Positions 1 through 40,845 of a DNA stretch of 40,845 nt are shown piece by piece. Both the position numbers and the translations under genes were made by a program. The notes beneath the pieces are model-generated. The model was not told where the DNA came from, made no database searches, and worked only from the letters and a program-made list of their open reading frames with translations. The stretch comes from a virus: IMG/VR virus record IMGVR_UViG_3300032272_000033, positions 1-40,845 of that record; one strand, written 5' to 3'. How positions within the stretch are numbered: the first letter of the stretch is position 1; every line of letters begins with the position of its first letter.

Positions 1-127
1 ACAGCCGTATCAGAAAACTGGCCAAAAGAAGAGTCGAAGCCATCTCTTGCAAATGTAGCCTTTGCAGGATCATCGAATCGACGAGGCATAACAAGACCAT
101 CGCTTTTGGCTCCACCGTCAAAGGTGG
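1..127. repeat. Terminal assembly overlap: 1-127 is identical to 40719-40845 (circular contig signature)
   Basis: I compared both ends base by base. The string acagccgtatcagaaaactgg...ctccaccgtcaaaggtgg is present at both ends, and a minus-strand reading frame is continuous across the join. Confidence 0.97.
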
Positions 128-299
128 CTGATCTTTCTTTCGCAGCGGCAATAGCTTCTTCCTGCGTCTTAAAGCCAGGCACACCTGGGCGTGATTGAAG
201 GAAGTTACCAATAGCTTCTTCGTCACTCTTGAAGCCGACCATAGGGACGTTTAGAAAACGACCATCGATCTCAAATGTTTCAGATTTCTCGTGGCTCAT
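1..299 (-). CDS. N-terminal part of an internal virion/ejection protein that continues at 40718->38708 after circularisation (full length 769 aa)
   Basis: ATG at 299-297 has AAGGAG (313-308) 8 nt upstream and overlaps the TGA of the upstream gene (ATGA). My translation MSHEKSETFEIDGRFLNVPMVGFKSDEEAIGNFLQSRPGVPGFKTQEEAIAAAKERSATFDGGAKSDGLV runs in frame into MPRRFDDPAK, the first residues of ORF-track entry 38708..40807. Confidence 0.85.
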   Translation of the reverse strand, partial: MSHEKSETFEIDGRFLNVPMVGFKSDEEAIGNFLQSRPGVPGFKTQEEAIAAAKERSATFDGGAKSDGLVMPRRFDDPAKATFARDGFDSSFGQFSDTA

Positions 300-2716
300 C
301 GTTTCAACTCCTTAAAGCCGCGTATGGCGTTCTCAAACCTCTCTTTATTGTTGCGAAACTTGTCCGCAGTAGAAGCATTCGCAGGCGGCTCAGGGGTAGG
401 CGTAAAAGAGTCTGCAAGAGGGTCACCACCACTGAAAACAGGAACGGCATCCTCAGCTATATCCAAGACAGGCTTCATAGCATCAAGCGCTTGCTCATGC
501 CAAGCTCTGTGGTCAGCAATAGGCTCTTTGCTTAAGATAGAGCTAAATGGGTTTATGATTGGATCGCCATTTCGATCAAGCACAGGTATCGTATCAAAAC
601 TATCTGGGCGCTTGATCATTAGCTGAACACCTGAGAAGTCGTTGGTGTTAGCCCAGAATCCATTATTCTCAATCTCGATCAAAGTATCTTCTTCTCTCTG
701 ATCATCTGTGAGATGACTGAGTCTTGAACCCATTGGAGCGATTCTTCCTTTATATACAGTTGAGGCATTGCTAATCCTATGCTTGAGCTCTGTTTCTATG
801 AACTCACTGGCTGGAGACTCTTCTTCATTGAGTTGATCTTTGGGTATAGCATACGTGTCGTATAGATCGTACTTCTTGGTAATGAGCTCCTTTATAAGAA
901 AGGCTTCAGGAGAATCATCGCCCATAACGGTGTTTGGAGAGAATTTACCAGGCTTCCTAGGGTCAGTTAAACGAATAACCGCAGAGGAGTTAGCTAAGAC
1001 GTCAGTGAGCCTCTTTATGTAAGTAGCCATCCGAGCAGAGCCTTTTCCTGATATCTTCATAACGTCCAGAAATTTCTTAAACTCTGAATTATCCGCCATC
1101 TTCTTCTTAATCTTCTCCATTGAGTCTACAACGGTGTCTCCAGTGTTCTTGAGTTCTTTATTAGCTAGCTGAGGATTTATCTTGGCTCCCTCAAAAACGA
1201 CTGAGAACAGTGGGTGCTCTATATAAGCAGCCGCAAAGGAGTAGTTAGCATTAAGCTCTCCCTCTCCACTCATTAGCTCATACAGACTTGGCTGACCGCC
1301 AGGCTGCCCATCATTGTTGTAGAACTCTCCGTAGTTCTTTTTCAACGAAAGGATGCCTTGCCTAAATAAAGCAGGATCATTCATCTGATTGAGAAAGTCT
1401 GCCGTTGCAGTAACAACCTCTTTAGGAAGTATTCGACGACGAGGATCACCGTGACGTATACCCATTTTCTCTTCTAAAGATAGCAGAGCTTTAATACCCT
1501 CAACATTGCTCCTCTGAAAGGCTTGAACAACAACCTGGTTCTTACCAATGTTTAAGATATAGTTGGCGGAGTCTTTAGATAGCTCAGCATTGATCTGGTC
1601 TGCAACCTTAGTGACCTGAGTGGCAATCTCAAGAGTATCAGTTAAGTTGGTCTTGCCCTCACCAGCCTTAACAGAAGCCTCAATCATGTGTTTTACATCT
1701 TTTGGATCAGCAAACTTAATTGCTTCAATACCATCATGAGTTCCTTTGGCTATGAACTGATCTCGCTTGTATGCCAGATATTTTGCTTTGCCTTTATTTC
1801 CTTTCACACCGTACTCAGCTATGAAGGCCTCTTCTTTGAGCTCCTCACCGGTACCAGTCAGCCGATTCTGCGTGATATTAGATGCAACCCCTTGTTCAAA
1901 AATACTTCTCTGCAGCAAATCAACTTGCTCAATTCGGCTTCTTATTCTTCCTCTAAAAGGACGCATCTCTTTTTCAGTGAGGATCTCATTGAACTTTCCG
2001 CTCTCTAGCATCTGCTCAGCAAGCTTAGGATCACTATCAACGAGTCCACTCAAGATCGCAGTACCAACAGTACTCTTGTAGACGTTATTGAACTTATCCA
2101 TGGTCATATTAGATAGAGCTAGTGCTCCGGATTCTTCTAGCTTTCTAACATCAGGGTCTTCTGAGAAAGGGAAGTTGTTCTTATCTAGTTGTTCTTTTAA
2201 GCCCTCGAGCGCGATCAGGGGTTGTTCATATCCAAAATTGCTGTCTGTGTCAGCTACTCTATTTAAGGCCTCGGTCGTTGCAGCAGTACTCAGAGCTCTT
2301 TGACGCTCAATAACGCTTGGAGTGATCCTATCGACGAAGCTTCTTGCACGAGCTTCGAAGGCGAGTTTAGCATCCTGACTCGGAGCCTTGTCTATATGCT
2401 CCGTCATGTTCAGTTGCATCTTCTCAATAACGTCTTGCTTGAATGATACGATAGATTCAGGGCTAGAGGTATCTCTGTTCCTTGTAAGATCTTCCATGGT
2501 ATCCATGGTCTGCTGCTGGAACTCAGAGGATGCTTTAGACATGTAAACGAAATCATTTCTTCTTTTCACATCTTGAGCATAGACACCAAGAGCCTTGCCT
2601 GCATTCTCGATCTCTCTTCCAGTCTGTTGGATATCTCTTATATCTCCACCAGATACTATAGAAGGTCCTAGATTAGGCTTTGGTGCTCCTCTTGAAACAA
2701 ATCTCTTTTTTGGCAT
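296..2716 (-). CDS. Large internal virion protein (T7 gp15-like position), 806 aa
   Basis: Uninterrupted 806-codon ORF whose stop overlaps the next start (ATGA at 296-299). It sits after the nozzle and gp13/gp14-like genes, as in T7-type ejection-protein blocks. No enzymatic motif was recognised. Confidence 0.55.
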   Translation of the reverse strand: MPKKRFVSRGAPKPNLGPSIVSGGDIRDIQQTGREIENAGKALGVYAQDVKRRNDFVYMSKASSEFQQQTMDTMEDLTRNRDTSSPESIVSFKQDVIEKMQLNMTEHIDKAPSQDAKLAFEARARSFVDRITPSVIERQRALSTAATTEALNRVADTDSNFGYEQPLIALEGLKEQLDKNNFPFSEDPDVRKLEESGALALSNMTMDKFNNVYKSTVGTAILSGLVDSDPKLAEQMLESGKFNEILTEKEMRPFRGRIRSRIEQVDLLQRSIFEQGVASNITQNRLTGTGEELKEEAFIAEYGVKGNKGKAKYLAYKRDQFIAKGTHDGIEAIKFADPKDVKHMIEASVKAGEGKTNLTDTLEIATQVTKVADQINAELSKDSANYILNIGKNQVVVQAFQRSNVEGIKALLSLEEKMGIRHGDPRRRILPKEVVTATADFLNQMNDPALFRQGILSLKKNYGEFYNNDGQPGGQPSLYELMSGEGELNANYSFAAAYIEHPLFSVVFEGAKINPQLANKELKNTGDTVVDSMEKIKKKMADNSEFKKFLDVMKISGKGSARMATYIKRLTDVLANSSAVIRLTDPRKPGKFSPNTVMGDDSPEAFLIKELITKKYDLYDTYAIPKDQLNEEESPASEFIETELKHRISNASTVYKGRIAPMGSRLSHLTDDQREEDTLIEIENNGFWANTNDFSGVQLMIKRPDSFDTIPVLDRNGDPIINPFSSILSKEPIADHRAWHEQALDAMKPVLDIAEDAVPVFSGGDPLADSFTPTPEPPANASTADKFRNNKERFENAIRGFKELKR

Positions 2717-2728
2717 AATAGACCTTTA

Positions 2729-3160
2729 TTATAGTTGTGCTATTTGTGAAGCACCGCCAGCAGCCTGAGTAGCTGCTTTAACAAAACCAGCCTCTAAAGC
2801 CACCTTCGCTTTGAAGTTGGAAATACGGCCTTGATTCCTGTTGTTAAGAGCATCAACTTCTGCTGCAAAATCAAGAAGCAAGGATTCTCTTTCGTAATCA
2901 GCAATATCGTCAAAATCAGCATCAGACAGCTCTGCTACATTACCACTACCGCCCGCAGCTACTAAATTGTCTCCAACAAAACGTCTAAAGGCTTTTTGGT
3001 CAATCTTCTTCTGGTTTTCTCTATTGCCTTCAACAGCCAAGGCATTGGCCTTGAATATCCTCGAATTAGCCTTGTTCAGAGAATGACTAGCTTTGGCTGA
3101 CATCATAGTGCCAACCATCTGCAAGCCGGTGGACCCTCCCATCATTGCTGCAACGCTCAT
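2729..3160 (-). CDS. Small internal virion protein (gp14-like position), 143 aa
   Basis: ORF with a Gly/Met/Ala-rich hydrophobic N-terminus (MSVAAMMGGSTGLQMVGTMMSA) and a helical charged remainder. Its start overlaps the stop of the upstream gene. The call rests on synteny with T7-type virion modules. Confidence 0.45.
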   Translation of the reverse strand: MSVAAMMGGSTGLQMVGTMMSAKASHSLNKANSRIFKANALAVEGNRENQKKIDQKAFRRFVGDNLVAAGGSGNVAELSDADFDDIADYERESLLLDFAAEVDALNNRNQGRISNFKAKVALEAGFVKAATQAAGGASQIAQL

Positions 3161-3603
3161 TATCGCACCCTTGAAGCCATCCAGTGATCTTCACCAGATG
3201 AGGTAAACTTTCTTAAAAGACCTTCTGTCTCAAACCCGAAGAGCCTGCAGAATTTCATTTGTTTCTTATCGTTAGCAATAGTAATCTGGAGCCTGTGAAA
3301 TGAATACTTGTTAATAGCATCTTCTATAGAGCTGTTAGCTACTCTAATAAACTCGCGCAAAGGAATCTTGTTAAATGAGTTAGATATAAAACACCACAGC
3401 TCTCCAACGCCCGGCCAAAGCTTGGTTATACCACCGACCATGAGAACCTCTCCGTCATAGAAGCATGTGCCTATATGGTAGTTGTAAGGCATAAAAGCTA
3501 TTTCTTTTTTGAATCCGTTAGCGATACGAACAACCTGCTCTTCAGGGATATCTATAGCATCCAAGTGCCAGGTTTCAAAAGGTACTGTTATAAGTCTACG
3601 CAT
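3160..3603 (-). CDS. gp13-like virion-module protein with GNAT-like C-terminal segment, 147 aa
   Basis: Position and size match T7 gp13 (directly after the nozzle gene). The segment HRLQITIANDKKQMKFCRLFGFETEGLLRKF resembles the GNAT beta-alpha-beta core, but I did not see a Q/R-x-x-G-x-G/A acetyl-CoA loop. Confidence 0.4.
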   Translation of the reverse strand: MRRLITVPFETWHLDAIDIPEEQVVRIANGFKKEIAFMPYNYHIGTCFYDGEVLMVGGITKLWPGVGELWCFISNSFNKIPLREFIRVANSSIEDAINKYSFHRLQITIANDKKQMKFCRLFGFETEGLLRKFTSSGEDHWMASRVR

Positions 3604-5623
3604 TAACTCTAAACCTTGTTGTTATCTGGGTAACAGTAAAAGGACCAGGAAGATTCTGCACTATTAGAACTCCTTCATGCTCTTCTTCGTAGTCTGATTC
3701 AAAGTCAGTGGTATGCCGTTCAGACATTAAAGGAACAGCAGTATCCATAGTGTCTTCAAAGTCTCTTGGATCTATATCCTGCAGTAAGTTGTCAGTAGGT
3801 CCAACACTACCACCTAAGGATTCGAACACTTTCAAAATAACCTTGCTTATGTTGATAACAGCTCCCTGCGATTTCTCAGTAGTGGTCTCAACTGAAGGTC
3901 GTAAAGTCTTCATCCTAGCCGTATAAGGCAGTCCGACATGAACCTTGACCGCATCGTAATCAAGGGTTATTTGCCCTCCCACGACTAATTGTTGCGGATG
4001 TACTTTACCATCAGCGAGTATTGAAACAGTTTCTCCGTCTAGATGATCAAGCCCTGTGATGGTACTAGTGGCCACACCACTATAGGTTATTCCTGAATCA
4101 ACAAAGAAAGCATCGTGAGCAGTTACTGAGCCAATGAGGCGGAAAGTAGGCTTAAGAACCTCTACATACCTATGAACAACTCCGCCAATGGTTCTATTTA
4201 CCAGCATGTACAAAGTGTTAGATTTGCCATCGATAGAAGGTATTGAAGCAATAGACTCTACAAGAGCGGGTCCAGCAAGTGTGGCTCCTAGTTGATGTCT
4301 GTGTACGCCAAGAACGTTCTGATCTTTATCAAAGGTCATACAGAGCAGTGTACCATCGGTAAGATATCCCCATATCAAATTATGAGGCTCTTCTGTATAT
4401 TGGATCCCTCCAATACCAACAAGAGGTATGTGCTCACTGAATACAGTCAAGTCTGGAGAAACAAAGCCGTCTTGTCCGAAGTCAAATACAATTTCTCTGA
4501 TTTTAGTAGTGCTTCTAGATACGAACACCAGAGACTTGTCTATGATAGCTGGAGCTATTCTACCCGCTCCGTTAAAAACCTCTCTACGAGCCAAGGCGTT
4601 ACCATCAGAAATGGCTTCAGTGGTTGTTCCTGAGAAAATACTCCAGATACCATCAGTTGTTCCAGCTAGTAGATTTTTAGCAGATATAAGCCACTGGATG
4701 GCATTAACTCTGTTGGCGGCTAAGGTCTTCTGAAAGGCATGAGAAGCAGTAACAGTCCCGTCTCGATCAGAAGGAGCCATGCTTAGGAAGTCACCGACCT
4801 CTGAAGCCCAATAAGTATTTGGCTCTGCAATAGTAGAAGCCACTATCAAACGCTCATCGTGAAACTCACCTACAGTAGGGTATCCTAAACCACGAGACCA
4901 AGAACCTAGCCTCCATGTTGTAACAGGACCTCCAGCAGCAAAGTCATTGACGATCGTTATCTCTACAAGAGTGCTTGAAGTGTAGCCAGATATCCAACCA
5001 AAACCCCAAGTAGTTCCGTGCTTTATTCTAACAAAACGATCAAGGTCTGAGCCTACGAATAAAGGAGCGCTAGCCGTCAGTGTTGTAACACCAGAAAGAG
5101 CGCCAAGAGTTAGAGTAAGTGTCGTGGTGTTCTCGGCCAAATAAGGACCGTCAAGATCGCGACTATTTAAAATAGTCCACAACACGTCAGAAGTTCTGGT
5201 CACTGCATGTATTGGCTTAGTTGGGTGGAAGATGTACAGAAAATCAGCAGACTGTACAAAAGTACATTCATTTATCTCAGCTAAGGTGTATGGAGATACT
5301 ATTTCCAGTGGAACGGTAGGAGCAGACTCTATTTGAGTTTCGTCCTTGTATACACGCACATAAAGTTCTCCAAACTCCAAGACATAGGCTTGTTCAGTAG
5401 AGAACTCAAAAGGGTATAAAAGACCTCCAGCACTCTCATTCTTGATAGGAGCTATGTAAGCAGAACCTCCTCTTTTTGTAAGAGGCCCGTGCTTTAGACA
5501 GATCATATTCAAAATCTCTGCCATGCCTTTTGTTCGTTTCTCAACGTCCTCTCTGGTATCCAACCAAGGACTGAACTCACCTGCAGACATATCTGTTTGA
5601 GTAACTTTGTGTACGTTTCCCAT
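3596..5623 (-). CDS. Tail tubular protein B / nozzle (T7 gp12-like), 675 aa
   Basis: Large beta-rich ORF directly after the adaptor-like gene. The N-terminus (SAGEFSPWLDTREDVEKRTKG...GPLTKRGGS) resembles podoviral nozzle proteins as I remember them. Supported by synteny. Confidence 0.6.
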   Translation of the reverse strand: MGNVHKVTQTDMSAGEFSPWLDTREDVEKRTKGMAEILNMICLKHGPLTKRGGSAYIAPIKNESAGGLLYPFEFSTEQAYVLEFGELYVRVYKDETQIESAPTVPLEIVSPYTLAEINECTFVQSADFLYIFHPTKPIHAVTRTSDVLWTILNSRDLDGPYLAENTTTLTLTLGALSGVTTLTASAPLFVGSDLDRFVRIKHGTTWGFGWISGYTSSTLVEITIVNDFAAGGPVTTWRLGSWSRGLGYPTVGEFHDERLIVASTIAEPNTYWASEVGDFLSMAPSDRDGTVTASHAFQKTLAANRVNAIQWLISAKNLLAGTTDGIWSIFSGTTTEAISDGNALARREVFNGAGRIAPAIIDKSLVFVSRSTTKIREIVFDFGQDGFVSPDLTVFSEHIPLVGIGGIQYTEEPHNLIWGYLTDGTLLCMTFDKDQNVLGVHRHQLGATLAGPALVESIASIPSIDGKSNTLYMLVNRTIGGVVHRYVEVLKPTFRLIGSVTAHDAFFVDSGITYSGVATSTITGLDHLDGETVSILADGKVHPQQLVVGGQITLDYDAVKVHVGLPYTARMKTLRPSVETTTEKSQGAVINISKVILKVFESLGGSVGPTDNLLQDIDPRDFEDTMDTAVPLMSERHTTDFESDYEEEHEGVLIVQNLPGPFTVTQITTRFRVNA

Positions 5624-6195
5624 TATAAGTCAATAGCTCCCGTCCACTCATCATCGCCGATAAACTCTTCTTTTCCTGACTCTTGTGCATTTATGGTTCG
5701 TGCTTCTCCAAGCTTCATCAAGTATAGGTTAAGCAAGCCTGTAGCTAAATCGACGTCGTCTGCCACAGACTTAGCTATATCAGAAGCTACTCGAGCTGCA
5801 ATACACTCGACAAGAAGAGCATCAAACAAAGTAACATCATCAAGTCTCTTTATGTACGTTACATCAATAGAGGACTGATTGGCTAGAACCTTCTTACCTT
5901 CAACAATCCATTCGTCATCTGGAACTTTATATAGACTCACGATGCGTAAACAATCACCAGGCCAATCAAACTGGTTATCCCACTCAAATGGAGGCGGAGT
6001 TAAATTTGGGCCGATTCTAGCTCTTGCCTTGGCTGAGTTCCAAGGGTGAGCTCTAAGGACGGCATCCTTTGAGGTCTCATAGGCTAAGTTAAATGCTTTG
6101 GCGATCTTCTTGTTTTCGTCCAGGTCTGTTATGATAACAGAAGAGCCTAGAAGAACTGCTGTTTTATTTGCAATCTGTAAAAGATCAGTAGCCAT
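5623..6195 (-). CDS. Tail tubular protein A / head-tail adaptor (T7 gp11-like), 190 aa
   Basis: The size and the N-terminal pattern LLQIANKTAVLLGSSVIITDLDENKKIAKAFNLAYETSKDAVLRAHPWNSA are typical of podoviral adaptor proteins. Gene order is capsid, adaptor, nozzle. Confidence 0.6.
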   Translation of the reverse strand: MATDLLQIANKTAVLLGSSVIITDLDENKKIAKAFNLAYETSKDAVLRAHPWNSAKARARIGPNLTPPPFEWDNQFDWPGDCLRIVSLYKVPDDEWIVEGKKVLANQSSIDVTYIKRLDDVTLFDALLVECIAARVASDIAKSVADDVDLATGLLNLYLMKLGEARTINAQESGKEEFIGDDEWTGAIDL

Positions 6196-6220
6196 TTTAT
6201 CTTCCTACATTTAAAGAGGA

Positions 6221-6244
6221 GGGAGGGGGAAGATTCCCCCTCCC
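6221..6244 (-). terminator. Intrinsic terminator after the decoration-like gene
   Basis: Perfect 11-bp inverted repeat gggagggggaa/ttccccctccc. On the minus strand it is followed by TCCTCTTTAAAT. Confidence 0.65.
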
Positions 6245-6250
6245 AGATCG

Positions 6251-6673
6251 TTAGTCCAGAGTGTACTCAATAACCGCCTTGATGGTGCCAGTTGCAGCAC
6301 CTACGCCGACAGTCAAGATGAGCTCAGTTTCGGCAGTGTACTCATACCCAAAACCTGAGTCAATCTGATTCTCATCCATCTCGCCGACACCTGCGGATGT
6401 GAAGACAGTGGCGGTGATCAACCGATCAACGTCACCCGCATCACCCATAGAAAGAGTAACACCAGCACCAAGAGCATCCGATAAAATCTTCGCGCTCTTG
6501 ATCTTAGCTCCCTTGGGAATTAAACCAAGTCCGATAGTCTGTCCTGCAGCGAGAGCCGCGGCCTCATACGTATCATGAATAACACGTACTCGACCATGAA
6601 ACTCTTTGCTCATGACAGGCTCTACCGGAACATTTAACGTCATTTGGTAGTTGACGCCATTTACATCAGACAT
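6251..6673 (-). CDS. Putative capsid decoration/cement protein, 140 aa
   Basis: Small Gly/Ala/Val-rich beta-type ORF directly after the major capsid gene, bracketed by two terminator hairpins. Its size and position recall the MCP plus 140-aa cement protein pair of BPP-1-type podoviruses (from memory). Confidence 0.4.
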   Translation of the reverse strand: MSDVNGVNYQMTLNVPVEPVMSKEFHGRVRVIHDTYEAAALAAGQTIGLGLIPKGAKIKSAKILSDALGAGVTLSMGDAGDVDRLITATVFTSAGVGEMDENQIDSGFGYEYTAETELILTVGVGAATGTIKAVIEYTLD

Positions 6674-6690
6674 GGCTGTGCTCCAGTTAA

Positions 6691-6720
6691 GATTTAAAAG
6701 TAACTACTACAAAGTAGTAG
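6691..6720 (-). terminator. Intrinsic (probably partial) terminator after the major capsid gene
   Basis: The minus strand reads CTACTAC-TTT-GTAGTAG (7-bp stem, plus-strand coordinates 6704-6720), followed by TTACTTTTAAATCTT. Confidence 0.55.
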
Positions 6721-6738
6721 CTAGTGTCAGATCAAGGT

Positions 6739-7626
6739 TTAGGTCTCGTCACATAAAACCTGTAGGACTTTACCTTCTTCCATACGAGTGGAGTTACAAT
6801 GAACTTCTGCAAACACCTGTACAGAGTACTTCTTTCCAGGCAACCGATCAATTTCAGTGTTGATGTCATCGCCCATAGCAAGCAAGATCCCGGACTGAGT
6901 CCAAGCCATACACTTACGGTAAGCAGAAGAATCTACACCAAGACGCTCGATCTCAATAAAGGTGAAACCCATGAAGGCATCAACTTCACCGTTGACCAAA
7001 GCTTTGACCAAGTTGTAATCTGCGCTACCGACCTGAGTCGTGGTCAACAGATCTTGAATCTGCTGAGCAGAACATGCGAAATACCAAGGCTCATTCTTTC
7101 GAACCTGAGCTTGTCGCAACTTGGTTCGACATCGACGCAACTTGTCAATGGTCAAGCCCGTGTTACCAGAGCCACCATCATCATGGTAATCTACCGGGAT
7201 GATATCACCTGCTGGAAAGCTAACTGCAGTTGAACCCGTTTTACCAGAGTAGGCAGTACCGAATCCTGCTTCGATGATAACATCATCAATTTTACGTCCC
7301 AAGGACATAGAAGCATTAACGGTATACGCACCCTGCGGATCCATTAACAAGCGGAGCTTATCTTTCTTGTCGATAAGATCAGCCCAATGAAAGTCACGCA
7401 GAGTAACACGTCGACGATCGTGTGGAGTGTTAACGTATACAGTATCACCGTGGCGCGTGGTGTCTTCCGTAGCGTCAGTCGCTCCGATTCGATCGTAGAA
7501 ATCGCTCTCTACGTTCTGTGATTCCTGTCGAACGGCTCCTCGTAAGAGGGAACCTTCCTGTTGAAGCAGGAAATCCACATTGGCGTTGTAACCTTGTACC
7601 ATTGCGGTAGTAATTTGGTCAGACAT
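6739..7626 (-). CDS. Major capsid protein, 295 aa
   Basis: Strongest SD in the arm (AGGAGG before the ATG). It follows the scaffold gene. The N-terminus MSDQITTAMVQGYNANVDFLLQQEGSLLRGAVRQESQ...FYDRIG...RHGDT...HDRRRV...HWADLIDKKDKLRLLMDPQ matches my memory of podoviral HK97-fold capsid proteins. Confidence 0.8.
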   Translation of the reverse strand: MSDQITTAMVQGYNANVDFLLQQEGSLLRGAVRQESQNVESDFYDRIGATDATEDTTRHGDTVYVNTPHDRRRVTLRDFHWADLIDKKDKLRLLMDPQGAYTVNASMSLGRKIDDVIIEAGFGTAYSGKTGSTAVSFPAGDIIPVDYHDDGGSGNTGLTIDKLRRCRTKLRQAQVRKNEPWYFACSAQQIQDLLTTTQVGSADYNLVKALVNGEVDAFMGFTFIEIERLGVDSSAYRKCMAWTQSGILLAMGDDINTEIDRLPGKKYSVQVFAEVHCNSTRMEEGKVLQVLCDET

Positions 7627-7642
7627 TCCGTCCTCCTAGTTA

Positions 7643-7670
7643 ATATTAAAGTTGGGTTGAAAACAAACAA
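7643..7670 (-). promoter_or_regulatory. Possible sigma70-like promoter for capsid gene (TTGTTT-N16-TAATAT)
   Basis: On the minus strand, TTGTTT is the complement of 7665-7670 and TAATAT the complement of 7643-7648. It lies in a 121-nt intergenic region with small hairpins. Confidence 0.3.
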
Positions 7671-7747
7671 GCTACCCGAGGACGGACCTGTTCTGACCTT
7701 TAACGTCAGGCTAGAGACGTTGGACCCTTGCGGGCTACCCGGTGGTT

Positions 7748-8629
7748 CTACTTCCGATTGTTTGGATGAGCCATATCCAATAACTTATTCATTTTTTCCA
7801 TGGCCGCTCGTTTTTGAGGACTGTTTCCAGCTTCCATATAAACCGTCATGAAGTCTTTATCAGCACGCAGTCGAGTGAGTTCTTGCTTAGCGCTATCAGG
7901 AGACATGACCTGGTTGAACGAAGCACCCTCGCCACCCTCACCGCGATGTTCAGCAATCATTTTACCGAACGTTGAGAAGGCTTTAGTAACAGCAGGGTGG
8001 TGAGCTAAACCAGTTTCAATGAGCAAGTTGCTCAGTTCTGGATCATTGATAAACCCAACGGCACGCTGACCAAGGGATATTGTTTCATCGTATGCTTTTC
8101 CAAATTGTTTCTTGGACTCTTGTTCCCACTCAGCAACCTGTAAGTCGGAGGCCTCTCCCATGCTAGCAACCTGGCCGCCTTGGAACTCAGCGAGCGTTTG
8201 AACAATCTTGGTGACCTGGTCTTGTCGTAAACCGATCTCACCAAAGACTCCTCTGAAAGCATCTTCCATTTTCTGGTCATGTACCACGCCTTCAGGATAC
8301 TGGTCGAGAGTCATATTGTATTTGTCAGGTGAATCAGGAGCCCCAATAGAAGTGTGAAACTCTTTCCAAGCCTCAGGAGTAGCATCAGCTCCAGGCAAAG
8401 GAAGCCGCGTCTTACCAATCATAGACTGGGCAGACTCATAAGTCTTCATCAACCCTTCAAAATCCTTAATATCCTTAAGAGCGGGGTTGTCTTTGAAGTG
8501 GTCTGGGATAGGTGTTGATGTAACACCAGGCCCGCTACCAGGAGGAGTACCGCCAGCAGCAATGCCTCCTCCTTGTGCACCTTCTCCTTCAAACATAATG
8601 TGTGGTCTCATAAAGTGATCAAATTTCAT
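7748..8629 (-). CDS. Scaffolding protein, 293 aa
   Basis: It lies between the portal and capsid genes. It has a Gly/Pro-rich linker, is helical and charged, and carries a KYNMTLDQYPEG-type motif common in podoviral scaffolds. Confidence 0.6.
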   Translation of the reverse strand: MKFDHFMRPHIMFEGEGAQGGGIAAGGTPPGSGPGVTSTPIPDHFKDNPALKDIKDFEGLMKTYESAQSMIGKTRLPLPGADATPEAWKEFHTSIGAPDSPDKYNMTLDQYPEGVVHDQKMEDAFRGVFGEIGLRQDQVTKIVQTLAEFQGGQVASMGEASDLQVAEWEQESKKQFGKAYDETISLGQRAVGFINDPELSNLLIETGLAHHPAVTKAFSTFGKMIAEHRGEGGEGASFNQVMSPDSAKQELTRLRADKDFMTVYMEAGNSPQKRAAMEKMNKLLDMAHPNNRK

Positions 8630-8885
8630 AGCTATCTGCCTCCTCTAACGTATCCATTAGTGTTTGAGGATCAACTCGGAGGGTGTTCAATATATCCAAA
8701 ACCACTCGGCGTTGTCCTTCATTTTCAGTGCTCTGTTCTTTATCTCCAACAACACGCGTTGGTCTTAGAACATGGTATTTTGCAATTAAATCTGCAAGAA
8801 CAAACTTTCCATCATCGCTCCCGAACACCCTGCGATAAGTTCCAGACTTGTTCAAGTTTCTTGCTAAACGAGATGCAATACTCAT
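8619..8885 (-). CDS. Hypothetical protein, 88 aa
   Basis: The ORF starts directly at the portal stop and overlaps the scaffold start by 11 nt (translational coupling). Confidence 0.6.
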   Translation of the reverse strand: MSIASRLARNLNKSGTYRRVFGSDDGKFVLADLIAKYHVLRPTRVVGDKEQSTENEGQRRVVLDILNTLRVDPQTLMDTLEEADSYEI

Positions 8886-10516
8886 TGCGGTCCCCCATTA
8901 ACTAGTGGGGCAACATTCTTAAAAGCTTGACTCTGGTTCTGTGCTTGTTCACTATCAATCAACCCTTGTTCTTGTTCTGCCCGTGCGGCTCTAGACTCCT
9001 CAGCCTCTTCACGAGACACTAAGAACTTCTCAGGAGCCTCGGTCAGTTCATGAATCGTCTCGATCATACCATCAACATCCAAACGATCAACACCATCTGG
9101 TTTTAGATTAAAGACCAGAGCCATGTTCTCTAGCATCCTGGACATGTTGTTGAGTTGACTAGCTTTTTGAGCTCTAGATATTTGGGTCTTATACTTGATC
9201 CTAAAGTTGGTGTTCTGTAGTTCAGGAGGCAGCTCAGGAAATAAACCTCGGCGTTTGGCTATTCTGTAGGTTCTAATCCAAATAGGAGTGATCCCCTCAG
9301 AAGTCAGCCGCCCCATCATAGGGCTAATTGAGCGCATACGATCCTCACTACGCCGAAAAATCTCAGCCTCTCTCTTCTCAACACCATCATCTGGAAGACG
9401 CAAGATGTCTATGAAGAATATCTTCTGAATCTGCTGTCTCTCTCCATTGATGAGCTCCAGACCAATATCAGGTCTTGCTCCCTGTTGAATAGGCTCAATA
9501 CGATCAGGAGAGCCGGAGCGATAGTAGTTTATGGCGTTCTCTCCCATATTGAGTGGAAGAACAAAACCGTCGTCAGGAGCCTGAACAGCAGGACTCGTAG
9601 CTCTTTGTCCGGCCTTGATAACAGTTTTAGCCATAGCATTAACCATCTTAATATGTGGCATTGCCATCATAGATTGGCTACGACCGTACCACTCATTTGC
9701 AACTTTACGCCAGCGAGGTACAACGTACGGAAAGTCGGTGAAACCGCCTTCGTTGAGTATAATGGCTTCTTGCAAGATTGTATAGACAGAAGTAAAAGCA
9801 AAACCAGCAGAAGGTATAGGCTCCAGTCCGTCAGAAGGCTCAACAGCATGTATAATAGTAAACTGTTTTTCTGGCGTATCTTTATGCTTCTTTTTAAACG
9901 ATGCAGGAATATCATCAGGCCATCTCTCTAGTATCTGTCTATACGATCTGTTAAACTCTCTGTAGACAGTATCAATACGACCGGCATCATTCTCACGTAT
10001 GAAGCACTGACCTAAGTGATAGGTCTTATAGGTAATTGGCTGACCAGGTCTGTCTTCAATAAACATGATGGCCGTGCCAAACGTAGCCAAGTCCAAATAC
10101 ATCTCATTGATGGCATCCTCAAAATTAGTTACTGGAGAGCCGAAGATCATGTCGTACATGACATTCTCAACGTCCTCAAAATACTGACGAACAGCCGGTG
10201 ATGTGTTCAGATCAACATTAAAAGTCTCCATGGCTCCCCATCTCTCAGTAGTGTCTGTGAGAAATGAACCTAGAGCAGAAGCAAACTCTTGAGCAGCAAA
10301 AGGCCCGGTCGTGTCATAGATGTCATTAACTCTTTTACGACCAGGAACATTGGTGGTTATAAAATCGCCACGGTATGGATGCACGTACTTAACGATGTCT
10401 TGATAGATGGATTCCCAGTTAGAACGACGGTTACGCATCTCAGACATATTGTTCTTAATACGAGTAAGAATCCCTTGATGTCGTAAAGAACCTTTTTCAA
10501 TGACTTCAGTTGACAT
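8882..10516 (-). CDS. Portal (head-tail connector) protein, 544 aa
   Basis: Its size, its position after TerL, and the N-terminal pattern RRSNWESIYQDIVKYVHPYRGDF...IYDTTGPFAAQEFASALGSFL are typical of T7 gp8-type connectors. Confidence 0.85.
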   Translation of the reverse strand: MSTEVIEKGSLRHQGILTRIKNNMSEMRNRRSNWESIYQDIVKYVHPYRGDFITTNVPGRKRVNDIYDTTGPFAAQEFASALGSFLTDTTERWGAMETFNVDLNTSPAVRQYFEDVENVMYDMIFGSPVTNFEDAINEMYLDLATFGTAIMFIEDRPGQPITYKTYHLGQCFIRENDAGRIDTVYREFNRSYRQILERWPDDIPASFKKKHKDTPEKQFTIIHAVEPSDGLEPIPSAGFAFTSVYTILQEAIILNEGGFTDFPYVVPRWRKVANEWYGRSQSMMAMPHIKMVNAMAKTVIKAGQRATSPAVQAPDDGFVLPLNMGENAINYYRSGSPDRIEPIQQGARPDIGLELINGERQQIQKIFFIDILRLPDDGVEKREAEIFRRSEDRMRSISPMMGRLTSEGITPIWIRTYRIAKRRGLFPELPPELQNTNFRIKYKTQISRAQKASQLNNMSRMLENMALVFNLKPDGVDRLDVDGMIETIHELTEAPEKFLVSREEAEESRAARAEQEQGLIDSEQAQNQSQAFKNVAPLVNGGPQ

Positions 10517-10528
10517 GGTTAATCCTTG

Positions 10529-10738
10529 TTAGAGGCTAGGAACTATCCCGCCGCGCTTAAGATCTGCTCCAAGCTTATTAACAATTGAGGTTCTTTGTGA
10601 CTTCCTACCATGAGCAGCTGCTTGCTTCTTTCTTGCTTTCAACTGCGTTGCAGCTGTTTGCTTTGCAATATCTGCCTCACTGGGTCCTGTTGGTGAGGCT
10701 GGTGTAACTATTTTAGGTTTACCAAAAATAGATGCCAT
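10529..10738 (-). CDS. Hypothetical basic protein, 69 aa
   Basis: Lys/Arg/Ala-rich ORF between TerL and portal, tightly packed on both sides. Confidence 0.55.
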   Translation of the reverse strand: MASIFGKPKIVTPASPTGPSEADIAKQTAATQLKARKKQAAAHGRKSQRTSIVNKLGADLKRGGIVPSL

Positions 10739-10747
10739 TTTTTCTCC

Positions 10748-12043
10748 TTACATGTCTGATTCATCAATAGCATATTGAGGCATGTTTGCTTTTGATCGTC
10801 GAGCAGTGTTCTTGTGACCCATACACAAAGTGCGCATGGCGTCGGCATAATCACTGGACCAGTCGTGAATTGGTTTACTTTGATAGGTCTGAAGCTTCTC
10901 ATCCCATTGTTTACGATACTCAGACATCGCCCATACTAAGGGTTCTGTGCTTTCATTGTAGTTCCAATAAGTCCGAGGCATGACTCCTCTAACCGCTTCG
11001 ATTCCGTCTTCAATAGGGTCTTTAGGAAGGATTCGGAATCTAATTCCCATGGATAAGGCCGTTTCATATCTGGACTTACCGGTAGAGAAATCTCTAACTC
11101 GCATGTCATGTGGTGCGTAGTGCGTGTCGTAAAAATACGGCTTATCTTTAAGAACTTTAACATAGTGAGCTAGTCCCTCGCCAGAGTTAGCGTAACAATC
11201 AATAATCTTAATGCTATCCTCATGGGATTGAAAGAAGATAATAATTGTCTGATCGTTGACTCCAATATCCCAGGCAGTGTGCACAGGCAAATAAGGATCA
11301 GCAGGATGGTCTCCAATGCGGTTCTCAGCTTTCGCTCTATTCATCTGCTCGGCGTAGTATGCTCCCTTAAGAGGAGAATCAAACGAACAGAAATACTCTT
11401 GGTTGATATCAGCCTCATCCATACCAGAGTCACGCTCTTCTTGGATTTGCTCTTGCGTAACAATATTCGTTTCATTAACTGTAAGTATCTGAGCAAACCA
11501 TTTAGGATTGCGCTGAGCCATCTCAAAGAGCTTATAACCGTGGTTACGACCTCTTGGAGTATATGTAAATATGGCCCAACCACCATTCTCTAAAAGAATA
11601 GGTCGTAGGAGGGTCCAACATCGGGGGTTCATGAGGGGGAACTCACTGAACACAATGCCGGCTGGATTTGCTCCTACAAGTCTATCGGGGTTGTCTCCCC
11701 CAACGACCTGATAAATAGCCTTATTCTTAAAAGTAATCTTCATGTCTGTACTATTTTCAGACTCTGATAAAGCCATTGGAAGATGGTCAACAAAGCGTCG
11801 ACCCGTCTTCGTCATTCCGTCCCATACAATCTTGCGGCCCTGGTTGTAGGTGGGCAGGACGTGCCAGTATAGCGCAGGGCGCTCTAAGATCTGAGTGGCG
11901 ATATAATTAATCGCGGTAAGATCCTTACCAGCACGTCGATGCCATACCCACACACAACGGCCACCACCGTCTGCATTTTCAAGATGTGTCCAGCCAGGGG
12001 TTTGATATTCCCTCGGCTTCCAATTTATGGGAACTTTGTACAT
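10748..12043 (-). CDS. terL: Terminase large subunit, 431 aa
   Basis: Walker A-like WHRRAGKDLT and Walker B-like GIVFSEF. The nuclease half carries HTAWDIGVND and HDWSSDYADAMR, typical of TerL. Confidence 0.9.
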   Translation of the reverse strand: MYKVPINWKPREYQTPGWTHLENADGGGRCVWVWHRRAGKDLTAINYIATQILERPALYWHVLPTYNQGRKIVWDGMTKTGRRFVDHLPMALSESENSTDMKITFKNKAIYQVVGGDNPDRLVGANPAGIVFSEFPLMNPRCWTLLRPILLENGGWAIFTYTPRGRNHGYKLFEMAQRNPKWFAQILTVNETNIVTQEQIQEERDSGMDEADINQEYFCSFDSPLKGAYYAEQMNRAKAENRIGDHPADPYLPVHTAWDIGVNDQTIIIFFQSHEDSIKIIDCYANSGEGLAHYVKVLKDKPYFYDTHYAPHDMRVRDFSTGKSRYETALSMGIRFRILPKDPIEDGIEAVRGVMPRTYWNYNESTEPLVWAMSEYRKQWDEKLQTYQSKPIHDWSSDYADAMRTLCMGHKNTARRSKANMPQYAIDESDM

Positions 12044-12049
12044 GGTGGC

Positions 12050-12247
12050 TTATTCCTCGTCTTCTGTTTCTTCGTCTTCGTCTTCGTCTTCGTTGATCTC
12101 TTCTTCAGAGAATGTTACAGGATCTGGAAGCATCTCTTCAATGGAATCAGCCATAGCATTGATCTGGCGATTGTCCATCATATCAAGACGATTCCACGTT
12201 CTGGTTCTGAGCATGTCAATCAATCGCTCGAGGTCTGTTTGGTTCAT
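12050..12247 (-). CDS. Small protein with poly-acidic C-terminal tail, 65 aa
   Basis: The ORF ends in EEEINEDEDEDEETEDEE, encoded by a cgtctt-type tandem repeat (about 12071-12094). Confidence 0.6.
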   Translation of the reverse strand: MNQTDLERLIDMLRTRTWNRLDMMDNRQINAMADSIEEMLPDPVTFSEEEINEDEDEDEETEDEE

Positions 12248-12297
12248 CTTAAATACCCCTTATATAGAGTGTAAAGTTGTTATCTTTTGTACCTACT

Positions 12298-12624
12298 TTA
12301 TTCCATTTCAGAAATAAACAAACTGCCGGAACCGGACACGTGTATAACGGCAATGTACTTCAAGTCCCGAATAGAAACGCGGTATGCAACGTTAGCCGCA
12401 ATGAGGTGACTAGCACTAGTAGCAACAACAGTCACGTCACCTTGTTGGATATAGCAGTCGACAGTCGCTGTTATTTGAACTACCTGTGTTTCTGGTAAAA
12501 AAGCAGTGCTATTTCTGAGACTGCCAGCGCCGATAGCGACTGTATGACATAAGGAATCTTTAAAGCGAAGAGCATCGATAGGAGCACCTGTCCTATCTCT
12601 TGGAAGAACAGTTTTACCCGACAT
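12298..12624 (-). CDS. Hypothetical protein, 108 aa
   Basis: The ORF overlaps the upstream stop by 11 nt. Beta-rich; no motif recognised. Confidence 0.6.
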   Translation of the reverse strand: MSGKTVLPRDRTGAPIDALRFKDSLCHTVAIGAGSLRNSTAFLPETQVVQITATVDCYIQQGDVTVVATSASHLIAANVAYRVSIRDLKYIAVIHVSGSGSLFISEME

Positions 12625-13147
12625 GTGAATCTCCTTCTGGTTGTTGTGGAGGGTCCGCGGACTCTAAAAATAAAGCAGCCTCAGCTCCGATATCTAACTC
12701 AGTGGCCTTGTCTTCTTTAGAACCGAATTTAAGAACAGCAATACCCCCTGCAAGGACATCATCACTTACTTTATGCTCTACTGATTTCAGCTTAGGTGCA
12801 ATGTATTGGGCCAGTTCTTTAGCTGCGGACATACGAATATCGTCATCAAGAATACTATTCTGCATAACATCAATCATATGCTGAAAAGGATCTGCGTTGT
12901 TCTCTTGCAACTGACGCATGATGTTCTCACGATTGAAATTTACCTTCTTCGGAGCACCACCGCCGTTACCGTTGTTCCCTTTGTTCTTACCTTTGTTTCT
13001 GTTCACAGGAGGCTTTACCACTTCGTCCGGAGTAATTACATTACCTTTGGCGTACTCTGCTTCAAAGTCAAAGTCAGGATCCTGTTTTGCTCTGAAGCGA
13101 TCCATATGATCATCAATAGCACTGTATTCGTCTTTAGGGTGAGACAT
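12614..13147 (-). CDS. terS: Putative terminase small subunit, 177 aa
   Basis: It lies upstream of TerL. It has a basic Gly/Asn/Lys-rich linker and a segment DIRMSAAKELAQYIAPKLKSVEH resembling TerS oligomerisation helices. Confidence 0.45.
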   Translation of the reverse strand: MSHPKDEYSAIDDHMDRFRAKQDPDFDFEAEYAKGNVITPDEVVKPPVNRNKGKNKGNNGNGGGAPKKVNFNRENIMRQLQENNADPFQHMIDVMQNSILDDDIRMSAAKELAQYIAPKLKSVEHKVSDDVLAGGIAVLKFGSKEDKATELDIGAEAALFLESADPPQQPEGDSHVG

Positions 13148-13640
13148 AGTTCATCTCCTTGATCTGTCTAGAATGGTTAACGCCCATGGTGTCGCCCTCT
13201 TCCCAATCGTTCCCCACTGAGGTAGGTTTGACCCCGTTCAGCCAGTGCTGAAATGAAAGGAATGATCCACCGTTCTTTCCAGAGGAGGCGCCATGCTTCT
13301 CGCCCTCTTTTACACGGATGATTAGTCCTGGGTGAGCCATTTGTTCCTGTATGAGATATTTGTTTTTGTAGGAGAATTGCATCCCTGAAAGGTAATACTC
13401 GTAGGAGTCTACATTAGGGTGTACGTGAACCGGAATAGTGGTGAAAGGAGCTACTGTAAAGAGTTGCACCTGAAACTGTCTGTCGCGATGAAGCACCAAT
13501 CCCGTAACACCTTCAACAAAAGCGAGACCCCCTGAACAGGGGTTTAACAATGACCCCGTGATACCGTATTTGCCTTTGATAAAACTAAACATATAGGTCG
13601 TTAGATCATCGTCGTATTCTCTTTTCAGTGCATCAATCAT
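13134..13640 (-). CDS. Cupin-fold metalloprotein, 168 aa (first gene of leftward arm)
   Basis: Both cupin motifs are readable. Motif 1 is IPVHVHPNVDSYEYYLSG (H-x-H-x3-D). Motif 2 is GLIIRVKEGEKHGASS (G-x5-K-x-G-x2-H). Confidence 0.65.
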   Translation of the reverse strand: MIDALKREYDDDLTTYMFSFIKGKYGITGSLLNPCSGGLAFVEGVTGLVLHRDRQFQVQLFTVAPFTTIPVHVHPNVDSYEYYLSGMQFSYKNKYLIQEQMAHPGLIIRVKEGEKHGASSGKNGGSFLSFQHWLNGVKPTSVGNDWEEGDTMGVNHSRQIKEMNYVSP

Positions 13641-13696
13641 GCTAGGCCTTATGGGTGGGTGTATGGGGGCGTACGTGTGTGCATTTAATGTATACT

Positions 13697-13725
13697 ACTA
13701 TAGTGCAAAAGTTCTCAGTTGTAAA
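13697..13725 (-). promoter_or_regulatory. Leftward sigma70-like promoter TTTACA-N17-TATAGT
   Basis: On the minus strand, -35 TTTACA is the complement of 13720-13725 and -10 TATAGT the complement of 13697-13702, with exactly 17 nt between. It lies about 55 nt upstream of the cupin ATG. Confidence 0.55.
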
Positions 13726-13877
13726 CAAAAATGATCACTGATAATGAACATATTGGCTATGGGAGAGTATAGCGGAGCAGGAAGAGTTATCTTTGCAGAT
13801 AAGTCCTCAGAATTCCCCGCGTTATTTTGGGTTGTATAATGCCAGTGAAGGGCGTAAAATAGGCCCCCGGTGGGCCC

Positions 13878-14026
13878 TTTACACGTACTGTAAATGTAAT
13901 AACCGGACTCATGTACATGTACTGTAAATGTAAGACTCAGCACAGATTTACACTAACATGAAGTGTAATCACTCACACATTTACACTGATAGTGCGTGTA
14001 TAGATATAGAGGACTAGATTTACACT
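13878..14026. repeat. Cluster of TTTACA(C/G)-type boxes between the divergent promoters
   Basis: Plus-strand TTTACAC occurs at 13878, 13947, 13980 and 14019 (the last three as ATTTACACT). Two perfect 15-bp copies of GTACTGTAAATGTAA (13885-13899 and 13919-13933) carry the box on the other strand. Confidence 0.75.
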
Positions 14027-14053
14027 GACCGTACACGTGTGCCTAAAAATAAA

Positions 14054-14083
14054 TTGTACAAAATCATTTTTTCGTGATATAAT
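14054..14083 (+). promoter_or_regulatory. Rightward early promoter TTGTAC-N18-TATAAT with TGn extension
   Basis: TTGTAC at 14054-14059, TGA at 14075-14077, TATAAT at 14078-14083. It lies 60 nt upstream of the first plus-strand gene. Confidence 0.65.
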
Positions 14084-14142
14084 GTTCTCATAATACAGAA
14101 ATAAATCTGTATTGATTGACAATCTTAGAGTGGAGAATTATC

Positions 14143-14457
14143 ATGAAAGCATTGAACGAAATGAGTAAAGCAGAGTTGATTGAAGTGATTGAGAACATGA
14201 AAGCGAAGAAAGTGAGAACGACTGTGAGATACAGACGAACAGACCAAGAGATTAATGATAAAGATCTGAATCCACAGAAAAGAGCTATACTGAAAAATCT
14301 CCCCAAAGATGAGTACTTGACCGTCGTGGAGATTGATCAACTCGCGGTCGATAGCGGTGAATTAATAACCGCTCAAGAGCGCGGACGAATCGCTGGATAC
14401 TACAAGCAAAATCTCCTCGAGCTCGGATACATCGAAGCTGAGAAGACTACCAAGTAA
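14143..14457 (+). CDS. Early protein, 104 aa (possible winged-helix DNA binder)
   Basis: ATG 14143 has GGAG at 14132-14135. The ORF-track start at 14116 is a TTG without an SD. The DNA-binding guess rests only on the basic N-terminal half and a helical C-terminal half. Confidence 0.7.
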   Translation: MKALNEMSKAELIEVIENMKAKKVRTTVRYRRTDQEINDKDLNPQKRAILKNLPKDEYLTVVEIDQLAVDSGELITAQERGRIAGYYKQNLLELGYIEAEKTTK

Positions 14458-14470
14458 AGAGACCATGAGT

Positions 14471-14500
14471 CGAGGGCATAGTGCCCTCGGCTTTCTCTTC
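14471..14500 (+). terminator. Possible intrinsic terminator after first early gene
   Basis: Stem cgagggca/tgccctcg (14471-14489), followed by GCTTTCTCTTC. Confidence 0.45.
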
Positions 14501-14521
14501 AACCAACACCAGGAGAATGTC

Positions 14522-14602
14522 ATGAGAGAATTAAGAGGTTTCGCCATTGCAATACCCGTATCCATAGTGTTCTGGGTTGCGATGTACATGCTGTTTAGAT
14601 AG
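14522..14602 (+). CDS. Micro-ORF, 26-aa hydrophobic peptide (MRELRGFAIAIPVSIVFWVAMYMLFR)
   Basis: AGGAG at 14511-14515 lies 6 nt before ATG 14522. The peptide has a single predicted transmembrane stretch. It is below the ORF-track length cut-off. Confidence 0.5.
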   Translation: MRELRGFAIAIPVSIVFWVAMYMLFR

Positions 14603-14632
14603 CTGCAGACTGCAGAGTGCACATAACCTTAA
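14602..14632 (+). promoter_or_regulatory. Conserved early intergenic element, copy 1
   Basis: GCTGCAGACTGCAGAGTGCACATAACCTTAA lies directly after a stop codon and directly before an SD. Confidence 0.7.
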
Positions 14633-14647
14633 GAGTGGAGATATACC

Positions 14648-14851
14648 ATGAAAGCAAAAGTCGGAATAGCCAGAGGCAGTATTGACGCTGGTAACTACTA
14701 TGTAATAAAGCTGGAGGTGCCTGGTATGGAGACCACCAAAGGCGATGGCTTTGATATAAGGCTAGCGCAGAGTACGTACAGTCGATTGACAGATGCGGGA
14801 GTCAATATCCGAGAGGTATTGCAAAATCTAATTGATGGTCAGTTCAAATAA
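14648..14851 (+). CDS. Early hypothetical protein, 67 aa
   Basis: ATG preceded by AGAGTGGAGAT. Compact ORF. Confidence 0.75.
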   Translation: MKAKVGIARGSIDAGNYYVIKLEVPGMETTKGDGFDIRLAQSTYSRLTDAGVNIREVLQNLIDGQFK

Positions 14852-14852
14852 G

Positions 14853-14882
14853 CTGCTACCGCAGAATGCACATAACCTTAAT
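14853..14882 (+). promoter_or_regulatory. Conserved early intergenic element, copy 2
   Basis: GCTGCTACCGCAGAATGCACATAACCTTAA, in the same position relative to the stop and SD as copy 1. Confidence 0.7.
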
Positions 14883-14895
14883 AGGAGATAGTTCT

Positions 14896-15084
14896 ATGCT
14901 TATATCAACGAAAGAAGCGCTCAAGCGCATTAGCGCAGAAGTAATTGAACTTAACAAGAGTGAAGATAGTGATGGACTGACTGAGATCCTCGGTGTAACC
15001 ACTGGGCGCGGTTGGACTATCAGCACAATGCAAGACTTTGAAGACATGGTCACAGACCTGTATAACATGAGCGAGTGCAACTAG
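14896..15084 (+). CDS. Early hypothetical protein, 62 aa
   Basis: ATG 14896 is preceded by TAGGAGAT (14883-14890). The ORF-track start at 14866 lies inside the conserved element and has no SD. Confidence 0.7.
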   Translation: MLISTKEALKRISAEVIELNKSEDSDGLTEILGVTTGRGWTISTMQDFEDMVTDLYNMSECN

Positions 15085-15109
15085 GCTGCTCCCGCAGAGT
15101 GCGCATACC
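15085..15109 (+). promoter_or_regulatory. Conserved early intergenic element, copy 3 (diverged 3' half)
   Basis: GCTGCTCCCGCAGAGTGCGCATACC lies directly after the stop at 15084. No gene follows it. Confidence 0.6.
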
Positions 15110-15138
15110 GGGTCGGGATAAATTGAGTCCCGGCCTGG
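15108..15138 (+). other. Stable GC-rich hairpin without U-tract
   Basis: ccgggtcggga (15108-15118) pairs with tcccggcctgg (15128-15138), giving 11 bp including two G-T pairs and a 9-nt loop. Confidence 0.5.
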
Positions 15139-15152
15139 AATGTGCACATAAC
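15138..15152 (+). promoter_or_regulatory. Partial fourth copy of the conserved element core (GAATGTGCACATAAC)
   Basis: This is the third exact occurrence of the 10-mer TGCACATAAC (14618, 14868, 15143). Confidence 0.5.
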
Positions 15153-15310
15153 TGAACGGGGCTAGTGAACAGGGGTTTACATTGTGTGTGCTCGGGGTAG
15201 GATGCGGTGGACAAAGTGCATGGTTAGTGATTGATGAGTGGCATTACTAACTGAAGGGTCCATATTTCCAATGAAATGGACAAGGATTAAAGACTGGGGT
15301 TGATATTGGT

Positions 15311-15342
15311 ATATACAAAAAATTTAAAAAATTTTATTTATT
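15311..15342. other. Nearly pure A/T tract (candidate DNA-unwinding element)
   Basis: atatacaaaaaatttaaaaaattttatttatt contains a single C in 32 nt. Confidence 0.5.
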
Positions 15343-15370
15343 CCCCTGTAATTATTCAATCCTCTCAATA

Positions 15371-15710
15371 GCGATGTCCATATATTGCCTTTATTGCTCG
15401 TAAGTCATTGTATTATATACCCAAGCTCGCGTCCTGTAGATAATGACTTGTCTGTCCTGTAAAATAAAACGCAGGACGACTGCAACTGTATTTGTCCGTA
15501 AGCCCTTGTATTATATACCCTACGCCGCGTCCTCTAAATATGTGCAGATTTGTCCTGTAATTTCACCAGGTGTGAGTATCGTGTACATTTATACTAACAA
15601 TTTAGGGTACATCATGAAAATACGGTTAGGCGCAGTCCTCTATTATCAATCCACGTCCTCTAAAGGCGCGCCTCTGTCCTATAAAAAAATACGGAAGGAC
15701 GACCGTATCT
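15371..15710. repeat. Iteron array GTCC(T/A/G)nTA x9 plus two inverted AGGACGAC, including a degenerate ~98-bp tandem duplication; candidate replication origin
   Basis: Direct copies start at 15376, 15431, 15454, 15494, 15529, 15552, 15635, 15655 and 15676. Inverted copies are at 15473-15480 and 15696-15703. The perfect 15-mer TTGTATTATATACCC occurs at 15408 and 15506, each followed by GCGTCCTnTAnATA. Confidence 0.7.
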
Positions 15711-15755
15711 TTATCCTTGTTCGAAACATAATGATAAATAAAGCTCTTTGTTCAG

Positions 15756-15784
15756 TTTACTTTATATAAATACAGTAGTATAAT
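15756..15784 (+). promoter_or_regulatory. Sigma70-like promoter TTTACT-N17-TATAAT
   Basis: TTTACT at 15756-15761 and TATAAT at 15779-15784, upstream of the SprT-like gene. Confidence 0.55.
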
Positions 15785-15793
15785 AATCATATT

Positions 15794-15816
15794 GGGGAAA
15801 TATATCCCCGTTTTTT
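15794..15816 (+). terminator. Terminator-like hairpin plus T6 immediately downstream of the promoter
   Basis: GGGGA (15794-15798) pairs with TCCCC (15805-15809) around a 6-nt loop. G and then TTTTTT (15811-16) follow. Confidence 0.45.
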
Positions 15817-15841
15817 AATCCCAATAAGTCAGGAGGATGGA

Positions 15842-16306
15842 ATGACAGAAGTAGAAGAGCTTATCACACAAAGAGTACATGCTCTGTGGGATACAGTCGA
15901 AGATGAGTATGGCCCCTGTCCGAGCATTTCATTCAAGGTGACAGGGTCTTGTGCTGGTAAGGCAAACAAAAAAGAGGTTATGTTCAATGTGAAGATAGCT
16001 GAGGATAACTTAGATGACTTCTTGAGAGCAACCGTTCCTCACGAATTAGCACACACGATTGTTAAGCGCAAGTACCTGCACCGCACCCAATCTCATGGAT
16101 ATGAGTGGCGAGTAGCCTGTATCCTGTTAGGAATGAAGTACGACGACATAAGAGCACGACATAGCCACACTGTCGGACGCACAAAAATTAAGACTGAAGA
16201 CGTACAATGCGAACTATGTGAAAAGGTTGCATTCGTCTCATTCGTTAAGAAGCACAACATGCAGATCAAGCGCTACATCTGCCGATGTGGCGGGAGAATG
16301 AAGTAA
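15842..16306 (+). CDS. SprT-like zinc metalloprotease, 154 aa
   Basis: HExxH in VPHELAHTIV, a downstream SHGYEW motif, and a C-terminal Cys4 ribbon (CELCEK...CRCGG). AGGAGG SD. Confidence 0.7.
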   Translation: MTEVEELITQRVHALWDTVEDEYGPCPSISFKVTGSCAGKANKKEVMFNVKIAEDNLDDFLRATVPHELAHTIVKRKYLHRTQSHGYEWRVACILLGMKYDDIRARHSHTVGRTKIKTEDVQCELCEKVAFVSFVKKHNMQIKRYICRCGGRMK

Positions 16307-16324
16307 ACCTGTAAGGAGAATAGT

Positions 16325-16450
16325 ATGAGATCAAGATACGATCCAAATAAAGACGATGACAGAATCACCTTGTGGGACGTCCTGCAAGGAATCATAGTGC
16401 TCGCAAGTGTCTACACATGTGTGGTACTGTTTCTAACCTTAGGAGAATAA
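16325..16450 (+). CDS. Micro-ORF, 41-aa membrane peptide
   Basis: AAGGAGAA SD before ATG 16325. My translation is MRSRYDPNKDDDRITLWDVLQGIIVLASVYTCVVLFLTLGE. It is absent from the ORF track. Confidence 0.55.
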   Translation: MRSRYDPNKDDDRITLWDVLQGIIVLASVYTCVVLFLTLGE

Positions 16451-16452
16451 CG

Positions 16453-16683
16453 ATGTCCAAAGTACAGAAGCTAGCTATGTTCAAAGCAGAAATGGAGGCA
16501 TTAAAAAGAGCTGTAAGTGCTATATCTGAAGCCTTTGAGGATGAAGAGATTAGTGAGCATCTTCATAGTGTAAACTTCGAGGACTTCTTCCCCATGTCTG
16601 TAGACGAATGGGAATACCACCTCGATGATCAGTACTGTGCTATTGAGGCTCAACTAGATGATCTAATCAACAAGATTAACTAA
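16453..16683 (+). CDS. Early hypothetical protein, 76 aa
   Basis: ATG 16453 is preceded by AGGAGAA (16441-16447). The ORF-track start at 16372 is a GTG inside the preceding micro-ORF. Confidence 0.7.
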   Translation: MSKVQKLAMFKAEMEALKRAVSAISEAFEDEEISEHLHSVNFEDFFPMSVDEWEYHLDDQYCAIEAQLDDLINKIN

Positions 16684-16697
16684 GGAGGTAGACCATA

Positions 16698-16958
16698 ATG
16701 ACAAAGCGCATGTCACAAATCAAGAAAGGAGACACTGTCTTCTTTACAGCGGAGCACACTGCTTTTCCTGACTTCGTTATCCCACACCGCGCTACGGGTA
16801 TCGTCGTCGAAGAGAATCATATGAAGGAGGACGATATAGTGTTCTCCTTCCGCATCTTTATGGACGAACCTTTTGAGGGTGCACACAACACAGAGTGGGA
16901 TAATTGTGTCCACATAAATGATCGCGATCATGGTGACGACATTATCTATCGTTACTGA
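16698..16958 (+). CDS. Early hypothetical protein, 86 aa
   Basis: TAAGGAGGT SD. Compact ORF. Confidence 0.75.
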   Translation: MTKRMSQIKKGDTVFFTAEHTAFPDFVIPHRATGIVVEENHMKEDDIVFSFRIFMDEPFEGAHNTEWDNCVHINDRDHGDDIIYRY

Positions 16959-16971
16959 AGGAGGTGTACTA

Positions 16972-17220
16972 ATGTCAGAAAGCTTTGAGAAGTTTATTGG
17001 AGGAGTTGAGTGGTCCAAGATCATTAACAGTAATGATAACGATATTGATAATGATAATGATCTTGATCTTGATCTTGATAACGATATTGAGGAACCACCT
17101 CAAGACATGGACTACGAAGATTGTAAGTACTGCGGTGCTCAGCATTTAGTGTACCTAATAGATCCAACACACAACAAAGGATACTGTAGCGACTGGTGCC
17201 ACCAACAAGACCGCCGCTAA
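16972..17220 (+). CDS. Acidic Asp-repeat protein with C-terminal Cys/His cluster, 82 aa
   Basis: GAAGGAGGT SD before ATG 16972. NDNDIDNDNDLDLDLDNDIEE is encoded by a GATNNN periodic repeat (about 17031-17090), followed by CKYCG...CSDWCH. Confidence 0.7.
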   Translation: MSESFEKFIGGVEWSKIINSNDNDIDNDNDLDLDLDNDIEEPPQDMDYEDCKYCGAQHLVYLIDPTHNKGYCSDWCHQQDRR

Positions 17221-17252
17221 AACCCCTGTTCACAAAAGAAAGAAGGATAAAA

Positions 17253-17522
17253 ATGGAAAATCCTAATAAGGAAGAATCAAAACTACTCACGGATGCATTG
17301 CATTTGTTGATACAGCTAGCGCCTCTGTCCATGACCAATAAGGCTATAAGCGAAGGTGTCACACAGGTAGGTAATGCGGTACAACAGCGCGACATTGATG
17401 AGTTAAAGGCAGGGCTGATCATGATAAAGAACGCTGTCGTTTCGTGTAGAAAAGCAGCAGAAGAGTTAGAATCTTTTATTATGAATAACGACCTGAACTC
17501 TTCGACTGGAGGTGGCAATTGA
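17253..17522 (+). CDS. Early hypothetical helical protein, 89 aa
   Basis: ATG 17253 lies after AGAAGGA. The upstream extension in the ORF track lacks an SD. Confidence 0.65.
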   Translation: MENPNKEESKLLTDALHLLIQLAPLSMTNKAISEGVTQVGNAVQQRDIDELKAGLIMIKNAVVSCRKAAEELESFIMNNDLNSSTGGGN

Positions 17523-18037
17523 ATGAACAAGGGGATATATTCGACCGATCTGCTGGAGAGGAAGAGCCAGAGGAAGAGCCAACATGTCTTGAAGGCGGTG
17601 ATATCCACTGCATTCACTACGGTTTGGCCATGGATGAGTATGGCAATCCTGACAACTGTTGCTATTGTGAAGAAACACCTGTCTTCCTTGATACAGGTAA
17701 CGACTACGAGTGCAATTTCTGTGGCTCTGAAGGTGTAAAGGGCTATGAATACATCGAGACTGTACGTCTCGTGTTGGAATTAGAACAGAAGTGGATCAAA
17801 GACATGCAGACGATGTGTAATGGTAAGCACAGTCTCGCGAGTATTGATCAACCAGGATATGTCCCAGGTATATCACCAAATGTTATTGGAGGACCTGGTG
17901 CAATACCCCCATCGTGTGCCATCCATGAACATCTCGATGCTCGTGAGATAGAGATTGAGGCTCATCTTAAACAACTAACCCAGTGTCAGGACTTGCTCAG
18001 CGAGACTGGAAAGGCGGTCATGCCGCCTTGGTTTTAA
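17519..18037 (+). CDS. Cys-rich early protein, 172 aa (TTG start)
   Basis: GGAGG at 17508-17512 lies 6 nt before TTG 17519, which overlaps the upstream stop. The acidic N-terminus is followed by CCYCEE...CNFCG. Confidence 0.6.
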   Translation: MNEQGDIFDRSAGEEEPEEEPTCLEGGDIHCIHYGLAMDEYGNPDNCCYCEETPVFLDTGNDYECNFCGSEGVKGYEYIETVRLVLELEQKWIKDMQTMCNGKHSLASIDQPGYVPGISPNVIGGPGAIPPSCAIHEHLDAREIEIEAHLKQLTQCQDLLSETGKAVMPPWF

Positions 18038-18046
18038 GGAGAAACT

Positions 18047-18232
18047 ATGGAATACATGGAAAAAGTATGGCTCAGTCGAACTGATGGTCCTTCTTGGACT
18101 GAGTGGTTAGATAGTTTCGGAAAATATCGTTGGCAGCTTGTGTTTGTAAGAGAACAAGGGCCTTCTGGTATAAGGTGGATGCAAAGAAGTTGTACCTTCA
18201 TGAGAAAAAGGAGAAATCATGCAACGGTTTAG
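18047..18232 (+). CDS. Early hypothetical protein, 61 aa
   Basis: TAAGGAGAA SD. Confidence 0.6.
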   Translation: MEYMEKVWLSRTDGPSWTEWLDSFGKYRWQLVFVREQGPSGIRWMQRSCTFMRKRRNHATV

Positions 18233-18428
18233 AGTAACAAGAATAACATACGAGGACGGTGTTATTGAGGCAGAGAGTATTGAAGATGCTAAAACACTGT
18301 TTAAGTATAGTGTAGCACCAACAGGCTGGCAATTAATTCGACAGGATTTCTATGCCGGTGGTTCTAGAATAAAAACAGACACCCACTGCGAAGAAGTAGA
18401 TCGCTTTCCACTAGAGGAGGAACTATGA
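18219..18428 (+). CDS. Early hypothetical protein, 69 aa
   Basis: AAAGGAGAA SD. Overlaps the upstream ORF by 14 nt. Confidence 0.7.
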   Translation: MQRFRVTRITYEDGVIEAESIEDAKTLFKYSVAPTGWQLIRQDFYAGGSRIKTDTHCEEVDRFPLEEEL

Positions 18429-18676
18429 CTATACAATTCGGAACACGTAATTTTGGTAACACTAAAAGAAAATATCGATCATTCTACGGTTATATCACGA
18501 AAGGAGGTGCTGTTCACGTTAAAAGATGCTACGACGACTCTCTACTCGAGTTCAATCGTCGCATGGAAAGAAACCTGCATAAGTATAAATGGGTTTTTCC
18601 ACCTTTTAAGGCACCAAACCTTGACAAAGCCAGGAAAATTGTAAATGACCAGGTTAGTGAAGGAATCGGTGCGTAA
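18425..18676 (+). CDS. Early hypothetical basic protein, 83 aa
   Basis: GAGGAGGAA SD and an ATGA overlap with the upstream stop. Confidence 0.7.
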   Translation: MTIQFGTRNFGNTKRKYRSFYGYITKGGAVHVKRCYDDSLLEFNRRMERNLHKYKWVFPPFKAPNLDKARKIVNDQVSEGIGA

Positions 18677-18704
18677 AAAAGATTGAACTGTATTCATTTT
18701 TTAG

Positions 18705-18740
18705 TTTCTTTTGATATTTAGTTATGATACAATGTAGTAT
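18705..18740 (+). promoter_or_regulatory. Promoter-like region (TGATACAAT extended -10, or TTGATA-N18-TAGTAT)
   Basis: TGA at 18725-27 plus TACAAT at 18728-33. Alternatively TTGATA at 18711-16 with TAGTAT at 18735-40. The intergenic region is AT-rich. Confidence 0.4.
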
Positions 18741-18767
18741 ATCAATTGATACAGAGTGGAGATTGTT

Positions 18768-19361
18768 ATGGCTGGTTATCTTAAAATTCCTTGTGTGGTG
18801 CCAATTAACTTCGGCTACCAGTTTCATAACTACAAGGGAATAAATTCGCAAGTTGCTTATGTTCTTCCTGAGCACTTAGCTAGAGATTACACCTCCAGAC
18901 AACTCCGCTCTCTATCAATAAAGCTTGGCAATCGGGACTTAGGTTCTGACTTTAGTAAACTAGATCACGCTAAAGTGATCTGGCAATCAATCAAGAACGG
19001 AGGCACTAAAATGAGTGATCAAACTGGTAAAGAAGAAAAAGCACCTGCTAAAGGCGCTGACGCCAAAACACCAAAAGCACCAAAAGCACCAAAAGCACCG
19101 AACAAGTATACCTTCACGTTGAAAGACCCTGCTAGTTGGGCCAAAGCCGCTAACCAGGTCAAAGTGATCATGGGTGAGTTGCACGCCAACAAGGGCATCA
19201 ACAAAAATGGTACTGCTGAGGTTGATGAAGCTCAGTTGATTGTTCTCTTGGACAAAATGGTGACTGACGGTAAGTTGATTACCAAACAGCCAGCCATTCG
19301 TGTGTTCAAGTACTACATTCCAAAACTTCGGGATGAGTTCAAAGTCCTAGCCTGCTCGTAA
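18768..19361 (+). CDS. Protein with histone-H1-like (T)PKAPKAPKAP repeat, 197 aa
   Basis: AGAGTGGAGAT SD before ATG 18768. A 9-bp tandem ccaaaagca x3 lies at 19071-19097. There is an in-frame internal ATG at 19011 after GGAGG. Confidence 0.7.
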   Translation: MAGYLKIPCVVPINFGYQFHNYKGINSQVAYVLPEHLARDYTSRQLRSLSIKLGNRDLGSDFSKLDHAKVIWQSIKNGGTKMSDQTGKEEKAPAKGADAKTPKAPKAPKAPNKYTFTLKDPASWAKAANQVKVIMGELHANKGINKNGTAEVDEAQLIVLLDKMVTDGKLITKQPAIRVFKYYIPKLRDEFKVLACS

Positions 19362-19384
19362 GTGGTGGACTGGCGGTACGCGAT

Positions 19385-19427
19385 AGTGATCGTCCTAGGG
19401 CCCTTCGTGGCCCTAGGTCTGATCACT
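19385..19427 (+). terminator. Long imperfect hairpin, probable terminator/RNA structure
   Basis: agtgatc...cctagggcc-cttcgt-ggccctagg...gatcact, with only a weak T-tract after it. Confidence 0.45.
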
Positions 19428-19462
19428 CTCTTAATGAAACTCTAGAGCGGAGATAAAGGCTA

Positions 19463-19672
19463 ATGCCTAAAAATAAAACATGTAATGATTTGGTCATCAA
19501 GCTAAATGAGACTCGGGATATGATTAAAGATATGCCTGAGTCTGAGCGACTGATATTCACAGAGTTGTCTGTCCCTCGAGCGGATCAGACCAAATGGGAA
19601 CGTGATATCATGTATGCCTATCGAAATGCTTGCTTCCACTTAGGTGTTGAAGAAGACGACTCTAAGAAATGA
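19463..19672 (+). CDS. Hypothetical protein, 69 aa
   Basis: TAGAGCGGAGAT SD region upstream. Confidence 0.7.
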   Translation: MPKNKTCNDLVIKLNETRDMIKDMPESERLIFTELSVPRADQTKWERDIMYAYRNACFHLGVEEDDSKK

Positions 19673-19714
19673 GAACAATGCTGGCTGAGCACCGGCACAT
19701 GGGGGGTGCAGGCA

Positions 19715-19804
19715 ATGGACGGAAAACTGGAGACATTAGTGGAAGGTTTTCAACTCATCCGCGTCGCTCTTTCAAGATGGGCGACCACCCCTCCCAAATT
19801 CTAA
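19715..19804 (+). CDS. Possible micro-ORF, 29 aa (MDGKLETLVEGFQLIRVALSRWATTPPKF)
   Basis: It fills most of an otherwise unexplained 141-nt gap. There is a G-rich stretch 8 nt upstream, and the stop lies just before the next SD. Weak support. Confidence 0.25.
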   Translation: MDGKLETLVEGFQLIRVALSRWATTPPKF

Positions 19805-19813
19805 AGGAGCAGT

Positions 19814-20062
19814 ATGATACGAGTAGGCGATAAGTTGGCTGCTAAAAAAGCCTTAATGGCGAAAAAGACCACCTTATCCGTTGGTGATAGAGGGTACTAC
19901 CAACAGATTCTTAAAAGCTTGGCAATTGGTGAAGTTTATGAAATACCAGAGAGCGAAGCAGACACCGTAAGCAAAGCCATGTATTTACTAAAAGGACGTC
20001 ACAGATACAAGAGAAAAAAGATCAAAGAAAAGGGAACTGTAGGTATCACGCGCGTCGCTTAA
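19814..20062 (+). CDS. Hypothetical basic protein, 82 aa
   Basis: AAAGGAG SD. Confidence 0.7.
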   Translation: MIRVGDKLAAKKALMAKKTTLSVGDRGYYQQILKSLAIGEVYEIPESEADTVSKAMYLLKGRHRYKRKKIKEKGTVGITRVA

Positions 20063-20087
20063 AAAAGAGAGGAGAGGAGTGGCTAAA

Positions 20088-20294
20088 ATGAGTGAAGCAC
20101 CTAGATCAAGTAAGGAGGCTTTAAAGCGCATTAGGGCTTTTAGAGCCTATCCTCCTTGCATTAACTGTAACAAGACCGACCGCGTCATAGCTAGCCGCGC
20201 TTGCGGCACATACAAGTGCAAAAGATGTGAACTCTCGTTCACACTGGATGATGTTTTTAAAAACCACGATCTTGAAATAGATAAATGGACCTAG
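20088..20294 (+). CDS. Zinc-ribbon protein, 68 aa
   Basis: CINC...CKRC (Cys4). I prefer ATG 20088 over GTG 20079 because of the spacing to GGAGAGGAG. Confidence 0.65.
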   Translation: MSEAPRSSKEALKRIRAFRAYPPCINCNKTDRVIASRACGTYKCKRCELSFTLDDVFKNHDLEIDKWT

Positions 20295-20308
20295 AGAGGA
20301 GATTTGTT

Positions 20309-20515
20309 ATGCCTAAGAAAAAGAATCCTTGGCTAATATGTTGGAAGCCAAAAGGAGCTAGAGACACTGAGTATGCTCCAGTAGTGAGTGGCCGTGTCTA
20401 CGGTAACTATAATGATGCTGCAATACACCTAACCAACTGGCGTAAGACTAGTGTCTATTCTGAGTACAAGAACTGTATTCTAAAACCTATTAGATTTGAG
20501 AGGGCCTATGTCTAA
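20309..20515 (+). CDS. Hypothetical protein, 68 aa
   Basis: TAGAGAGGAGAT SD before ATG 20309. Confidence 0.65.
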   Translation: MPKKKNPWLICWKPKGARDTEYAPVVSGRVYGNYNDAAIHLTNWRKTSVYSEYKNCILKPIRFERAYV

Positions 20516-21386
20516 TCCAAACAGAGAGTTCGACAAAACTCACCTGTCGGTTGATCAAGCAGAACAAAGGGGTTTTATTCATCGCGATTATCTCGCACAT
20601 TGTTTCAGATGGACGCATGTGGTTAAGTATCTGGGACAGAAGCAAAGATATCAAACAGCCGAGATTCTTGATATCGGTTGTGGCAAAGAGACTCCACTGA
20701 TCAAGACTCTGTATACAAGTAAGATGACACCACCGCGCTACACGGGTGTGGACATCAACAACATACCACTCACAGATATTCATGATAAGATATCAGCTAA
20801 GGGGTGTGATTTAAGTATTATTGGAAACTGTAATTTCGTTGAAGAGAATTATTTTGACAAAAATAGTGATCCTGCTATAAGCACTGTTAAGCCTTTCTCT
20901 GTTATAACCTGCTTCGAAGTCCTTGAACACATGCACCCACGTCATGTACTACCCACCCTCAAAAGAATACATGCCTTGCTACAACCCGGAGGCCGAGCAT
21001 TCATATCAACCCCTGTCTACAATGGCAAAGCCGCTGCGAATCATATCAATGAGATGACGTACCATGCTATGCGCAATCTATTAATAGAAGCTGGTTTCTG
21101 TATTGAAGCTCGATATGGAACCTTTGCTAGCCAGTCTGAGTACAAAGGGCGTCTTGACTATATTCTTGAGGCTCCTGGTGCTAACAAGATCTTCGACATG
21201 ATGTCAGAATACTACGACAGTAATGTCATGTCCACCATCTTCGCCCCACTGATTCCAAGCATGTCACGCAATGTGATGTGGGTATTGAGCACAGAACCTA
21301 ATCATGAAGGTCTCATTGATATAAACCACCACAGCCACCAACCCTGGTCATCATCTGAGGATTGGTCGCTGTTGTTTGGAGAATAG
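20508..21386 (+). CDS. Class I SAM-dependent methyltransferase, 292 aa (substrate unknown)
   Basis: Motif I ILDIGCGKE, plus GVDIN, VITCFEVLEHM and LQPGGRAFISTP. I did not see DNA N6/N4 (D/N/S-PP-Y/F) or C5 (PC...ENV) motifs. ATG 20508 lies after GAGAGG. Confidence 0.8.
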   Translation: MSNPNREFDKTHLSVDQAEQRGFIHRDYLAHCFRWTHVVKYLGQKQRYQTAEILDIGCGKETPLIKTLYTSKMTPPRYTGVDINNIPLTDIHDKISAKGCDLSIIGNCNFVEENYFDKNSDPAISTVKPFSVITCFEVLEHMHPRHVLPTLKRIHALLQPGGRAFISTPVYNGKAAANHINEMTYHAMRNLLIEAGFCIEARYGTFASQSEYKGRLDYILEAPGANKIFDMMSEYYDSNVMSTIFAPLIPSMSRNVMWVLSTEPNHEGLIDINHHSHQPWSSSEDWSLLFGE

Positions 21387-21422
21387 AAACACCACTACCA
21401 CCACTTAAAGAAAGGATGCAAA

Positions 21423-21791
21423 ATGAAAATGGATGATAAAGAGATCGACCGCCTGATAGCGGAAAATGATGATAAGAACAAAAAGCTCGATGAAGAGCAT
21501 GGGCACAAGTGCGGTCCAGAATGTCGCGAAGGGCTTGAGCTTAAGAACAAGGAAGAAGCCATCAAGCTGTTTCATGAGACCATCGACAAGCAAGCGGGTC
21601 TTGAAGAAGGTAAGATCATCATGATATCAAAAGAGGCCGGAGGTGTGAGGATTCTGATGTCTGGAGTATCTAAACTTGAAGCCTCTATGGTTCTCGACAA
21701 CGCGGCAAAAAACCTCATGAAGAAGATCGATCCTATGGAGACACTCAAAGACCTTCTGGAGGAGATGGATCCAGACAACAAACAACACTAG
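21423..21791 (+). CDS. Hypothetical charged protein, 122 aa
   Basis: ORF with an AAAGGA SD. No motif recognised. Confidence 0.7.
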   Translation: MKMDDKEIDRLIAENDDKNKKLDEEHGHKCGPECREGLELKNKEEAIKLFHETIDKQAGLEEGKIIMISKEAGGVRILMSGVSKLEASMVLDNAAKNLMKKIDPMETLKDLLEEMDPDNKQH

Positions 21792-21836
21792 GCTACACTA
21801 GGCCACCAACCCTGATATTTGGAGAACCAGACAATT

Positions 21837-22382
21837 ATGGAAAAAGACGACATACCAAGCAGTCCTGATTTACATGCAGACGTAAAAGAATTCTACAAAA
21901 AGTTTGAACTCGGATTACGAGACAAGCCTGAACAGTTGAGACAGAGTGCTAATGGACAGTTGATGGTTAATGAAGCCATCCACCAAATGTCCTTCACTTA
22001 CAATTTCTTGGTAAATCAATCAAAGCCTGAAGGGTGGACCAAGGATGATGAATTTCTTCGCTTCAGAACAGCGGCTATGCTAGAAGAGCTTATTGAGTAT
22101 CTTCAAGCTGTTAGAGATTGTGACTTGGCTGGTCAATTTGACGCTCTTGTAGATCTTACTTACTTTGCTGTTGGTACTGCTGAGGGACACAAGTTTCCGT
22201 TTAACGATGGCTGGGATCTAGTCCATGCCTCTAACATGAGTAAAGAGCGCGCAGAGTCTAATGGTGAGTCCAAGCGCTTTAGCAAGTGGGATGTTGTGAA
22301 GCCTCACGGCTTCGTGGCTCCTGATCTTAAACTCCTATTGGAGCAAAATCCACATGTCGAAGAAGAAAACACAGAAGATTGA
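21837..22382 (+). CDS. MazG/PRA-PH-like all-alpha NTP pyrophosphohydrolase, about 181 aa
   Basis: AAMLEELIEYLQA...FDALVDLTYFAVG...VHASNMSK...VVKPHGFVAPDL matches the E-x2-E ... D-x2-D metal motifs and the C-terminal pattern of phage MazG-like enzymes. The start is either ATG 21837 or TTG 21819. Confidence 0.7.
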   Translation: MEKDDIPSSPDLHADVKEFYKKFELGLRDKPEQLRQSANGQLMVNEAIHQMSFTYNFLVNQSKPEGWTKDDEFLRFRTAAMLEELIEYLQAVRDCDLAGQFDALVDLTYFAVGTAEGHKFPFNDGWDLVHASNMSKERAESNGESKRFSKWDVVKPHGFVAPDLKLLLEQNPHVEEENTED

Positions 22383-22704
22383 TGTGGCTCGGTTGCAACA
22401 TTTGACTGAAGTCAGAGGTGAAGCCTATGGTCCAGCACTACCTCAGTTAAGAAATGTAGGCCAAATGATGCACGCGATCATCTGCGAGTATTATCAGATC
22501 AAACTACCACCACTACCGGCTGACATCACCTCTTTGATGATAGCCACTCTCAAGATAGCGAGAGCTTCTCGTCCTGTTCCTTACCATAAGGACAACTACG
22601 AGGATGCTATCAATTATCTATCATTCGCTAATGACTTTCATCCTGATAACCAGAATGATGCTGAAGATGATCTGGATATCTTGGAGGCGGGTCGTGTTTG
22701 TTGA
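22354..22704 (+). CDS. Small helical protein of the R-x3-YG ... LKIAR ... D-x2-D type, 116 aa
   Basis: EVRGEAYGP...IATLKIARAS...HKDNYEDAINYL resembles the small domain found with or next to phage nucleotide pyrophosphohydrolases (from memory). It overlaps both neighbours. Confidence 0.45.
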   Translation: MSKKKTQKIDVARLQHLTEVRGEAYGPALPQLRNVGQMMHAIICEYYQIKLPPLPADITSLMIATLKIARASRPVPYHKDNYEDAINYLSFANDFHPDNQNDAEDDLDILEAGRVC

Positions 22705-23476
22705 CGCTAACCGCGTGTACTTTGACGCCTTGTCCCGATTAACGGGACTTGGTGTTGAGGTAGATGTACGCGGTCACGTTACCAAAGAACTTATCAACCA
22801 AACATATGTTGTGCCTATTGAGTATCCAGAGATCAACATACCAGAAAGAAAACTAAGCAGCCCGTTTAGATCAGCAGAGGCTTGGTGGATATTGAGCGGT
22901 AGAAATGATCTGGATTTTATTAAACAGTATGCTCCATCTATCAAGAGATGGTCAGATGATGGTTACTTCATGGCAGGAGCATATGGGCCTCGAGTGGTTG
23001 ATCAGATTCCTTATGTTCTAAAGTGCTTTAAAGAAGACCTGTCAACACGTCAAGCTATTATCTCTATATGGAGATCCAGTCCAACAAAGTCTCTAGATAT
23101 TCCGTGCACTCTGTCATTACAGTTTCTTGTGAGAGATATGCCGGGTAAACAGGGGACTGTTCGTGAACTCCATTGTATTGCTAATATGAGATCGTCAGAT
23201 GCATATCTTGGCCTTCCATATGATCTGTTTACCTTCAGCATGATAGCCATCTATATTGCTCTACTGTTGAAGGAGACAAAAGGTGTGTGCGATCTTACAT
23301 TGGGTGCTCTACATCTCAACGCAGCAAGTTCTCACATCTATCAACGTGATGAGAACAAAATCAGACAAGTCATACAGCATGATCCTGGTTTGGTTAGAGG
23401 CTCTGCTGATTATGATTTGAAAGCCTTTGACAAGCCAGAGGAGCTACTATGGCATCTTGAAAGGAACTTTCGATAA
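22694..23476 (+). CDS. Thymidylate-synthase-fold enzyme with Asp at the base-specifying position: predicted dCMP C5-hydroxymethylase/methylase, 260 aa
   Basis: GGAGG at 22683-87 lies 6 nt before GTG 22694. The motifs are the catalytic Cys in DIPCTLSLQFLV, MRSSDAYLGLPYDLF (Asp codon 23222-24 where ThyA has Asn177), and SSHIYQ. Confidence 0.75.
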   Translation: MFVDANRVYFDALSRLTGLGVEVDVRGHVTKELINQTYVVPIEYPEINIPERKLSSPFRSAEAWWILSGRNDLDFIKQYAPSIKRWSDDGYFMAGAYGPRVVDQIPYVLKCFKEDLSTRQAIISIWRSSPTKSLDIPCTLSLQFLVRDMPGKQGTVRELHCIANMRSSDAYLGLPYDLFTFSMIAIYIALLLKETKGVCDLTLGALHLNAASSHIYQRDENKIRQVIQHDPGLVRGSADYDLKAFDKPEELLWHLERNFR

Positions 23477-23667
23477 TGAAAATTGTGATAATAGATAATT
23501 TCGGAAGAGAAGGCCCAGGCTACGACGACACCCTCGTCGCTGAAAACGTGAACAAGCCGTACGGGGAAAAGATAGTAGAGCTTCTCAACAAAGGGGAGTG
23601 GGAAGGAAGCAATGACTTCTACACCCTACAAGAAGACGACTACCACTTACGGGAGTTTAAACCATGA
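23476..23667 (+). CDS. Hypothetical protein, 63 aa
   Basis: TAATG overlap with the upstream stop and ATGA overlap with the downstream start. Confidence 0.65.
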   Translation: MKIVIIDNFGREGPGYDDTLVAENVNKPYGEKIVELLNKGEWEGSNDFYTLQEDDYHLREFKP

Positions 23668-24104
23668 ACAGAATCAGTGAAGAAGAGTATTTCCTTGGGA
23701 TAGCGGAGTGGGTTGCTAAGAGAGCGACCTGCTCCAGGGATAGTGTGGGGTGTGTGTTGGTATCAATTGATAACAAGATATTGTCCACAGGTTATAACGG
23801 TGTCCCAAAAGGCCATCCTCATTGCACTGATACCCCTTGTCCCGGCGCTAATTATGCATCGGGAGAGGGGCTTGATGTCTGTGAGGCTACTCACGCAGAA
23901 CAGAATGCTTTACTGCAATGTAGTGATGTAGATAAGATATACGCCTGCTATACAACAAAGGCTCCGTGTCTTACATGCACCAAACTGTTAATGAATACAA
24001 GCTGTGTTCAGATCTATACGAGGAAAGAGTACAGCGAAGAAGCAAAACAGATGTGGTTGAAGAATCCTTTATCTGGTAGGAAATTTGATGTGCTAAACGC
24101 ATGA
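23664..24104 (+). CDS. dCMP deaminase (CMP/dCMP deaminase zinc-binding family), 146 aa
   Basis: HAEQNAL and PCLTCTK zinc motifs, and STGYNGVPKG. Confidence 0.9.
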   Translation: MNRISEEEYFLGIAEWVAKRATCSRDSVGCVLVSIDNKILSTGYNGVPKGHPHCTDTPCPGANYASGEGLDVCEATHAEQNALLQCSDVDKIYACYTTKAPCLTCTKLLMNTSCVQIYTRKEYSEEAKQMWLKNPLSGRKFDVLNA

Positions 24105-25915
24105 CACAGATGAACATGTTTAATCCTGAGAAACGAAATTGGGCACCGCCAGAGGTGTTGCCCAATTTCTCTCATGCTAAAATCATAGGAGTTGATTGTG
24201 AAACAAGAGATCCAAACCTTAATGAGTATGGTCCAGGAGGGGCGCGAAAAGATGGTGAGGTCGTCGGGATCTCTCTCTCAGATGGCTATAAGTCCGTTTA
24301 TCTTCCGTTCGGCCATGAGGGCGGAGGTAACCTTGACAGGTCTCTTGTGCTACGATATGCAAAGGATGTACTTAGTACAACAACTCCCAAAGTCGGAACT
24401 AAATTGTTGTACGATCTTGAGTGGCTCAGGACTCTTGGTATCGAATGTAATGGTAAACTGCACGATATTGCAATCGCTGAGGCTCTTCTTGACGAAAATA
24501 AACGAGGAAGGTATAGTCTCGAAGCTATATCACTTGAACACCTTGGAGTTGGCAAGAGCGAAGAAGTATTAAGACAAGATGCCGACTTCATGGGGGTGGA
24601 CCCAAAGAGTGGTCTTTGGCAACTACCCTCATGGAGTGTTGGAGAGTATGCCGAAATTGATGCAAGAAACCCGGTGCTCATACTAGAGAAACAAATAGAA
24701 CTACTTAAAGATCAGGATTTACTTAAGATTTATGGGCTAGAAACAGATTTAATGAGACCTCTGCTTGAGATGAGGTTTAAGGGAGTTGCTTACAATGAAC
24801 AAGGGGCTTATGATTTAGGTCAGCAGTTACAAAAACAAGAAATGATAAACAGGCAGCGCCTGGGAATCAATCCTAACTCCAATACGGAACTGACTTGGTA
24901 TTGTGAGAAGAATAAGATTGAGTATCCAAGAACAGCCATATATATCAACAAGAGTGGAAATGAGGCAGGAGGTAATCCTAGCTTTACTGCAGACTTTCTA
25001 AAGAACTCTGAGAATAAGTTCTTCCAGCAGGTGAACGATCTTAGAGTTGCTACGAAGATGCGGAAGGATTACATAGATAAACTCTTAAGAATGTGTGTTA
25101 ACGGGAGAATCCACTGTGAGTTTAACCAATTTATCTCAGACGACTTTGGTACTAAAACTGGGCGATTTAGTTCGTCTAACCCAAACCTGCAACAAATACC
25201 CAGTAGAGATAAGTTCTGGGGACCTCTCATCAAATCGCTTTTTATCCCAGATCCAGGTCAGCGATGGTGTCGTTTGGATTATTCACAGCAGGAACCGCGA
25301 ATCACCATCCACTGGGCGGCGGCCTGTGGGATCCAATCGGCGATAGAGGCTGCTCAGCTATACATAACTAATCCAGACCAAGACTTCCATCAAATGGTTG
25401 CTGACATGGCTGGTATATCTCGTGACATGGCCAAGGGGATTAATCTTGGTCTTAGTTATGGTATGGGCGTACCTAAGTTAGCTACAATGCTCGGCCTATC
25501 TGAAACAGACGCTTACGAACTAATGGATTTGTTCCATGCTAAGGTACCCTTCATTAGAAAGCTACAGGCTAAATGCGAGCAAGCTGTTAGGATGAGAGGA
25601 TGCGTAACCACTCTGTTGGGTAGGAAAAGACATCTCAATCCAGATATTGGTGGGCATACGTTCCTGAACTCCTTAGTCCAAGGATCGGCTGCTGATATGG
25701 GAAAGAAAGCTATGAGAGACCTCTACTATGATCACAATATAATCCCTTTGATCATGGTTCACGACGAGTTCGACTTATCCATTGCTGAGGATTCAGACTA
25801 TGAGGTGCCACAACGTGTTATGAAAGAAGCTATAAAGGTGCTCGTTCCTATGAAGGTTGACGTTGAGGTTGGATCATCATGGGGAAACCTAACTAAAATG
25901 AAGGAGGCTGCATGA
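24101..25915 (+). CDS. Family A DNA polymerase with 3'-5' exonuclease domain, 604 aa
   Basis: Exo I GVDCET. Pol motif A RLDYSQQEPR, motif B RDMAKGINLGLSYGMG, motif C MVHDEF. Confidence 0.95.
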   Translation: MTQMNMFNPEKRNWAPPEVLPNFSHAKIIGVDCETRDPNLNEYGPGGARKDGEVVGISLSDGYKSVYLPFGHEGGGNLDRSLVLRYAKDVLSTTTPKVGTKLLYDLEWLRTLGIECNGKLHDIAIAEALLDENKRGRYSLEAISLEHLGVGKSEEVLRQDADFMGVDPKSGLWQLPSWSVGEYAEIDARNPVLILEKQIELLKDQDLLKIYGLETDLMRPLLEMRFKGVAYNEQGAYDLGQQLQKQEMINRQRLGINPNSNTELTWYCEKNKIEYPRTAIYINKSGNEAGGNPSFTADFLKNSENKFFQQVNDLRVATKMRKDYIDKLLRMCVNGRIHCEFNQFISDDFGTKTGRFSSSNPNLQQIPSRDKFWGPLIKSLFIPDPGQRWCRLDYSQQEPRITIHWAAACGIQSAIEAAQLYITNPDQDFHQMVADMAGISRDMAKGINLGLSYGMGVPKLATMLGLSETDAYELMDLFHAKVPFIRKLQAKCEQAVRMRGCVTTLLGRKRHLNPDIGGHTFLNSLVQGSAADMGKKAMRDLYYDHNIIPLIMVHDEFDLSIAEDSDYEVPQRVMKEAIKVLVPMKVDVEVGSSWGNLTKMKEAA

Positions 25916-26352
25916 GCCAAAAAGAAACTGAGTTTAGAGCCAAGTTCACGAAGAAAGTACGAGGCCACTGGTCTCTTATTGAGACAAGCGCTGGTGTTGG
26001 CATCCCAGACACTTCTTGGTCTACTCCAGGCTACACCTACTGGTGCGAGTTCAAAGTAACACACAAAGGAAAAGTACACTTAAAAAGATCTCAATGGTCT
26101 TGGAACGTTGAGCAATCTAAGTTTCATATGAACTCAATCCTAATCACGAGAGATTCTGATAACCCAGATATAGTTCTATTGTTCAGAGCACCTAACCTGC
26201 TTAAGCTTGCGCAAAGAACTATAAAAGAAGATAAAAAAGCCGTTATCCTGTCATTCAATGAGATGCGAACTATGGGAACAATTGTTGATATGAGGGATAA
26301 GGATCTGACCGATAAACTCAGAGCGTTTTGTATAAATAGTAAACTTTATTAA
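25912..26352 (+). CDS. VRR-NUC / PD-(D/E)xK nuclease, 146 aa
   Basis: GIPD ... CEFKV ... LKRSQWSW fits the PD...ExK core plus the VRR-NUC downstream Q-x2-W pattern. Confidence 0.6.
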   Translation: MSQKETEFRAKFTKKVRGHWSLIETSAGVGIPDTSWSTPGYTYWCEFKVTHKGKVHLKRSQWSWNVEQSKFHMNSILITRDSDNPDIVLLFRAPNLLKLAQRTIKEDKKAVILSFNEMRTMGTIVDMRDKDLTDKLRAFCINSKLY

Positions 26353-26416
26353 TCAATTCAGTATAACTGGGTATTATAAAGGTGTATAATGGTAGTATTA
26401 TTAGAGAGGAGATTGA

Positions 26417-26722
26417 ATGCCTAAAGTATATGTTGTCGAGGATCCAAAGAATAAGAATATATCCTCAGCAACCAAATTCGGCGATATAGAGGTTCTATTG
26501 CCTGACTCAGAGATTACTTTCTCTACTGGAATGGCTTGCAGAATGATTCGACGCAAGTTAGCTGGTTTCAGTGATGAAGACTGTCTGTTGCTTATTGGCA
26601 ATCCAGTGAGTATTGGAATAGCAGTAGCTATAGCCATGGACATAAACTTTGGTCGGACTAAGCTACTGAAGTGGGACAACCAAGAAAGGATTTATTACTT
26701 ACTAAAAGCAGATATTAACTAG
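26417..26722 (+). CDS. Hypothetical protein, 101 aa
   Basis: TAGAGAGGAGAT SD. Follows an AT-rich gap containing a perfect TATAAT (26385-90). Confidence 0.7.
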   Translation: MPKVYVVEDPKNKNISSATKFGDIEVLLPDSEITFSTGMACRMIRRKLAGFSDEDCLLLIGNPVSIGIAVAIAMDINFGRTKLLKWDNQERIYYLLKADIN

Positions 26723-26735
26723 AGAGGAGATCTGT

Positions 26736-27272
26736 ATGTTTGATGAAGAAATTGAAGAACTACCTGATGCCCAAATGTCTGAGCTTACTGACATGGCTCA
26801 AGCTCTTATTGAGCAGAGAGCTGAGATCGGTCAGTTAGAAGAGGCCCTTATGGCTGCATCAACTGAAGAAAAACGTCTTAGTGAGATAGTTATTCCTGCA
26901 AAGATGTTATCTCTAAACCTGCAATCTATTACCTTGAGTAATGGAGCTAAACTAGAGATCAAGCACAAGTTTGTTGGCTCGATCCCTAAGGATCCTGATA
27001 AGCGTATCAGAGCCTTTGACTGGCTCATCAGCCACAATCTTGAAGATATCATCAAAAACGAAATCAGATGCGACTTCAAGAAAGGTGAAGGTGAGGTTGC
27101 TCAAAAGGTTATTGACGCTCTTACAGAGATCGGTGTTGATTGGTCTCGTAAGAAAGATGTCCACCACCAGACCCTGAAAGCAAGTGCAAAGGATTTGCTT
27201 AGTAAAGGTATAGCAGTGCCTCTCGATACGCTTGGGCTATTCGAGATAGATCAAACACACATCAAGCTCTAA
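26736..27272 (+). CDS. Hypothetical protein with acidic coiled-coil N-terminus, 178 aa
   Basis: TAGAGAGGAGAT SD. A recombination role is a guess based only on its neighbours. Confidence 0.65.
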   Translation: MFDEEIEELPDAQMSELTDMAQALIEQRAEIGQLEEALMAASTEEKRLSEIVIPAKMLSLNLQSITLSNGAKLEIKHKFVGSIPKDPDKRIRAFDWLISHNLEDIIKNEIRCDFKKGEGEVAQKVIDALTEIGVDWSRKKDVHHQTLKASAKDLLSKGIAVPLDTLGLFEIDQTHIKL

Positions 27273-27307
27273 ACACCACTTACAAACGTTTTTTTGGAGA
27301 AATTACA

Positions 27308-28069
27308 ATGGCGAAGAAAGATGCAGTAGCAGTTAAAGAAGATGCAACCATGGCACCAATTGAGGACATGGAAGCAGACGCTGGAGAGGGAATGGAGCTC
27401 ATCGGCGTCAATGATCTGGTAGTACCCCTGTTCGTGATTCTTCAGGCGTTGAGTCCGCAATGCGACAAAACAAAAGATGAGTACATGGATGGTGCTGAAC
27501 AAGGGAATTTTTATCTCAAGAGTAAGGAAGTGCTCTACGATGGTGAAAAAGGTGTTGATGTTATTCCTTGCTTCTATGATAAGAAGATCTTTGAGTGGGG
27601 ACCAAATCGCGGTGGGCTGAAAGGTGTTCATCCATTGGATACTCCGCTCATGAGGCAGACCTCCACTGACAATGAAAAAGGTATCCCAACACTTGGAAAT
27701 GGGAACACCTTGGTTGAAACTGCTCAGTACTACTGCCTTCTTGTTGATGGTGATAAGATTGAGCCGATCGTTATCGGTATGTACAGTACTGCTTTAAAGA
27801 AGTCTCGAGCATGGAACTCTGCTATTAAGAACCTGGAAGTTCGGCGTGCAGACAAGACTACTTTCAATCCACCTATCTACAGTCATATCTACACTGTGAA
27901 AACAGTCATCGAGCGTAAAGATGACAACTCATGGTATAACTGGGATATCAACGTTAAGGAGATTATCTCCAACAAAAATCTCTATGATGCAGCCAAGTCG
28001 ATCTACCACATGGCTATCAAAGGCAATGTAGAAGTTCAGGCTGACGCAGGCGAATCAATCCCTTTCTAA
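27308..28069 (+). CDS. Putative ssDNA-binding protein (gp2.5-like size) with acidic ...ESIPF C-terminal tip, 253 aa
   Basis: The C-terminus ADAGESIPF mimics the acidic tail ending in Phe found in bacterial SSB (DDDIPF) and T7 gp2.5. It lies in the replication module. Confidence 0.45.
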   Translation: MAKKDAVAVKEDATMAPIEDMEADAGEGMELIGVNDLVVPLFVILQALSPQCDKTKDEYMDGAEQGNFYLKSKEVLYDGEKGVDVIPCFYDKKIFEWGPNRGGLKGVHPLDTPLMRQTSTDNEKGIPTLGNGNTLVETAQYYCLLVDGDKIEPIVIGMYSTALKKSRAWNSAIKNLEVRRADKTTFNPPIYSHIYTVKTVIERKDDNSWYNWDINVKEIISNKNLYDAAKSIYHMAIKGNVEVQADAGESIPF

Positions 28070-28082
28070 GTAAAGGCTCTCC

Positions 28083-29606
28083 ATGATCCAAGTAGATAGG
28101 TTTATGAATCTATTTCTTGGACTTACACGAGCTTATGGTACGTATGTAGTTGATGCAGATAGGTCTGATGGAAAGAAGATTGGTAAGGCAACCACACTAC
28201 AAGAACCTGTAACAAGGGAAGTGTGGCACCGTCATCTAGTTGGGCAGGTGAGCGTGGGCGTTATACCAATCAACGATGACAGCAAGTGTCGTTTCGGAGC
28301 AATAGATATTGATGTCTATCGCGGACTTAAGCCGTTAGAGATTATTCAAAAGCTCAACAGATATAAGATACCATTTGTCTTGTGTAGGTCCAAGTCGGGG
28401 GGAGTCCACGTTTACTGCTTTACAAGTGAGTATGTAGACGCTTCCCTCATGCAAAGAAAGCTAAAGGAAGTATCAGCGGGACTAGGATTCGGTTCATCTG
28501 AGATATTTCCTAAGCAAACAAAAATTCTAGCTGAAAGAGGTGATATAGGTGGCTGGATTAACATGCCTTACTTTGGTGGAGCTGAGTCTACTCGTTATGG
28601 GTACGATGATTCTGGCAACGCTCTTAGTGCTGATATGTTTCTTGCGATTGCTGAGACTAAGCGTCTTACAGAGGATCAGCTTATCGCGGTACATATCCCC
28701 AAGGAAATAGAGCTAAAAGATGGCCCTCCATGTCTCGAGTCCTTAATTTCAGATAAGTTTCAAGAAGGAACTAGAAACAATGGACTGTTTAATCTAGGAG
28801 TTTATCTTCGCAAAGCCCATCCAGATCGATGGGAGCATTTACTGGAGGAATACAATGTTAAGTTTCTCGAACCTCCGCTCCCGTCTAAAGAAATTGTGGA
28901 GCTCAAGAAGAGCCTCAAGAAGAAGACCTATCAGTACACGTGTTCCACTGCACCGATTTGCAATCATTGCGATCTGGCGGTATGTAAGTCTAGACGGCAT
29001 GGTGTCGGTACATCACTCAACATGCCAAGTCTACACTCGCTCACTAAGTACGACACCGATCCACCAATATGGTTTTTGGACGTTGATAGTGGGGGCCGGA
29101 TTGAGCTTACCACAGAGGAGCTTCAGAATCAAAGGAAGTTTCAAAAAAGATGTATGGAATGCCTGAACATAATGCCGGCGAAACTGACAGATATAGAGTG
29201 GTCCAAGATACTTAACACCCTTCTTGAAAAGCTAAATGTTATTGATGTACCTGTAGACGCTTCTCCTGAAGGTCTACTACTAGAGATGATTGAGAAGTTT
29301 TGTACAGGTAAAGTAAGAGCTAATGAAAAGGATGAGATGCTACTAGGTAAACCTTGGTTCGATCCTGAAGCGAGATGCTTCTATTTCAGAATGAATGATT
29401 TGCTAGCCTTCCTTAACAGACACAACTTTAGAGATTATAAAAGTAATAAGATCTCCTCTATCATGAGGAGACATGGTGGTAGTCATAAGCAGTTTAACAT
29501 CAAAGGTAAAGGTGTTAACTGTTGGTCGATGCCACCATACACGGCTATTGAGTCTAACTTTGCGATACCAAGGGAGCTAACAGAAGATGCAAAAAATCCT
29601 TTTTAG
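28083..29606 (+). CDS. Archaeo-eukaryotic-type primase-polymerase with PriCT-like domain, 507 aa
   Basis: AEP motifs AIDIDVY (DxD) and SKSGGVHVYCF (sGxGxH). PriCT-like GTRNNGLFNLGVYL. No Walker A helicase domain. Confidence 0.8.
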   Translation: MIQVDRFMNLFLGLTRAYGTYVVDADRSDGKKIGKATTLQEPVTREVWHRHLVGQVSVGVIPINDDSKCRFGAIDIDVYRGLKPLEIIQKLNRYKIPFVLCRSKSGGVHVYCFTSEYVDASLMQRKLKEVSAGLGFGSSEIFPKQTKILAERGDIGGWINMPYFGGAESTRYGYDDSGNALSADMFLAIAETKRLTEDQLIAVHIPKEIELKDGPPCLESLISDKFQEGTRNNGLFNLGVYLRKAHPDRWEHLLEEYNVKFLEPPLPSKEIVELKKSLKKKTYQYTCSTAPICNHCDLAVCKSRRHGVGTSLNMPSLHSLTKYDTDPPIWFLDVDSGGRIELTTEELQNQRKFQKRCMECLNIMPAKLTDIEWSKILNTLLEKLNVIDVPVDASPEGLLLEMIEKFCTGKVRANEKDEMLLGKPWFDPEARCFYFRMNDLLAFLNRHNFRDYKSNKISSIMRRHGGSHKQFNIKGKGVNCWSMPPYTAIESNFAIPRELTEDAKNPF

Positions 29607-29613
29607 AGGTGAG

Positions 29614-29856
29614 ATGAGGATCAGTATTTCAGAGCTTAAAACATCACTAACAAAGAAACTAAAAGAAGACTACCCAGAGCTCTTGAGCAAAAGCAGAATC
29701 AGCATGGAGATTGGCTGTGATGCAGATCAGACTCAAGCAGAGGGCGAAGAGGCTCGACTTGACGATGCAACAATATTTGTGGAGATTATTGGATGGGAAC
29801 GAGAACCAGAGAAATTATCTTCGGACCCCCTGGGACTGGAAAAACGACGGAACTAA
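29614..29856 (+). CDS. Possible small ORF overlapping helicase start by 64 nt, 80 aa
   Basis: AGGTGAG lies before ATG 29614. The ORF fills the primase-helicase gap, but the long out-of-frame overlap is unusual. Confidence 0.35.
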   Translation: MRISISELKTSLTKKLKEDYPELLSKSRISMEIGCDADQTQAEGEEARLDDATIFVEIIGWEREPEKLSSDPLGLEKRRN

Positions 29857-31313
29857 TCAGTATTGTAGAACGATCAATCAAGAGTGGATATGAACCAGAC
29901 CAGATAGCTTTCTTATCTTTTACTAAGAAGGCGGCATGTGAAGCGGTAGATCGAGTGGCTCACCTACTTAGAGAGGAGCCACTCTACTTTCGCACTATTC
30001 ACTCACTGGCTTTCAGAGTCTGTAACCTGTCTTCTAATATTGTTATGAGGGCTAAAGACTTCCAAGAGCTAGGAGACCTGTTAGGGATAGAAGTCTCAGG
30101 CTATGCTAACATGGAGGAGGGAACACTGTCCACTAAGAACGTGGGCGATAGACTCTTTTTCCTTATCAACCTAGCCAGAGTACGCAAAATACCCCTTGTT
30201 CAGGCCTGGGAAGAGGCAGATGATGAACTCATAGATTGGAACGAATTAGAACGAACTGATAGAGCCTATACTGCTTTCAAGCTAGACAGGGGCTTATATG
30301 ACTTCACTGATATGTTAGTCATGTTTTCTGAGAAAGATATGTCTAAGCTCGGTATCAAAGTTCTTATCGTAGATGAGGCGCAAGATCTATCTCCGCTGCA
30401 ATGGGATATTATAGAGGCGATCATTGAGACTGCTGAGGATATCTACATTGCTGGAGACGATGACCAAGCGATCTACCATTGGGCTGGTGCTGACTCTGAT
30501 TATCTTATCGACTGCAAGAGACATCAACAAGGATTCAAAATAAGAGTACTGGATCAGAGTTATCGTATCCCAGTAAATATCCACAAACTATCGAATGATA
30601 TTATTAAGCATGTGGGTAATAGACAGACTAAAGTGTTTAAGCCTAAAAAAGAAAAAGGGCTTGTATCCTATGAGTCAGACTATGATCATATTGACATGAG
30701 TAAGGATACTGGCACGTGGCTTCTACTAGCACGTAACGGCTACATGCTCAAAGACTATAAAGATAGTTGCCATGTAAACGGATGGCCTTTTGAGGCTCGT
30801 GGTAATGATACGGTGAAAAATAATATTATGAGTGCAATACTAGGATGGACTAGGGGTTGCCAGAATAAACCTATTCTCTACCAAAATGTGCTTAATATAT
30901 GTAGGTATGCGTCTAAAAATAACGGCAACCACGTGGAATATAAGGAGCTCAAAAAGCTAGCAAAGAAGAGCCACATAATGCTATCTGAGCTACGACAGAT
31001 GGGATTGTCTATGCAAGGCATCTGGCATCAGGCTCTAGATCTAATACCTGCAGAGATCAGAGAGTTCTATATTTCAGGTCTACGACAAGGTGAGGACCTT
31101 ATGCGCCCACGAATAAAGATCTCGACTATTCACGGAGTAAAGGGCGGTGAGGCCGATAATGTTGTTGTGATGACTGATCTGTCTTACAAAGTCTATCAGC
31201 AATACAACGCTGATGATACGCAAGAACGTAAGGTTTTTTACGTAGCAATAACTCGAGCAAAGAAACGGCTGTACATAATCAGTCCTAAAACTAACATGTT
31301 CTTCGAGGTCTAA
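29793..31313 (+). CDS. UvrD/Rep-type SF1 helicase, 506 aa
   Basis: Walker A GPPGTGKT, Walker B LIVDEAQDLSP, motif V TIHGVKGGEAD, motif VI YVAITRAKKRLYI. Confidence 0.85.
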   Translation: MGTRTREIIFGPPGTGKTTELISIVERSIKSGYEPDQIAFLSFTKKAACEAVDRVAHLLREEPLYFRTIHSLAFRVCNLSSNIVMRAKDFQELGDLLGIEVSGYANMEEGTLSTKNVGDRLFFLINLARVRKIPLVQAWEEADDELIDWNELERTDRAYTAFKLDRGLYDFTDMLVMFSEKDMSKLGIKVLIVDEAQDLSPLQWDIIEAIIETAEDIYIAGDDDQAIYHWAGADSDYLIDCKRHQQGFKIRVLDQSYRIPVNIHKLSNDIIKHVGNRQTKVFKPKKEKGLVSYESDYDHIDMSKDTGTWLLLARNGYMLKDYKDSCHVNGWPFEARGNDTVKNNIMSAILGWTRGCQNKPILYQNVLNICRYASKNNGNHVEYKELKKLAKKSHIMLSELRQMGLSMQGIWHQALDLIPAEIREFYISGLRQGEDLMRPRIKISTIHGVKGGEADNVVVMTDLSYKVYQQYNADDTQERKVFYVAITRAKKRLYIISPKTNMFFEV

Positions 31314-31314
31314 T

Positions 31315-32187
31315 ATGTCACCAGAAGAGAAGCACTGCGCTATACGCGTTCCTCGAGATATGACAGGAGCAAGCAGAGAGCAATTGTGCGACTATTTGAA
31401 AATGGAACTAATACGGGAGATGGGTGAGTATCTATTAACTATACCAAGAACGGACTGGCCTGGACAAACACTTGCAGCACCTGTTGAATACGTAGATCAA
31501 AATGCTAGAATAGGGTATACCCTTAATGAGTTCCTTGTGGGTGAGATGAAAGTAGATATCCAGAAAGCTCAATTGAGGCTTGAGAATGATCGTTATCTTT
31601 TTACAATGAAGCCTGACAGACATGGCGTTCCGTTTGAGGAAGCTGTTAATATCTTCTTCTACAACTTAGCAGAAAGTGGAAAGTCTAAGATAGATTTTAT
31701 AAAGACTAGCAGAAGGCTACTCAACCGAACGCCACCTCCTCCAGGCCTTCCTGACAGGTACAGAGGCCTCTCTATGGAAGAGCTTCATTATCTACGTCAA
31801 GGTAGTTATCATAGTGATCAAGAAGATCCTAGGATAGGTGCTATTCGTGACGCGGCTCGCTATGGAACAGGTTCTGCGAGATTTGAAGATAGCCGAAGGA
31901 GACTTGCAAACGCTGGTGGAAGACAGTATGGAAGATCTAGAAGATTAGATCAGTTTGTGGAAGCTTATATGTCACAAAGAACAGGGTACACTTACTTCAA
32001 CAACTGGATGCGAGTTACAGATAGTCCTGGTTGTGAACTTGCTGAATTCTATGAGAAGTGTATGAATAACTGCCATGTTTTGGGAGAGTTTAAGCTGATG
32101 CAGGAGCTAAGAGAAAAGAAAAAAGAACTAGGAAAGTGTAAAGTAGAGCACGTAGGATTTAACAAAAAAGGAGACATCAATGGATAA
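31315..32187 (+). CDS. Hypothetical protein, 290 aa
   Basis: Long ORF between the two helicases, with an Arg-rich central region. No motif recognised. Confidence 0.75.
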   Translation: MSPEEKHCAIRVPRDMTGASREQLCDYLKMELIREMGEYLLTIPRTDWPGQTLAAPVEYVDQNARIGYTLNEFLVGEMKVDIQKAQLRLENDRYLFTMKPDRHGVPFEEAVNIFFYNLAESGKSKIDFIKTSRRLLNRTPPPPGLPDRYRGLSMEELHYLRQGSYHSDQEDPRIGAIRDAARYGTGSARFEDSRRRLANAGGRQYGRSRRLDQFVEAYMSQRTGYTYFNNWMRVTDSPGCELAEFYEKCMNNCHVLGEFKLMQELREKKKELGKCKVEHVGFNKKGDING

Positions 32188-33622
32188 GAAAGTATACCCA
32201 TTTAAGACAGTGCCTTACGATCATCAGTTCGTCTGCTGGGACAGGTCGAAGGAAGAAGAGGCTTATGGCTTGTTTATGGATATGGGAACTGGTAAGTCTA
32301 AAGTAATGATAGACACATTTTCCTATCTATATGATGCAAGCAAGATAGATTGCGTTTTGATCCTAGCCGGAAAAGGATCCTATGCTGACTGGGTCGATGA
32401 GCACATCCCTATCCACATACCGAGCCACATAAAGTATAAGATACTTTTATGGGATTCAACGAAGGCAGGGAACAAGGGGTTTAAGCATGACTTTGATGAT
32501 ATTTGCAGGCCTTGCGATCAGTTGAGAATACTGGTAATGAACACAGAAGCTATGTCGGCTAAGAAACCTATCGACGCTGCATATCGTTTTGTCAGTGGTG
32601 CTAAGTGTATCATGGGCATAGACGAATCTACGATGATCAAGAACCACAAGGCTAAGAGAACTATAGCTTGTAAGAATATAGGTCTTCAAGCTCTGTATCG
32701 GCGAATCATGACTGGTAGACCTATTGTACAGAATCCTTTGGACGTCTTCGCTCAAATGGACTTCCTTGGCCAAGAGCTTCATGGCCACTCCACCTACTTC
32801 AGCTTCAGAGCCAGATATGCTATCATGGAAGACCAGCGCATCTCTAGAGATAGGATCATTAAAAAGGTGACAGGCTACCAAAGAGTAGATGAGCTTATAG
32901 AGATGATGAAGAAGTTCTCATTCCAGATCTATAAAGAGGATTGTTTGGATCTACCAGACAAAGTGTTTGAGACAATAAAGGTAGAGTTAACAGATGAACA
33001 ACAAAGCCTGTATGATGACATGCTAGGTTTAGCTGTTGCTGAGTATCAGGGAGAAGAGCTCACAGCTTCTAACGCCCTAGGAGTTCTGTTACGCATACAT
33101 CAAATCACATGTGGGATATTCCCTGTCATTGATGGCACAAACAAGCTGCTAGAGAATAACAAGATGGAAGCCCTGCTTAATGTCATAGAAGAGATGAACG
33201 GGAAGATAATCATTTGGGCAGGGTATAAAGACAACCTTCAGCAGATCGCCGAAGTCCTGAAAGAGAAGTATGGTTCTCATACGGTGGGAACTTACTACGG
33301 AGCGACACCGCGAGATGAGAGGAAGGTAAATATCCAGAGGTTTCAGGACCCCGACGATTCAATGCGTTTCTTTGTAGGGAGTCCCCAAACTGGAGCTTAT
33401 GGGATCACGTTAACGGAGGCCCAAAACGTGATCTATTATAGCAATAGTTTTAACCTAGAGCATCGGCTCCAGTCTGAGGACAGGGCACATCGAATAGGCC
33501 AAAAGAAAACAGTAACCTATGTCGACATTATTACAAAGAAGACCATAGATGAGAAAATTGTCATGGCTCTTAAGGCCAAGAAAACTCTATCTGATATGGT
33601 CCTCGACTGCTTGGGTGGCTAA
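32180..33622 (+). CDS. SNF2-family helicase/translocase, 480 aa
   Basis: Motif I DMGTGKS, motif II GIDESTMIKN, motif VI SEDRAHRIGQKKTV. Confidence 0.9.
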   Translation: MDKKVYPFKTVPYDHQFVCWDRSKEEEAYGLFMDMGTGKSKVMIDTFSYLYDASKIDCVLILAGKGSYADWVDEHIPIHIPSHIKYKILLWDSTKAGNKGFKHDFDDICRPCDQLRILVMNTEAMSAKKPIDAAYRFVSGAKCIMGIDESTMIKNHKAKRTIACKNIGLQALYRRIMTGRPIVQNPLDVFAQMDFLGQELHGHSTYFSFRARYAIMEDQRISRDRIIKKVTGYQRVDELIEMMKKFSFQIYKEDCLDLPDKVFETIKVELTDEQQSLYDDMLGLAVAEYQGEELTASNALGVLLRIHQITCGIFPVIDGTNKLLENNKMEALLNVIEEMNGKIIIWAGYKDNLQQIAEVLKEKYGSHTVGTYYGATPRDERKVNIQRFQDPDDSMRFFVGSPQTGAYGITLTEAQNVIYYSNSFNLEHRLQSEDRAHRIGQKKTVTYVDIITKKTIDEKIVMALKAKKTLSDMVLDCLGG

Positions 33623-34011
33623 TCCACTATCTCGAAATGAGCTAAATCATCCCAAGAATTATCACTTAGCTGAGTGTCACGATCCCAATCTCCGCCCCAG
33701 CGGAGAGTGACTCCTATCTCAGAAGCAATGCCTAGCATGATGCCTGCAAACAAGGTCATCCGTTCTCTATCAGACCAGTCAATAGGATAAGGAATAACAT
33801 CAATAGCCTTGGAAGGCTCTTCGTTATGTTCGCTATCAGGATATTGTAACTTACTTCTACCTGTATCAAACAGGTAATCCTGTTCTTCCTTTCCTCTACG
33901 ACCTGATATAACCTTGCAGTCCATAACCAATAATGCCTTAGACGTTATGACTTGGAGCCGCGTGTCACAGGTAAGCAAGCGCCGTTGCGAACTATTAGAG
34001 AACCTATTCAT
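33619..34011 (-). CDS. Endolysin, peptidase M15 (L-alanyl-D-glutamate peptidase, T5-type), 130 aa
   Basis: SEHNEEPSKAIDV (H...D), LRWGGDW and DDLAHFEIV (D..H) align with the T5 endolysin as I remember it. ATG 34011 matches the T5 N-terminus better than TTG 34035. Confidence 0.85.
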   Translation of the reverse strand: MNRFSNSSQRRLLTCDTRLQVITSKALLVMDCKVISGRRGKEEQDYLFDTGRSKLQYPDSEHNEEPSKAIDVIPYPIDWSDRERMTLFAGIMLGIASEIGVTLRWGGDWDRDTQLSDNSWDDLAHFEIVD

Positions 34012-34228
34012 GCTTAGGAATACCAACGCAATCAACCCCTGTTCCGTCAGGTTCGATCCAGGTTAATGGAGATCCACCGAGTTGAAGAGGGAGAGCTTTG
34101 GCTCCACCTTTCTTATCAGTGTAGGTACACTTCGACCAAGTACCATCATTAAAGTTTACTGGACTACCATCAGTAGTACAACCTGATAGCAGAACAAGGG
34201 TTATTAGTGTGAGGAGTGTTTTTTTCAA
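34004..34228 (-). CDS. Lipoprotein (o-spanin candidate), 74 aa
   Basis: Signal peptide plus lipobox in MKKTLLTLITLVLLSGC, in the lysis cassette. Its end overlaps the endolysin start. Confidence 0.7.
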   Translation of the reverse strand: MKKTLLTLITLVLLSGCTTDGSPVNFNDGTWSKCTYTDKKGGAKALPLQLGGSPLTWIEPDGTGVDCVGIPKHE

Positions 34229-34437
34229 AGTAATCCTTTCTTCTCTACCTTAGCGACACCGGCACGAAGAGTAGCTATACTCATCTCAGTCAGCAGTTCG
34301 TTAACGTTGAGATTGCTCCACATGTTAAGCAAGTCTTGCCACATAGAAGCGGTTGAGTCGCCAGTATAGGCCTGATACACTGTGTTGAACAGTGCAGCCC
34401 CGATGACGATGTAGGTTTTCAATCCAGGTAACAACAT
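34225..34437 (-). CDS. Small membrane protein (holin candidate), 70 aa
   Basis: Hydrophobic segment TYIVIGAALFNTVYQAY, in the lysis cassette. ATGA-type overlap with the lipoprotein gene. Confidence 0.45.
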   Translation of the reverse strand: MLLPGLKTYIVIGAALFNTVYQAYTGDSTASMWQDLLNMWSNLNVNELLTEMSIATLRAGVAKVEKKGLL

Positions 34438-34445
34438 AGTTCCTC

Positions 34446-34685
34446 CTAGTCTCTGTAGTTATTAAAGTAGTGATCCATCTTCTTTTCAACGCGAAGAACT
34501 GTGTCTTTCGTATCTTTGTGTCTAGAGGCTTCGGCTTCTTTGAATTCGATGAAAGCAGACTTATCTAGCTTGGCCTTCTCAACTGCATTAATTCTTTTGT
34601 GCACGCGCCCTGTGAGAACAGTCCATATTCCTAATATCGAAGCAAATAGAACCTGAATGATCCCCTTCGTTTCTACATCTGACAT
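34446..34685 (-). CDS. N-terminal TM plus charged helix protein (holin or i-spanin candidate), 79 aa
   Basis: IIQVLFASILGIWTVLTG is followed by a Lys/Glu-rich helical tail. It is the first gene after the tail fibre. Confidence 0.45.
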   Translation of the reverse strand: MSDVETKGIIQVLFASILGIWTVLTGRVHKRINAVEKAKLDKSAFIEFKEAEASRHKDTKDTVLRVEKKMDHYFNNYRD

Positions 34686-34697
34686 AACTCCCCTTTC

Positions 34698-36173
34698 TTA
34701 TGTCCAGTTAACATTGTACGATCCATTGTCAAAAACAGAAGTACCTGCGACAGTGGTAAGAAGAATCTGGTCTAATACACCTCCAGTAAGCCCCTTAAGT
34801 CCATTAAAAGAAACTAACGATATAAAAGTACCAAGAGGCCCTTCAAGATGACCGGTACCGTGAACAGACCAAAGAGTTCCACCTAGTCGAGTAAGAACAA
34901 TAGAAACTGTGAGAAAATTAGCTGCAGCTAGTGTATTAATAAGGTTGAATCCAACGGTGTTAAATACACCAGCGGCTGCAGCGGCCATACTGCCTCCCAA
35001 ACCAGAGTACCCTGTTACTTCAATACCACCAGAATCTCCTAGCTGAATAATAGGAACTGCTGCAACGTCAACACTAAGCTCTTGTATGTTGATAGTTATT
35101 TCATTTGGGTCTATAAAATTAGCCAGACCATCTTGATCAAGAGTGGTGGTGTCTATTATTACTTTAGAAGTTCCAGTCCCAACAGAAACTGAGCCACTTT
35201 GCAATATTCTACCGTTTCGTACAGGAGAACCGTCTGCTCTATAGTAGTCAACAACAAACTTGGTTGTCGTTTCAGCGTATACAATAAAGCGGTCGCCAAC
35301 AGCAGTCTGTATGTCACGAGCTCCAGGAAGCACTAGGTTTGCTCCGTGTGTCAGTTGAAATATACCGTTGGCTTGTATAACCCTATGCGCTCCAGCTTGT
35401 GGAGCAGGTTCGAATCCAGTTACTGTTGTAACTCCAGTCATGAACTGATAGTTGCCTTCGGCGGTTAACCATATATCAGGTGAAGCAGCACTAGCGACGT
35501 CAGCCCCCTTATCCATGTTAACAGGACCTGTGAGAGTGCCTCCAGCAAGAGGCAAATGGCCTACAAGCCTGTAGTCATTTACCAGCTTGATATCGTTATT
35601 AGCCACCATCTTATCTCTAACACCATCCGCGCTAGCAGGATTAACCCCTGATATTGTTTGCAGTGTAGGCGTTCCAAGAGCCAAGTCGCCCGCGCTATCA
35701 AATAAAAGAGCTTTGAGGGCTCGATCAGTAGCATTGGCTGACAACTGAACGGTACCAATATCTGTTACATCTGAGTTAAAGCCAAACATTCTAGATAGCT
35801 TTAAATCTAGCTGCTGGGATATCATGGCTTGAAGACTAAGAGCTCTCTCAGTAAGTACTGCAGGGAAACCTCCAGCAGCCAAATACCCTTGGGTTTGTGT
35901 TATAGGAACAATTCTCTCAATAATAATTGCTTCATTCGAGGATGGGATTGTGTTAAATGTAACTGTAGCAGATAGCTTGTCACCAGCAACTACAGCTGTG
36001 TAGTCGAATGGGTTGGCTCCGCCACGAACCTGAGTTGTTGCAACCTTTGTTGTCAGATCAAGTATCTTTACAACAAGATGCGTGTTAAGCTCTACTTGAT
36101 ACGGAAAGGTGTATGCATCTACTACACCGTTGCCCACGTCAAATATAATTGAATCAAGTGTTGATAACGTCAT
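34698..36173 (-). CDS. Tail fibre, 491 aa
   Basis: The N-terminal ~130 aa (FDVGNGVVDAYTFPYQVELNTHLVVKILD...IIIERIVPITQTQGYLAAGGFPA...ERALSLQAMISQQ) fits the conserved podoviral fibre attachment domain. The remainder is Gly/Thr/Val-rich. It sits after the internal virion genes. Confidence 0.7.
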   Translation of the reverse strand: MTLSTLDSIIFDVGNGVVDAYTFPYQVELNTHLVVKILDLTTKVATTQVRGGANPFDYTAVVAGDKLSATVTFNTIPSSNEAIIIERIVPITQTQGYLAAGGFPAVLTERALSLQAMISQQLDLKLSRMFGFNSDVTDIGTVQLSANATDRALKALLFDSAGDLALGTPTLQTISGVNPASADGVRDKMVANNDIKLVNDYRLVGHLPLAGGTLTGPVNMDKGADVASAASPDIWLTAEGNYQFMTGVTTVTGFEPAPQAGAHRVIQANGIFQLTHGANLVLPGARDIQTAVGDRFIVYAETTTKFVVDYYRADGSPVRNGRILQSGSVSVGTGTSKVIIDTTTLDQDGLANFIDPNEITINIQELSVDVAAVPIIQLGDSGGIEVTGYSGLGGSMAAAAAGVFNTVGFNLINTLAAANFLTVSIVLTRLGGTLWSVHGTGHLEGPLGTFISLVSFNGLKGLTGGVLDQILLTTVAGTSVFDNGSYNVNWT

Positions 36174-36182
36174 GTCAATCTC

Positions 36183-38708
36183 CTAATTAGGCGGAATGAA
36201 GTGTCTTTGCCCACGCTCTTGCGTTCTCTGTTCTAACCGATTTAAATACCCTGGATTCATTAACTCATTTAGGTTTGAAAGGAACAGATAGTCTAGAACC
36301 CACTTAGTGTAAAATAGGTTAGATCCAGGCATATTATTTGTTAGTAGTCTTACTGCTGATTTAGCTGGTTTCTCGTTCTGCTTAAATCGTGTAAACAACT
36401 CACCCACACTATCAAACTGCCCTACAGACGGGCCTACTAGTTGGCTTAAAAGAGAGGATCCGAACTGAGAGAATTCACCAAAAATAACATCGCCGTAGAT
36501 ACCTAGTCCTCCGCCCTGAGCCATAGCTCTTTGTATGTTTCTAACATTGAGAGGAGGAGGCGTTCTTCCTTTAACAGCTTCTTTCATCGTCATCGACATG
36601 TAGCCGAAAGTGAATAAACCAACCATGAGCTGAGACAGTCCCATTATATCAGACTTACCTGTTATAAGAGCTTTGATTGGGTTTAGGTTAGGGTCTTCCA
36701 CACCTCTAAGCACAGCTCTTCCAACAACCTTGTGGAGTAGAGTCAAAGGAAACGATTTAAACTGAGCCATTAGTCTAAGAGATTCTCCAAGTATACTACC
36801 AGGCCTTGTTCCTTGGTTTAGTGTTGCATGCTCAGAAGCACCTGGAACGGGTATGCCTGTGTCTGATAGATCCTGAAACATGGTTTGTACTTTGAGCGTT
36901 AGATCAAATCGAGCGTCCGCTATCTGATTGGCACTGGGTTCATTGATTCCGTCTTGGAATAATTTGGTTCTGAATACCTCATCAGGAAGAGCCTCAATCT
37001 TATCTGTAGTAATATACTTGCTGCCATTACCTGCGTCCCAAGCAGTGCTTCGGATTATGTTCCACTCTCTTTCGTTCACGTCGAATATCTTAAAGGTTTC
37101 TTGCAACTCCTTACCGACCTTGGACAGGGGTTTATCAGCACTCCCTGCTAAATGAGTGGAGACCAAGGTTACTAGTCCTGTCTTTTGTGAGTCATTCCAC
37201 CATGACATGAGATTTAGTTTAAAGAACTGTCGCTGAGTCCTCGACATAACCTGGTGGATACCATCACTTGAAGATATCCTCGATACGATGTCGCCAATAA
37301 TACCATCAAAGCCTGCACCAAGTGATCGAGATATTGCCTGGGTCTCTCCTGAAGACCTGCCTCTAACCATGCTCGTAAAACCATTCAAGTATCCTGTGAA
37401 AGGATTAACTCCAATCTCTCTCAAAGCACTGTGGACTTGTATAGGAATATCTGTTACAGAGGATAAAGTAGCCATGCCCAATTTAGATACTGTCTGCAGA
37501 AGTCTAACTCCTGAGAACACTCGAGCGGCTGTCAGGTGTTTAGGTATCCTGGTAGTGCCATCAAGCTCCGCCATAATGTTCTCAAGGCGATCTGATTTCA
37601 AAGCATCTGTTATCTTAGGCTCATCGATGAACTTATTCGTATACTTTTCTACAATCTTCCTCATCATTGCTTTAGGGTTAGTTCCCCAGTCTTGCAGCAA
37701 TACTGCTGATCTAGCTAAGTGATCCATTCCAAATACAACAAGCTCATGGGCTTGTGCTGAACCATATTTCTCATTATAGTTGTAGAAGGATTCACCGTCT
37801 TTAAAGTGTAGAGAATCTACCTTACTCAATCTCTTGGCTACGTTAGCAGAGCCTGTGAATCCTAGAGCTCCCTCTTGACTGACATCATCCAGCTTGTAGT
37901 GATTGCCAGACAGTAAGGATCGGTATATATCCTTGAGCATTTGTCGAGGATTATCTACATCAGCAAAGGTTTTATCTCCATCGAGCAAAGGAAGTATATC
38001 ATCATGCCATTGTTCAAAGGTGGCTCTTCTTATCTTGGTTTGATCGTGACCTACTCTACCAACATGCCCAGGCTTTTTGATAATGAAAGCCCCTGCGCGA
38101 TTGGCCAAATCAATCCCCTTGTTCTGGTATTTTGTAACAACCTCTGCCATCTTCCTAGCTGCCTCACTACCACTCTTACCTGGAACACCACCCGGCTTCA
38201 TCTCATAGAGCTCAATGAACATTTCTTTACCAAGTTTACCTCGAACGAACTCAGCGTAAACCCCTGCTTTTTCTAGGTCATTAAGCAGCCAGCCTTGGAA
38301 CTGTTGAGATAGTGCTTTGCCTTTAGAATCTGTAGATAGACGAGCACCTTGGAACGATCTTACTGTTCCAGTACCATAGGCATCAATACCTGCGGTTGGG
38401 TTATTATCGAAACGGTCTACATAGTTAGTGATATTGCGCTCAGCAGCTATGTTGACAAGCTCTGCTCTCTTTTTGATAAGACCAGCGAGCTTCTTCTCAT
38501 TAGTCTTCTTAGTGATGTACTTGAGCACAGCCTCTTGTAAATCATCAGGAGTCCATTTTGACGGAGTCCATCGATTCTTTACTGAGCGTATGTGGGCCTC
38601 CACACCGTCCATAAGATCTTGTGCATCTTTTTGTGATAAATTCTTATTGCCAGAGGCTCTTCGTATCTTTACTAAACAAGCTCCTGCATCCAACGTGCCC
38701 TTAGCCAT
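36183..38708 (-). CDS. Large internal virion/ejection protein, 841 aa
   Basis: Uninterrupted ORF whose start overlaps the upstream stop. C-terminal hydrophobic segments (MGLSQLMVGLFTFGYMSMTM). Position equivalent to T7 gp16. I did not recognise a transglycosylase motif. Confidence 0.5.
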   Translation of the reverse strand: MAKGTLDAGACLVKIRRASGNKNLSQKDAQDLMDGVEAHIRSVKNRWTPSKWTPDDLQEAVLKYITKKTNEKKLAGLIKKRAELVNIAAERNITNYVDRFDNNPTAGIDAYGTGTVRSFQGARLSTDSKGKALSQQFQGWLLNDLEKAGVYAEFVRGKLGKEMFIELYEMKPGGVPGKSGSEAARKMAEVVTKYQNKGIDLANRAGAFIIKKPGHVGRVGHDQTKIRRATFEQWHDDILPLLDGDKTFADVDNPRQMLKDIYRSLLSGNHYKLDDVSQEGALGFTGSANVAKRLSKVDSLHFKDGESFYNYNEKYGSAQAHELVVFGMDHLARSAVLLQDWGTNPKAMMRKIVEKYTNKFIDEPKITDALKSDRLENIMAELDGTTRIPKHLTAARVFSGVRLLQTVSKLGMATLSSVTDIPIQVHSALREIGVNPFTGYLNGFTSMVRGRSSGETQAISRSLGAGFDGIIGDIVSRISSSDGIHQVMSRTQRQFFKLNLMSWWNDSQKTGLVTLVSTHLAGSADKPLSKVGKELQETFKIFDVNEREWNIIRSTAWDAGNGSKYITTDKIEALPDEVFRTKLFQDGINEPSANQIADARFDLTLKVQTMFQDLSDTGIPVPGASEHATLNQGTRPGSILGESLRLMAQFKSFPLTLLHKVVGRAVLRGVEDPNLNPIKALITGKSDIMGLSQLMVGLFTFGYMSMTMKEAVKGRTPPPLNVRNIQRAMAQGGGLGIYGDVIFGEFSQFGSSLLSQLVGPSVGQFDSVGELFTRFKQNEKPAKSAVRLLTNNMPGSNLFYTKWVLDYLFLSNLNELMNPGYLNRLEQRTQERGQRHFIPPN

Positions 38709-40845
38709 TATAGCTCCTTAAGTTTCTTTTTAAGCTGTGCTCTCCTAGCGGCTAAACACTCAACAGCCGACTTACCGCCCTTGCTCACCTGAGTATCCAG
38801 TTTTTCAGTTTCTTTAAAGTCCTCATTAACCTTATCTATCTTAGCATTGAGAACATTTTTATCTACATCTTCTAATCCGTCTCCAATACTTCTAAGGTCT
38901 TCAGTAATTTCATCGATGTCTTGATCCATATCCGAGATAAAGTCATCATCTGTCTTAGCTACGAAAGGATCATCACTAGAGAAGAAATCTGGATCGTCTG
39001 GAATGTCATTCAGCACTGCATCATCTAGCTCATTAAAACGCTCAGCAACATCTAAAGCATCCTTAGGAGGTATAGGCTCCACAACACCGTGAAGAATCTC
39101 AGCCTCAAGTTCTTTCTTAGGTATGCCGGACTTGCCCTCTGTTACACGCTTGACAGGTATCTTTTTACCATCGATTTCGATAAATTTAACACTCTCAATT
39201 ACACCTGGTGCATCTTTGGGTTGACGTGTGGACTTCTTTTTAACTTCTTTAGTCTCACTAATACCATCGATTGACTCATTTTTTGCGGGTTGTTGATTTG
39301 TCCCGAGGTCATCTACACCTTCTTCTAGAGCATCTAACTGAGACTCAATGGTCTTCAGTCGAGCATCTGTGGCTTTCTTTTCTAGCTTACTAGATTTAGG
39401 CCTGTCTTGTTTTAGCTTCCTTCTAAGGGCTTTTAATTCCTTGATGAGCTGAACAGGGGTCTTTTCACCGTCTTTTAAAAAGGATTCTATCTTGCTAGCT
39501 TCTTGCTTCTTCTTCTTGCGCGCCTTAACCTTTTTATCGGACCTTATGATTGGTTCCACATCAACACGCCCTTTATTAAGCATCTGGCCTACGGCTGTTG
39601 TCCTGGCTGCAAGGTCTGTCTCAGGATCCACAAGGTCTTTGATGGTTGGTTGCTCCTTAGCAGGCTTGGCAACTATTTCTTTTACTTGTTCACTGCGCTT
39701 AGGAATATCAGGATCAGCCTCAGCCTTCGCTTTAATTCCTGGAATAGGCTCATCAATATCAAGCACCTGTAGAAGATCTACGACGCCGTCCTGAGTTTCT
39801 TGGATAGCCTCAACGTATGCTTGCTTTAGAGAATCATCCACCTCATCAATGATACTACTGAACTCATTTAAGTCTGTTGATTTCTCTGCATCGTCAACAC
39901 GGCTTAGAACAGTCTCAAGTCTTGTTGCTAGTTCAGGATCAGTGTCTTTTACGGCCGCCATCTCATCACGCACTTGAGCTCGTATATCTTCAATAACCTC
40001 AGGAGCAGCCTCACCGATAGTGGCTCCTCGTCCTGCGCGTATACGATCGCCTATGTTACCTGCGAGAGGATGTAGAGCAGCGCCGAAAACGCTACCGAAT
40101 GCTACATTAAGAACCGCATTGTGCATAGCATAATCAGCACCAGTAACTGAGGTGCCAGCCAAAGCAAGAGGCTCTAGCAGAGCAGTACCTAGAGAACCCT
40201 CTATAGTTCCGACAATAGCTCTTCCTTTTAATGTACCAAATCTAGCAACAAGAGCAGCAGCACGGGTCTCTCTTACGAAAGGAATAAACAAAGCGCCGAG
40301 GTTGATAGGATCAAGAGCAAGGGTAATCATCTCCATAGACAAAGCGGCCGTATTGTTTAGGACTCCTCTTGTTCTGTTCTGAATATCTATATCTCGTAAC
40401 TCTTCTAGCTTTTTGAAGTGGAGTATATCTGCTTCTTCAAATGTAACGTTGTCATTGAATTTAAGATGTCCAGGTATCTCAAATCGAGCATTAGCCTCTT
40501 CTGCAGTGAGTATAGCGGATCGAGGATTGAGTTCCTCAAGAGGCAGAGTATGAGCATCAATAGACTCAGTAAGTAGAGCAAGAGGTCCTGACGGTACGAA
40601 CTCAAAGTCTTTCTCACCTCTAGTTCCGATAGGCTCTTTTGTAGCGCCACGTGCTCTGTTAATAGAGTCTATATCAAGCAAGGCTTGAACACCACCCCCA
40701 AGTCTTCTAGCGAAGTTAACAGCCGTATCAGAAAACTGGCCAAAAGAAGAGTCGAAGCCATCTCTTGCAAATGTAGCCTTTGCAGGATCATCGAATCGAC
40801 GAGGCATAACAAGACCATCGCTTTTGGCTCCACCGTCAAAGGTGG
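38708..40845 (-). CDS. Internal virion/ejection protein, main part (true start is at window position 299 across the circular junction)
   Basis: The frame stays open upstream of the ORF-track ATG (40807) to the window end and continues in frame into 128-299. It has Gly/Ala-rich hydrophobic segments followed by a long Lys/Glu/Asp-rich tail. Confidence 0.8.
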   Translation of the reverse strand, partial: TFDGGAKSDGLVMPRRFDDPAKATFARDGFDSSFGQFSDTAVNFARRLGGGVQALLDIDSINRARGATKEPIGTRGEKDFEFVPSGPLALLTESIDAHTLPLEELNPRSAILTAEEANARFEIPGHLKFNDNVTFEEADILHFKKLEELRDIDIQNRTRGVLNNTAALSMEMITLALDPINLGALFIPFVRETRAAALVARFGTLKGRAIVGTIEGSLGTALLEPLALAGTSVTGADYAMHNAVLNVAFGSVFGAALHPLAGNIGDRIRAGRGATIGEAAPEVIEDIRAQVRDEMAAVKDTDPELATRLETVLSRVDDAEKSTDLNEFSSIIDEVDDSLKQAYVEAIQETQDGVVDLLQVLDIDEPIPGIKAKAEADPDIPKRSEQVKEIVAKPAKEQPTIKDLVDPETDLAARTTAVGQMLNKGRVDVEPIIRSDKKVKARKKKKQEASKIESFLKDGEKTPVQLIKELKALRRKLKQDRPKSSKLEKKATDARLKTIESQLDALEEGVDDLGTNQQPAKNESIDGISETKEVKKKSTRQPKDAPGVIESVKFIEIDGKKIPVKRVTEGKSGIPKKELEAEILHGVVEPIPPKDALDVAERFNELDDAVLNDIPDDPDFFSSDDPFVAKTDDDFISDMDQDIDEITEDLRSIGDGLEDVDKNVLNAKIDKVNEDFKETEKLDTQVSKGGKSAVECLAARRAQLKKKLKEL
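40719..40845. repeat. Second copy of the 127-bp assembly overlap
   Basis: Identical to 1-127. Confidence 0.97.

Follow-up and report, generated by a model that had tools for sequence, protein, structure and literature searches.

The gene at 22694-23476 of this phage encodes a ThyA-fold enzyme that is probably a folate-dependent deoxycytidylate C5-hydroxymethylase, a functional analogue of T4 gp42 that would sit apart from it, on a MilA-like branch of the ThyA superfamily, and feed a modified-cytosine pathway. Because the active-site residues all match those of cytosine hydroxymethylases, cytosine in the phage DNA is very probably replaced by 5-hydroxymethylcytosine (5hmC) or a derivative of it. 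Pathways of this type are already known; the enzyme belongs to an untried branch and its function is a prediction (in the part of the literature accessible to us, a search returned no enzyme assay on any member of this clade). The window, that is the whole stretch of 40,845 nucleotides analysed, carries the gene in the following cassette:

20496-21386, plus strand: class-I SAM-dependent methyltransferase (Methyltransf_23; weakly UbiG-like)
21819-22382, plus strand: MazG/PRA-PH-type NTP pyrophosphohydrolase (PF01503, E = 1.8e-8; phrog_671, 5e-21; PDB 3nl9)
22354-22704, plus strand: DUF6378 protein, 116 aa (PF19905)
22694-23476, plus strand: ThyA-fold enzyme, 260 aa, predicted deoxycytidylate 5-hydroxymethylase (from ORF, family matches, alignments, model and tree)
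23476-23667, plus strand: small ORF, 63 aa (phrog_19873 and phrog_21874, both of unknown function)
23664-24104, plus strand: dCMP-deaminase-family zinc deaminase, 146 aa (PF00383, 3.4e-17; PF14437; phrog_174)
24101-25915, plus strand: family A DNA polymerase with a 3'-5' exonuclease domain (PF00476, 1e-53; PF01612)

The GTG at 22694 is in frame with a stop at 23474-23476 and has a Shine-Dalgarno sequence (GGAGG) 6 nt on its 5' side, and a publicly available gene call for this contig (P0001) predicts the identical 260-aa protein. This protein contains DIPCTLSLQFLV, with Cys138 encoded by TGC 23105-23107, MRSSDAYLGLPYDLF, with Asp177 encoded by GAT 23222-23224, and the motif SSHIYQ. It matches Pfam Thymidylat_synt (PF00303 fold; E = 4.9e-17, 62.4 bits for a cut-off of 24.3) and PHROG thymidylate-synthase families (E down to 6.6e-32), and in a phmmer search of the PDB its best solved-structure match is MilA (E = 2.5e-21), with ThyA at about 1e-8. 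The catalytic Cys, Glu58, Tyr94, Arg166, His207 and Tyr209 (E. coli numbering) are invariant in the alignment and, together with the phosphate-binding arginines and Asp169, the full catalytic set is kept. With profile, fold and catalytic residues in agreement, membership of the ThyA superfamily is far beyond chance, and the thymidylate-synthase core that the first-pass annotation read in the product of GTG 22694 stands, including its ORF, family and every motif and codon quoted. The enzyme is not a thymidylate synthase proper (EC 2.1.1.45): it has Asp177, Asp143, Ile80 and Thr147 in place of Asn177, Leu143, Trp80 and His147, and it scores 36-50 bits with the NCBIfam ThyA equivalogs (best 49.8) against cut-offs of 108-405 (327 for the best-scoring model). 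Its key residues, in its own numbering, are:

Glu62
Tyr97
Arg119 (E. coli Arg126')
Asp135 (E. coli Leu143), GAT 23096-23098
Cys138 (E. coli Cys146)
Thr139 (E. coli His147)
Arg166, Ser167 and Asp169
Asp177 (E. coli Asn177)
His214 and Tyr216

We aligned the protein with six enzymes of known product and read the residues that specify base, product and sugar, here in E. coli ThyA numbering and in the order 143, 147, 169, 177, followed where given by 167 and 126':

ThyA-like protein of this phage: D143, T147, D169, D177, S167, R126'
T4 gp42 (5hm-dCMP): D, T, D, D, S, R
MilA (5hm-CMP): D, T, D, D, A, K
ThyA: L, H, D, N
Xp12 and PaMx74 (5m-dCMP): N, P, D, D
RB69 gp48 (5-hydroxy-dCMP): E, T, N, D
SPO1 gp29 (5hm-dUMP): D, N, D, N

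At the base- and product-specifying positions the residues fit T4 gp42 and MilA, and they are of the deoxyribose type besides; they are unlike those of ThyA, the Xp12/PaMx74 dCMP methylases, the RB69 5-hydroxy-dCMP synthase and the SPO1 dUMP hydroxymethylase. The residue that confers cytosine specificity, Asp177, replaces the uracil-reading Asn177 and aligns with E. coli Asn177, T4 gp42 Asp179 and MilA Asp186 (numbering of PMC5175136) in three independent alignments; it is invariant in 72/72 aligned relatives and in all 80 IMG/VR relatives. From the alignment to MilA, T4 gp42 and ThyA we infer that Asp177 contacts the base. The substitution had been pointed out in the first-pass annotation, together with the same Asp in T4 gp42, and the three alignments agree with it on both; two details that it gave for gp42 also proved right, namely MCT at the catalytic Cys (PCT here) and GSLHVY, which lacks the Asp of ThyA (ASSHIY here). 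Its broader claim of a cytosine-specific ThyA-fold enzyme, and hence of modified cytosine in the phage DNA, is backed by the alignment, the invariant Asp, MilA as best match and published markers.

Asp replaces the water-excluding Leu143 and Thr replaces His147, so that position 143 is acidic (Asp135) and 147 is not His (Thr139), as in T4 gp42 and MilA. In this superfamily N177D gives preference for dCMP, hydroxymethyl products are correlated with L143D/E, and D169N is the hallmark of the 5-hydroxy-dCMP synthases (PMC13326640); in T4 gp42 Asp145 activates the substrate water, with activity significantly reduced in D145N (PMC6400193). Methylation and hydroxymethylation had been considered indistinguishable from the sequence; we find instead that positions 143, 147 and 169 all indicate hydroxymethylation (PMC13326640, PMC6400193), by a 143/147 rule that is a correlation with few characterised enzymes behind it and that is not purely steric at 143, because Xp12-type methylases carry Asn there and not a hydrophobic residue. 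The sugar is specified by Ser167 and Arg126', which set deoxyribose preference (PMC5175136) and are present here as Ser167 and Arg119. The whole signature is invariant in 72 relatives and reads DCTSDD in 78/80 IMG/VR loci, the MilA-like S167A being found in two of the 80.

The fold comparison and the phylogeny that had been proposed as checks lead to the same relatives. In a Foldseek search with an AF2 model of the protein (pLDDT 94.6) the cytidylate hydroxymethylase MilA was the best match (TM 0.82, E = 2.5e-22) and ThyA followed with a TM of about 0.7 (E about 1e-14), with a probability of 1.00 to both. In a neighbour-joining tree the clade stands beside MilA and then SPO1 gp29, with the Xp12 and PaMx74 methylases apart. 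Pairwise BLASTP gives 35% identity to MilA (1.5e-31, over MilA residues 27-220 only), and the Xp12/PaMx74 enzymes are 23-25% identical. Beyond the motifs T4 gp42 is barely alignable, BLASTP giving 25% identity in a stretch of 84 residues (E = 2e-6); the protein has no full-length similarity to the gp42 sequence family (Straboviridae orthologues) and was not assigned to it.

The genes around the enzyme form a cassette (SAM methyltransferase, MazG-like NTP pyrophosphohydrolase, kinase, ThyA-like enzyme, dCMP deaminase and PolA) that recurs in hundreds of uncultured phages, with at least 582 such loci in IMG/VR. The MazG-like gene, for which the public gene call begins at 21837, lies upstream in 70/70 relatives with enough flank; its product matches a putative NTP-PPase in the PDB (3nl9) and shares homology with the PRA-PH domains encoded ahead of the Xp12 and PaMx74 enzymes. 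Two NTP pyrophosphohydrolases had been annotated at this place: 21819-22382 remains one by its PF01503 match, and 22354-22704 does not, since it matches only PF19905 and its confident AF2 model (pLDDT 91.3, five helices, all-helical) has no PDB match at E < 0.8, MazG included. In BFVD this DUF6378 model matches for the most part further DUF6378 proteins, and no match has a characterised function. A word-indexed protein search with it returned only itself and an exhaustive HMMER search 244 relatives, ten of which are multi-domain and have no informative partner domain. The slot that it occupies holds a P-loop nucleotide-kinase-like gene in 68/80 relatives and DUF6378 in three of 80, the two being mutually exclusive at the same position; the MazG, deaminase and PolA genes are conserved in the three closest relatives.

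The overlaps of stop and start codons described earlier (22694-22704, 23476, 23664-23667 and 24101-24104) are all present. The small ORF, which is translationally coupled to the ThyA-like gene on one side and to the deaminase gene on the other, was absent from 80/80 relatives by tblastn. The deaminase matches generic dCMP deaminases in the PDB (2hvv, 2w4l, 4p9c, 1vq2, 7fh4) and is encoded downstream in 56/65 relatives, directly after the ThyA-like gene in most loci; the deaminases selective for 5-methyl- or 5-hydroxymethyl-dCTP are polyphyletic (bioRxiv 10.1101/2024.12.05.627091). A family A polymerase gene is found in 58/65 relatives. The upstream SAM methyltransferase, which the first-pass annotation had not singled out, is a conserved and tightly linked member of the cassette: its gene is present in 63/70 relatives and in 5 of 50,697 phage-collection records (4 phages), every one with the ThyA-like cassette. 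It lies outside the canonical DNA methyltransferase families and is homologous to AXL3 gp31 and to a gene of a Manatee Spring contig.

The window amounts to one complete genome, about 40,718 bp long, because its first 127 nt (1-127) are repeated exactly at 40719-40845 and this repeat is the assembly overlap of a circular metagenomic contig (the prefix 'k141' in the record name makes an overlap of 141 nt probable, 14 nt of it having been trimmed off the window). The lack of a dNMP kinase, glycosyltransferase and carbamoyltransferase that had been noted before therefore extends to the whole genome, as far as our scans reach: five reference proteins for dNMP kinase, dihydrofolate reductase (DHFR) and T4 beta-glucosyltransferase, run by tblastn against the whole genome, gave no match below E = 0.5, and about 48 ORFs scanned with Pfam, PHROG and NCBIfam include no dNMP kinase, DHFR, ThyX, carbamoyltransferase or glycosyltransferase of any kind. 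Among the ORFs scanned there are also no NDP-sugar genes, and neither a separate ThyA nor a ThyX is encoded in the genome. When 8 kb surrounding the gene were compared by megablast with the 50,697 phage records, no match was returned, hence no close cultured relative. In palindrome counts GATC stands at 1.5x expectation, CCGG at 0.41x and AATT at 0.45x, with no general restriction-site avoidance; these counts are too weak to be evidence either way.

In the pathway that we propose, Cys138 would attack C6 of dCMP, the one-carbon unit of methylene-tetrahydrofolate would be passed to C5, and a water placed by Asp135 would hydrate the exocyclic methylene instead of a hydride being transferred, which would yield 5-hydroxymethyl-dCMP and tetrahydrofolate. 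With these products no dihydrofolate reductase would be needed; a DHFR gene was found in 0/80 related loci and not in the complete genome. The MazG-like protein, a putative dCTPase, would convert dCTP to dCMP and so feed the hydroxymethylase while draining the dCTP pool, and the deaminase would turn part of the dCMP into dUMP, to be used by the host for dTMP. Phosphorylation of 5hm-dCMP to the diphosphate would be the task of the kinase that most relatives encode directly upstream of the ThyA-like gene, and here of a host enzyme or of an unrecognised one, possibly DUF6378. The phage PolA would then incorporate 5hm-dCTP, giving restriction-resistant virion DNA with 5hmC for C, a base that the conserved SAM methyltransferase may modify further. 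More tentatively, and at rather low probability, the Methyltransf_23 protein might act on the hydroxymethylase product to give a methylated 5hmC derivative in these phages and in AXL3 and PW916, with DUF6378 replacing the kinase step here; 5-methoxymethylcytosine would be an example of such a derivative, for which a literature search found nothing in natural DNA.

Beside the poor alignment with T4 gp42 and the small number of enzymes behind the 143/147 rule, two observations on the genes count against this pathway. No dNMP kinase is recognisable in the complete genome, and T4 depends in E. coli on a kinase that it encodes itself to phosphorylate 5hm-dCMP, so that flux on to the triphosphate is hypothetical here. 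The adjacent deaminase, moreover, resembles the arrangement of 5mC phages, in which such deaminases convert 5m-dCTP to dTTP (bioRxiv 10.1101/2024.12.05.627091).

One alternative reading takes the enzyme for an Xp12-type deoxycytidylate methylase that would form 5-methyl-dCMP by reductive methylation, so that the DNA would contain 5mC and the deaminase would make dTTP from 5-methyl-dCTP. Asp177 alone converts ThyA to a dCMP methylase (literature cited in PMC8670742), the order PRA-PH, ThyA-like enzyme, deaminase is that of Xp12 and PaMx74, and, in the accessible part of one study, 5/7 of the deaminase-linked metagenomic ThyA homologues tested gave 5m-dCMP (bioRxiv 10.1101/2024.12.05.627091); obtaining T by way of 5mC would also be economical for a genome with neither ThyA nor ThyX of its own. 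Yet of the features of the Xp12 type (Asp177, Asn143, Pro147, Trp80 and a linked DHFR) Asp177 is the only one in common. At position 143 the enzyme carries the Asp that all three characterised hydroxymethylases have, and not the Asn of methylases or the Leu of ThyA; 147 is Thr and not Pro; the Trp80 common to all methyl-forming enzymes is Ile here; the DHFR that lies beside the cassette in both proven 5mC phages is missing here and from 80/80 related loci; and the clade, at its low identity to the Xp12/PaMx74 enzymes, branches with MilA and SPO1 gp29. We therefore consider a methylase unlikely. It is likewise improbable, in our judgement, that the enzyme acts on dCMP without wholesale replacement of C, either replacing it in part or mainly manipulating the nucleotide pool. 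The missing kinase, DUF6378 filling its slot in this lineage only (3/80 relatives) and the pelagiphage HTVC200P, whose ThyA-like gene has no annotated MazG, methyltransferase or deaminase gene within about 6 kb on either side, all suit such a role, but MazG, deaminase and PolA are intact, translationally coupled and conserved in the three closest relatives, the kinase step could come from host CMP/dCMP kinases or from DUF6378, and AXL3-type DNA is blocked at essentially all tested sites that contain G/C.

Three other activities were considered. A flavin-dependent 5-hydroxy-dCMP synthase of the RB69 gp48 or DLP3 gp80 type, whose 5-hydroxycytosine would prime glycosylation, is very improbable: RB69 gp48 shares Asp177, an acidic 143 and Thr147, and its family long passed for dCMP hydroxymethylases (PMC13326640), but Asp169 is invariant in the clade where the diagnostic change is D169N, Gly173 and Tyr209 are retained where RB69 gp48 has Val and Phe, and the ORFs scanned genome-wide include no glycosyltransferase or NDP-sugar genes. 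Hardly more weight than none can be given to an ordinary thymidylate synthase or dUMP hydroxymethylase supplied with dUMP by the dCMP deaminase. The public annotations of the HTVC200P, AXL3 and PW916 homologues ('thymidylate synthase', 'deoxyuridylate hydroxymethyltransferase') point that way and the neighbouring deaminase would fit dUMP use, as in SPO1; against this, every clade member has Asp177 where ThyA and SPO1 gp29 both keep Asn (with an acidic 143 in the latter), the NCBIfam ThyA cut-offs are missed widely, AXL3 has a separate ThyX for dTMP, and its DNA is blocked at G/C-containing and not at A/T-only sites. We also find it highly unlikely that the enzyme hydroxymethylates the ribonucleotide CMP. 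MilA is the best match by both sequence and fold, and S167A occurs in 2/80 relatives, but the ribose-type Ala176 and Lys133' of MilA/BcmA are Ser167 and Arg119 here, of the deoxy type, the A176S/K133R double mutant of MilA has its preference reversed to dCMP (PMC5175136), and the gene lies inside a phage DNA-replication operon.

If the deoxycytidylate hydroxymethylase assignment is true, this phage and several hundred uncultured relatives replace C through a hydroxymethylase lineage distinct from that of the T-even phages, restriction resistance would be expected in the 582 or more IMG/VR loci of this kind, and the enzymes of the clade are mis-annotated as thymidylate synthase or dUMP hydroxymethylase. 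In sequencing, in cloning and in virome methods that rely on restriction, such DNA would behave differently, and the enzymes would be candidate tools for 5hmC chemistry. The gene combination has already been tied to cytosine-modified DNA: in the accessible text of the MetaGPA studies (PMC8670742; bioRxiv 10.1101/2024.12.05.627091), ThyA with PRA-PH and dCMP deaminase/MafB19 (and also PolA and PolA-exo) is a neighbourhood specific to cytosine-modified contigs, and Asp177 served as a marker of cytosine modification. The portions of that text available to us make no mention of the conserved Methyltransf_23 gene or of the DUF6378 variant.

Compared with known systems, the closest characterised relative is MilA, the CMP 5-hydroxymethylase of Streptomyces mildiomycin biosynthesis (PDB 5b6d, 5jp9), which shares Asp143, Thr147, Asp177, Ile80 and the AYGPR motif with the ThyA-like protein. 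The preference of MilA for the ribonucleotide comes from its Ala176 and Lys133', where the deoxy-type Ser and Arg are found here, and the role of MilA is in antibiotic biosynthesis and not in DNA. T4 gp42 (EC 2.1.2.8) has the same fold, the same predicted chemistry and the same residues for base (Asp177), product (Asp143, Thr147) and sugar (Ser167, Arg126'), although its identity of about 25% covers a short stretch and it lies on a different branch of the superfamily. The T4 pathway (gp56 dCTPase, gp1 dNMP kinase, cd dCMP deaminase) follows the common logic of dCTP removal, hydroxymethylase and deaminase, but the dCTPase role of gp56 would be played here by a MazG/PRA-PH protein that is not its homologue, the polymerase is PolA and not PolB, the cassette includes a SAM methyltransferase that T4 does not have, and this phage, unlike T4, has no gp1-like kinase and no glucosyltransferase. 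The Xp12 gp59 and PaMx74 gp52 methylases share Asp177 and the order PRA-PH, ThyA-like enzyme, dCMP-deaminase-family protein, and differ in Asn143, Pro147 and Trp80, in a DHFR that in Xp12 directly follows the deaminase, in PaMx74 lies a short way downstream, and is missing here, and in lacking the Methyltransf_23 gene. In the accessible MetaGPA text, cytosine-modified metavirome contigs show the Pfam set of this phage, arranged as it is here; the enzymes validated there were methylase-type, with a carbamoyltransferase, unlike the hydroxymethylase predicted for this phage. Among cultured phages, the siphoviruses Stenotrophomonas phage AXL3 (gp27-gp31) and Pseudoxanthomonas phage PW916, of about 63% GC, carry a syntenic cassette, with 34% (methyltransferase), 39% (ThyA-like enzyme) and 40% (deaminase) identity between AXL3 and this phage and an NTP-PPase in the AXL3 cassette as well; unlike this phage, both have a kinase in the slot held here by DUF6378. 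AXL3 also carries ThyX, and its DNA was cut by 2/37 restriction enzymes, both with A/T-only sites, and resisted all 35 tested enzymes with G/C in their site (PMC7504290). Our literature search found no later identification of the AXL3 base; with AXL3 and PW916 in culture, the identity of the base and the contribution of the methyltransferase can be answered directly.

The first-pass annotation had placed a ThyA-like gene between GTG 22694 and a stop at 23474-23476; this frame is present, and the three motifs quoted for it, its codons TGC 23105-23107 and GAT 23222-23224 and its overlaps with the neighbouring genes were all recovered. A GGAGG lies 6 nt 5' of the GTG, and the contig's publicly available gene prediction (P0001) is an identical 260-aa product, which favours GTG 22694 over the upstream in-frame ATG 22604. 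Membership of this product (hereafter the window protein) in the thymidylate-synthase superfamily is far from a chance result, with E = 4.9e-17 for Pfam PF00303 and values as low as 6.6e-32 for thymidylate-synthase families of PHROG, yet its scores of 36-50 bits fall far short of all curated NCBIfam thymidylate-synthase cut-offs (108-405 bits).

Features of the window
296-2716 (-), 806-aa ORF closing the structural module
15842-16306 (+), SprT-like zinc-metalloprotease-domain protein among the early genes (PF10263, 1.1e-9)
20496-21386 (+), Methyltransf_23 SAM methyltransferase
22354-22704 (+), 116-aa DUF6378 protein
22694-23476 (+), ThyA-like gene
25912-26352 (+), 146-aa ORF whose start overlaps the PolA stop (ATGA, translational coupling)
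26417-28069 (+), three successive genes of recently defined Pfam families, Pam3_gp32, DUF7307 (Pam3 gp33-like) and Pam3_Gp34 (E 1e-20 to 6e-55)

Among solved structures, the best sequence match of the window protein was MilA (E = 2.5e-21), with thymidylate synthases appearing from ~1e-8. An AlphaFold model built on 72 relatives was confident (pLDDT 94.6) and its top Foldseek matches were seven MilA chains (TM 0.79-0.83, E ~1e-21 to 1e-22), with ThyA structures ranking behind them (TM ~0.7, E ~1e-14). In a neighbour-joining tree (rough, without bootstrap), the window clade adjoins MilA and next SPO1 gp29, both hydroxymethylases, and the Xp12 and PaMx74 methylases fall on a separate branch. T4 gp42 is only remotely related (25% identity over 84 residues); the window protein is therefore best read, from these sequence relationships, as a functional analogue of gp42 on another branch and not as its orthologue.

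To read specificity, the window protein and its relatives were aligned with reference enzymes of established product (MilA by partial sequence), E. coli ThyA being the thymidylate synthase reference. At position 177 (E. coli ThyA numbering throughout), Asn reads uracil and Asp reads cytosine; a bulky hydrophobic residue at 143 keeps water out and leads to a methyl product, hydroxymethyl products going with Asp or Glu there, and Asp to Asn at 169 marks flavin-dependent 5-hydroxy-dCMP synthases (PMC13326640). In T4 gp42, the water used to hydrate the exocyclic methylene is held by Asp145 (position 143); D145N significantly reduces activity (PMC6400193). Deoxyribose preference comes from Ser167 and Arg126', replaced by Ala and Lys in MilA (PMC5175136), and positions 177 and 147 are those most associated with cytosine-modified metagenomic contigs (PMC8670742).

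Residues at positions 143, 147, 169, 177, 167 and 126' (product in brackets)
Window protein: Asp, Thr, Asp, Asp, Ser, Arg
T4 gp42 (5hm-dCMP): Asp, Thr, Asp, Asp, Ser, Arg
MilA (5hm-CMP): Asp, Thr, Asp, Asp, Ala, Lys
E. coli ThyA: Leu, His, Asp, Asn, Ser, Arg
Xp12 gp59, PaMx74 gp52 (5-methyl-dCMP): Asn, Pro, Asp, Asp, Ser, Arg
RB69 gp48 (5-hydroxy-dCMP): Glu, Thr, Asn, Asp, Ser, Arg
SPO1 gp29 (5hm-dUMP): Asp, Asn, Asp, Asn, Ser, Arg

The window protein agrees with T4 gp42 at six of six positions and with MilA at the four positions that bear on base and product, and ThyA, Xp12/PaMx74, RB69 gp48 and SPO1 gp29 each differ from it at one position or more. The signature is invariant across the 72-sequence alignment and, as D-C-T-S-D-D, is found in 78/80 IMG/VR relatives. 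The remaining two carry Ala at 167, the substitution to which MilA owes its tolerance of ribonucleotides. Altogether, at the level of sequence, the window protein has a complete ThyA-type active site with residues of the cytosine, hydroxymethyl and deoxyribose type.

The first 127 nt of the window (1-127) are repeated exactly at 40719-40845, and the source assembly (40,859 bp) bears a name prefixed 'k141'. This duplication is the overlap left by circular assembly, which makes the window a complete genome of ~40.7 kb (about 40,718 bp), assembled as a circle; a gene missing from it is missing from the phage. It is a phage genome, encoding a terminase, a portal-type adaptor, a major head protein, internal virion proteins and two tail proteins from PHROG families that count T7-like tail tubular proteins among their members, together with a replication module of PolA, primase, two helicases and Pam3 gp32/33/34-like proteins. 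The Pam3-type genes recur 3' of PolA in 20-28 related loci. The 146-aa ORF is kept in 47/80 related loci and has no Pfam match, only a weak PHROG 'DNA helicase' match (1.4e-5); the 806-aa ORF, with zero Pfam or PHROG matches, may be a receptor-binding or tail-spike protein. CCGG (0.41x) and AATT (0.45x) are below expectation, GATC (1.47x) and AGCT (1.40x) above it. No tRNA gene was found in the whole window, and megablast of 8 kb around the ThyA-like gene against 50,697 phage records returned no close cultured relative.

By pattern scan, IMG/VR contains at least 582 loci encoding relatives, and 80 of them were kept for neighbourhood counts. A MazG/PRA-PH gene lies upstream in 70/70 loci with >3 kb of upstream flank, and the Methyltransf_23 gene is present in 63/70; a dCMP-deaminase-family gene follows downstream, usually immediately, in 56/65 loci with >3 kb of downstream flank, and PolA in 58/65. 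Immediately upstream, 68/80 loci have a P-loop kinase-like gene, which matches thymidylate kinase and deoxynucleoside kinase profiles only below threshold. T4 beta-glucosyltransferase was found in 0/80. This cassette also occurs in cultured Stenotrophomonas phage AXL3 and Pseudoxanthomonas phage PW916, in two Manatee Spring contigs and in one unrelated DnaB/ERF-type phage contig. Only 2/37 restriction enzymes cut AXL3 DNA, both with A/T-only sites (PMC7504290), and a literature search found no later identification of its base.

In the window, the kinase slot is filled by the DUF6378 protein. This gene had been annotated as a second NTP pyrophosphohydrolase, a label that found no support: its confident five-helix model (pLDDT 91) matched no solved structure at E < 0.8. 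The three closest relatives, with the same gene order and a PolA 44-48% identical, also have DUF6378 in this slot, and DUF6378 and the kinase co-occur in 0/80 loci. DUF6378 is widespread in phages (244 representatives at E < 1e-3), with K67, R70, D80 and D84 invariant in 62 homologues. No nucleotide kinase was recognisable in the complete genome by tblastn with reference proteins or profile scans of ~48 ORFs.

Unrelated phage backbones share the methyltransferase as a conserved part of the cassette. Among the 50,697 phage records it occurs in only four phages, all with the ThyA-like cassette; it is common on phage-sized metagenomic contigs, and 15 loci carry an additional, shorter member of the same Pfam family. 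It falls in a generic family of class-I SAM methyltransferases, distinct from the DNA methyltransferase families, and has only weak, sub-threshold similarity to UbiG, a small-molecule O-methyltransferase. This enzyme may methylate the modified base further, and there is a minority chance that the final base is thereby one that has yet to be described.

Xp12 and PaMx74, both proven 5mC phages, differ from the window's clade in having a DHFR gene beside the cassette, just 3' of the deaminase. This fits reductive methylation, because that reaction oxidises folate; the lack of DHFR in the window and in its relatives (0/80) would fit hydroxymethylation, in which folate stays unoxidised, although a host DHFR could serve. 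Upstream of both dCMP methylases, the Xp12 'hydrolase (HAD superfamily)' and PaMx74 'nucleotide pyrophosphohydrolase' genes encode PRA-PH/MazG domains homologous to the window's MazG-like protein.

A virus-encoded ThyA homologue making C5-modified dCMP before replication is of an already known kind. The Asp177 marker and the cassette neighbourhood are in published use, ThyA, PRA-PH, dCMP deaminase/MafB19, PolA and PolA-exo being the set described as typical of cytosine-modified metavirome contigs (PMC8670742; bioRxiv 10.1101/2024.12.05.627091). What is new is the predicted assignment of a large MilA-like clade to the hydroxymethylase type, with a proposed correction of the public labels 'thymidylate synthase' and 'deoxyuridylate hydroxymethyltransferase', the tight linkage of the ThyA-like cassette with a SAM methyltransferase and the presence of DUF6378 in place of the kinase in the window's lineage.

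In the pathway that we propose, the MazG-like enzyme would convert dCTP to dCMP, from which the ThyA-like enzyme, with methylene-THF and water, would form 5hm-dCMP. The deaminase, which could be a canonical dCMP deaminase or a polyphyletic type preferring 5-substituted dCTP, would divert part of the dCMP to dUMP for host dTMP synthesis; Pfam, PHROG and NCBIfam scans of the ~48 ORFs found no ThyA or ThyX of the phage's own in the complete genome. A kinase and then host NDP kinase would raise 5hm-dCMP to the triphosphate, to be incorporated by the phage PolA. Such a pathway would follow the logic of T4 with parts that are not orthologous to those of T4.
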